Shown here: in pieces, positions 1-64,000 of the stretch
Position numbering within the stretch: position 1 is the stretch's first letter
Layout: the number at the start of each line of letters is the position of its first letter
Source of the DNA: Mobula hypostoma
Taxonomy: Eukaryota
DNA length: 64,000 nt
Assembly (NCBI RefSeq): GCF_963921235.1
Contig: NC_086097.1
Coordinates: 34,784,001 to 34,848,000 of the forward strand
Reading direction: 5' to 3'
Translations under genes and position numbers: made by a program
Notes under the pieces: generated by a model
The model's database searches: none
The model's input: the letters and a program-made list of their open reading frames with translations, nothing else
Told to the model about the DNA's origin: nothing

Positions 1-629
1 CACCATTTCAGGGAGGTAGCGGCCCCGCCCCCCCCCCGCAACACCATATTCCCCCCCCCCCACCGCCGCCCCGTCGACCTCCAAGGGTGTATGTAATACT
101 TTGTTTAGTGATTTTGTCTAATCTGTAAACCAAATTGGTTATATGCAGAAAATGTGACACTAAAATATGTACATATATTATATTATATTATCATGTTTAT
201 TCTATTACAACTTTAAGCAAGTCTACAGGGAGTTTGGAGTCATCACGTAGGATATCAATAGAGTAGCTCCTTAGCAGCTAGCCAGCTAGTTTAAATAACA
301 TTAGCTACGCTAATGGACGAATGACACCTGTTAAATTCACCTCAACATGTCTTTTACATTTTAACCCACCATGGGCAATAGAAAAGTCACTGTTGCAAAC
401 AGTGCAGCGAGCAACACTGCCATTATTTTTGAGGTCGACTGTAAAGCCCGCCCACAAAGAAAACTGATAGGTCTACTTAGCACAAAGAGAGACCAATCAG
501 GATGCTCGCTCTCGCTCTCCATCTCAAAAAAATTGATTTGCGGAATATTGTGGATAATTTCCGGGCATCAGGGAGTCACTATCAATATGCGGGAGACTCC
601 CGGAACTTCCCGGAGAGGTGGGATGTCTG
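1..629. mobile_element. Right part of a probable non-autonomous DNA transposon (MITE-like), truncated by the window start
   Basis: Ends in GGGAGACTCCCGGAACTTCCCGGAGAGGTGGGATGTCTG (reverse complement begins CAGACATCCC, TIR-like). It abuts a CR1 3' segment abruptly. The other end is outside the window. Confidence 0.45.
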
Positions 630-881
630 GAGATGTCAGGGGTAAGTTTTTCCACACAGAGAGTGGTGGATGCATGGAATGCACTGCTGGCGGTGGTGGT
701 GGAAATAGATACAATAGGGTCTTGTAAGTGCCTCTTAGATAGGTAGATGGAGCTTAGAAAAGAAGAGGGCTATGCACTATGGAAATTCTAGGCAGTCTCT
801 AGAGTAGATTGCATGGTCAGCACAACTTCGCATTTGCCAAAGGGCCTGTAATGTGCTGTAAATTGCTATGTTCTATGTTTA
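630..881 (+). mobile_element. CR1-clade LINE 3' end
   Basis: Encodes DVRGKFFHTE..., homologous to the C-terminus of ORF 37366-38052. Ends in a ctatgttctatg tail. Confidence 0.85.
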
Positions 882-1149
882 TGTTAACCTCTTCATTCCC
901 GGAATCATCCTTGTGAACCTCCTCTGGACTCTCTCCAATGACAATACATTCTTTCTGAGTTACGAGGCCCAAAACTGTTAACAGTGCTCCAAGTGCGGCC
1001 TGACTAGAATCTCATAAAGGCTCAGCATTATCTCCTTGCTTTTATATTCTACTCCCCTTGAAATAAATGCCAACATTGCATTTGCCTTCTTTACCACAGA
1101 CTCAACCTGTAAATTAACCTTCTGGGAGTCTTGCACAAGGACTCCTAGG
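882..1149 (-). mobile_element. CR1 LINE ORF2 fragment
   Basis: ORF 978-1241 contains VKKANAMLAFISRGVEYKSKEIMLSLYEILVRPHLEHC, a typical CR1 post-RT motif. Confidence 0.9.
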
Positions 1150-1261
1150 ACATAAGTGCACTTTGATAATAAATTTACTTTGAATTTTGAATATTGCCAG
1201 TGTTTTATTAAGATTATTACATATTCATTTGATACAATCAAGATAACTTTACATGACCAAG

Positions 1262-1501
1262 TCAGTGTGAACTATTTACAACATACAACTGGAAATTTAC
1301 TTACATCTTCTATCTTTAAATATGCACACAAAACTTTCTTCCAAGAAAGCCCAAAATAATCCTTTATTTTCTTGGCCAAATCAGAGTGATCTATTTACAA
1401 CATACAACAAGAACTTTACTTACATCTTCCATCTTTAAGTGTGCACACAGAGTGTTCTTCCATGAAAGCCTATAATAACCCATTATTCTTTTGTCCTAAT
1501 C
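1262..1501. repeat. Diverged tandem duplication, two units of about 119 bp
   Basis: Units start at 1262 and 1381 and share ctatttacaacatacaac, tttacttacatcttc, gcacaca and gaaagcc. Confidence 0.85.
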
Positions 1502-2169
1502 TTGGAAGAATTTTTGGATCACTGATTCTTGAAACTGTAATATATTGCATTAGATATGCAGTACGGAAAGTGTCAAAAAAAAGGGCTGCAGAAACATATA
1601 ATGATGGTGTCTGATTATGCTCTACCATACAATTCATTTTAACTCCTCATACCTTTTAAGACCCCAGTGTAATCATCCTTAGCTGTCTTCTTGCAGTGAG
1701 GATGCTGGAAACATGTTACATCATGTTGCAACCTGTTGCTTTATGGAGGGGAGAGCAGAAAAAAGGTTTCAGATTAGAGAAGGCACCAAACTCCGGAATA
1801 GTGTCACGTTAATCGCTATGCTACCATGCCACCCAATGAGTTGAATGGCCTCTTTCTGTGCATAGGAAAGCATGAAATATGAGAAATAGAAACCTCAGAT
1901 TTTTAGAATAGTATCTAATAGAACAGAAACAAAATTAGCCAGACTAATTTTAGTGATGAGTAATAAACTGGACTGAATTATCAACTTGACTTTAATAGAA
2001 TATATAACAAAGAGAATAGTTCAATTTTTAAAAAAATCTGTAAAATGATAATTGATATTAGTTTTGAGTGGGAAAGTCAGAGTCTTAAACTTTTGTCAGC
2101 AGAGTTCAGAGTTGAAAAACAAATTGATGCAGTAAACTGATCAGGCTCTTCGGAATAAACCAATGAAGG

Positions 2170-2333
2170 AGATACAAGATCTTGTAATCTGGAGCAACAT
2201 ACTCTGCTGGAGGAACTCAATGGATTAAGCAGAATGTGATGCAGAGTTTCAAACTGAAATGTCTACCGTTCTTTTCCTCCACACAGATGCTGCTTGATTT
2301 GCTGAGTTTCTTCAGCCGATTGTTTGATGCTCA
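2170..2333. mobile_element. Old fold-back Penelope-like terminal-repeat remnant
   Basis: The left arm ctgctggaggaactca and the right arm tgagtttcttcagc are inverted. The centre, tgatgcagagtttcaaactgaaatgtc, is a decayed hammerhead-like motif. Confidence 0.6.
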
Positions 2334-2534
2334 AGAAGCAGTGAAGGACTTGATAGCATAGAAAGCTGGTAAATATGTCTAAAGGATTAATACTCCACTT
2401 GTGTAGTAAAATACCATTTGTCGAAACAGGCGGTAAGAGACAGCAGCAAACTTCCTGAAAAGGGAAATGAATGGGCTAATATATAAAAAAAGATTTTTAA
2501 ATAATTCTTCACAATTTAATCTTCAAGAAGAAAG

Positions 2535-3330
2535 TGTAAGGCATCTAATTCTTGGTCTTTTCCACATTTATCAAGATCACGGCTGATCTTCTTCAGTACC
2601 ATTTTCCTGCACTGTCCCCATAGCCCTTAATCTCTTTCATAATATGAAATATATCCATTTCCATTCTGAATGAACTCAGTGAATTGAACCTCCACCTTCT
2701 TATACGAGTTGGAAATTTCCAAGGGATCGCCACCTTCAGAGTGAAGAAATTTCACTTCATCCAAGTTCAAACGAGCCCATAACATCCCTGCGAAAGGTCA
2801 GGGAAAACATACTCTGTGCATCCACCCTGTTGAGCCCTCATGAATGATGTGAATTTCAATAAGAACATTTATCATCCTCTGAAAATCTAGAAACTACAAG
2901 CCTAGTCAATTCAACCTCTCCTTGTATAGCAAACCAGCCATCCCAGGAACCAATCTACTGAAATGTTGCTGCACTCTGACATTAACAAGTAGATAGATTG
3001 TATTTATGTAAGGAGACCAAAACTGTACTCAATAATAGTCTGAGCATGCTATCACCATGGCCCACATAATTAAAGTAAGGCCCTTTACACCTAATTTTCA
3101 CATGTTCCCATTAACAGAGTCCAAGATACTATTTCATGCATCAGCGTGATATCTTTCAGTGCCTTCTAAAGGACACCGAGGTTACATTGAATAACTACTC
3201 ACTTTAGTTTCTTCCCATTTAAAAATAATCTGCTTCTCTGTTCTGTGCCCTGACATGGATGATGTCCCACTTCTCAACAAAATGTTTCACTTGCCACCTC
3301 CATGTTTAACCAAATCTCCTTGAAATCTCT
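2535..3330 (-). mobile_element. Degenerate CR1-type LINE 3' portion
   Basis: Decayed similarity to CR1 copies elsewhere in the window (gatcacggctgatc, gtgaagaaattt, ggagaccaaaactgtac). Confidence 0.6.
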
Positions 3331-3500
3331 TTGCACCCTCCACCCTGCTCCAAGACTAATTTAGTTTCCGATAGCATTCACTTTCGTTCTGCATGCTGTT
3401 GCTTGCTTTTATTGTTTGCACAATTTGTATTTTTTCCCTCTCTGTGCATTGGGTGTTTGTTGGTCTTTTTTTGGGTTTCTTGTTTTGTGGCTGCCTGCAA

Positions 3501-4005
3501 GTCACAGTCATAGTCATAGTCATACTTTATTGATCCCGGGGAAAATTGGTTTTCGTTACAGTTGCACCATAAATAATTAAATAGTAATAAAACCATAAAT
3601 AGTTAAATACTAATATGTAAATTATGCCAGGAAATAAGTCCAGGACCAGCCTATTGGCTCGGGGTGTCTGACCCTCCAAGGGAGGAGTTGTAAAGTTTGA
3701 TGGCCACAGGCAGGAATGACTTCCTATGACGCTCTGCGTTGTATCTCGGAGGAATGAGTCTCTGGCTGAATGTACTCCTGTGCCCACCCAGTACATTATG
3801 TAATGGATGGGAGATATTGTCCAAGATGGCATGCAACTTGGACAGCATCCTCTTTTCAGACAGCACTGTCAGAGAGTCCAGTTCCATCCCCACAACTTCA
3901 CTGGCCTTACGAATGAGTTAGTTGATTCTGTTGGTGTCTGCTACCCTCAGCCTGCTGCCCCAGCACACAGCAGCAAACATGATCGCACTGGCCACCACAG
4001 ACTCG
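3501..4005 (-). mobile_element. Rex1/Babar-type LINE 3' fragment nested in another LINE tail (about 3370-3500 and 4006-4070)
   Basis: ORF 3651-3893 reads ...LHAILDNISHPLH...RHRKSFLPVAIKLYNSS and there is a (gtcata)n tail. The host sequence gctgcctgcaag|gagacaaatctcaagg rejoins across it. Confidence 0.8.
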
Positions 4006-4489
4006 AAGGAGACAAATCTCAAGGTTGTATAACGTACACATACCTTGATAATAAAAGTACTTTGAACTATCATAGACTGGGGAAAACTGGGACCCATGTA
4101 CTGACCATCTGTGTTACCTTACTAGTCACATTCAGCCAATTGGTAAAATACCATCCCCCTCCCTGTTTTCTATTTCTAACCAGATTTCAATCTATTCTCA
4201 TTAACTCCTATGTCATGTGTTTTAATTTTGCTGATGAACTTTTTGTATACACCTTATCAAAATTCCCCTGAAAAGCTAAATTTATGAAATCTACTGGTAA
4301 TGCTTTTGCTATTTAACCAGTCACATCCTCAAAAAACTCCAAAAATGATGCTAGGGGGCCAATTTTGCACACTGCTCTTGCAGCATCAAATAATTTTTAG
4401 CCAAATTTAAGAGTAATTCCATTTCTAGTCCTATGTTCCACCAACTAAAAAGCTGTGTTTTATTTTCATCAAGTTTGTTTCAGGGTAAA

Positions 4490-4818
4490 TTTTAATTTTT
4501 TTTACCAAAATATACTTTATTCAAAAATAAAATTATGTACAATAAACCATTCAATGTCTGTCAATCCTTTACAGATGTTTCCATTACGGTCTATACATTT
4601 CCACACTTTTAGCCAGCCACGTGGCACTCTGTTGTTTCACCTTTCCACACCATTGTTGAGGGGTACACTCCCCACCACCCGACCCCCCCACTCCCACGGG
4701 AGAAGAACCCTAAACTGTGGTCCTTCCCTACCGGGCCCTTGTGGTGGCTGCACCAAGTTTCAGCGCGTCCCTCAGCGCGTACTCCTGCAGCATTCTCCCA
4801 CGGACATCTCCATATGCT
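4490..4818 (-). mobile_element. Tx1/L1-clade LINE 3' end
   Basis: The minus strand reads LQEYALRDALKLGAATTRAR*GRTTV*, followed by AATAAA and an A-rich tail. Confidence 0.65.
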
Positions 4819-6639
4819 GGTAGACCATCAAGTTTCGGGCCCTTGGATGGGAAATCTGAACCGGTTTACGAAACTTGTTTTGCATCTCAGATTCCTTCCT
4901 ACACCAAAACTGGTTCACATCAGACTTACAACAATTAGACAAAACCACATAATGATTTTGTTTCCACCCTCAATCATACGTTATTCATACTGCTGATTGA
5001 ATGTGGTACTGATTAAGATTTGAAAAATTGACTTTCAGCAACTTTTCTCACCTGATTCTGAATCAGACTGTAATCTTGTAGACCTGCTAATGAGACATTT
5101 CTAAGGAACAGAATGATTTTATCCTTTAAAAACTAATTCACTTTGAGAATTTTGAGCATTTTTTTCCCTTAGACCAATGACATGTCAATGAGCTGATTAA
5201 TATTACAACTTTTTTACTGTGCCAATTTTACAGGGACAGACACACCTAAATTGAGAATGCATGGTATGTTTTCAAGTGTCATTCCTGATGAAGGTGGTAT
5301 GTAGATAATTAGCTCTGTAAGAGCGTCAGACTTCACAGCCAAAGTGGAGATCAGAATTCATGATATGTGAGCAGCGGTCAGACACATCTCAGCTCTATAT
5401 TCTTGGCTAATGAGGACATGTGTCATGCTTGGCCAACACAGTGGATAATATTTGTTGTGGGATAAACAGGATGTATTAAGGTACAATTTGGAGTTGAGAC
5501 CTCAATCTTAGATTCTGTAACTCTTGCTTCAAAATATTTTAAGCTCAGAAATCTCTTTTTATTATTAAATATTTGCACTGTCTATGAATGCAGCAAAGAA
5601 CTGTCACCTCATACACCTACATTTTTGTTAAACTACATGTACAGTTTAATGTAATTTTTCTCCTTGTTAAGGAAAAAATCAGAGTAAAAGAGAAAAGAAA
5701 TATTCTATTGATTTGCTCTGTATATAAAAAAGAGAAGTGTGAATCTGTTTTTTTTAAATTTAAAAGTTATCCAAAATTTCAATATGTAAAATATATCATT
5801 TAGTCTGTAAGTGAGGGTAACGGATAAAGCACCTCATTCCAATCCTAATTTATCTGACAACCTCAGCGACTGGCACTACAGTGGGTCCCTCACCTCCTGA
5901 GTTAGGAGGGAAAACTATCCTGTTAGAAAGCTAAAACAGCATGGATTAAATATGACTCTGAAGTCAGGTTTATACACTTGAAATGTCTCATCAAAACAAT
6001 AGATGGCCATAAGCACCCGGGAATTGCTTCCTTCAGGAGAGAGTAAAGAAAGAAAAGGTGAGGGGAAATTTAAAATAAATAATAGCCATTGTTTTTAATA
6101 ATCTGAGGCACACATCAGACTTTTCACAGGTGGTGCTGGAAAGCAAAATGGTGTCTACCCCTGTAAATTAATTCAGTTTCACAAAGGAAAATGTGCAAAT
6201 CCAGTACTGTATTTTTCTCAAAGGATTGGATATGTTAAGAAAAAAGAAATGACTTTCATTACTGTAGTGCCTTGGATGACCTGAGGACATCCCAAAGCAC
6301 ATTACAACAAATTAAGTATGACTGAACCATATGCTGGCGAAAATGCCACGTGAACAATGTTTGGTGCAAGACCATAGGCCTTTTTACATCTGTCCTCTGG
6401 GTTTCATTTTAAAATCTCATCTAGAAAAACTTCATGGATGGAATTAACAATCACTATTTCTCCCCTAGATCTCAAGATGCTGCATAAGACACTGACAGGG
6501 AAAAAATTACCAATTGTTCCACGCAAAAGAAACTAATACCAAATAAGTGTGCCGTGAAACTGATCTAAGCTGTGATTAACTCTCGTACTTCCCATTGAGA
6601 CCCAACCTCGCTGAGTAACTCCTCTCTCCATGGCACTGA

Positions 6640-6963
6640 GGTGCTGACGACAGCCCTGGCTGCTGTGCTCCATGCCTGCTAATATGATGAACTGATAAGT
6701 GAGGCTTTGGGCCTACTCCGGGCTGCTCCAGGGTTTGGAATCGAGGACTCAATTTGGTTCAGATTGTTGCTCGCTTCAGTTGTTTGCATGATTGATTTTT
6801 TTTTCCCTTTTCTCTTACACATCGGGTGTTAGTCTTTTATTATTTATTTTTAATTGGGTTCTTTTGGGATTCTTGCTTTGTAGCTACCTGTAAGTAAACC
6901 AATCTCAAGGTTGTGTAATTTGTACATTCTTTGATAATAAATGTACCTTGAATCTTTGAAATC
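6640..6963 (+). mobile_element. LINE 3' UTR (Rex/L2-type)
   Basis: Tail aatctcaaggttg...tttgataataaatgtaccttgaatctttgaa is shared with copies near 4010 and 35200. Confidence 0.65.
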
Positions 6964-7397
6964 AAGGATTTCACATTCATATTTTGGTATTACTGGTCTC
7001 TAACTTTATCAAGTTTAGATTGTTCAACCAAATCATCTTGAAGACAGGCCCTCTTTTCACTTGACTACATGTACAGGACTATGATGCGAAGCAGAAGCCC
7101 TAACCATAGAATTGTAAAGATTAAAGCACAGAAAGAGGTACAGCCAATTGCACCTATGTCAACACTGAGGTTAGTTTTAATTTACTTTAAAAACATCCTG
7201 ACCGAAAACCAGTCAGTGTGGCCATTGTGATCACACTGATAACTTGACTCAAACTCTCCAATCTGCCTATGCCGGGATCACTATACATGTTATCAAACTA
7301 CAAGTTTATTATAACACAGGGTCAGTTAAAGACAAGAAAGACCTTGTACTTCACCTTATATTTCAGGAGATTCAAAGTCCTTTACAGCCAGACAAAT

Positions 7398-7522
7398 CAT
7401 AAACAAGAGAAATCTGCAGATGCTGGAAATCCAAGCAACACACACACACACACAAAATGCTGGAGGAACTCAGCAGGCCAGGCAGCATTGATGGAAAAGA
7501 GTACACAGTCGATGTTTCAGGC
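7398..7522 (-). mobile_element. Penelope-like terminal-repeat fragment
   Basis: tgcagatgctggaaatccaagcaacacac...gctggaggaactcagcaggcc...cagtcgatgtttcaggc. Same family as 22206-22820. Confidence 0.8.
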
Positions 7523-7576
7523 AAATATTGCTTCTGACCATTATCTGATGCAATCTGCAAGACAGCATGATTACAG

Positions 7577-7925
7577 AGTCATAGAGTATTACAACTCAGA
7601 AACAGGCCTTTCAGTCCATCAAGTCCAAGCCGAACTATTATTCTGTGTAGTTTCATCAATCCATACCCTTCCTATCCACGTATTTATCCAAACTCCTCTC
7701 AAGTGTTGAAATCGAATCTGCATCCATCACTTCTGCTGGCAGCTCTTTTGACACACGCACCCACCCTCTGAGTGAAGAAGCTCCCCTTAAACATTTCACT
7801 TTTCACCCTTAACTCAAGCCCTCTAGTCCCAGTCCCACCCAACCTCAGTGGAAACAGACTGCTTGCATTTACTCTAATTTTGTATACCTCTATCAAATCT
7901 CCCCTCATTCTCCTCTGCTCCAGAA
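7577..7925 (-). mobile_element. CR1 LINE 3' end
   Basis: ORF 7699-7995 contains LEQRRMRGDLIEVYKI...FFTQRV. Confidence 0.85.
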
Positions 7926-8182
7926 AAATTATGCAAAAAAATTCTGCTTCCAAGTAAACAAACTGGAAATGCTTACAAAGTAGATACGCATGCAAGGAGC
8001 AGACTTAAGGTTAGTACGGGAAGACAAATTTACTTCTCGATTAAGAAAAGCTTTTTTCTCCTGGTATTTCATCCAACAATTTTAAAATAGGGAAAACACA
8101 ATCTGTAAGACTGAAGTAGAGGTAATGTTGCTAATAAAGCTTCAGGAAGACAAGTAATTAAAAAAAAATCAAAGACCTCTCT

Positions 8183-8293
8183 CACACACGAGGAATTCTG
8201 CAGATGCTGGAAATTCAGGCAACACACATCAAAGTTGCTTGTGAAAGCAGCAGGCCAGGCAGCATCTCTAGGAAGAGGTACAGTTGACATTTC
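8183..8293 (-). mobile_element. Penelope-like terminal-repeat fragment
   Basis: Close match to 51481-51614. It ends at cagttgacatttc (reverse complement GAAATGTCAACTG). Confidence 0.8.
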
Positions 8294-8439
8294 TCTCTCT
8301 CTCTGTGAAAGACCTCTCTCTGTGGTTTAGGGAGTAAATCCCATGAAGAGCTCAATTTCTTGTTGGACACGCTTGCCAACCTGAACAGATTCAGCATGCA
8401 TCAAGTTGGCTATCTCAGCAGACATATGTTCTTTTTCTA

Positions 8440-9180
8440 CATAGGAATTAAGCAAAAAGGAGCTGGAGGTGTATACTCTGCACTTCAACAAGACCATGGC
8501 TCATCATTTACCTCAAGCATCATTTTCCTGCCTTTCCTTCTATCTTATAATCCGTTTTGCATCTGGAAATCTACCAGTCCGTTTTGAATGCCGTCAGTGA
8601 CTGAACCTACCATAGCTCTCTGGGCGGAGAATTTGAAAACCTCACCATAATTATTATCCACCATTATTTCAGTTCTATGTGGTCCGAGATAGTGTTGCCC
8701 TGGTTCTAGACATCACAGCAGGGAAATTATCCTCTGTGTACCAATCCTATCAATTTCTGTAGGAATTTTGTAAGTTTTAATGGTATCCTTTCTCATACGT
8801 TTAAATTTTAAAGAACACAGTCAAGTCTACCCAATCTCTTCTCAAAGAAACAGACCTGTCATTCCAATAACTAATCTGGTGTATATTCATTGCAATCCCT
8901 TCAATCATTGTATCCCTTTTTTTTAAGGCAAGGATTTCAAAATTGTACACAATACTCCAGATACTCACACCTGTGCTTTTGTACTGAATCCTCCTGGGAT
9001 AAAAGCTGATGTCTCACTATTGTAACTGCATGTTAGCTTTCATTAGTTTGTGTGCAAAATATCCAGCCCCTTAAAACATGACTATTTCCAAACCACTCAA
9101 CATTTAAGAAATGCTCAGCATTTCTGTTTTTCCTTCTGATGAATAAAGCTCACAGTTTTCCACATCATATTCTATTTTGT
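8440..9180 (-). mobile_element. Degenerate CR1-type LINE
   Basis: Decayed CR1 3' motifs (gaccatggct, ccctggttctagac, aattgtacacaatactccag). Confidence 0.55.
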
Positions 9181-9380
9181 AAACTCAGCTGGTTTGCTCT
9201 CACTGTTGCCATCAGGAAGAAGGTACAGGAGCCTCAAGATTCACACCACCAGGTTCGGGAATAGTTATTGTACCCTTAACCATTCTGCTTTTGAACTAGA
9301 GAGGTAATTTCACTTGCCCCATCACTGAACCTATGCACTCACTTTGAAGGACTCTATCTCCATTTCTTTTTTTGCCTGTC

Positions 9381-10350
9381 CATAAGACATAAGACATGGG
9401 AGCAGAATTAGGCCATTCAGCCCATCGAGTCTGCTCCGCCATTCCATCATGGCTGATCCCAGATCCCACTTAACCCCATGTACCTGCCTTCTCACCATAT
9501 CCTTTGATACCCTGACCGATCTTCTGCCTTAAATATACCCATGGACTTGGCCTCCACTGCAGTCTGTGGCAGAGCATTCCACAGATTCACTGCTCTCTTT
9601 CTAAAAAAAATTCATCCTTCTCTCTGTTCTAAAAGGTTACTCCTCAGTTTTGAAGCTGTGCCCTCTAGTTCTGGATACCTCCTCCATAGGAAACATCCTC
9701 TCCACATCTAGTCCTTTCAACATTCAGTGGGTTTCAGTAAGATCCCCCACCCACCCCCGCATTCTTCTAAATTCCAGTGAGTACAGGCCCAAAGCTGCCA
9801 AATGCTCCTCATATGTTAACCCCTTCATTCCCAGAATCATCCTTGTGCAACTCCTCTGGACTCTCCCCAATGACAATACATCCTTTCTGAGATACTCCTA
9901 AATTGACATTGTACCCGTGAATACTACCTCACTTTTTAAATATTTATTATTTCAGTTCTAATCTATTCAGTATACATATACTGTAATTGATTTACTTATT
10001 ATTATTATATTTCTTCTTCTATATTATGTATTGCATTGAACTGCTGCTAATTTAACAAATTTCATGACACATGCTGGTGATAATAAACTTGATTCTGAAT
10101 GAAAACTGTTAACAATACTCCAAGTGCAGCCCGACTAGTGTCTTATAAAGGCTCAGCATTATCTCCTTGTTTTTATACTCTATTCCCTTAGAAATAAATG
10201 CCAACATTTCATTTGCCTTCTTTACCACAGACTCAACCTGTAAATTAGCCTTCTGGGAGTCTTGCACAAGGATGCCTAAGTCCCTCTGCATCTCTGATGT
10301 TTGAACCTTCTCCCCATTCAGATAACAGTCTGCACTATTGTTCCCTTTAT
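9381..10350 (-). mobile_element. CR1 LINE 3' portion interrupted by a Rex/L2-type tail (about 9895-10099, +)
   Basis: (cataaga)n tail at 9381. ORF 10109-10291 reads QRDLGILVQDSQK...HLEYC. The CR1 sequence resumes after ...ataataaacttgattctga. Confidence 0.85.
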
Positions 10351-11199
10351 TGTCTTCTCTACATATTGAATACTATTGGATGTTTAGTTCCTATCCATAA
10401 TTTCTATCCAGTCACATTTCCATAATCTTGATTGTATCATGCTCCTTTACATTTATTTGTAGGATTAATTCACCCATTTTATTGTGAATGTTCCAAACAT
10501 TAAGACACAAAGCCTTTTAAGCTGGTCATTTCTCAAGTCTTCTTGGCGTTATTTTGCACCGTGGCTCTGTTTGTTTTTCATCCTTGATTTCTCAGCTGTC
10601 TAATCTGTTTTCCACCTCCCTTTTCTTGTTTCCCTCCTTATTTCCCCTTCCTCTGTCTCCCAGCTGCAAACACACAATCAAACATTTCCCCAGGATATTG
10701 GTCATAGATCTGTTTATGTGCAGTCTGCCTAACTACCCTAGAATTGGTTCCAATGACCCAGGCATTTAAATCCTTAACACCATTCCTCTAGCCAGGTAAT
10801 CATCTGACAGATCCTGCTGTTTTTACTTTGACTAAAATGTGGCGCTCTAATCCTGAGATTATTCCCCAGCTGTACTATCTTTTATTCTGGAAATTTGTCA
10901 ACATCTGCAGATGTGCCTGTCTCTTCCCCTTACAATTGAATACTCTAACATTATAGCCCTCCCCTTTTGTTCCTCCTTTCTGTGCAGCAAGGCCACTTGT
11001 GGTGCCACAAACATGGCTGCTGTTGCCTTCCTCTGATGGGCCATCTCCCTCAATGTTATCTGAGAGACAGGAATTGCAGATCCCTGTATTATTTGGCTTT
11101 TTCTACTGTGCCTGATGGTCACTCATTTCAGATATGGATAAGTCGAGGATCTAAAGTGCAGACAATAAAATCTGAGTGGTGGAAAATTCTTTGGAAGCA

Positions 11200-12335
11200 T
11201 TGATCCAGCATTGACTATCCATTAATAGTCACTCATAGGCAATAAGGCAAATAAGGCAAGTCAATATGGATTTGTTGGGAGTATATTGTGTTTAATTAAT
11301 TTAATGTAGCATTTTGATTAGGTAATGGTTTTACAGACCCCTAGAAGTCTTTTAATTTACTGACTTTTAGGCTTTTATCAGTTAAATTGAAGCGTGTGAC
11401 ATAAAAGGGACATCGACAACCGTAAAACAAGATACAGACAGACAGACACTTATGCAGTTGGCTCAGAAACAAGCAACAGCTGTGCTGCTGTTATTTTCTG
11501 AGTGGAAGAAGGTGAGCAGAGACATTCTTTAGGCTCAGTGCTGGGGCCATATTTAATAGTCAGGACAAGGGGAATGCAAGTCATAGTTTCTAAATTTGTC
11601 AATAACACTAAACCCAGTAGTACTGTGATCCACAAGGAGGATAATATATTTGTCAGGATATAAACAGGCTAGTGGAATACACAGTATGATGGGGGAGGAT
11701 TAATATAGAGATGCAAGGTGATGCATTTTGATAGGAAAAGTCCAGAGAAGCAATGTAGAAATATCATTCTAAAATGGACCCAGGAGCAGAGGGAACTAGG
11801 GATATGAATCTACAAATAATTGTAAATAGTAAAGTAGGTTGTGAAATGATTAATGAGGCTTTAATAACAGAGTTGTATACCCTGTAGTATAAAAGCAGGG
11901 AAGTTACGCTGAATCTTTATAAAGCACTGGACTACTGCAAGTGGAGTACTGTGTTAAAATCTAGATTGCACTTTACAAGAAGGGTATGAAAACATTAGAT
12001 ATGGTCCAGCAAAATATGTACTAGAGCATGAGAAGATGGAATGCAGTTACAACGATTCAATCGGTGGCCTGTGACTGTTTCCTTTGGAGAGAAGACTTTA
12101 GGTCAAGGACTAAATAAACGTCACAGGCATAAAGGGAAAGACAACTAAAATATCAGGAAGAAAAATACATTTTTTCTTAATAAAAGTGGGTAGTTGTAAT
12201 CTGGAAGGCTCAGCCTGCAGATATGGTGAAACCAGTCTCTTCAGGAGGGAATTGGATGAAGATGTAAAACAAAAATTGCGGAGTTACGGATGTGGGGCTG
12301 ATGGGTGGAATTGGAGAGTTGCCCAAATGGCTTTC
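11200..12335 (+). mobile_element. Old degenerate CR1 LINE (RT to 3' end)
   Basis: Remnants of QGSVLGP (ggctcagtgctggggcca) and YKSREVTLNLYKAL-like segments with many stops. Confidence 0.65.
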
Positions 12336-12569
12336 TTCTCTGCCGTAACCGTTTCTGTGACGGCATTTCTCACAGTGAAGCCCTTCTCCCTCATCGCCAG
12401 GCTGAAATATACAACCTCGACTTTCGCATTCAAATTTCTGGACAGCGACTTGGTTGTAAAACTCACAGGCGAACGCAAAATAAACACGTATGCAAAAACA
12501 AAAGTCAAATTTGACATACACATTAAAATGCAAATCAGCTGTAGATAATGGTACTAGTATTTTGATCCC

Positions 12570-13735
12570 TCGGGCGGGTTTAGTACTGTATACTGCTCTA
12601 CTTTCCCCAAGCTACAAACTCCCTTCAACCGTAACCAGGCGAGAGCTCACAGGGCTGTTTGTTCACCCCCCGGCCTACGAACGACGTCAAAGCTGTTCAA
12701 CCGAACTTCAATTTTCTTCCTTTCTTCCAGCACGGCCCGCCTTCCCCCCCGACCCGACCCCACCCCGCCCCACTACACAGCCTTTCTCACGGCGTGACGC
12801 CACTGGATTGACCTCGGCACCAACCGCTCAGCGGCGACATGTCGGTTTGATTGACATCGGCGGACAGCCAGTCATCAGGCGTCCCTGCCGTTTGACGTCG
12901 GCGGAGTGTCCCGGCCCCTGCCAATCAACGGGGGACAGGGGGCGGGATGGAGCGGGTGGCCCGCCCATATCCTCCCTCCCTCCCTCCCGCCCTTCCCATC
13001 CTCTCCACACCCCCTCGCTGACTTGACCACACAACCCCATGTTGGAAATAGATACGGCCGTTCGGCGCTGACACAAAAGGAGGAAAAACACAATAGGGAG
13101 GGATAGAAAATACCACACGAGGACCTATCAGGAACGGGCGAGTGCTGGTGAATCAAGTGCGCTCAAGGAATGTGACAGTTTTTTTTTGAGAAAAAAAATA
13201 TAAATCGTCTACTAATTGTTCCCCCATCGCGGAGGGGATCTGATCTCAAACACACGCCGCAGCCGCCCGATTTTATGGACGCTTGAAGTGAGCGGCCCCG
13301 AGGCGGCTGGCGCTAACTGGACAGGAGCCTGGGGGGTTGCTGTGGCCCCGAGCTCGCCTACACGACACCCCCTCCCACCCCTCCGATCGAGAGGCGGAGA
13401 GGACGCCGGCCGGTGGTGGGTGGGGGGCCGCCCGATCGTTTGCTACCGCTCGCCCTCCGATCGCGGGCTGCTGCTGCTGCTTAACGCCACTTTTGCGAGG
13501 TGACCAGGCGCCGGGTTGACGTGATCGGAAGGGATATGTCCTCGCCTACCGTAACCACTCCAACGGAGAAAGTAGATGGATTCACCCGCAAGTCCGTTCG
13601 GAAGACCAAGCAGAAGCGCTCGCAGAGCTCCTCGCAGTACAAGATCCAGGGTAAAGCCGTCGACTTGAACCCCCTGCCTCTACTGAAAGGTAAGGCCACA
13701 AAAGTCAGCCTTCACACTCGGCTCCCCCAGTAGTG
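12570..13735 (+). promoter_or_regulatory. CpG island, promoter and 5' leader of the B56 gene
   Basis: The only long CpG-rich non-repeat stretch. It contains GC boxes (CCCCGCCC near 12763, GGGGCGGG near 12939), CCAAT at 12921, and TGACG motifs at 12685(-), 12795, 12893 and 13517. Confidence 0.85.
13536..13689 (+). CDS. PPP2R5E: First coding exon of a PP2A 56-kDa regulatory subunit (B56/PR61), most like the epsilon isoform
   Basis: Translates to [51 protein letters not shown] plus G, then donor AG|GTAAG (phase 1). It matches the B56 N-terminal [19 protein letters not shown]...PLP.LK. The family call is very secure; epsilon versus alpha is less so. Confidence 0.8.
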
Positions 13736-15257
13736 CCTGCAATATTCCACTATTGGATTCCGTCCCCATTCATGCACTTTTTGCAAAGTTGTTGGGGTTG
13801 GTTGGGGGGGGGTGGTTGTGGCAATGTGATTGGAGAAGGAGATCTGGCGTGAACTTGACCAAAGAGAAGAATAGATATCATCAGCACAGTTTATAATGAT
13901 CCTGCATGGTCAAATCCGTTAAGTAACTTTTTATTCCCCGCTGCAGAGGTTTCTTTAATGAAATGTAAGGTTCTGCAAAGTTCGATGGAGACATTCAACA
14001 TAAATACAGATTGAAGACATCCCCCTTCCGCTATACTGTTCCTGACACCCTGATATGATGTTTATAAGGTTTGTCTGCAGCTTCCTGATGTAAATCTAAG
14101 TTAGGGATTGTATTCTCCTCATATCTAAGTGGTGCAGGTACAGTAGAGATGTATTCATTGTGTGGTTGCTAGGCTAACAGTCTCTGTTGTTGAAGTAACA
14201 AGGGTCTCTTGAGGCAATTACTTGTAGCTTTTAGTGTTAAATATATTGTTTGGGGAGCTTGAGTTATGTGCACCTGTAATATTGAACTAATTTGCGTTGA
14301 TCTGGGGAGTTACAATGACTTTATAAAGCATTATGATACTATGAAACCAGGGTTTTGTAAGATTTTCAAAATACTCTGTGTTTGCCTCCTAAAATATAGA
14401 TAGCTGAAAAGTTTGTGGACAATGAAGTTTTGCAGCAGTATTGATGAATTATTGCAGTTTTTAATTCCCATGTATATGAGATCTAGGATTCTCATACCCG
14501 TAATTGTTTCAGGAAAAAAGCAAGAATGGTAACCATAGATAAAATTACATTTGAATGTTTATTGTGCAGTATGCATAATGCGACTGATAAATGTTCTTAG
14601 GGTTTCTAAGGATATAAGCTATTTCCTTATGTTATTGAACTGTCTTCTGTTTTTAAAAGAAGCAACTCCTGATTGGATGAATCCTGTTTTTCTGCAGCTA
14701 GTTCTATTGGGTGCAAATGATATTTTTAAATTCTAGGCATTGTGGTGACGTATCCTTTTAAGTATACTAGTGAATGCTAGCGATAATTCAGAGATTTGTC
14801 TATCAACTGGTGTATATTAGCAATAGCTGGTTTGTCTGTCACAGTTTTGGTAGAAATTACTGGTTTAGTTGTTGGTACAAAAAGTTAATGATGCCTCTAG
14901 AAAAGAAGGTTAATAGAATAGTTCAATTGAACATCAGATCACGAGGATAAATCAAATGATTCATGTCTGGCATCTGAACCTTGGAAATCATCAGGTTAAA
15001 ATTTGTATAGACTTGGTTGTTTATCTCTTTGACTTAAGAGTGACAATATAGCATTTTCTGTGAGGAAATTGCAAGATTATTCCAGTTGATTAAGAAATGT
15101 AATCTATGTATAAAGTAGTCATGTTTCCAGAGCTGCTTTCCGTTGTTATTAAATCCATGAACATTTCCTTGTGTGCTGGTATTCCCCCAGTTATTTTAAT
15201 AATTGTTTAAAGTTTGTTCTTCTGTTACAGTTGGTATAATAATCAGAATCAGTTTTA

Positions 15258-15543
15258 TTATTTATTTTATTTATTGATATAGTGCAGAACAGGGCCATCC
15301 GCCGCAAAGAACAGTACTGCCTAGCAACCCACTGACTTAACCCCAGCCTAAACCATAGGACAATATATAACAACCAAGTATCTACTAACCAGTGCATCTG
15401 TGAATTGTGGGAGGATGCCAGAGCACCCAGAGGAAACTTGTACGCTCACGAGCTCTCTTACGGATGACGCTGGAATTGAACTTCAAACTCTGATGTCTCG
15501 AGCTGAAATAGCATGTACTAACCACTACGCTACCGTGGTGGCC
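15258..15543 (-). mobile_element. tRNA-derived SINE (V-SINE-like)
   Basis: Minus-strand head ggccaccacggTAGCGTAGTGGttag...aGTTCAATTCC carries A and B boxes. The body has gtttcctctgggtgctctgg and there is an AATAAA-rich tail. Confidence 0.75.
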
Positions 15544-15544
15544 T

Positions 15545-16130
15545 AACATATTATCTCTGACAGATGTCATGAAATTTGTTTGGCGGCTGCTGTAAAGTAC
15601 AACACATAAAAAAAATTACTATACTTGACAATAAGAAATGTATGTAGAAAATAAATAAGTAGTGCCAAAAAATCAGGTAGTGTTCAAGGTCCATTCAGAA
15701 ATTTAACTGTGGAGTGGAAGAAGCTATTCCTAAAACATTGTATGTTTCCTCAAGCTCCTGTACCTTCTCCCTGATGGTAGTGATGAGAAGAGGGCATAAC
15801 CTGGATAGTGAGGTTCTTTAATGATGGATGCTGCCATTTTGAGTTACCACCTTTTGAAGATGTCCTCAGTGTTGAGATTGCTTGTGCCCTCGATGGAGCT
15901 GGCTGAGTTTACAACCTTCTCGCTTTTTCTGATCCTGCGCTTTTGGGCCTCCTTACCAGACAGTGATGCAATTAATTAAAATGATTTCCACAGTATATCT
16001 GTAGACATTTTCTCAAGCCTTTGGTGACAGACTAAGTCTGCTCAAACTGCTACTGAAATAAGCTGTTGGTGTGCCTTCTTCATAATTGCATCAATGTATA
16101 GGGTCCAGTATAGATCTTCAGGATGTTGAC
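15545..16130 (-). mobile_element. Rex/Babar-type LINE 3' portion
   Basis: Homologous to 40576-41200 (ctcctgtaccttctccctgatggtag...). Confidence 0.8.
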
Positions 16131-16830
16131 CATAAGACACAAGAACAGAATTAGGCCATTTGGCCCATCAAATTTGCTCTGCCATTCCATGATGGCGGAT
16201 TTATTATCCCTCTCAACGCCATTCTCCCTGTAACCTTTGAGACTACTGCCAATCAAGAGTCTATGCTACCTGGTCTGCTGAGTTCCTCCAGTATTTGTGC
16301 GTGTTGCAAGAATCTATCAATCTCCACTTTAAATACACCTAAGGACTTGCCCTCCATGGCCATCTGTGGCAATGAATTTCATGGCTTCACCACCCTCTGG
16401 CTAAAGAATCTCTGTTCTAGTGGACGTCCCTCTATTCTGAGCCTGTGCCCTTTGGTCCTAGATTCCCTCACTATAGGAAACATCCTCTCCACTTCCACTC
16501 TCTCTAGGCTTTTCAATATTCAATAGGTTTCAATGGTTCCCCCTCATTCTTCTAAATTCCAGTGAGTGCAGCCATCAAATGCTGCTCTTACATTAACCCC
16601 TTCATTCCCAGAATCATTCTTGTGATCATCTTCTGGACCTTCTCCAAGGCCAGCATGTCTTTTGTTTTAGATGAGAGGCCCACAACTACTCACGATATTC
16701 CAAGTGCAGCCTGTTCAGTGCCTTATAAAGCATCAGCATTACATTCTTGTTTTCATATTTTAATCCTATCGAAATGAATGCTAGCATTGCACTTGCATTC
16801 CTTATCACTGACTAAACTTGCAAGTTAACC
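16131..16830 (-). mobile_element. CR1 LINE 3' portion containing a small PLE fragment (16263-16307)
   Basis: cataagacacaagaacagaattaggcc tail. Homologous to 9381-9893. Confidence 0.85.
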
Positions 16831-17959
16831 ATGAACTTAAAGATAAAGCCAAACCATTGGGCACACCTATTTGGTATGTAGTCAGAGATTACACAGTGAA
16901 GAATTTAAGTCTGCTGATTTTGCTTTGTACAGTATTTATTTTGCTCTCCTTTCCAACTTGTCCAGCTCAGGATCTTCAAAACATAATGATTTCAGGAGTA
17001 AAACAAGTTAAGCTCGTTCCAGATTGGCAATCAGACCTGGGTCATGTCAATTCCGTACATTTTAGGAGCACAGTGGATTTAAGAGCACTTGGAATATAGT
17101 TTTTCACTAGTAGGTCACTTGCTTGTTCAATTTTGCAGCTGAGTGTAGTGTGGTCTAACTTAGGAATCTGTGAATGCTATCAATATAGCAAAGTCTTATT
17201 CCATTAGGGTTAGTAAGAAAATATTGTTATTGACTTAATTTCAGATCTTTCTCAAAAATACTTTGCTGTTTTGTGCTGATTTTAAGTCCAACTGGCTACT
17301 GGCACCATAAGTTAATGAGGCCCTCTCTGAAAAGGAAAGCATACATCAATTGAATGATTCAATAGAATGCCAGATCATGAATGTATTTTGATTGATTCTG
17401 GTCCAAACCCTGAATCCTGAAGTGTTGTTCGTTTATAATTTGAATCAACAGACTGAGTTGCTTTTCTCTTGAGAAAAAAGAGCAGAAGTTTTGCCCAGTA
17501 GGGGCTTTTAAAATTATTAGAAGATTTTAATAGTGCATGCAGAGGGAATGTTTCCACTTGTGAACATAAATAGAGCTGATCAATAGAAAATAGCCACAAA
17601 GATGTTCTTTACTTGAGAGTGGTGAAAATGTGGAATTTGCTTCAAGGAGTGGCTGAAGTGAATAAAATAGATACATTTAAGTAGGGGCCAGCTGAGAGTA
17701 TAGAAAGTATAACAATAAAATTTTAAATTAGGAAGGTAAAGAGTAAGAAAAATTATAGAAAAAAAACTTATAAAGTCAGAGATAATACGTTGAGTAGAGG
17801 GTAACCAAGGAAAAGAATGGACTATTAGGGATGAAAAAAGTCATTTGTATGGTGGGGAAGGATATGGTTGAGGGGCTTACTGAATATTTTATGTGCATAT
17901 TTACCAAAGGTAGTGTATTTAATTGTTGCTGTTTGCAATTAAAGACCAAGCGCGTGAAA

Positions 17960-19790
17960 TAATGAGTTAGGATAAATGGAGAAAAGCAGTGAATTTAAGA
18001 TCTTTGAAAATGCATAGTCATCTCTGGATGAAATATATCCCAGACTTTAAAAAATGGAAAGGCGGGTATTACAGAGGGTCTGATGACAGTTTTTCAAGTT
18101 TCTGGCTATAAGGATGGTGCCAGAGGATTGTAGGACTGCTAACTTTGTACACAAAGGAAGGAAGAAGGAATAAACCAAGAAACCAATATACCGGGTAAAT
18201 GAGTCATCTTTGGGGTACTGCAAGTCTGTGTCTTTGCTGTTGCTTTGCTGCGTGCTTGAATGCTCGGTGGTGGGTGCCGATGCTTTTAGTTGCTGGTGTC
18301 GGGAGGGGGTATCATTGCTTGCTGCTGCTTACGCGTGGGAGGGAGGGGAGCTGGGGGGGGGATTTTGGGGTTCTAACATTTAACTGTTGTTCATTCTTTG
18401 GGAGCACTCCTGTTTTTGTGGATGGTTGCGAAGAAAAAGCATTTCCGGATGTATATTGTATACATTTCTCTGACATTAAATGTACCTTTGAAACCTCTGT
18501 GTTGGGCATGTGGCCAAGTGGTTAAGGCGTTTGTCTAATGATCTGAAGGTTGCTAGCTCAAGCCTCAGCTGTGGCAGCGTGTTTGTGTCCTTGAGCAAGG
18601 CACTTAACCACACATTGCTCTAGTGTCTGTGCAAGGAGTGGCGCCCCACACAGACTTCCAATCTGCGCCTTGTAAGGCATGAAAATGCCCAACACAGGCC
18701 TCTCATGTCTGAGTCGATGTTCCCTCCCTCCCTCCCTCCCCTTTGAAACCTTTGAAATTAGAGTATTTTAAATTTGGTAGGCAACTTATTGGAGTCCCAT
18801 ACTTGGGATTCATACAAGCCTTCATTTAGAAAGCATGGATTTGTTAAGGGAAGGCTGTGTTTAACGCATGGTTGGATTTTTTTTGAGTTAACAAGATTGT
18901 TCTGTAGGATAGTGCATTTGATGTATGTATTCTGCTTGTGTCTGTCTATGACCCACTTAGCAGACTGGTCAAAAGTACAAAAGCCTGTGGGATCCAAGTG
19001 AGAGTGGCAAATTAGATGGAATATTGCCTAGAAACAAAGACAATACAGTGGGTTCCGCTTATTTGGGACAACTCTTGGATTTGGAGCATGCAATCATCAA
19101 TAGCATTGTATGAAAGCAGACCATTATCTGGAAGTAGAAAAAATATGGGAAGTGTAGTAGTGAAACTTAGAAGAGAGATTAGGGAAGCAGAGGGAAATAA
19201 TGTATTTGGAGGGTTGCAGTAAGACATGGGGAATGTACAGTGCAAGGTGAGGGAAAACCAGGATCTTGGAATGTATGTACACTGATCCTTAAATACCACA
19301 TGACAGGTCAGTAGGGAAGTTTCAAAACAGCATAACTTTGTCAAGTCATTAAAAATTTAGAAAGTAACAGGGAAATTTAGCTTGAACAATAAACAGCATT
19401 GGTCATTTCATAGCTTGAGTACTCTGTACAGTTCTGGTCACTAAATTACTGGAAAAATATTGCACTGGAGGAGTGTGGATGGTATTTTTGAGGATAGTGC
19501 AAGACTGGAAGATTGTAGCCATGAAGAAAGATTGGATATGGTACTGGAGATTTAGATAAGGGATTGAAAAGGAAGAATTAAGGGCTGTTTCTCTCAGTTG
19601 CATGGTCAGAGACCAAGGTACATAGATTTAGAATAATTGGCAGAAGGTTAGAGAGTGGAAGAGACCAAAAAAAAATCACTTGAAGGGTAGTAGAGGCAGT
19701 AATGCTTATCACTTTTAAATAACAGCTGTTGTGACCTGCAGGGGCATGGAGCCGGTAGTGAAGATGTGATTAGGCGGGGCAGGCTTTTTT
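17960..19790 (+). mobile_element. Old CR1 LINE with nested younger insertions
   Basis: Remnants of HGFVKGRLCLT (ORF 18774-19001). It is interrupted by a LINE 3' UTR (about 18195-18496) and a SINE. Confidence 0.65.
18497..18740 (+). mobile_element. tRNA-derived CORE-like SINE
   Basis: A box TGGCCAAGTGG, decayed B box GCTCAAGCC, core gtgtccttgagcaaggcacttaacc and a (ccct)n tail. It is flanked by the direct repeat cctttgaaacct. Confidence 0.75.
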
Positions 19791-21002
19791 TTTTGCAAGT
19801 TTTCTGTTATTTCTGATGAGAGAGAGTAGAATAGAGGGAAATATTAATAGACAAACAAGGACATTCTGCAGAGGAACATAATGCCGTGGATGCTAAACAG
19901 CACTTGTGTAAATGTTATAGATTCTGTAATAGTAATTTTTTTTATCCAGTTAGGTGCTGCTTCAGGAATCCTTTTGAAAGACTTATTATGTTCATATTGA
20001 ATCGTGCTGCTCCAATTACGATCATGTGGTCAGTGTGGTAATGCACTATACTTTGTAGAATATACTTGGCATTTCTCAATTTGGCACAATTTAGAGAACT
20101 TTAACACAGCTTTCCATCATTTTTCATGTTTTTATATCTCATAATTGTTTGTGTCCCTATACTATACAATATGAATAAATTCTGTTCTTGTTTCCATTCA
20201 TAACATTTTCCAGGCAGAGAATGTTTATATTGGTGAAAAATTCGAAGGGAAATATGCGGTATAGTTGACCAAAACTGTGATTCACCAGGGATGGTAACCA
20301 TGGTGAATCAAAACGTTAAGTTGTAGAAAGGAATGAATAATGATGTGATGTCAAGCTTAAAAGTTGGAGAGCATCAGGCTCTTGCTGTTTGCTTTATTCC
20401 ATGGTCCAGGTGAGGTTAGTATGGGCCAGAGGAGAATATGGAACCTGCTGGCTTTCATGCCTAAGGTGTATGTTAGGTAAATGTTAAACAACCCACCCAA
20501 ACAGTGAGAAAGATATGATTTTCAAAATTATTTTAACATCTTCCTGTGACATATTTGCTCGTTGCTTCCCCTTATTTAGCAATTCATTGCAGTTGAGCCA
20601 TGATGGTAAAACTAATTTTTGTACCTACTTATTTGACCAACTAACGTTGGTCAAATAAGCCCTAGTAGTTGAGCCATTTAACCTTCATAATGTACCCCCG
20701 ATACCTTTTAATTTGATTGATAAAGGATAAACCTGTGCCTTGATCTGGATTGAGAAAGAACCTTTCTATTTATTGCTGTCTGTAGCTATTGCATTTCTGG
20801 AGGAAGTGTGATAGTCTTCTGTCTGTTGCTTTTCAAACACCAGCTTTATTTGAAGTCTTCCATTTTCTGAAGAGAATGGTACTCAGAATTGAGGAGTAAT
20901 ACTGCAAGGATAGAATCCATTCTGTTGCCTTTTATTTTTTGTTCAGACAGATAAGGGATGATGGACTAGATAAAAAGACGTTTTTTTTATTTGATTTTTT
21001 TT

Positions 21003-21420
21003 TACTTTACTGTCCATTACGCCACTGGCATTTAGGGCATCAAAGAAGGTCCTTCATCTCTGGCGGTGTTCAGGGCTCCCTTCTTCATGTCAGTAGCTTC
21101 CTCTCGGTTTTCACTACTGTCAGTCACCTAAGTCCTGGGGTGGAGACTCAGGAATACCATCACATTCAGATATAGAAGGATTCTTCATTGCTGTTTCCAT
21201 TTTGTTTTTCCAGTTAGGGTTGTTACCCCTGAGCAGAACCCTTGAACCTGGAGGACCCGTGGACCACTCTAAGTCTGGCCTCTACCCTTGACTTGTTTGG
21301 CATGGGTGACCCCACTATGAGCTGAAGCATAAAATCCTGACTCCAGCCAGCATACCTCTCCAAGTCATTGAGGCATGCAAGCCTCCAAACCCAGCAACAA
21401 GGCTGTGGTCCTCTTGGAGG
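21003..21420 (-). mobile_element. RTE-like non-autonomous retroelement
   Basis: Recognised from gggttgttacccctgagcagaaccc...ctggaggacc...tggcatgggtgaccc-type sequence. The family name is from memory only. Confidence 0.5.
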
Positions 21421-22205
21421 TTTTTATTTGTTAGGGATTTAAAAATAGGAGCTGTAATCCAAAAGCTGCATTCAATCACAAAAGGATATATTTGAAACTT
21501 TTTTTCTACAACATAGTCGGAATCTTGCCCTTTAAAGTTGTGACTGTTGCATAAAGTGGGATCTTTTAAAAACTCAGGTAGATATTTGGATGAAAACATT
21601 AAATGATCAAGAGCAAAGGCAGGTGTGTTAGGTGCATGCTAACCAAGATCCAACTGAAAGTTGAATTAATTACACTGGTCTACCTCTGTTCTTTAGCTGG
21701 AAGATCTACTGACAACTCCTCCTCTATTAATGCTATTATATTTGGCATGAGATGTATTCTTTGTTTTCATCTGGACTTCAGATCGTGAAAAGTGATTAAA
21801 TTGCGTAAACATTAACTTCTGGCATATCACTTTGATATTCGATGAAGCTTACTTACTGGATTAGAATAATTTTTTTTTGAGATTTAATTTTGATACTGAA
21901 ATCCATCCTCTTTAGCAGGTGAGGAAGCAGTTGTACTTCTGCTCCCTGCCAAAATATCGAAATGTAAATGTTTTGCATGTTGGAGATGAGGGTTATTAAT
22001 TGACCAACTTGGTCATTATGTTTTCCTGGTGCTGAACTAGCAGATGTTTGGATTATTCAAAATTATTCATATTAATGCTCTGGTGAACTTTCAATTCTCT
22101 CTTTTTTTTAAAGATAATACATAATAGAGAAATATTTATTGGAACTAGGTAAGTTTTGAGGAAGGATGGTAAACAGAGCTTCAAGGGGAGGCAGTGAACA
22201 GACCA

Positions 22206-22820
22206 GCAACACACACAAAATGCTGGAGGAACTCAGCAGGCCAGGCAGGATCTAGGAAGCAAGTTCAGTTGAAGTTTCGAGCCGAAACCCTTTGGCGGGA
22301 CTGGAGGAAAAAGCTGAGGAATAGATTTAAAAGGTGGGGGAGGGAGAGAGAAACACAAGGTGATGGGTGAAACCGGATGGGGAAGGATGAAGTAAAGAGC
22401 TGGGATGCTGATTGAAGAGGCAGAAGGCCATGTAAGGAAGAAAGAGAAGGTGGGGAGGAACACCAGAGGGAGGTGATGGGCGGGCAAGGAGATAAGGTGA
22501 GAGAGGGAGAAGGGGATGGGAAATGCTGAAGAGTTGGGGGGGGGTTGTTCACAACCCCTTATATTCCGTATGGGTAGCCTTCAACCTGATGGCATGAACA
22601 TCGACTTCTCGAACTTCTGGTAATGCCCCCTTGTGTTTCTCTCTCCCCTCCAAAACCTTTTAAATCTACTCTTCAGCTTTTATTCTCTAGTCCTGCTGAA
22701 GGGGTTTGGCTCGAAATGTTGACTGTACTCTTCTCCTAGATGCTACCTGGCTTGTTGAGTTCCTCCAGCATTTTGCGTGTGTTGCTTGGATTTCCAGCAT
22801 CTGTATATTTTCTCTTGTAG
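22206..22820. mobile_element. Penelope-like element insertion with an inverted terminal repeat
   Basis: A minus-strand repeat (22206-22548) is joined to a plus-strand piece encoding QPLIFRMGSLQPDGMNIDFSNFW* (22552-22623, PLE ORF C-terminus) and a plus-strand repeat. Confidence 0.85.
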
Positions 22821-25282
22821 CGAACGGACCAGGTAAGCTTCAAAGAGGTGTGGCAAATAGACAAGGTGAGTGAGCAGAGAGTGTGGTAACTGATGCCACA
22901 GTGAATGGGAAACGTTAATTGGTGAGCCGGATACTTAAACTGTTAGTATTTCCAAATAGCCAGATAGTGACTTATCAGCATTTTATTGCATTCTGAGACC
23001 AAGTTGTATCTGTAAGAATTGTGTTTGAGTCCGGTATGGTAAGTAATAGCAGTGTTGCTTCATTAATTCACAATTATGTTTTTTTACCACAAGCTTGACA
23101 GTTTGTGTGGTCATACTGTTTTGTGGTAATCTATTAAACTTCAAATTGAAAACATGCAGTGGTAGGATTTGAACAGTTTTTTGTTATGATCAGTGCACAG
23201 CCGTCACTGTAGCTACACATATTGTAGTTGACGTTGAAGTGAGTACACACAGCTAACAATATAAAGATGAATGAGGGGCTCCAGCCCTTGTCAACTTCAT
23301 TCTTCCATGGAATTGATATCTGTTGTTTTAGCTTTAGTCCATGCAATAGTAAATAATAAGAGTTATTATCTTGCATATTGTATGTGTAGCAGTATGCATT
23401 TCTTGTAGTAGCGAAATACATATAAATCAAAAACATAAGTTGACAGAAATGAACAAATTAGCACTGCTGTCAGCTGCTGACATTTTTCTTGATGAAGCAA
23501 GATGCTTTATTTTAATTGTGTGTTGAGTTGCACATGGTTTAACATCCTTTTTTTAAAAAAATGGAAATGAAGGCTTCCAGCTTTAAATGAAGCAGTGTTT
23601 ACTGTACGAGCCTGGATACAGTCTAATCAATGCCCTATATCCCATTGCTGAAACTGCCTAACTCCAGGGCCCTTGAGCAATTCATTGCTATTAGATTGCC
23701 AACAGAGATCAAGAATTTCTGTCTAGTGTGGAGCAATGGAGAGGGCAGCAGTTTGTACCAGCTTCCTGGTACTGCAACAGTTTCAGTAATACATCACTCT
23801 AAAAAATAAAGTATTGATATCTCTTAACATTGATTCCCTTAGAGCTCTAATACTTGGACACACATCCTGAGCACAAATCAAGGTACCAGCAAACACCAAT
23901 ATTTTAAAAATGTTCTTTAGACCATTAATTATAGATTTTCATCTAACCATCTCCCTGCCTTGCGACATTTAGACTGTGAATGGCTGATGGGTTGTGTAAG
24001 GAGTTAGTATTTATGTGTGTTGTACTCTTGTGGGGTTAGAAATTGAATGGAAATAAATCGACTGTGGGACATTAACACAAACATTGTTTTAGCGTAGACT
24101 TGTTAAAATAAGCATCTTTTTGATATAAGCTTTATGCAAAATATATACACTAATACTCACCCATGAGGGTAGGGGTTATGAAACTTGTAATATTTAGCTG
24201 ATTAGAAGCTAGTCAGTTGATAACATAATTTCCTAATTGAGAGTATAGATTTCCCCTGAGTTGAAAGTAAAACGCATCTTGATTTGCTCTGGGGAAAGAT
24301 GTTTTAGTAACATATTTGTTGTATATAATTTCAGGTAGTTAATGTCATAAGAAAAGTGCATTTTTGAGTACTTCATTTGAATTAAGCCCAGTGAACTTGA
24401 GAGATTTTTTTCAAGTGTATGATTCATCTGAGATCCCTCAGAATGAAGCAAGTTGAAATCATAATTATAACTATTCCAGTGAAATTTTGTGTTATCTGCA
24501 TGAAAGTTGCAATGACTTACAAGATTTTGTTGAAAGTGTGTAGATGGGTTGTGTGGTTGGTTACAAACATTCTTGCTGCATATAAACAATTGCCTTCAAT
24601 TGGGAAAAAAAAACATGGTCTCGAGGACATGTGGTTTTGTTTGAGCAAATGTTCTGTTTTCATTGTGGGTTACTTAAAAAAAAATTAGATTGTCATTTTG
24701 GTTTGATGGGTTAGGACTAAATCACAATGTTAAGAAAATGGGCTTGATGGATTTGAATGAGTGCAAATTTAGATGTGTTGGGTTGATTAGAAATTGAAAC
24801 CTAGTTTATCAGTGGTCTTTGTAATTATGTGCTGAATTATTGAAAACATGCCAGGGACAGGGTTTAGACCCCCTTCACACAAAGACTTTGTAATTAGATG
24901 ATAAAGGTAAAAAAATAGAGCAGAATTTTTTATTGTAAAATACCATGTAAGATACCAGACGCTTATTGGGGTTAGGTGTCACAGTTACTGGCTGCCTTTA
25001 AAAGTATGTGATTGGATGCTTTCAAGCAAAAGGGCTGTGGCACCATAAAGATGAGCCCAGTTTTGTAGTTTCCCATGATTCAAGTGCACTTTATATGGGG
25101 TTTAGCAGAATTTAATTGGGCAAAGATGATTTTTTAAAAAAGTTTTGTTTCAACCTTCCACTATGGATCAAGCTTACTTTGATTGGAAAACCAAAGGTAT
25201 AATACGTTTTCATGATCTATTTCTGGATAATTGTTTCATGTCTTTTGATCAACTTTCTAATAAATATAACTTACCCAGATCT

Positions 25283-25378
25283 GAGTCCTGACGAAGGGTC
25301 TCGGCCTGAAACGTCGACTGCACCTCTTCCTACGGATGCTGCTTGGCCTGCTGCGTTCACCAGCAACTTTGATGTATG
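25283..25378 (+). mobile_element. Young 96-bp Penelope-like insertion with a 12-bp target-site duplication
   Basis: TTACCCAGATCT at 25271-25282 and 25379-25390. Removing the insert restores the L1 reading frame. Confidence 0.9.
25284..25319 (+). ncRNA. Minimal type-I hammerhead ribozyme motif (PLE-associated)
   Basis: AGTC-CTGACGA-AGGGTCTCGGCCT-GAAA-CG-TC-GACT: stem I AGTC/GACT, core CUGANGA and GAAA, short stem II, GUC cleavage triplet. Catalytic activity is untested. Confidence 0.7.
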
Positions 25379-26709
25379 TTACCCAGATCTCACTTTTTTA
25401 GATATCTACAGATTAGAAACTTCTTAATTACTGTTTCTCCTAATTTTCCACACCCATATCCAATGGACACTTTGGAAAAAATTTTAGATTTAAATCTCTT
25501 TCAGAAAAGTGTTGTAGCAATTATATATAATATAATTATGAATTTATGTCCCGATGTTTCCAATAAAATTAAAGCTGACTGGGAAGGTGAACTTAACATT
25601 ATTAAACCGATTGAAAAATGGGAAAAAAATTCTTCAATTGGTTAATTTATCCTCTATATGTGCTAAACATGTGTTGATACAGTTTAAAGTACTACACAGG
25701 GCTCATATGTCTAAAGATAAACTATCTCGTTATTATTCTTATATAAATCCTATATGTGATAGATGTCATTCCGAGATAGCTTCTTTAACTCACATGTTTT
25801 GGTCATGTCCTTTGTTGGAAAAATATTGGAAAGACATTTTTGACATTATTTCAATGGTTTTGAATATAGATTTACAACCTCATCCGATTACTGCTATCTT
25901 TGGATTACCAATGATAGATTCAAATTATCTAACCTCTTCAGCACGTAGGATGATTGCATTTCTTACTCTAATGGCTAGAAGATCCATTTTGCTGAATTGG
26001 AAAGAGATTAACCCTCCTACGGTATTTCATTGGTTTTCACAAACTATGGTATGTTTGAATTTGGAAAAAATTAGAAGTGCGGTTTATGACCCTTCCATTA
26101 CATTTGAAAAAAACTTGGAGGCCATTCATTCAGCATTTTCATTTGATGTAATTTGACCATTTCCAAACTTGTTTTATTTCTCTGTATTGTTGGTTGAGAG
26201 GAATGGAGTCGTCGACACTAAGGTTTTCTTCTTTCCCATTTTCAAGTTGTTAGTATTGCCCAAGTCTTTTAGTTTAGTTGACTAATTCTGTTTAGTTTAG
26301 TTTTTTTGGGGGATGGGGTTTGTGTTTTTTTTTCTTTTTCATGATTTTTCTTCAGTTTTTTTTGCTTTGTATTATTCACTATTATTCTGCACGATTGGGA
26401 GCTTTGTTAATTTTTACTATTTGGTTTTATAATTACTCATTTTAAATGTAACAATGTATCTCCTACTACTTGTATTTTTGCTTTGTTATGTTTTCATTCT
26501 ATGAAATTAATAAAAAGATTGAAAAGTTTTGTTATTCTGCGATGTAAATAATTCAACGTGTTTGTGATCTGTATAGCTCACCGCCTTACAAGGTAATGTC
26601 TTAATCTATATTGGAAAGTTCCTGTAATTTATCTTGGAATTCGCTACTGTGGTATATTTGTTTATTGCCTTGCTATTAGTTTAGTGTAAATGTATGGTAA
26701 AATAACATT

Positions 26710-28330
26710 TCAAAGTTCAAAATAAATAAGTCACCATAAAAACCCTGAGATTCATTTTCTTGCAGGCATATGTAGTAAATCCAAGAAACACAGAATCAGT
26801 GACAGACTGCACTCAACAGAACGGACAAACAACCAGTGTGCAAAAGACAACAAACTGTGGAAATACAAATAATAATAAGGAAATAAATAAATAAACAATA
26901 AATGCCGAGAACATGAATGAGTCCATAGGTTGTGGGAGTAGTTCAGATGATGGGGTGAGTGATGTTGAGTGAAGTTATCCCCGTGGGTTCAAGAGCCTGA
27001 TGGTTGAGGAGTAAGAGCTGTGTCTGAACCTGGTGTGTGTACCATCTTTCTGAAGGCAACAGCAAAAAGAGAGTATGGCTTGGATGGTGGGAGTCCTTGA
27101 TGATGGATGTTGCTTTCCTGTGATGACCGTCCACGTAGATGTGCTCAGTGGTGAGGAGGTCTTTATCCGTGATGGACTAAGCCATATCTACTACTTTTTG
27201 TAAGATTTCCCCTGTTTAAGGGCATTGGTGTTTCTGTGCCAGGCTGTGATGTAACTAGTCAATATACTCTCCATCACACATCTAGAGAAGTCTGTCAGTG
27301 TTTTAGATGTCATGCTGAATCTTTGCAAACTTCTAAGGAGGTAGAGGCGCTGCTGTGCTTTCTTTGTAATTGCATTGGTGTCATGGGTCGAGGGCAGACC
27401 TCCTGAAATTATAACACTGAGTATTTTTAAAGTTGCAGACACTCTCCACCTCTGATCCCCCGATGACGACTAGCTCATGGACCTCTGGTTTCCTCCTCCT
27501 GAAGTCATTAATTAGCTCCTTAGACTTGCTGACATTGAGTGAGAGGTTTTTGTGGCACCATTCAGTCAGATATGCAATCTCTTTCCCATATGCTAATTCG
27601 TCACCAGCTTTGATTCAGCCAATGACAGTGGTGGTGTCAGCAAACTTACATATGGTTTTGGAGCTGTGCTTAGTCTCATAGTCATAAGTGTAAAGCAAGT
27701 AGAGTGGGGGCTAAGCACACAACCTTATGCACCTGTGATGGTGGAGATTGTGGAGACGTTTTTCCCAATCCGAATTGACTGAGGTCTGCATGTGAGGAAA
27801 TTGAGGATCCAGTTGTATAAGAAGATATTGAAGCCAAGGTCTTGAAGCTCGTTGATTAGTTTAGAGGGAATGATAATGATTGCTGAGCTGTGAAATGCAT
27901 CTTCACTGTCCAGATGTCCTAGGGTTGAGTGAAGAGCCCATGAAATGGTATCTGCTGTTGACCTGTTGTGCCAGTAGGTGTATTGGGGTGGACTCAAGTC
28001 ACTTCTCAGGCAGGAGTTGGTATGTTTCATCACTTTCCTCTCAAAGCACTTCATCACAGTGGATGTAAGTGCAACCAGATGATAGTCATTGAAGTAGGTT
28101 AACTCATTCTTCTTAGGCACTTGTATAATTGAAGCCTTCTTTAAGCAGATGGGTACCTCAGACTGCCGAAGTGAGAGATTAGGGATATTGATGAATACTC
28201 CAGCCAGTTGATCAGCACAGGCCGTTAGTTCTCGGCCAGGTACCCTATCTGGGCTGGATGCTTTTGTTGGGTTCACCCTCCAGAAGGATGCTCTCATGTT
28301 GGCCTCAGAGACTGAAATCACAGGGTCATC
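26710..28330 (-). mobile_element. Rex1/Babar-type LINE, degenerate RT and 3' end
   Basis: ORF 27725-28321 (CADQLAGVF..NLSL.QSEVP...VALTSTVMKCFER) and ORF 27191-27442 (KKAQQRLYLLRSL). Confidence 0.9.
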
Positions 28331-28721
28331 TTTCTGTGGTAGTAGAGTTGATCTCTGCAGTTTGGAAGGTCTGGGATCTTAGTTGCTTTGTTAGAAAACG
28401 GTATGCGTTTTTATTTTACAAAGCCACATTATCTGCACGCATCAAGGAATGAGTTAGGAGAAAAAAAAGATTTCTGTTGATTTACTCACTTTTCATACTC
28501 ATCCCTAGAGAGTGAATTCTATTCTGTTTCACAAATTTTAGGATAATGAATGATAAATTCCATGAGGGTGAATTTTCATCACTCAAATGACTACAACATG
28601 GGTGGCTGGCGGGGGGGGGGGGGTCACCTGTACTCATTCATGTTATAGATATGAATAGATTTTGGTAGTCTATTGAATATTACTTTCCTCCCAAAATCAG
28701 TTTTTTATTTGTTCATGCCGT

Positions 28722-28724
<3 letters not shown>

Positions 28725-28766
<42 letters not shown>
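28725..28766. repeat. (TG)21 microsatellite
   Basis: Read directly from the sequence. Confidence 0.95.
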
Positions 28767-28767
<1 letters not shown>

Positions 28768-30339
28768 TGACAAAGTATTGTGAGTTTGATGATAGCTGAA
28801 TTGAATAGTTTGATTTTTGGTTTTCAAAAGAAATTGTGAATCCAGTCACTGATATGAATGGAATATTGCTGACAGACGCTATTGACAAACTAGGGACTAA
28901 GATATCACCCTGGTTCTGCATTGATTGGTTTAATTTCTGGCCATGAAAGCTGTCATTTTTGAGAATTTAAGTATATAACAAGCTTCATGAAAGAATTATA
29001 AATGCATCATTTCCTTCTGCATCTTTTCGCTTTATATTTTATAATTTGCTCATAATTGTAAGAATAATAGGATTGTGTTAGAAATTTTAATTTCGCTGTA
29101 TTGACTAGGGTTACCCAAAATTTTAAGGACCTAGACAAGGTGGAATTTGTGAAATGTGTCCAAGAAAATTTTTAAATTAATATAGATGACCCTACTTAGG
29201 AGAGTGAAATACTGGATCTGCTCTTGTAGCTGAAGTGGCAGTCAAGTAGAACTTTGGCTACAGTGACCATAATTGTATTAGCTTTAAGATAGTGGTGGAA
29301 AACAAAAGGACAGGTCCACAGACTAGGGTCCTAAACTGGAGCGTGTACTTATCAGGGCTGTTGTACTCCGTGTGATGTCCTGGGCCTCGATGCTAGTTTA
29401 AAATCTGTATAGCAGTCTAGTCCATATTTGGCCATTGAGCCATAGCTAGGCTGTTCCTGATAAGTTTTAAATTACTTATTGTTATACATCCAATTATTGA
29501 GCTTTGCAATCCATGTTTTGCAGTTTTTATTGATCTATATAAGAAGTTTGGTTTGCTGGCCATTCATGCCTGCCCTGTCATTTTCTGTCAAAGGCCTTAA
29601 CTCTGTTTCTGTGACACTCCTACATTACCCTCCATTTCCCCCATCTTGTTTTAAATATTATTTACCTACCTTCAGTAGTCTAGCGTGCATAACACCTGGG
29701 TGTAGAACTCCAGAAATTTACCCCGTCTGTGAGTTTAAAACAAAATCCAATGTTCCTCAGTTTTAAGTGATTACCCATTGCATCATGACTATATTTCCAT
29801 CTGAGACTCCTCCACTTGTGGAAATATCTTAAATCTACCTTGTCACAGCCCCTAGGATCTTGTACATTTCAATAAGATCACCCCTTGTTGTTGTAAACTC
29901 CAAAAAAAGTTAATGATTACTGAACCCAAAACATGATCATTTATCTTGGTTCTTTGTCTATGCAGCTGAAAACTGGGTATCAATCCATAAGATTTGGATG
30001 TCACTATGGTCTTGTAGTGGGTCACATCCTGGTCAGCAGGATGTGTGTTCTGGTACCATTCAGATTTTTAGCATTTAATCATGTTGACTGTGCTGAACTT
30101 TTACAAGCATCAGCTTTCTAGTGCATAATGCAACATCTACTGTTCACTCATCAGGATGTTTTTAATGCTCTTTGAGACAGAGCGGTGGAGTTCTTTGCAT
30201 TGGCTGTCATTTATTCTCTACCAGTGACAACTGAAAAATACGATTTTGCCATTTAATTGATGTTTGTAGGATCATGTTGTGTGCAATTGATTTTTACTTT
30301 CTTCAGTAACAGCAACCACACACTCTTAAATAATATTTT

Positions 30340-33300
30340 TTTTGAGTGGGCTGCAATCAGCGTGTGGTCAAAAAAAGAAGGGAGGTGTAAATGGAGCAGC
30401 CATTGTTGGAGTGTGGCAGTGTTAGAATGGTTTGACTTTGGCTCAACAGGCTTGGCAAGCAAAAGTAAGTAAGTTTTCAGTAATTTTTTTTCTGTTAGTA
30501 CATAGCTAGTGTGCTGAGAATGGGTCTACAGGTAAAGGTATGTTCTTTGTGTGAGATGTGGGAACTCAGAGATCTTCACTCTCACTGATAACTGCATCTC
30601 CTATAAGTGCATCCAGCTACAGCGCCTAAGAGACCATGTTAAGGAACTGGAATCTGTACCTCAATGAGCTTCGGCTCGTACGGGAAAATGAGATGATAGA
30701 TAGAAACTACAGGGAGGTAGTTACTCCTAAATTGCAGGAGGCAGTAAACTGGGTGACTGTCAAGAGAGAAATGGAATAGGTAACCAGCGCAGAGTATCCC
30801 TGTGGCTGTTCCTCATAGTAATAAGTATACTGCTTGGGGAACAACCTATCAAGGGCAAGCTGCAGCGACTGGGTGTCTGGCTCTGTGGCTAAGAAGAGTA
30901 GGAAGGAGAAGAGGAGTGCAGTAGTGATAGGTGATTCATAACTAGAGGAGCAGAAAGCAGATTTTTTTGATGTGAAAGAGAGACACCTGGATAGTATGTA
31001 GCCTCCCAGGTGCCAGGTCAGGGTTGTCTTGGATTGGAGCCACGGCTTTCTAAAAGCAGGACTTCCAGGGTAGTAATCTATGATTGTTGCCTGGGCTACA
31101 TGCCATTGAAGGTAAGAATAGGATGGTTTGACAGGTGAATGCGTGGCTGAAGAATTGGTGCAGAGGACTGGGTTTCAGATTTCTGGATCATTGGGATTTC
31201 TTCTTGGGAAGGTATGACCTCTTTTTGAAAAAAAAGGATGGGTTGCAATCAACTTGGTGGGGGGAGAGCATTATCTTTGCTGGCAGGTTTGCTACAGCTG
31301 TGGGGTAATGGTTTAAACTAATTTGGTGGGGGATTTGGAACTGGAGTGATAGGGTTGAGGATAGGGCAGTTGGAATACAATTCGATGCAGAGTGTAGTGA
31401 GCGTGAGGGAGGACAAGCAGATGGTAGGGCAAAATTGCAGTCAGTGGAATGAGTTAAAGTGCGGTAGGGGGCCAAAAACAAAAAGGGTGATGAATACAGA
31501 ACAAAAGGTGTTATATTTGAATGCACACAGTATCTGAAACAAGGTAGGTGATCTTGTATCACAGTTAGAGATTGGTAGATATGATGTTGCAGGCATCTGA
31601 GTTGTGGTTGAAAGATCATAGATGGGAGCTTAATACCCAAGGATACACATTGTATCGAAAGAACGGGCAGGTAGGAGAAGGGGATGGCAGGGGGCTCTAT
31701 TGCTAACAAATGAAATCAAATCCTTGGAAGAAGGTGACATAAGATTGGAAGATGTAGAATCCTTGTGGGTAGAGGTAAGAAACTGCAAGGGTAAAAAGAC
31801 CCTGATTGGAAGGGGACACTAGCAGGGATAATGGCAGAGCAGCAGTGGCTGGAATTTCTGGAAGCAATTTGGAAGGCACAGGAAATATACATCCCAAAGA
31901 TGAAGAAGTATTCTAAGTGAGAATGAGGTAACTGTGGATGACAAGGGAAGTCAAAGACTGCATAAAAGCTAAAGGGGGGTGTATGATAGAACAAAAATTA
32001 GTGGGAAGCTAGAAGAATGGGAAGCTTTTTAAAACCAACTAGGTAACTAAAATGCTATAAAGAGAGAAAATATGAAATGTGAAGGTAGGCTAGCCAGTAA
32101 TATAAAAGAGAATACAAAATTTATTTTTCCAAATATATAAAGAGTGAAAGAGATGAGAGTGGATTTCGGACCACTGGGAAATGATGCTGGAGAGGCAGTG
32201 ATAGGGTCAAAGAAATGGCGGATGAACTGAGTAAGTACTTTACATCAGTCTTCACCGTGGAAGACACAAATAGAATGCCAGAAATGCAAGATGTCAGGGC
32301 AGAATAAGTGGCATTACTGTTAATAAGGAGAAGGTGCTTGGGAAGCTGAGAAGTCTAAAGGTAGATAAGTCACCTGGACCAGGTGGTCAACATCCCAGTG
32401 TTCTGAAAGAGGTAGTGAAAAGATCGTGGAGGCATTAGTAATGATCTTTCAAGAATCACTAGATTCTGGAATGGTTCCTGAGGATTGGAAAAATGCAAAT
32501 GTCACTCAACTCTTTAAGAAGGGAGGAGGCAGAAGAAAGGAAATTTATAAACTAGTTAGGCAGACTGCAGTGGTTAGAAAGACATTAGAGTCTATTATTA
32601 AGGATGAGGTTTTGGGCTACTTGGAGGCACATGATAAAATAGGCCAAAGTCTACATGGTTTTCTAAAGGGGAAATCTTGCCTGACAGATCTGTTGGAATT
32701 CTTTGAGGTAACAGGCAGGATAGACAATGGAGAGTCAGTGGATGTTGTATATTTGGATTTTCAGAAGGCCTTTAACAAGGTGCCACCCATGAGGCTGCTT
32801 AACAAGATGAGATGCCATGGTATTTCTGGAAAGGTTGGCTGATAGAAGATTGGCTGACTGACAAGAGGCAAAGAGTGGGAATAAAGGGCACCTTTCCTCA
32901 TTGTCTGCTGGTGACTTGTGGTGTTCCACAGGGGTCTGTGTTGGGACCACTTCTTTTTACGTTATAGGTCACAGATTTTAATGAAGGCATTACTGGCTTT
33001 GTGGCCAAATTTGCAGATGATATGAAAATGAGTAGAGGGGAAGGTAAAGGAAAAAGTGTCTGCAAAAGGCAAATTGAGGGGTTGGGCAAGGAAGTGGCAG
33101 ATGTAATATAGTATAGGGAAGTGTATGGTCATGCATTTGGCGGAAGAAATAAAGGTATGGACTATTTTCTAAATGGGGAGAGAATTCAAAAATTAGAGAT
33201 GCAAAAGGACTTGGGAGTCCTTATGCAGGATTCCCTAAAGTTAACTTGTAGGTTGAGTTGGTGGTAAGGAAGGCAAATGCAGTGTTTGCATTCATTTTGA

Positions 33301-33897
33301 GAGGACGAGAATACAGTAGCAAGGATCAAATGCTGAGGCTTTATAAGGCAGTGGTCAAACCACACTTGAGCAGTTGTGAACAGTTTTGGGCCCCTTATCT
33401 AAGAAAAGATAGATATGTTGGCATTGGAGAGGGTCCAGAGAAGGTTCATGAGAATGGTCACTGGAAGGAATGGGTTTACATATGAGAAGTGTTTGATGGC
33501 TCTGGACCTGAACTTACTGGAGTTTAGAAGAGTGAGGGGAATCTCATTGAACCCTATTAAATATTGAAAGGCCTCAATAGTGTGAATGTGGAGAGTATAT
33601 TTTCTACAGTGGGGGAAGTCTAGGACCAGAGGGCACAGAACAGAGATGAGGAATAGTTTGTTTCTCAGAGGGTGGTGAATCTGTGAAATTCATTGCCACA
33701 GGTGGGTGTGCAGGTCATTAGGTATTTTTAAGGCAGAGTTTGATAGGTTCTTGATTAATCAGGGCATCAAAGGTTATGGGGACAATGCAGGAGAATGGGT
33801 TTGAGAGGGATAATAAATCAGCCATGATGGAATGGCGGAGCAGACTCCATGGGCCAGATGGCTTAATTATGCTTCAATGTCTTATGGTCTTGTAGTC
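30340..33897 (+). mobile_element. Near full-length but decayed CR1 LINE (ORF1, endonuclease start, internal deletion, RT, tail)
   Basis: Remnants of VVIGDS (esterase-like ORF1), YLNAHSI (APE start), ORF 32426-32842 (PEDWKNANVT.LFKKG...HGFLKGKSCLT...VVYLDFQKAF), VPQGSVLGP and KFADD. Tail gtcttatggtct. Confidence 0.9.
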
Positions 33898-34629
33898 TAA
33901 ATTGGGTCATATTCTCACCATCAAGACATAATGTAGATGAGGATTCTGTTATGAAATAAAGCAAAATTTGCTGGAAATGCATGGTAAGCCAAATGGCACT
34001 TGTTGAAAGAGAAATTGTTAATATATTTGGCCAATAACTTTTTACCAGTTCTGATGACAGTTCATTGTTTTCGTTTATGATCAGAAATATTCACAAACTG
34101 ATCAAGCAGTAGTAATTTGACATAATTGTTTTTAAAATTCCATATCCTTTTTCAATCAGGGCCAAATGAGTGGGATTATGTAGTGTAGACCGGTCATCCT
34201 AGATTCCTTGGTCTCTTGGTGGTGTATATGCATATTTGTTGCATGATCAGGAACTCACTGCTAAATTGAGTGTCAGAAAGGTGGCGAGATGCACTGGCAC
34301 CTGACCTTGAGCTAGTGTTTTCTATTTCACTTTATGTTTCCAATATCTGAAGTTTTTTTGATTACTCGTATGGAAAATAACACAAAGGATTCTGTATCTT
34401 CTAGAATCTGTATTGATAAAAAAGTCTGCTTTCTTTCTCTTCTGTGTATCTCCTGTGTAATGATATCACCTCAAACGATTTGTCGAAGTTTCCCCAATAA
34501 AATTATTTGGTAATTAGTAAAATGTTGACATCAGCACAAGGTTCAGAAACTAGAGTAGATCATTTAAGAATAAAATAGAAATAAGTGAAAAATAACCTTT
34601 TGGAGATTCTTACAAGGTGGTTGCAGCAA

Positions 34630-35230
34630 AGCATGTATGGGCCAAATCAAGGTGGTAGAGTCCGGGCCTGAGAGCTGGGAATGAGCCAATGTTTCGTAAT
34701 TGCTGACGCAGACTTGGAGGTAATTCGATGTGGCAGATGCTACAGTGTCGTGGCAAAAGCCCTGACCTGAGAGCGAGAGAAGATTTGAGATCTGATCAAT
34801 TTAAGTGCTGAGCCGAATTGGAAAGATTGAGTGTGGACCGAGTTGAGGTGGCAGGTCTCGGGCCCACAAGCTTATCGAAGCAGCAGGTCCCAAGTCCAAG
34901 ATGATTTAAGCACCGGGCTGGATTGAAAAGGACAGGGTTTGGGGGCAGGTGGCGAGAGACGGGCTGGTTCAGCTTGCTGCTCCATGAATCTGTGCTGAAC
35001 TGAGGCTGTGGCTGGCAACTAATGCACTTCTGTGGACTTAGTTTCAGGAACTTCAGTTCTGAATACTATTTATTTGCTTTTATTGTTTGCATGATTTTTT
35101 TTTTCTTTCTTTGCACATTGGCTGTTTGACAGTCTACTTTTTTTTAATGGGTTCTATTGGATTTCTTTATATTATGGCTGCCTATAATGAGACGAATCTC
35201 AAGTTTGTATACAGCATACGTACTTTGATA
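34630..35230 (+). mobile_element. LINE 3' UTR (Rex/L2-type) with internal degenerate repeats
   Basis: Ends in the aatctcaagtttgtat...tactttgat tail shared with 6640-6963. Confidence 0.6.
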
Positions 35231-35493
35231 CTGGCCGGTTGGTGGCGCAATGGCATCAGTGCCGGACTGCGGAGCGAAGACTCCCAAGTTCGAATCCCAG
35301 TCGGGCCACCCTCCGAGCACGCTTTCCATCCGTGCTGGGTTGAGCATCGAGCTAGCCACTCGGCCTCGTAAAAAAAAAGGGTTGAGACAGGAATGTTCAT
35401 ATCGTGACCCGGTTAATCCGAAAGGAGACCAATCCTGACACCACGCGCCAGACTAGAATGGCTGACTGTCTAGTGCGACATGCTAAGAAAAAA
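35231..35493 (+). mobile_element. Young tRNA-derived SINE with an 8-bp TSD
   Basis: A box TGGCGCAATGG (35243), B box GTTCGAATCC (35288), A-tail, and ACTTTGAT at 35222 and 35494. CpGs are retained. Confidence 0.85.
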
Positions 35494-36383
35494 ACTTTGA
35501 TCCTAAATATATCTTGAACTTTGAACCTTGAAGTGATTCAAAAACAACCCTGAGATCTGATATGATGATAAGATTAAGTGAATCACAAACCTGTTTTTGA
35601 ACCTACCTCTTCATTCCATCCTTGGGTGAGTCTATTATGAAAGTAATTTAACTTAGTTCATTCAACAGATTGAGGAAAATATGCCTATTATGTTATCTTC
35701 GATTAATCTTATGGCAATATTTGAAAGAAGATTACTTTTGTCATCACTAGAATAATGTGGTCTCAGCCTGTGATCGGTCTCCTCTGAGAGTCCCTTTTGA
35801 AATCTATGAGCAAAATACGGTTGCATCCTTGCAGTGCTATTAAAATTGTTAATAATTTTGGTTCTGTGGTTGAGCTTGCAAGGGTTTTTTAAAAGAATTT
35901 TTTTTACAGCAGCAGTGCAAGTGCTGTAACAAAATATTTGGAATAGGTCAAAGGCTTTCAATGTTAGTTATTGGTTTGCAGTTACATTGAATTATGAAGT
36001 AATTTGTGATTGATTACCATACGAGCCTGAGGGTAGAATTACTTTTAAAATATTTGGTGTCTGTTCACCCAAATTGCTTAATGTAATAAATGGCATTCCT
36101 ACTTTCCTGAGGCCTTTTGATAATTGTACAAGTTTCTGCACTGACCAAAGTTATTTCATAATTCCATTCTTGATTCACGTTTTTGGGACACAATCTTATT
36201 TGTTCAGGCTTAGATTTAACTACTTGTAGTAAAAGTGAGATGGCATGCAGAAATAGAGTTAAGAAGTTTTGATTTGACTTTAAGATAATTTTCACCAAAC
36301 TGCAATAATATAATTGCTGATATTTTTGAAGACATGTTTTACTTTTTATGGTAACTCAGTTTTCAAGATGGTTGTCCAATTGC

Positions 36384-36546
36384 AAACAAGAGAAAATCTG
36401 GAAAATACTGGAGGAACTCAGCAGGCCAGACAGCATCAATGGAAATGTGTAAACAGTTCACGTTTCAGGGTCTTGGCCCGAAACATCGACTGTTCACTCT
36501 TTTCCATGGGTCCTGCCTGGCCTGCTGAGTTCCTCCAGCATTTTGC
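36384..36546. mobile_element. Fold-back Penelope-like insertion
   Basis: Two inverted copies of the terminal repeat are joined at gtttcagggtcttggcccgaaac. Confidence 0.85.
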
Positions 36547-37277
36547 TGCATTATCAAGATGGTTGTCTTCATTGTTAAGGATTTGCCATCTCTACTTAGT
36601 GGAACTAAAAAGGTGTTGCATATTTAGTAGAATTTAAAGCAAAATGTTTGAATGCTTTTTATTGAGTCCAAATGGAGAGTCTCTACCCTCTATAGATGCT
36701 GCTTGACCTGTTTCTTTTTCCACTGGTTTCTCCAGCATTTTGTATGTTACTCCAGATTCTAGCATCTGTGGTCTCTTATTAAAATGTCTGTTCTGTTAAG
36801 AGCCCCATTTCATGTTTCTATATTTTATACTACTTTGTTTTTCAATTCTCTTTGTGTGAAATTGTTGCAGATTGTTAGGAAAATAGACTAACTGGAAAAT
36901 CAAGAATTGGTGGTGTGTAACTTGAATGTATTGGATACTTTTCCGGAGGATGTCTATGACCAGATTATATGTCAAATGACAAGTTTCACCAATGGCAAAT
37001 GAATTTTGACCTCTCAGTACTTCATTCCCTGTGGGATTTAAAAAAAAATTATTCCCAGGGTCTGAAGTTTTTTTTAGATCTGGATTCCTAGATAGTCCTA
37101 TTTGTTGAGTATTTAAATGCAGCCTGTTAGTTCATGATGCCATTTCATTCCTCTGCCTTTACCTAGCTGAAGAATTGAGGCTGTTTGTTGTAAACTGCAG
37201 AGGTGAAAATGTTTTGTTATGCAAATTAGTTCTCACATTAACTTTCTGCCCTAGTGACGGCTCATTACCCCGTTCTT

Positions 37278-38069
37278 TAGAAACATAGAAAACCTACAGC
37301 ACAATACAGGCCCTTCGGCCCACAAAGTTGTGCCGAACATTACCCTACCTTAGAAATTACTAGGCTTACCTATAGCCCTCTATTTTCCTAAGCTCCATGT
37401 ACCTATCCAAAAGTCTCTTAAAAGACCCTATCGTATCCGCCTCCACCAACGTCGCCGGCAGCCCATTCCACGCACTCACCACTCTCTGAGTAAAAAACTT
37501 ACCCCTGACATCTCCTCTGTACCTTCTCCCCAGCACCCTAAACCTGTGTCCTCTTGTGGCAACCATTTCAGCCCTGGGAAAAAGCCTCTGACTATCCACA
37601 CGATCAATGCCTCTCATCATCTTATACACCTCTATCAGGTCACCTCTCGTCCCCTGTCGCTCCAAGGAGAAAAGGCCAAGTTCACTTAACCTGTTTTCAT
37701 AAGGCATGCTCCCCAATGCAAGCAGCATCCTTGTAAATCTCCTCTGCACCCTTTCTATGGCTTCCACATCTATCCTGTAGTGAGGCGACCAGAACTGAGC
37801 ATAGTATTCCAAGTGGTGTCTGACCAGGGTCCTATATAGCTGCAACATTACCTCTGGGCTCCTAAATTCAATTCCACGATTAATGAAGGCCAGTACACCG
37901 TATGCCTTCTTAACCACAGAGTCAACCTGCGCAGCTACTTTGAGCGTCCTGTGGACTCGGACCCCAAGGTCCCTCTGATCCTCCACACTGCCAAGAGTCT
38001 TACCATTAATATTATATTCTGCCATCATATTTGACCTACCAAAATGAACCACCTCACACTTATCTGGGT
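37278..38069 (-). mobile_element. Young 5'-truncated CR1 LINE with an open ORF2 C-terminus
   Basis: Uninterrupted 228-aa ORF 37366-38052 (RDLGV..., LVRHHLEY.AQFWSP, RGDLIEVYK) and a tagaaacatagaaa tail. Confidence 0.95.
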
Positions 38070-38250
38070 TCTCCTCTTCTTCTGTCCATCACCTGTACTG
38101 GGGCACAGGCTGCCGATTGCAGCTGGCCATAGTATTCTGTCTTTTAGGTGTAATCCATTGAATGTCCTTCCACTCCCAGGGATGAGGTGTTGGCGTTCCT
38201 GTAGCTGTGGGTCTTTACAGGATGGGGTTGCTAACCCCATGCCCAACACT
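38070..38250 (-). mobile_element. RTE-like short retroelement
   Basis: cttcttc tail and tttacaggatggggttgctaaccccatgcccaac. Resembles 21003-21420 in part. Confidence 0.5.
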
Positions 38251-40069
38251 GTTTTCTGCTCTGAAATTTTTTTACCTCAGTTCATCTTTGTACTCCCCTT
38301 ATTGTTCTCCATGTACTTTGTACAGGTACTTCTTCAACAATCTTATACTCTTCTGGATTTTTGTGTTTACCTACCAGTTACCCAGCAGCACTTACAGGTA
38401 CCCAATACATTAGTGGCATTCTGAAAAAGGATCGTTGGGACTTTATATTACATTGGGATTTTCGGTAAGTTGGGGATGCATTCGGACACAGTGGCCTCCC
38501 TGGGGCCAACCAAAGGTGTTTTAATGTTTTTTAAACACCTTTTTTGATTGCAGGACAATGCTGGGCATTAAGAACTTCAGGCCCTACCCTATCAGGGAGG
38601 TGCTCATTGGTAGAGGAACTGGACTTGGTGCACACCATGTAACTGCTTGCTACAGTATCATAGTCAATACGTGAAGGCAGAGTGCAGTCTAACAGCTTGG
38701 ACGTTTCTCTTGCAAGGACAATACCCTGTTGAACATTGATAATATAAAATGTTCCAAAGTTTTAACCAGAGGCAGATGGCAGATGAGCTGTGCGGAATCA
38801 GTTGTAGCGAGGAGTAGGCCTCAAATGGCAGGCTGTTGTAGCAGTCCACAAGAAGAGATGCCAGAGACCATGTAGCTCAGCCTCTGTTCTGGGTTGGGGG
38901 CTGGCCCTTTCCTTGGTTGCTGCCCTCCAGTGTTTGATTGGTGGAATGACAAGCTGGATTCCATGCATGCGTACTGCTGAGCACTGCTTGTTCTTGTCGA
39001 TAACACCCATGCACCTTCAATTTACAGGACATGTCACTCAGGAATTTGGACTATACTGTATATACTTTTGTTTGAATGTAGAGGTACTTGCTATCTATGC
39101 CTTACATGACTATTAGTACTGTGTTTTGCACCTTGGCCCAGGAGTAACTTAAACATTAACCAATCATCGAGTTTAATACAACAAATAAAATTTTAAAACT
39201 AGGAAAAAATCTGCCTTCACAAAAATCAAAAGTAACGTGCACCTTGGGTAAGTAAATTTATATTGTGAAATATTGACATGTAGCTAGAAGATATGTCTGT
39301 TATTCTAAAGGAAATTTACCATCATGCTAAAGAGAAGGTTCACTTACACGGATATGGACGTGTCCAAAGCTGATGAGTAGAATATGGCCTTTGTGTACTC
39401 GAGAAAGAAATTTACAAATTACTGTAGATCCTTTGGATGTGGAGTTTTGAAATCATTATTTTACAGTAAGATATTAAAGGCTTTCATTTTTCTATTTCTA
39501 ACAAATATTTTGATTGTTGGTTTCCTTGGTTATGAATAACATTTCTAGTTATGAACAGCCTGTCGAAGAAAGCTTTCATAATAAATCAAAAGGGTTTTGG
39601 GCATTTCGACCTTTTATTTACCAAACTACTGAGTGACTGTTTCATCTATTATTATTCCTGAAAGCCTGTGTGTTTACTTATTGAAACATACGATGTTTTA
39701 ACTCATTCATTTAGGTCTTTGAAGTGCTCCTTTTTGAAAGGCTCCTGATCACAAAATACCCTATTAGATGGTTGGAAGATTGCACAAGTGTCAGTATTAA
39801 GGATAGTAGGAACAAAACTTTTACAACAAAATTTATTCCAAGTCATTTGATTATTTGGTAGCAAGTCTTTCCCGAGAGCAGATCAGACTTACAAAAAAAA
39901 TCCCATTGGGATTGAATACTGGTGAAACAAAAGCCAAATACAAGACAAAAATGCTGAGAAATAGAGTTTGGGAATTAGGTCGCAATTATTTTGTTGGACT
40001 GAATTATATGAAATAAAGTATAATTGTCATCTCTTCAATAATAGTTGTGCTTTATATTTGAAACCAGAA

Positions 40070-41970
40070 TGAAAATCAAAGTTCTTTATATGTAACCATG
40101 AACAACCCTGGCGTTCGTTTTCTTGGAGGCACATGGAAGAAAAACAATAGAATCCATGGAAGATAGCACCCAATATGATGGATGAATGACCAGTGTGCAA
40201 AAGACAACAAATTGCCAAAACTAAATAATTAAATTGGTAAACAAATAAACAAGCAAACAAGAAATGTCGTGAACATGAGATGAAGGGTCCTCGAAAGTGA
40301 ATCCACAGGCTGTGAGAACAGCTCAGTGATGGGGCCAGTGAAGCTGAGTGAAGCTATCTCCACTGGTTAAAGAGCCTGATGGTTGAGGGGTAATAACTGT
40401 TTCTGAACCTAGTGGTGCGTGTCCTGAGGGTCCTGTGCCTTCTTCCTGATGGCAGCAGCAAGCGGGGGGCCTGACCTGGGTGGTAGGGATCCTTGATGAT
40501 GGATGCTGCTTCCCTGCAACAGCGCTCCTTGTAGATCTGCTCAATGGCTGGGAGGGCTTCACCTGTAATGAGCAATCAGAATCAAGTTTATTATCACTGA
40601 CATGAGTTGTGACATTTGTTAATTTAGCAGCAGCAATTCAATGCAATACATAATATAGAAATAAATCAATCAATCAGATCAATTACAGTAGACATATATT
40701 GAATATATTAAAAAACAGAAATAATATATATTAAAAAAGGGAGGTAGTGTTCACAAGTTCAATGTCCATTTAGGAATCAGATGACAGGGGAAGAATCGCG
40801 TGTGTGTGCCTTCAGGCTTCTGTACCTCCTACCTGATGGTAACAAAGAGAAAAGGGCATGCCTTGGGTGCTGGGGGTCCTTAATAATGGGCACTGCCTTT
40901 CTGAGTCACTGCTCCTTGAAGATGTCGTGGGTACTTTGTAGGCTAGTACCCAGGATGGAGACGTCTAAATTTACAACCCTCTGCAGCTTCTTTCGGTCCT
41001 GTGCAATAGCCCCCCCTCATACCAGACAGTGATGCAGCCTGTCAGAATACTCCCTGTGGTACATCTACAGAAATTTTTGAGTGTTTTTGTTGACATACCA
41101 AATCTTTTCAAACTCCTAGTGAAGTATAGTCGCTGTCTTGCCCTCTTTAAAACTGCATCGATATATTGGGACCAGGTTAGTTTCTCAGAGATCTTGACAC
41201 CCAGGAACTTGAAGCTGCTCACTCTCTCCACTTCTGATCCCCCTATGAGGATTGGTATGTGTTCCTTTGTCTTATCCTTTGTCCACAATCAACTCTTTCA
41301 TCTTACTGATATTCAGTGCAAGGTTGTTTTGCTGTGACACCACACTACTAGTTGGTATATCTTGCTCCTGTACGCACTCTCATCTCCATCTGAGATTCTA
41401 CCAACAATGGTTGTATCAGCAAATTTATAGATGGTATTTGAACTATGCCTAGCCACACAGTCATGGGTACAGAGAGAGTAGAGCAATGGGCTAAGCTCAT
41501 TTACAACCCCTGAGGTGCACCAATGTTGATCATCAGCGAGGAGGAGATATCATCACCAATCCACACAGATTGTGGTCTTCCAGTTAGGAAGTTGAGGATC
41601 CAATTGCAGAAGGAGGTACAGAGACCCAGGTTCTGTAACTTATCAATCAGGATTGTGGGAATGATGGTATTAAATGCTGATCTATATTCAATGAACAGCA
41701 TCCTGACGTAGGTGTTTGTATTGTCCAGGTGGTCCAAGAACGTGTGAAGATCCATTGAGATTGCGTCTGCCGTTGACCTATTGTGGTAATAGTTTTTGTA
41801 GGGTTTTCTGTTCAAGGGTATTGGTGTTTCTACACCAGGCCGTGATGCAACCAGTCAACATACTCTCCACCACACATCTATAATGGTTGTCAAAGCTTTA
41901 GATGTCATGCTGAGTCTTCACAGACATTTAAGGAAGTAGAGACACTGCTATACTTTCTTTGTATATTCAC
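40070..41970 (-). mobile_element. Nested Rex/Babar-type LINEs (a younger copy at about 40576-41790 inside an older one)
   Basis: ORFs 40354-40575, 40971-41288 (VERVSSFKFLGV...RQRLYF) and 41501-41815 (RSTADAIS...YVRMLFI...GAPQG). There is a second tail at 40576. Confidence 0.9.
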
Positions 41971-42227
41971 TGGTAATTTTATGTGTTTGCACTGTACTGC
42001 TGCTCCAAAACAACACAATTCAGGTCATTTAAGTCACTGATAATAATTCTGATTTTGAGTTGAACATTGCAGAAACATTAGTTATCATCCCTACTTCTGA
42101 CCTAATAAAGGAAATAAAGGCAGCTAATGATTGCATCTGTAAAAGTGTGTTTGTTTGATTTAAACAGTCTCCCTCCCAAAAAAACTACAGAAATGTTAGA
42201 TGAATGTTCGTGAATTTTAATAATTTT

Positions 42228-42430
42228 TAAGTTATATTTTTTCTGAATTCTTGATCCATGTCAGCCTTGTACAACTTATTAATTAGCCTGATTAGTGCAG
42301 AATTGACTTCAAAGCTTCAGCACATCTGTTTATATACCTACTGATGCTTTGAAGTCAATTCTGCTCTAATCAGGCTATCTCCTCAATAAATTGTACAAAG
42401 CAAACATGAATAAAGAATTTGTTTAACTTA
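42228..42430. repeat. Long inverted repeat (fold-back or MITE-like)
   Basis: 37-bp arms 42284-42320 and 42341-42377 match at 35/37, with a 20-nt spacer and weaker outer arms. Confidence 0.9.
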
Positions 42431-42516
42431 TTTGAAGGTGATTTTTTGATCAACGCTGAAGGAAATGATCTGCATAGTAAACAGGCAGCTTTAGACCCAG
42501 AAGAACATTGAAATTA

Positions 42517-42716
42517 CGTTCCAGCTTGTGCTGCTTTCCCTCCCCCCACGACATTCTGGCTTCTTCCCCCTTCCTTTCTTGTCCTGAGGAAGGCTCTGTC
42601 AGCCCGAAATATTGATTGTTTATTTTCCTCCATAGGTGCTGTCTGATTGCTGAGTTCCTCCAGCTTTTTGTGGGTCTTGCTCTGGATTTTCAGCATCTGC
42701 AGAATCTTTTGTGTTT
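42517..42716 (+). mobile_element. Penelope-like terminal repeat with a decayed hammerhead motif
   Basis: CTGAGGA at 42584 and GAAA at 42606, followed by tgctgagttcctccagc...cagcatctgcag. Confidence 0.8.
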
Positions 42717-44212
42717 AGAATTTGAAGGGTGTACAGGATCACTAACAGATTAAGCCTATTGCAGGGCAATGTTTTAAAAAAAAGTCTTTTGGTTTTATTT
42801 TCAGCTTTATTTAAAAGTTATTTATGCCTTACCCTGTAATCTCACACTAAATTTTCTGCGGGTGGCATGTATGACTTTTTTTGATTTATTTTATATTGGC
42901 CTAGATTTTAGTGTATTAGTATTAACTGGGCTGCCAAAACAATATCATCCGTGGAAAAACATTAAGTTGTTGTCATTGCTCTTCCACTGGGTGCTCTCAC
43001 TGAGTAATTACTGAAGAAAACTGTCCTGAACTAATGGATACTTGCCCTTTGTCTTTGCACTAGAATGATGAAAAGTTACAGGTTATACAAACAGTTTAAT
43101 CTGCCAAAAACAGTGCTGATAAATCTTTGTGTTTGGGGAAAAAAAGCTGATAGAATCAATTTAATAATGTGATATTTTTGAAAATAGCTTTTCAAAGCTT
43201 TCACAAACACCTATATGCTCCCTTATTTGTTCACAAGATGTGAGCATTGCTAACAAGGCAAGCATTTAATATGCTGTATATCCTTCATAAATCTTGAAGC
43301 CAGTGCTCATAATATTCAGTTTTCCATTGGTAGTGGTGATTAGAGAGCAGGATTTTGACTTGGTAATGAAAGAACGGCAATATATTTCTAAGTTGGATGG
43401 GGAAAATGTATTTTTCAATCTTTCTTTACCCTTCTTTATTCATGCAAGAATAAAACATCAATTGCATTCTGATTATCTAAATTACCTGTTTCATGAATCT
43501 TGTCATTGATCTGGTTATAGGGTTACAGCTGCATGATCTGCCTCTCAGATGTCATGTTGTTGAGGTAAAGAGTGTCATGCTAAATAAAATACTCGGGCAA
43601 TAAAAACCTCTGCTGACAACCCATTGAAAAATGAGGTGACCCTGCAAGAGCCATTTCCATGCCACCCACAGCAAAGTCCTGGCTTACTCATGCCTTTAAG
43701 GCAATAGTAAGTCTTTGCTAACCAACAATCATCAATATGGAAAATGGTGGAGGAATGTAATATTTTAATAATTCAAACATTTTCTATCTTTCAGCATCTT
43801 GAGAATTTCTTGTAAAAATTTAGCTTAAGAATTATGCTTAATTTTTTTATTCCTCATTTGGTAATACATAAAAAAATGGCTTTTGTTGAGCCTTGTTATC
43901 AATAATATACTATAGATTTAAAATAGAATAAATAGAGCATCAGTCTTGCCTGGTTTAAGAACTTTGGATTCTTCTTCACATCTCACTTCATTGTTCTGCA
44001 GTTCCTTTCTTTAAGGACGATAGAATATTTTCCAGTTTTCAGTGATAACAATATCTCTACTAAAATATCTTTGGGCTTTGATGTTATTGAAATTCATTAA
44101 TTAATTATGTATTGTTCTAGCTTTGATTATTTTAAGTTTTTAATACTGGAATGGAGTGCATTATTCTAAGTTATGTATATTTTAAGGTGTATACATAATT
44201 TTGCTGTAATTC

Positions 44213-44805
44213 TAAGTTCAAAGTCATTTTATTATCAAAGTACATATATGTCACCATATACAAGCCTGAGATTCATTTTCTTGTGGGCATACTCAACAAA
44301 TCTATAGAATAGTAACTATAACAGAATCAGTGAAAGACTGCCCAACTAGGGCCTTCGACCAGAATGCATAAGACAACAAATTGCAAATGTAAATATTAAT
44401 ACATAGCAATAAATATCGAGAACATGAGATGAAAAGTCCTTGTAAGTGAGTACATAGGTCGTGGGAGCATTTCAGTGATCGGGCTAGTGAAGTAATTCCC
44501 TTTCAGCAAGAGCCTGATGCTTAAGGGGTAGTAACTGTTCTTGAACCTGGTGGTGTGAGTCCTGATGGCAGCAGCGAGAAGAGAGCACGATCTGGGGGTG
44601 ATGGGGAACCCTGTTGATGGATGCAGCTCTCCTACAACAGTATTTCATGTGGATGTGCTCAATGGTTGGGAGGGCTTTACCCATGATTGACTGGCTGAAT
44701 CCACTACTTTTTGTAGGATTTTCCGCTCGAGGGCTTTGATGTTTCCATATCAGGCTGTGATGCAACCAGTCAATAGACTCTCCACTATACATCTATAGAA
44801 ATTTG
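44213..44805 (-). mobile_element. Rex/Babar-type LINE 3' end
   Basis: Homologous to 26710-27300. aagttcaaagt tail. Confidence 0.85.
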
Positions 44806-45401
44806 CCTCTATTTATTATATGCTACATTTATTTGTACGTAATCATTATAAGTAATGCCACATGAAATCCTCTGATTTTTAATTCACTTAAATGTGAACC
44901 CTGACTGAATCAGTGACATGAACAATTTGCTCACACTGTCTTATTTTTCTCATTTTAGTATCCTTCATTTTGCATTACTATCGCTTTTGCTGGAGCACTA
45001 TTTAAAATTTTGGTAGGTAACAGCAAATTGTGGTAGTGAGAGTTGTAATGAAGCTTTGGCATCCAAGGACAAAGCTTCTTGCTGCTTTGGTAATGCAGTA
45101 TATTTGGGAGGAAAAATGACTTCCCTGGCTTAAATATGTGTGCTTTTGGTGTTTGCTGATTTCCACATTGAACCAACTCAGGCTGAAACTTTTGGTATTA
45201 TAGTTCCAGAGCAGGACTTTACTTGAGAGTGAAGTAGATGTGTATTGTCATACTTTGTTGTATAAAAGTGCTGAAGAAAAATGCTTGTTTGGTGCTTCAT
45301 AAAATCACAATTAGTGGAGAATCATTATAAATATTGATCCCTCAAGGAGGTTTTGTAATTAAGGTCATTTCAAGCTTGGATTACTTATAAATAAGGGAAG
45401 A

Positions 45402-46036
45402 CCGTAAGACATAGAAGTAGAATTAGGCCGTTTGGCCCACAGGTTCCGGTCTGCCATTTGATATTCAATAAGTTTCAATATTCGATAGGTTACAATGCGA
45501 TTCCACCCCCCCCTCTTCTAAACTCCATTGAGCCCAGGTTCAGAGTCACTAAACACTCCTAATTTGTTAACTCTCTCAATCCCAATGTCATTCTCATCAA
45601 CCTTCTCTGGGCCTTCTCCAATGCTAGCACATCCTTTCTTAGACAAGGGGCTAAAAACGGCTCAGTACTCCCAAGTGCAGTCTGACCAGTGCCTTATAAG
45701 CCTCAGCGTTACATCCTTGCTTTCATATTCTACTCCCTTTGAAAGAAATGCTGCCATTTGCCTTCCTTACCACTGATTCAACCTGCTAGTTAATCTTTAG
45801 GCAATCCTGCACAATGACTTCCAAGTCTCTTAGCATCTGATTTTTCTCCCCATTTAGAAAATAGTGTACACCTTTATTCCTTCCATCAAAGTACATGACC
45901 ATACATTTCCCTACATGATATTCCATCTGCCACTTTGTCCATTCTTCTAATTTCTCTAAGTCCTTCTGAAGACCCCCTGCTTCCTCAGCAGTACTTGCCA
46001 CTCCACTTATCTTGGTATCTTCCACAAAGTCATCAA
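45402..46036 (-). mobile_element. CR1 LINE fragment with an internal deletion
   Basis: ORF 45786-46043 (FVEDTKISG...LQKDLEKL..W.KWQM) and a taagacatag tail. Confidence 0.85.
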
Positions 46037-46038
46037 TG

Positions 46039-46697
46039 CACACAGGATGCTGGAGGAATTCATCGGGCCAGGCAGCATCTCTGGAAAAGAGTAAACTGTT
46101 GACGTTTTGGGCTGAGACCCTTTGTCAGGTCTAGACAAACAGATGAGAAGTTAGAGCAAGAAGATGGAGGGAGGGTAGGAAGGAGTACCTGGTGGTAGAT
46201 AGGTGAAACTGGGAGAAGGAGATGGGTGATGCAAAGAGCTGGGAAACTGATAGGTCAGAGGGATAGAGCTGGAGAAGGGGGATTCGAATAGGAGAGGGTA
46301 GATGGCCATGGGAGTAAGGGAAGGGGGATGAGCACCAGAGGAAGGTGATGGTCGGGTAAGATGAGGTAAGAGAGGGATACTGTAAAGGGAATGGTGAAGT
46401 GGGGGGGGGCAGTTATCAGAGGTTTGCGAAATCGATGTTCATGCCTTTGTGTTGGAGGCTACCCAGACAGAATATAAGGTGTTGCTCCTCCAACCTGAGT
46501 GTGGACTCATTGTGGCAGTAGAGGAGGCCATGGACATTTTGGAATGGGAATGAGAAGTAGAGTTGAAGTGGGTGGCCATGGGGAAATCCCGCTTTTTCTG
46601 GCGGGCTTGGCGAAGTGGTTTCCTAATCTACACCGGGTCTTTCTGATATACAGGAGGCCACACCAGGGGTATCAGATACAGTAGATGACCCCAACAA
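46039..46697 (-). mobile_element. Penelope-like element 3' fragment with a GIY-YIG endonuclease remnant
   Basis: The minus strand reads VGVIYCI*YPWCGLLYIRKTRCRLGNHFAK...VHGLLYCHNESTLRLEEQHLIFCLGSLQHKGMNIDFANL*, followed by the terminal repeat. Confidence 0.9.
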
Positions 46698-48080
46698 AAT
46701 CAAGATGCTAAAGTCAAAACTAAAGCTATTCTGATGCTCACTCAAATATCCCATTAAAGTTTCCATTTTAACAATTAAACTCTACTTTTATTAAAATTAC
46801 GTCGGGTTTGCTTAGCATATGCTAACTTTTATTAAACCCTCCCACCAGGCTTGTTCACTTTTTAAAAGAATGGGTAAGCTGGAATGTCAAGTTTGAGCCT
46901 CTGACAAGAGCCTGGTTGTGTTGAATTTGGACTACCTTGAAGATCTGAATCTTAATTACACTTTTTAAAAAATTCACTGCTAGTTTACTTCACTGGTGGG
47001 TGATAGTGGATATGCTATATTCAGGATAAGGCACACATCTGGTGAGCTGGGAGTGAACATGGAAGGGAACCGAGGTTGTGCAATGGCCCTAAACCACTAG
47101 TGGATTAGTCAGGATTTTGGTCCAAAGATGATGTTCCCCACAGCAGGCCTGAAGTGATGTCCACTGAAGGTTTCTAAACTAGTGAGATCCTAAGCAGGTA
47201 CCACAGCCCTTTACTGGCTGCCTGATCTGTACTGACAGGACCCAGCTTCATGTTGGGTTAGGGTTGGATTGGGTATTGAAAAAATTTCTTGGAGATAAAC
47301 AAAACTGCAGATGCTGGAATACTTATTGCTCTATAACTTCTAGTTGGGATAAGGTTGTTTGACTGGTTAGTTCTTGTAATATTTAAGTTTTAAACTTGAG
47401 CATACTGCTACTGGATTGGTTGCTTCACAATCGCCAAGGTATATTTCCTCCATTTCACTGCTCACTTTTAAAACTCATGACAACTCTCTCTCCTTGAGGG
47501 TAACATTGAAACGCTCTTCATTAATATATCAAGTGAGGAAAAAGTTTGATCATTAGTTGGCTCATTTTGATATGGAAAATATTTCAGATGATACTGTTGA
47601 AATGTGCTATACGAATCACAAACATTAGCCATTGAATAAAAAGCAGGAAGTATGTATTGCATAGTGGAACAGGATTAATATGTGTCTGGCACTGATATGG
47701 TATGAAGGCTAGAGAACACTGCTCTGAAATAAGAAAAGGGCAATTGTAAAATCAACTTGCCCGCTGACACAACATTATGTTGAAATACGGACAGTTTTAA
47801 CAACTGGCTATTGGCCTTTACCTTGTGAACTTGTAATTCTAAATAACAAGGCAGTTTTGTGAATTGTAGCCTACGCATCCAGAATTTCCTCCTTTTTTCC
47901 CTTACTGTGTTGAATAAGATTTTTGGTTCTTCTATTTTATCTGAAGTATCATTCCAAATATTCATATTGTCTCCAAGAGAAAAAAATCTTCTGCAATTCT
48001 CTTTCATGTGTTACCAGTCTAAGCTTTGATGTAGTGCTGCAATTTACGGTTGAGGTATACAATTTTGTATCCCAAATATT

Positions 48081-49473
48081 TAGTGCCTTGAAAAATTATT
48101 TGCACCCAACCCTTTCTTCACATAAATGAGTATTGCAAGTAGGGATTTTCATAAAGGAAACTGAGAATTATTATTTGTGAATCACATGTTCCTCTTTTTC
48201 ACAGGGGAAAAAGAAATAGGGAAGGCATAAAATACTAAAAATTCAAAAACTGAAGTATCAGTAGTTCAAAAGTGTTCAACCCCTTGCTCAGTACTTAGTT
48301 GAACCTCCTCTCACAGCTATTACAGCTAGAAGTCTTTTTGGATAAGTCTCTATTAGCTTTGCACAACGTGATGGAGCAAGATGTGCCAATTTCTCCTTGC
48401 AAAATTGCTCGAGCTGTGCCAGGTTAGTTGATAGCAATCTTGTGGTCTTGCTAGAGATATCTGATCAGGTTAAGGACAGTACTCTTACTGGGCCACTCAA
48501 AGACATCAATTTTCATCATTGGAAGCCACTCCATGGTTGCTCTGGTAGTGTGCTTTGGGTTGTTGTTCTGCTGGAAGACTAACTTTCTCCCCAGTTTAAA
48601 CTTTCTGGTAGAGGCTAGCAGGTTTTTATTCAAGGTCTCTCTGGATTTAGTAGCATTCGTCTTCCCATCAGTCCTGGCCACATGCCCAGTTCCTACTGAT
48701 GAAAAGCATCCCCATAACATGATGCTACCTCCACCATACTTCACAGTAGGAATGGTGCTACTGGCTGATGCGTAGTTTTAGATTTATGCCAGACGTACCG
48801 CTAAGTGTTTGGACCAAAAAATTACACTTTAGTTTCATCTGACCACAAGATCTTCCACATCTTTACAATATCTTCCAAGTGGCGCTTTACAAAGTCTTTG
48901 TGTGCATATGCTTTTTTTTAGCCAGGGTTTTTTCCTTGTCACTCTTCCATAATTACCCTTTTTATGCAAGGCCTTCGATATTGTGGAGCCATGAACTTCA
49001 TATCCAGTTGCGGCCATTAACTTCTGCAGCTCACAGGACTGTTGGCTTCACAAGTAGCCTCTCTTACATGTGCCATACTTCTCTGGCGATTTAAGTTTAG
49101 AGAGGCAGCCTGACCTAGGCAGTGCAGCTGTAGTTTCATATTTTTTCCCCAATTTTTCATGATGGACTGCATGGAGGTATTTTCAGCTGGTAGTGTACCC
49201 TTCCCCAGATTTGTGTTTCTCTATTATCATATTCTTAAATTGTCTTGAATGCTCTTTTTGTCTTCATTTTGGTTTGGATACTTTTTCAATCTCATAATTC
49301 TGGTTTTTCATTTTTAGTAAATTGTTGACAGGTTTGGGAATTTTGATTTGGCATGATGCACAATGTTTTATTGATTAGCTCAAAAAATCCTACTTCAGTA
49401 TATTTTAAATTTAGAAAATGAGACAGTAAAATGTGAAATTAGTTGTGGGGCTGAATATTTTTTCAAGGCATTG
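48081..49473 (-). mobile_element. Tc1-like DNA transposon, both ends present, transposase decayed
   Basis: TIRs tagtgccttgaaaaa and tttttcaaggcattg-TA. ORF 48451-48744 reads KYGGGSIMLWGCFS...FQQNNNPKHT...EWPSKS..LN. Confidence 0.9.
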
Positions 49474-50104
49474 TATATTTAAAAAAAGTTCTCAGGACTT
49501 CTCCCATTTTTGGCTCTAAACTCAATCTGTTAACACCCAGGATCAACTGCATGGTTTTCATTTCATTTCCCTTAAGGTTTGAATGTTTAGCTAAAATTGT
49601 AAACTATACTCAATGCTGTCTGACCAGGAATACCGTAATTTTAATGCTGACTCACCATCTCCTATTCCATTTCTTTCACTTTTCTGATACTTTCACAATA
49701 TATCTGAAAATGTATGCACATAAACCTAAAATGTTACTTTCATTGTCTACCTCAGCCTTGATTGGATTGAATTTTTTGTGCTAATGTTCCATTTTTGAGA
49801 TATTTTACCTCAGATTTTTGGCTATATTTTGCTTGCACAGGAACTGTATCCATCACTTACAATTGCCATTTCTTTGGTTGACATGGGATTACGATTCTGT
49901 TCCCTATTTTTCTTCATAATAAAAGAAAAGCTACTGCAGATTTTTCTTCTTCTCAAGTTCATGTCCACAGAAGCTTTAAATAGAATCTTGCTACCTTTAT
50001 CAGTTTCTCGAAATTTTTCTACAGATGACTTGGGGTACTTTCTCAAGAGTTCTATCAAGCAAAATTCTGCTACCATGAAACTTAAATTCTGTTATCATGG
50101 AATG

Positions 50105-50425
50105 CCTAGGTAGAGTGGACATGGAGAGAATGTTTTCAATAGTAGGAGAGTTTGGGACCAAAGTGCACAGTCTCAGAATGGAAGGATGTCCCTTTAGACC
50201 AGAGATGAGGAGAATTTTTTTTTAACCAGAGGGTGGTGAATCTTTGGAATTGGATGCCACAGAAGGCTGCCTAGGCCACAGTTAAAATGGAGGTTAGATT
50301 CTTGGTTAGAAAGGGTGTCAAAGGTTACATGGACAAAGGCTGGAGAATGGAATTGAGAAGGATAATAAATCAACCATAATCAAATGGCGGACTCGGTGAA
50401 CTAAATGGCCTAATTTTACGGTCTA
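50105..50425 (+). mobile_element. CR1 LINE 3' end
   Basis: Homologous to 33570-33890. Confidence 0.85.
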
Positions 50426-51393
50426 ACAGCATTAGTGCTGAATGTTTACACATCTTAACTAACCCAATTTATGGTTTTCAAACATAGCCAATATTGTAGC
50501 TACATTCTGAACATAATTTTGGTAATGCATTTTTCTCTTGAGAATTGTATATATAAAAACATCAGCATTTCCTTTCACACTCTTGTCATTATCTATAAAT
50601 TTACAGTATATCTACTACTTTCTGTTTTACTTTCACTTCAAACAGTTTTAATTAACACTGTCAATCAATTGATAGTTCCAATTTTTCTAAATTGGCATGA
50701 AGCCCAAGATCCTTGAAATTATCATGCACCTCTTTTATAGCCACCCAAAGATAGATATTATTTGTTTTAGTATTGGAATGACAATGTACTTCAAGTACTT
50801 GCAGTTGTTTAAAAAGTGTATATACAGTTGCAAAAAAGTTTAAAAAGAAGATAATTTGTGTTTTGGAATGGCTAAGTCAGGGTCCATACCTGAACCCAAC
50901 TGAGATGCTGTGGCATGACCTGAAGAGTACTCATTATGCAAGGTATCCCAGAAATGCTGATGAACTGAAACAGTTTTGTATGGAGGAACGGTCTAAAACT
51001 CCTCTTCACCATTGTGCAAATCTGATCAGCAGCTACTGGAAACATTTGGTGGAGGTTATTACTGCTAAAGGAGGTTGCGTCAGTTGTTAAATACAAAGGT
51101 TCACATTCTTTTTCCAGCCTGGACTCTGAGTGATTAAACAATGTGTCATAAAGATATGAAAAGTTCAAAAAAGGTTCATTTTATTGTTAAAGTATGCATG
51201 TGTAGTACAATTCTGATATTTGTCTGCTCCTGATAGCCATTAAATATGGGACGACCATGGGTGTTGATGAAAAAAAGACATTAACTCGCTCCCCCAACCA
51301 GAACGAAAAAAAAAGCAAACCCGCAGACCCCAAAATCACCCCCCTCACCTGCAGCAAAAGCAGTCATAATAACATTCAAAGACCCCCTTCACA

Positions 51394-51922
51394 CAGTGGT
51401 GCAGTGCTAGCTGGAGCGTACCGGAGTGCGTCTGGCACATCTTTAAGAAAAAAAGCCAAAACAAACAAGCTAATTAATTAAACGCAAACAACAGGAATTC
51501 TGCAGATGCTGGAAATTCAAGCAACATACATCAAAGTTGCTGGTGAACGCAGCAGGCCAAGCAGCATCTATAGGAAGAGGCGCAGTCGACGTTTCAGGCC
51601 GAGACCCTTCGTCACCTAATTAATTAGGTGTCACCCAGGGTGATTTGAGTATCTCAGAAACTGCTGATCTCCTGTGATTTTTACACACAACAGACTCTGG
51701 AGTTTACAAAGAATGGTGCCAAAAACAAAAAAAAAGTCCAGTGAGTGGATTGAACAAGATGTTTTCGCTCACAGAACAGCCACTTGCTGGATGTTTTTTT
51801 TTTATTTTTGATACTCAAATCACCCTGGACAGCACCTAATTAATTAGCTTGTTTATTTCAGCTTTTTTCTTAAAGATGTGCCAGATGCGCTCTGGTGCGC
51901 TCCGGCTAGCATTATACCACTG
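51394..51922. mobile_element. hAT-like MITE with ~110-bp inverted arms and an 8-bp TSD
   Basis: CAGTGG...CCACTG termini. The flanks CCTTCACA and CCTACACA match at 7/8. Confidence 0.8.
51481..51615 (-). mobile_element. Young Penelope-like insertion with an 11-bp flanking duplication
   Basis: CTAATTAATTA at 51470 and 51616. It has 3 mismatches over 92 nt relative to 25289-25380. Confidence 0.9.
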
Positions 51923-52242
51923 CCTACACATAACAATCCCCGACTCCCTCACCCACAGAAAAGAACAGCGACAGTAGTACCAAATCCCCACCCCTTGTAC
52001 CCATATTACGATTGTTTGTGTGTTATTAGAAGATCGGGCCACATTTTATGAGTAATTAATGTAGCAAAACAGGTAACTGCAAAGGTTTCACAAACTTTTT
52101 CTGGCAGCTGTATGTGTATGTAGGATATAGAATGTACTTTTAGAATACATTGTATTAATTAACATATTGAATATTAACATCATTCACTTTTGAGGATTTG
52201 TATATCTTTAGAGATTCATTTCCAAACTTTTGTTTGTTAGTA

Positions 52243-53010
52243 TTGTGGATTCTGGTTAATTGGGACACATCAGAACCAGTACAGTTTGGCACAATTATGT
52301 GGCTGCCCCAGTTAGCCAAGATTTCATGGAAATTGTTAAAAATGTTTAAAAAAGACAAACTGAATAACAAATTGTGTATTTAAATGTAATGCAGATCAAA
52401 ATGAAACACTATCAATACTACTACAGTACTATAAAACTGTGTATTAATTCCTTATTGTTATCAGTGGAGGAGTTCATCCAGCGTACCTGTACACTGCCAT
52501 GTTGTTTTGATTGTAAATGAGAAAAAAGTGCAGACTCCTAGTGTAGATAATGAACTGCCTTCATACAATGACATCAATGATTTCATCCTTCAAATATTTT
52601 TCTGGTAATATTCAAGATGATTGTTGATATCCTCAAATTCTTTGTAGTTCGTAACTTGTTAAAGTAGTGAAATTGCTTCATTTTCACTCCTGGTCATCTC
52701 CGGCATCTCCAAGCCTGAATGTTTAAAACTGCAAAGCAGTTCAGAAATGTCTTACTACTTATTTCTCATGAACTACCATGTCAAAAATCACTACTTTTTG
52801 AACACAACTGAACACAAATGACACTATTTAAAAACTGTTCAGCAATAGTCTTCTGCCTCAATTAAGCAGCATAGTATCCTAAATAAGTGAAGGGAATCCT
52901 GGTTATTTTCTTGATTAGTTTTTTGTTTTTAAGAATTATTCCAAATAAATGGCTGCCCCAATTAACTGATTATGCAATTAACTGATTATGCAATTAACTG
53001 GTATCCACTG
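52243..53010. mobile_element. Tigger/pogo-like non-autonomous DNA transposon
   Basis: Inverted termini gtggattctggttaattg and caattaactggtatccactg, with subterminal tggctgcccca repeats. Confidence 0.7.
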
Positions 53011-53397
53011 AATTTGATTATTGCATATATTCACATATAGTGCTTGAATTTGTTTTTGACACTTGGGTTCATTGTACTAGCATTTAATTAATAAAAAAGT
53101 TTTACATTGCCATTAAGTTTTACATTTTCCTGCCTATCTTTATTATATTGACAAATATTCAGCTATCTCTATAGTCTTCAGTAGTTCTGCCATGACAACT
53201 TTCGGCACTCTGTATCATACAGAGGATGCTTTTGTTGTTTGTGTGAACATTAGAAATTTAAAGAGGTTAGAATAGCAAAGACCACTGGTGTTCAGTAGAC
53301 TGATCCTACTATCATGAACATGTATTTATTATAGTTATTCTATTCCTTTTTCCTCAAACCTTTCCCCACCTTCTCCAATTTTCTTGCTGTATTCAAT

Positions 53398-53793
53398 TCA
53401 GAATCAGAATCATGTTTATTATCACAGGCATGTGTTGTGATATTTGTTAACTTAGCAGCAGCATTTCAATGCAATAGAAGAAAAAAATAACAATTAAAAA
53501 TAATAATAATTACAGCATACATATATTGAATAGATTAAAAATCATGCAAAAACAAATAATATGTATTAAAAAAGTGAGGTAATGTTCAAGGGTTCAATGT
53601 CCATTTAGGAATCGGATGGCAGAGGGGAAGAAGCTGTTCCTGAATCGCTGAGTGTGTGCGTTCAGGCTTCTGTACCTCCTACCTGATGGTAACTGTGAGA
53701 AAAGGGCATGCCCTGGGTGCTGGAGGTCCTTAATAATGGACACTGCCTTTCTGAGACACCGTTCCCTGAAGATGTCCTGGGTACTTTGTAGGC
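53398..53793 (-). mobile_element. Rex/Babar-type LINE 3' end
   Basis: (tcagaa)n tail. Very similar to 40576-40943. Confidence 0.85.
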
Positions 53794-55787
53794 TTAGTTA
53801 GCTGCTCCATAAATTCATTGCAATTTACTATGCTATTAAATTTAACTAGTAACTATCATCCTGACTAACTTTAAGGGTTATTAAAAAAAAAGAACATCAG
53901 GAGAAGTGTATTGGTTATGTCCAGAGCTGCAGACTTAAATCGGGACAAAGAAAGCCTTTTGGTTGTCAAGTGCATATCCTGTAGGGTGATTGCAACACTG
54001 GATACAGCTGTGAATAATAGGGAAGGAAGGCTGAAGAGAAGTAGGTCTTGCCCCTGCTTTTCTCATCACTTGCTCTAAATGCAGTCTGGAAGCAATGTCC
54101 TTCAGAACCTGATTAGATTAATTGACATTCAAGCTTCTTATCCTAGGTATAGTTCATCAGCCAACAGAGGCTTAAGGTGGGTTCCTTGTCTATTTTTGAC
54201 CTGATGATATTAATCTCAACATTGAGCAATCACAGATCAATTCCCTTCCAACAGGATTGAAATAAAAGAAGATATTCTGAGTATGTTACATGATTAATCT
54301 CTAAGGCTGTTCTTCCACTTACGGCTTTTCCCTAGATGTAGGTTATGTTGCAGGTTTGTCTGGACCGTGCACTTTTGTTATGTTTGAAACTGCTTTCCAG
54401 GTGGTTTATATTAGCCTTTAATTTCTTTTAATAGAACTGATAGACCTATTAAGGCCCTAATTAATGAATCAGAAATCATATACGAATCAAGTGGGTTTTT
54501 ACAACACTCTTGTAGTTTCATGATGAATGCTACTTCTAACATTACAATTCTAAATGTATTTAGTTAACATGAAAATTTAAATTCTACAGGTGCTCATGTG
54601 GGATTTGATCTTTAGAGTATGGACTCAACCTCTGAATTGGTTATTTACCTGACTAGATCACCATTCATTCCAGCAGAGGCCACATTTGAAATATTGTGTT
54701 CAGTTTTAGATTCCCAGCCTTTCAGTAAAAGAATATACTATGTATTGAAGATATTTCCACAAAGAACAGCACAGTAGTGATGGATGGTTCTAGAATTTGG
54801 GATCTGAATTGTAATAATGTTTTCCCAGAGCACCCCCAAGCCAATAGTTATTTTATATAAATACATATAAAATGTTATTTAAATATTTTATTGACAAATT
54901 GGTTATTTTAATAGTATGAGCTCTTTATTCCTTTACATGTCAATTGTGAAAAGTAATGCTTACATTAAAACATTTTTAAAACAAATTAAATTAGGCTGAA
55001 TTAATTGGGTCAGAGATAATTTAGAAGATAATCATTTGGCCTTGGATATCTCTCCCCACTTTGGAATATTAGACACATTGCTCTGTAGGTCATGGCGCTT
55101 CATGTATACTGTATATTGAAGAATTATTTAAGTGTAACGAGAGTTTCTGTCTCACTGATCCTCACAAACACTGGTCTCTCTGAAAACGGGCTGTTGCCCA
55201 TTTTTTCTCTTGTCCTCTACCAATTATCTCAAATCTATGCCACATGGTAATAATTATGTCAAAGGAAGTAATTATTTTCTATTTAACTTTCCATGCCATA
55301 AGAACATGGGAGCAAGTGTAGACCATCGGCACTTTAAGCCTGCTCTGTTATTCATGACGATTCAGCACTATCCCCACATCCCATGGTTCCTTTAATGTCT
55401 AGTAGTCTGTTGAGCTTTAGTTTGAACTAGTATAGCAGCTGAGCCTCTACAGTTTACTGGGCTCGACAGTTCATCCACTGAATCAATTCTAAACGCTCAG
55501 TGTCATCTGGGTGAAGAAATTTTAAGTCGTAAATTCTAATGGCCTACCCTTAGTCCGAAACAGTGTCCCCTGAACTGGACTCAGTTGGAAAATACCCTCC
55601 ATGTCTAACCTATTATGTGCTTCAAGAAATTTATTTCCATGAGATCTCCCATTGCTCTAAACTATGTGGAATACAGTCCCAGTCTCCTCAATCCTATCAA
55701 GCAAGTGGATTATCTCAGGAATCTATTGAATGAATCTTTGCAGCACTTCCTCCATGGGAAGAGTCTTTCTATGGACATGGAACAGTC

Positions 55788-55900
55788 TTTTTCTGTTGTC
55801 AATGTCAAAAAAGCTAAATTAAATCCACTGTGATTTAATGTTGTAAAACAATAAAACATGAAAACTTCCAAGGGGAGGTGAATACTTTTTATAAGTACTG
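55788..55900. mobile_element. Tc1-like terminal fragment
   Basis: Ends ggtgaatactttttataagtactg-TA, which is TIR-like. Confidence 0.6.
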
Positions 55901-56544
55901 TATGTTATTTCTGGTTTGAATTATTTTTAATCTAACTATTTAATATAAATATATATCCATGCTGTAATTGATCCCTTATATTGTTTTTGTAATTTGTTCT
56001 CTATCCTGTAAGAGAACCCTGTAAGCATGAAAGTAAGCTGCCAGACCACATTTCCTTTTAATGCTTCAGTTATAGCTGAAGTATTTTGTCTGTCAGCACC
56101 AATAACTAGCTGAATTGTTTTTTTCATGAACTTCCTTGCAGTGTTGTCTTCATCTTTTTTTCCTGAATTTCTACTCAGTTCTTCACGCCCTTATCATTCC
56201 AGTTTAAACCTTCTCCAAAACTGTAAAACCTAGCCACAGGAATATTGGAACCAACCCTGGCGGGATGAAAGACATCTAACCTATACAGGTCAATTTTTTC
56301 CCAGAACTGATCATAGTGATTCAAATTTTTCAAGCTCTGTTCCTCACAACATCCCTCCAGTAATGTAGGTATCTACAGTCTAACATATTTCTATACTCCT
56401 AGTAGCAGCAGGTGCTACTTTTCCTTAAAATCTATCTGCAAGACCATAACCATTTCTGTATCCACTTTGTTGATTAGGACTGTTCACTTTTCACCCTCTT
56501 CTTTAAGTGTTCTGCAGCTTTTGTGACGTCCTTGACCCTGCCTG

Positions 56545-56964
56545 GTTTAGAGAGTATGCATTATGATCAGAGATTAAGGGAGCTAGGGCTTTACTCTTTG
56601 GAGAGAAGGAGGATGAGAGGAGACACGATAGAGGTGTACAAGATAATAAGAGGAATAGATTGAGTGGACAGCCAGCGCCCCTTCCCCAGGGCACCACTAC
56701 TCAATACAGGAGGACATGGCTTTAAGGTAAGGGGTGGGAATTTCAAGGGGGATATTAGAGGAAGGTTTTTTACTCAGAGAGTACCATGCACTGCTTGAGT
56801 CAGTGGTGGAGACAGATACACTAGTGAAGTTTAAGAGACCACTGGACAGGTATATGGAGGAATTTAAGGTGGGGGCTTATATGGGAGGCAGGGTTTGAGG
56901 GTCGGCACAACATTGTGGGCCGAAGGACCTGTACTGTGCTGTACTATTCTATGTTCTATGTTCT
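56545..56964 (+). mobile_element. CR1 LINE 3' end
   Basis: Encodes LRELGLYSLERRRMRGDTIEVYKIIRGID and has a ctatgttctatgttct tail. Confidence 0.9.
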
Positions 56965-59199
56965 GACCTCAGGAGGTCACATGCTACATTAATTATTCTG
57001 CAGATGCAGATATGCTGCTTCCATGCTAACTGTAGAGCACCCTACATCTATTACTCTCTCGATATGTATTGTGAGTGCAGTGGTGTTTGATGTCCAATGA
57101 ATTGAATACTACAGTTGAAGGCAAGAAGTCAAGGAGTTTGGGAAGTGTTGTGAAGTTGCTTGCTTGCTTTTTTTCCTACCTTTTTGGAGTCACTTTGTTC
57201 TTTCACTGTCTTGAACTGTGGGCCAATCACTTCCTGGAAAATTATATCCACAAAAATACACAGTCACACAAATGGACTGCAGCCATCAGCTATGGCTCAA
57301 GCTCAAAACCCAGATCTCAAGTTCCTCTATTTTTGTGCATTTTGTCTTGGATATGGTTGGGTCTTGGGTGCCATATTCAGTTTTGTTTTCTGTTAGCTAA
57401 TCTATGATGTATGAGAAAACAACTTTCCTTTCTTTGCAGCTAATTGTTTCACTTGCCAAAGTCCTGAAGTTCATATTCTGCAGAACTGGAAATGTGTGCA
57501 TCAGTGAAACACCTGTATCGACACTAGGACATCAAAAAGCTAGGGTTGGCCCTTGCTGATGGTAATTACCATGAAACCTCATTGAGATGCCCATTGTTTA
57601 TACATAACGATTGGACAGAGTTTCCTTTTATATACTCATTTGGTTTTTATTTCATGGCTTGACATTTTGTAGCATATTATTTCCTGCCAATTTCCTATTG
57701 CGAATATAGCTGACATCTGCAACCACAAGTTGGTACTTGCTTACAGTTTCCTTGTAATGGTTAATTTGCATTCTAGTTAACATGAAGTTAATGTTCCAGT
57801 GCATGAATTGTCAGATTCTTTCTGATAGACACGATATATTTGGACTATGAGTTGCTAAACTCATAAATGCTATACACAGTGAATGTCACACAAATGATGC
57901 CAAAATTTGAATTGATAATTGGGTAAAATTGAATAATATTAGATAATCAATATTCCAATGAATGAATATTGGAATGCACCCTTGAACTACTGTATGAAAT
58001 TGTGCGAAGGCTCACAATTGATGGAGATGTATAAACTTTAAAAATTTATATGTAATTATTTACTTTAAATCATGAATTGTTGGTTATTTAGTATGGAAGT
58101 ATGCAGCAGGTGTTTTTAATGTGTCATATTAGTAATACTTTTAAACAGATGAAGATGTCCTAGGGAAGCTGAGAAACATACTTGCTCATCTCTAGTGCCC
58201 TTGTAACTTTGTATGCAGAATATTCTCTCCGCACTATTTCAGCATTTCTGGGATTGACTTCAGTCGAATAATATTTATCAGAATGGGGTGTGAGTTCGGG
58301 GTATCATCAGTTCCTGATCACCACAGATTTTACACTTGCTGCCACAAGTAACAAATAATTTTATTGCATTCCTAAGATGCATTAATGCCATTACTAGCAT
58401 TTCCAGTTGGCTTGGTTTGATAAAATATTTTCTTGAAATTTCAAGTAAATTTCATAACTTGGCAACACTTTCTCTGTTGCAGTGCAACCTATAGATAGCA
58501 GACAGTATCATAATGCATAGAGGATGGAGGTTGTCCATAAGTTAGAAAATACACAAAAAGCACTTGATATGATAACTGTACCTCCTGGGGAAGGGGAAGT
58601 GGGGCCCCAGTATCTGCGAGTCTGCTGGATGCTGAAGAAAATGGCCTGTCCTGAGATACAGTATTAGAAGATTGTATGCACGTGCATAGGGAGGAACGGG
58701 ATTTGTTTGCTGTAGTTGCCTGTTAACTTTTATTTTATTGTGCTGTGTGTTGCTCTGCTGAGCATTGGGGGCAGGTATGCTGTGCTGGTGCCGGAATGTG
58801 TGGTGACACTGGCGGCTGCCCCCAGCACATTTTTGGATGTGTTGGTTGTTAAGTCAGTTGGTATGTTTCACTGTATGCTTTGATTTAAGTGTGGTAAATA
58901 AATTTGCATCTGAACGGCATCAAAAGCCCATATTACTAATTGAACACAATTACTAAAATATGGAGAGAAGGAGGAGATGAGTTTTGCAATTCATAGTGAA
59001 AGGTTTTACTACACTTCACATTATTATCAAATGGGCATTAATATTGAGAGGCTGGTGGCCAAAATTGTGATCAAATTGGGAAAGAGGGAGAAATGGAAAG
59101 GGAATTACAGAATTAAATATATTTGGAGCTGACGGTTTAGCTGCCTGCGAGTAAGCAATCAAATTTGGGCAGGAATGAGCTATAATTTAAGGGATATCT

Positions 59200-59376
59200 A
59201 TACTCTTCCCCCACCTTTTTATTCTGGCATTTCCCCCCCTCCCCTTACTTCTCTGTCCTGAAGAAGGGGCTTGCTTGAAACGGCTCCATAGATGCTGCCT
59301 GACCTGCTGAGTTCCTCAGCATTTTGTGTATATGTTGCTCTGGATTTTCCAACACTGCGGACTTTCTCATGTTTAT
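59200..59376 (+). mobile_element. Penelope-like terminal repeat with a partly deleted hammerhead motif
   Basis: CTGAAGA at 59258 and GAAACG at 59277, followed by atagatgctgcctgacctgctgagttcctc. Confidence 0.8.
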
Positions 59377-59429
59377 CTCTACATTTTGATACTTTTTGGG
59401 ACCAGGTCAATAAGAATAGGGGTAATGAG

Positions 59430-60065
59430 TGAACATGAATTATGATAAGTTGGGATATCAGAGGGAGATTGGAAATCTGGTTGAATAGTACCATAACAAC
59501 AACCTCTCGCTTAATGTCAGCAAGACCAAAGAGCTGATGATTTACCACAGGAGGAAGAAATCAAAGCTCCATTGAGCAGGTCATCATTAGGGTATGGGAG
59601 GCAGAGAGGGTCAGTAACTTTAAATTCCTGCTCCACCATTCACTAAGATCAACTAGCCAATCTATCTCACTCCAGTCTCCTCATCACCATCTGAGATTCT
59701 GCTGACAATAGTTGTATTACAGTATCAGCGAATTTATAGGTGGTGTTTGAGCTGTGCCTAGCCATGCAGTCAGTGAGCAGCGGGTTAAGCACACAACCCT
59801 AAGGAGCGCCTGCATTGATTGTCAGCAAGGAGAAGATGTTATTTCAGATCCACACTGACTGTGGTCTCCCGCTGTGGAAGTAGAGGATCCGGTTGCAGAG
59901 GGAGATACAGAGGTCCAGGTTTTGAAGCTTGAGGGGATGATGGTGTTGAATGCTGTGTTGCGATCAATTAAACAGCAGTCTAACATAGATATTGATGTTG
60001 TCCAGATTGTCCAAGGCTGAGTGGAGAGCCAGTAGGTTGTATCCACTGTAGACCTGTTGTGGTAG
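59430..60065. mobile_element. Two convergent Rex/Babar RT fragments (+ 59430-59630, - 59631-60065)
   Basis: Plus strand gives NNLSLNVSKTKEL...ERVSNFKFL. Minus strand gives AFNTIIPS and adjacent RT sequence. Confidence 0.8.
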
Positions 60066-60761
60066 ATGGTGTAATAGTCAATGCCTTACATGGAAGTTTA
60101 CTGCTATGCCTGAATACTGGATTGTAGCATAATTACAGAGACATTGGAACTGACATTTTCATCTTGCCCCCCTCCCCAACACACCTGTAATTGTATCTTC
60201 AGTGACTTGCAGGCCTTGTGTTTATTTCTTGATAAGGAGCTACCAGACAATTCACATGATTATGAACCTTTACTGGGACTGCAGCAAATTTTGTTTTGAT
60301 CCTGTGGGCAGGATTTGTGGTTGGAAAGCCCAAATGCACCATCTGTTCATATCATTTTGTGATAGTGCTGTACAAAATCATGTGATTGTGCAAAGCAGCC
60401 ATGTTTCAGATAAACTAATAATTCAAAATAAAAAAAATGTATGTTTTGATAGTACTTATTAAATCACTTAGCATCAATTATCATGAGCTTGCAGATGCTC
60501 AGGCATGCAAAGTTGAGAAAGGCCTTTTGACTTGGTGATTGGAGTCTTTAATATTGGCGTCATATCTTTAGCTGATAAAGATATAAAAATGCTTGAAAAT
60601 GAACTGTAATAAAGAATTACATTCTTAAACTTACCTTCAAGCAATCCATGCAGGCGAGAGTGAAGTGCTCCATTTTGTTGAATTCTAACTGTTGATTGCA
60701 GATAAACATCTTAAAAGTTTAAAAATAGGGTCAGATCATCATTCTATCCAAAGTATTAAGC

Positions 60762-61330
60762 TTCAGATTCAGATTTATTTATCACATGTACACTGAAACA
60801 CACAGTGAAATGTGTTTGTTTGTATCAACAACAAATCTAATGGTGTGCCTGGAGCAGCCTGCATAGATCGCCACACATTCCATCGCCAACATAGCGCACC
60901 CACAATGATCGGCAGAACACAACAAGGAACACAACAAGCCCTTTTCTTCTCTCCCAAACATTCCCAGGAACAGTCCTCCAACTGCAGGACAGGCATCTGA
61001 GCCTTTAGGCTTCGATCATTGGACTACAACTTCTGGACTTCCGATCGACCTTCACCTTTGATCTTCGGTATTGACCCCAGATTAGTTGATAACCAGACCC
61101 CACAGCTTGAACTCCGAGTATGCCGAATGATGAGCTCTGTCCCTCCTGCTGTCACGGACACGCACACATCTGTGACAGCTCAACAGCCATGGATGTCCTT
61201 TATTCCCTTGTCCATGTTGCTGGCTTTTCATAGGCAGAGTGGAGGCTCCGACTCCTGAGGTCCTTTGTCAACTGTCCACGTCACTGGCCTTTGAATGTGA
61301 AGCCAATAACCATGGAAATATGTTATTTAA
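60762..61330 (-). mobile_element. LINE 3' UTR (Rex/L2-type)
   Basis: (ttcaga)n tail plus tttatttatcacatgtac. Inverse homology to 58740-58910. Confidence 0.7.
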
Positions 61331-62796
61331 AAAAAAAATTGAAGCCTGCTAATTGCAAATTTTGAGGCCTGGCGATTTCTTTCCAATTTAAAAAAATATT
61401 TTGAACTAAAAGAAGTGGACTAAGCCACATGGTCCCTCAAACATGCTCCATTTTTCAAGAATAGATATTTGAGCATGCACATAGATAGGAGAGGTGTAGA
61501 GGGATAAGGACAAAATGGGCATATGGGACTGGCTTAGATGGGAATCTAAATTGTACTGCTCTATCAGTCAAAATCATGGCTGATCTAATCATGAACTCAA
61601 TTCGTTCTTCCTGAAAGCAGAATGACAGGCATTGTAAGTGTTGGATGTATGTCCTGTTCCCATTTTTTTTATTCCCCTGAAGTATAAAATTCAGGCTGAG
61701 ATGGCTTATACCTAATGACTCTGCTTCTAGAGCTTTCTGAATAGAGAATTCCAAATCAACTTTTTGAGAGATGAAATGTCTGCTCTTCTCAGTCTTACCC
61801 CTAGTATTGTGAGTTATCCCTCAAATTCTAGATTCTCATGACAGAAGAAAGATTTTAACAGCAACTACTGTCTCAACCGCTTAATCTCCTATGATTCAAG
61901 CTGATCAACTTTCACTCTTTTAAACTCTGATGTATAAACTTAATCTGCATACTATTTCTTTATAGGATAATTCCTTCAAATATGGAATCAGTTTAGTGAG
62001 CTGTTTTTGCATTGTATCCAAAACAATATATCATAAATTAAGTAGGCTAAAACTGTACACAGTATGATCAGACAAAAGTCATGTGCAGCTGTAACAAAAT
62101 TTCCCTATGGTTTGCACTCTGTCTCTGTGGCAATAAAGAATAATAGAGAGCTGAGGCTGAGAATGATTTTTGTGCTTTGGGGGAATTCATGGTTTGTGAG
62201 AACCAGACAGATTTGTGGTAGTTGACCTCTTGTGGATGAATTACTTTGTAGGTTTGAGGGACCATATGGTTTAGTCCTACTTGTATAATCTGAAAAAATT
62301 TAAAGTGGAGGGTGATTGCCAAGTCTAAAAACATGGAATTCGTAGATTGCAATTTACTTTTTGCCCTCTTGTGGCCAGAAAATGAATATGCAGGTACGGC
62401 CGATTACTCAGACACTCAGTTCCTGCTTGGTGGAGGATACCAAGTCTTCTCTGAGCAATATGAAATAGTCTCAGATAATTTAAATAATATACTTTTCCAT
62501 TCTTTGTTTTGAAGTGAATAGCATAATTTCCCCATAATATTACTCAATTTGTTGTTTTGAGCATTTTCTTAATCTTTTCATATCCCTTTACAGACTTTGT
62601 CTTCATCCCAAAGCAGATGCTGGAAAAATTAAACAAGGTAGAAAATGCTGGGAAAACTCAGCAACTGTGGAAAGGGAAAAGGTTAACGTTTCAAATGAGG
62701 GGCTTTTGATCAAACCTGAGAAGGGAAATTAAATTGGTCTAGCTAGCAGAGAAATCTTGGTGAAACCCCGAGAATTTCTGATAGAGTGAACACATG

Positions 62797-64000
62797 CAGT
62801 ACCTTGGAAAAAGTATTCAGTCCTGCCCCCCCCCCCACAACTATTTTCACATTTTACTGTCTCACCTTCTAAACTTAAAATATATTAAAGTAGGATTTTT
62901 GAGCTAATCTACAAAACATTGTGCATCATGTCAAATCAAAAAAAAATTCAAAACCTGTCAACAGTTTATTAAAAATTAAAAACCAAAATTGTGAGGCTGA
63001 AAAAGTACTCACCCTCTTTGTAGTTAGTACGCTAACTTTCCTCAGGTACAATACTGTATATTCCTTTAACAACTCACTCAATTTGTTGATGTAGAAAATT
63101 GGAGGATCACCTGTTTTCAATAAATTCATAAGAATAAATACTCCTCTCTCTGTAAGGTCCAAAAGTATGGTAGATTCTTAACAGATCAAACCAAAATGAA
63201 GACAAAAGAGCATGCAAGACAAGTCAGAAAAATGATAATAGAGAAACACAAACCTGGAGAAGGGTACAAGACTATATCAAAGGCGCTGAATATGCCTCGG
63301 AGCTCACTGCAGTTCATCATGAAAAAGTGGAAAAAATCTGAAACATGGCCACACTGCCTAGGTCAGGTCGCCCCCTAAACTTAGTCCCTGGAGAAGAATG
63401 GCACTTGTAAGAGAGAGGCTATTGTGATGCCAGTGGTCACTCTATGAGTGAGCTGCCAAAGTCAGAGGCTACAACTCGAGATGAAGTTCATGGCACCACA
63501 ATCTCTAAGGCCTTGCACATAAAGGGTGTTTATGGAAAAGTGGCAAGAAAGAAGCCCTGTCTGAAAAAGAACTTATCCTCGCCTGTCAAAGCTTTGCAAA
63601 GCATCACTTAAAAGATACTGTAAAGATGTGGAAGAAGATTTTGTGGTCAGATGAGACTGAAGTGAACTTATTGCCCTCAACACTAAGCGGTACTTGTGGT
63701 GTAAGTCTAAAATAACTACACATCAGCCAGGTAACATCATCCCTACTGTAAAGTATGGTGGTGGTAGCATTATGCCAAGGAGATATTTTACAGCAGCAAG
63801 GACTAGAAATCTGGTCATGATTGATGGGAAGATGAATGCTGCTAAATACAGAGAAACCCTGGATAAAAAACCTGCTAGCCTCTGCCTGAAAGCTTAAACT
63901 GGGGAGGAAGTTAATCTTTCAGCAGGGCAATGGCCCAAAGCACACTAACAGAGCAATGATGGACTGGCCTCCAGTGAAGAAAATTAATATCCTTCATTGG
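62797..64000 (+). mobile_element. Tc1-like DNA transposon, decayed transposase, truncated by the window end
   Basis: TIR cagtaccttggaaaaagtattcag. ORFs MKTKEHARQVRKMIIEKHKPGEGYKTISKAL (paired-like HTH), LWSDET and PTVKYGGGSIM. Same family as 48081-49473. Confidence 0.92.

Follow-up and report, generated by a model that had tools for sequence, protein, structure and literature searches.

A minimal hammerhead motif in a B56 gene intron of Mobula hypostoma belongs to an abundant Penelope-like retroelement and is most likely inert

The hammerhead motif present in the first coding intron of a B56 gene of Mobula hypostoma belongs to a retroelement, was delivered by one target-primed insertion and is most likely inert rather than a device for host-gene control, a reading to which we give a probability of roughly 80%. 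The motif lies in a stretch of 64,000 nucleotides of contig NC_086097.1, which is referred to as the window and whose positions are used below. As reported in the first-pass annotation, a 36-nt motif is found at 25284-25319 of the plus strand with the letters described, and it is not a chance match. Its parts are as follows.

25284..25319, plus strand: minimal type-I hammerhead motif, from the sequence, shuffles and a descriptor, fitting the published consensus
25284..25287, plus strand: 5' strand of stem I, from copy comparison
25288..25295, plus strand: core C3-A9 and an unpaired extra A, from the sequence (the extra nucleotide is a published trait)
25296..25307, plus strand: stem II, 4 bp, with closing pair G10.1.U11.1 (C11.1 in other subfamilies), from pair probabilities and copies
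25308..25315, plus strand: G12-A15.1, palindromic CG, U16.1 and C17, with the predicted cut after 25315, from the sequence and the PMC4209133 numbering
25316..25319, plus strand: 3' strand of stem I, from the sequence and copy comparison

The core and stem I are arranged in the type-I order that had been claimed, with stem I formed by 25284-87 and 25316-19, CUGACGA at 25288-94, GAAA at 25308-11, CG at 25312-13, U16.1 at 25314 and C17 at 25315, and the predicted scissile bond after 25315 agrees with the numbering given in part of PMC4209133. A fifth stem I pair, which is U.G in the family, is absent here because of the truncation of this copy. A stem II is also present as annotated, whereas the A-U register assigned to it did not hold, its pair probability being 0.02 versus 0.86-0.95 for GGGU/GCCU; that register was kept in only 8 of 26 old copies, while G10.1 is paired in 23 of 25. 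Stem II is better drawn as four base pairs (GGGU/GCCU) with a CUCG loop, a G10.1.U11.1 pair and an unpaired extra A at 25295. Position 25307 alternates between U and C among copies and is the sole variant inside the motif among those listed for four sequencing runs. The C at 11.1, giving a G-C pair, occurs in 14 of 25 old copies and accounts for 18-73% of contig depth in the four runs.

Cervera and de la Pena 2014 (parts of PMC4209133) defined minimal hammerhead ribozymes (min-HHRs) by the lack of helix III, a palindromic 15.2-16.2 and one additional nucleotide preceding 10.1, and the same source describes them in the terminal repeats of Penelope-like elements (PLEs), as the earlier annotation had stated. 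The present motif shows these traits, namely a type-I core of CUGANGA...GAAA...UH without helix III, a palindromic 15.2-16.2 and an extra nucleotide between 9 and 10.1, and CG occupies 15.2-16.2 in 73 of 76 young copies. The stem III had been called unusual, a view that does not stand, as the palindromic CG without helix III is the defining min-HHR form in that paper. Among 44 published alignment rows of the PMC4209133 supplement, counted by eye, CG was found in 24, 11 of which read CGUC, including fugu, cichlids, lamprey, Xenopus and snake, so that ACGU is the norm and the commonest form in the rows examined; the terms 'shark' and 'Callorhinchus' did not occur in the searched part of the supplement. 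The claim that the palindromic ACGU needs a second copy as its pairing partner is accepted and matches the published min-HHRs, whose monomers are inactive and whose dimers and trimers cleave weakly in vitro according to parts of PMC4209133. Further features in common with the min-HHRs described there are the type-I order, CUGANGA with the extra nucleotide, the G10.1-pyrimidine pair, the short stem I, the location in both pLTRs and the predominance of dispersed, solo, truncated copies, while the 4-bp stem II lies at the short end of their range.

It is barely credible that the likeness to a hammerhead arose by chance inside a repeat, and this explanation is refuted as far as sequence allows. 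In its favor, no Rfam hammerhead match was obtained, either at the gathering score over the whole window or at E<=10 over 25200-25450, and covariation is scarce. By the first of these results the motif falls outside the canonical type-I hammerheads; the Rfam hammerhead models, we infer, require helix III. Against chance, 100 shuffles of the window yielded no motif match, and a strict descriptor found five motifs in 174 kb around the window versus none in 60 simulated sequences. Moreover, the motif sits in a PLE pLTR, where such motifs are expected. Across the genome (3.48 Gb), 56,874 exact matches to the core pattern were counted, with none for the reversed-pattern control, which amounts to one core match per 61 kb, and therefore one per window is expected. 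The motif is thus of an already known min-HHR type and occurs at the expected genome density. For comparison, about 4,000 copies in coelacanth and 9,000 in Xenopus were given in parts of PMC4209133.

A 96-bp insert carries the hammerhead at its 5' end, and the following features describe the insertion and its surroundings.

25271..25282, plus strand: left target-site duplication, 12 bp, from the sequence and an empty-site joint with 12 ambiguous letters
25283..25378, plus strand: 96-bp 5'-truncated pLTR fragment of a Penelope-like element, from family alignment
25379..25390, plus strand: right copy of the target-site duplication, from the sequence
25135..26156, plus strand: remnant of an older, multicopy L1-like LINE into which the copy inserted (approximate ends), from depth, zf-RVT and open frames
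25335..25353, plus strand: second block conserved in old and young subfamilies alike (modal identity of 0.88), from copy alignment
51478..51614, minus strand: second young family copy with tail, antisense to the B56 gene, from family search

The fragment starts with one extra G, continues with the family sequence between C3-4 and about C3+92 and lacks the 40-nt tail. A joined empty-site form that skips 108 nt is present in contigs of two sequencing runs (X1 and X5); since the flanks are a multicopy LINE and the joints may derive from other LINE copies, this is proof of insertion and not of polymorphism. The LINE was recognized by a contig depth in the thousands from 25135, a zf-RVT domain (E=4.6e-6) in 25542-26153 and open frames to either side of the insert. 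The insert is 100% identical to five other genome copies; it stands alone and entered the dead LINE recently. Among the contigs examined, none from another organism bridges the insertion. No tandem array was found at the locus, and the solo copy with its target-site duplication differs from non-LTR retrozymes, which are made of tandem units carrying two or more hammerheads in a row. The second young copy (51478-51614) lacks C3 and stem I because its 5' end is at C3+1.

The assignment of the motif to a Penelope-like terminal repeat was confirmed, as it belongs to the pLTR of an EN+ PLE family of very high copy number whose full structure is displayed by locus L051. This locus is a partial tandem composed of a hammerhead, a 1,043-codon open frame and a second hammerhead, the two hammerheads being 3,513 nt apart on one strand. 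The frame matched RVT_1 (E=3e-5) and GIY-YIG (E=0.0011) in Pfam, both below the curated cut-off, with YIDD and YIG motifs visible, and it carries a Cx4Cx2C linker that fits the CX2-5CxxC of the Neptune/Nematis clades. A 400-aa partial frame gave no Pfam match, and the 1,043-aa frame retrieved no solved structure at E<=1. Frames of 1,043 codons or longer occur in at least four other places, among 104 scored of 242,713 candidates. In longer copies, the RT and GIY-YIG frame stops about 300 nt upstream of the hammerhead, and the first in-frame ATG is 166 nt past C3. Two 3' ends about 40 nt apart, a 40-nt tail and inverted 5' arms were also recognized. Exact matches to two downstream tiles numbered 100,631 and 106,540, with none for the controls.

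The family therefore shows the EN+ PLE traits of RT and C-terminal GIY-YIG in one frame, partial tandems, inverted arms, 5' truncation and a tail. RT with C-terminal GIY-YIG, the CX2-5CxxC linker, partial tandems, inverted 5'-truncated arms and a 30-40-bp tail are shared with the Neptune/Nematis-type EN+ PLEs covered in parts of Craig et al. 2021 (PMC8557442), and the family fits that type, the clade being suggested by sequence features and not by an RT tree. Unlike the elements described there, the present copy lies outside microsatellite DNA and is flanked by a clean duplication of 12 bp. The pyrimidine-rich segment of about 300 nt between the stop codon and the hammerhead of L051 (4210-4505) ends in CAG and is splice-acceptor-like or initiator-like.

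To examine conservation, 104 copies spanning the motif (28 old and 76 young) were taken from 123 nhmmer matches, nine loci overlapping others being excluded. In the 28 old copies, modal identity was 0.91 for the non-CpG columns of the core and 0.88 for the stems versus 0.58 for the upstream flank and 0.65 for the linker, a contrast that is biased because the rows had to cover the hammerhead. A downstream block at +47 to +65 is equally conserved (0.88). This block, 25335-25353 in the window and 1043-1061 in L051, lies upstream of the element's 3' ends, is as conserved as the core and is a candidate binding or priming signal for the element protein. Two-sided stem changes are nearly absent, the only one being a switch between C-G and U-A at the fifth pair of stem I, with CpG decay as noise; one-sided changes that keep the pair were seen there and at 10.1-11.1. 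This pattern agrees with selection on active elements together with neutral CpG decay of the copies.

As to mechanism, the pLTR hammerhead of this abundant EN+ PLE was brought to the intron by one short target-primed insertion. In tandem element RNA, two hammerheads 3.5 kb apart may share a 4-bp helix III (ACGU with ACGU) and cut after C17, and such cleavage, judging from the literature, would be slow and probably take place only with the element's protein. For the 96-bp copy, reverse transcription of an uncleaved RNA would have begun just 3' of the hammerhead and ended at the foot of stem I, where 5' ends cluster, either because the RNA started there or because the enzyme was stalled by a predicted hairpin from -18 to +11. 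In host pre-mRNA, the copy has neither a close partner nor a favored hammerhead fold and is thus most likely inert and subject to neutral decay.

The host gene is described by the following feature.

13536..13689, plus strand: first coding exon of a B56/PPP2R5 gene, from the in-frame splice to a PF01603 exon

This exon splices in frame to the PF01603 exon 67.8 kb downstream, all on the plus strand, so the motif is sense to a B56 intron as annotated; exon 1 alone has no Pfam match. The host intron is the first coding intron and spans 68 kb, from 13690 to window-equivalent 81503, past the window. The promoter region of the gene (window 12700-13700) is GC-rich and CpG-rich. Other LINE-like reverse-transcriptase fragments are located in the same intron at window 27725-28378, 32369-32842 and 37366-38088, two of which were tested and gave no Pfam match. 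Family matches in the 174 kb around the window amount to 31. Older or truncated subfamily copies with decayed cores, including several inverted pairs, are found at window 7401-7522, 8183-8293, 22205-22818, 36414-36548, 42526-42712, 46026-46265 and 59207-59385.

The first-pass annotation also implied an effect of the motif on host pre-mRNA, which was not borne out: the copy is one of 56,874, stands solo in a dead LINE and has its nearest intact sense partner 69 kb downstream (window-equivalent 94553), in a later intron of the same gene, which contains no further intact sense copy. In structure prediction, the 36-mer alone favors a hairpin in which the core is base-paired to the cleavage triplet, and with 30-150 nt of flank the probability of stems I and II is 0.01 or less, both here and in L051. 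The predicted energies are -9.5 kcal/mol for the double hammerhead, -20.0 for two inactive monomer hairpins and -28.3 for an inactive duplex; this folding argument is soft, because nearest-neighbour energies omit the tertiary contacts of the core. Cleavage of host pre-mRNA is unlikely, given this distance to the partner and an active fold that is not predicted, and the intronic copy is probably inert on these predictions.

One could still suppose that B56 pre-mRNA is cut at a low rate, through the downstream sense copy or PLE RNAs in trans and perhaps with help from a protein, trimming host expression or splicing, which we consider improbable. The motif, oriented sense to the gene, has an intact core and two intact stems, the same gene holds the second intact sense copy, and partners in trans would be abundant. 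In addition, conserved intronic hammerheads of amniotes were proposed to be domesticated (parts of PMC6155905). However, the insertion is recent and in a dead LINE, has one stem I pair fewer than the family and is not predicted to fold as a hammerhead in its context, the partner sits in a later intron, and even dimers cleave poorly in vitro according to parts of PMC4209133. Sense copies are also not depleted across the gene span, where 11 sense and 10 antisense family matches, a small tally, show no strand bias. The ultraconserved amniote hammerheads (RECK etc., parts of PMC6155905) are likewise of type I and in host introns, but they are single loci conserved across classes, whereas the present motif is young, high-copy and without helix III; its youth and LINE context argue against the status of a domesticated intronic hammerhead. 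Another B56 paralogue (exons C22:49433612-49541860, minus strand) carries, in sense orientation, a long insertion of this PLE with an open frame of 562 codons (G000:C22:49506852-49508051, minus strand), and therefore long sense insertions in such introns exist.

Where copies begin was examined in 35 young arms. Contig C1 contributed 23 of them, taken from its first 100 anchor matches, and the 174-kb region the other 12, with the 25283-25378 copy excluded. Their 5' ends fell at C3-8 to C3+7 in 12 arms, at +8 to +58 in five and at -35 to -9 in six, and the other 12 were longer. None of the 35 sampled arms ended at +28, and cleavage was rejected as the main origin of short copies on this basis. 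An origin from spliced templates, for which the pyrimidine tract and CAG before stem I had been considered, was provisionally rejected, since the mapped junctions have no common upstream exon.

Genome-wide, junctions were counted at six positions with a pattern of two non-family letters followed by family sequence. The raw counts, from patterns that differ in span, most at -4, were 3,369 at -4, 432 at +25, 46 at +27, 470 at +28, 103 at +29 and 124 at +31. Corrected for the chance of two letters, they became about 9,400, 1,290, 200, 1,310, 450 and 370, respectively, and a second correction gave about 8,700, 1,110, 200, 1,120, 440 and 410. The scissile position +28 therefore exceeds +29 and +31 by about 2.5-3.5-fold, +27 by 5-6-fold and +25, once the palindrome-linked junctions described next are removed, by only ~1.6-fold. 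Starts exactly at the scissile bond account for about 1% of the 100,631 young copies (between roughly 1,100 and 1,300), some 700-900 above the prediction from its neighbours. Among the first 100 matches at +25, 36 belong to overlapping head-to-head pairs centred on a GTCGAC palindrome, and 54 carry the prefix of that palindrome. Leaving out junctions with the prefix brings +25 to about 750 (by eye). Perfect head-to-head pairs centred on GTCGAC, whose centre is the scissile bond, make up 18 pairs in these first 100 matches, for example G000:C1:69869169-69869216, and two similar pairs at TGCA just downstream indicate that palindromes alone can yield head-to-head pairs.

Tentatively, and with odds clearly below even, the +28 peak might be a fossil of germ-line ribozyme cleavage, in which the reverse transcriptase ran off self-cleaved RNA. 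It may also be explained by a bias for junctions starting with G, as both +25 and +28 do, or by pausing at the bulge of the predicted inactive hairpin at that step. If the fossil reading is true, junction maps of such genomes would measure min-HHR cleavage in vivo, which is not shown in the literature examined. A comparable junction analysis was not found in the literature searched, most subscription papers being outside that scope.

A much larger class begins at the foot of stem I, with about 9,000 copies at C3-4 versus about 1,200 at the cut site, and would mean that the element transcript opens with the hammerhead, where cutting removes the cap. This accumulation of 5' ends would also suit a hammerhead-shaped sequence kept mainly for a role other than cutting, such as a promoter element or a protein binding site, with cleavage being incidental. 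The TCAGTT at C3-10 to -5 is presumably initiator-like. Penelope was reported to have an internal Inr/DPE promoter (part of Schostak 2008), and Naiads thrive without hammerheads (parts of PMC8557442). The hammerhead of the Anolis Poseidon element PAc is dispensable for insertion in vitro, where ribozyme mutants still insert, and no reads start at its cut site (Frangieh et al. 2024, parts of PMC11167929). Nevertheless, the catalytic positions, the extra nucleotide, the G10.1 pair and the palindrome all match the cross-phyla consensus (parts of PMC4209133), and the PAc hammerhead, which cuts only with the element protein, loses cleavage in core mutants (parts of PMC11167929), so we regard a mainly non-cutting role as unlikely. 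Both that explanation and the preferred reading of a retroelement motif delivered by insertion agree that the copy at 25284-25319 is inert.

The element resembles PAc in its pLTR hammerhead and in two 3' ends downstream of the hammerhead with the tail between them, as described in parts of PMC11167929. The PAc frame starts inside the hammerhead, unlike the frame found here with its ATG well downstream, and the small genomic 5'-end peak at the cut site has no counterpart among the PAc reads. Non-LTR retrozymes were described (Li et al., parts of bioRxiv 10.64898/2026.07.22.740005), which are also PLE-derived and type I, include one reported chondrichthyan and have dispersed monomers, many of them in introns, as here; they differ in their tandem units, the present motif being the solo pLTR end of an autonomous family. 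The supplements of that preprint may include the present family.

As a single locus with a known motif, the intronic copy is of little importance. The role of the hammerhead in EN+ PLEs was called unclear (parts of PMC8557442), and the family, which is young and has more than 100,000 copies and intact frames, offers material for base-level tests of RNA start, in vivo cutting and host cost, and the +28 junction peak is the part that deserves proper analysis. Finally, two further neighbourhoods of family copies were noted. The minus-strand copy at 51478-51614 is central in a longer MITE-like element (about 51410-51900) with ~60-bp inverted-repeat ends, at a TAATTAATTA site, and a 177-codon frame upstream of the PLE copy at L008 is presumably similar to the transmembrane portion of retroviral envelope proteins.
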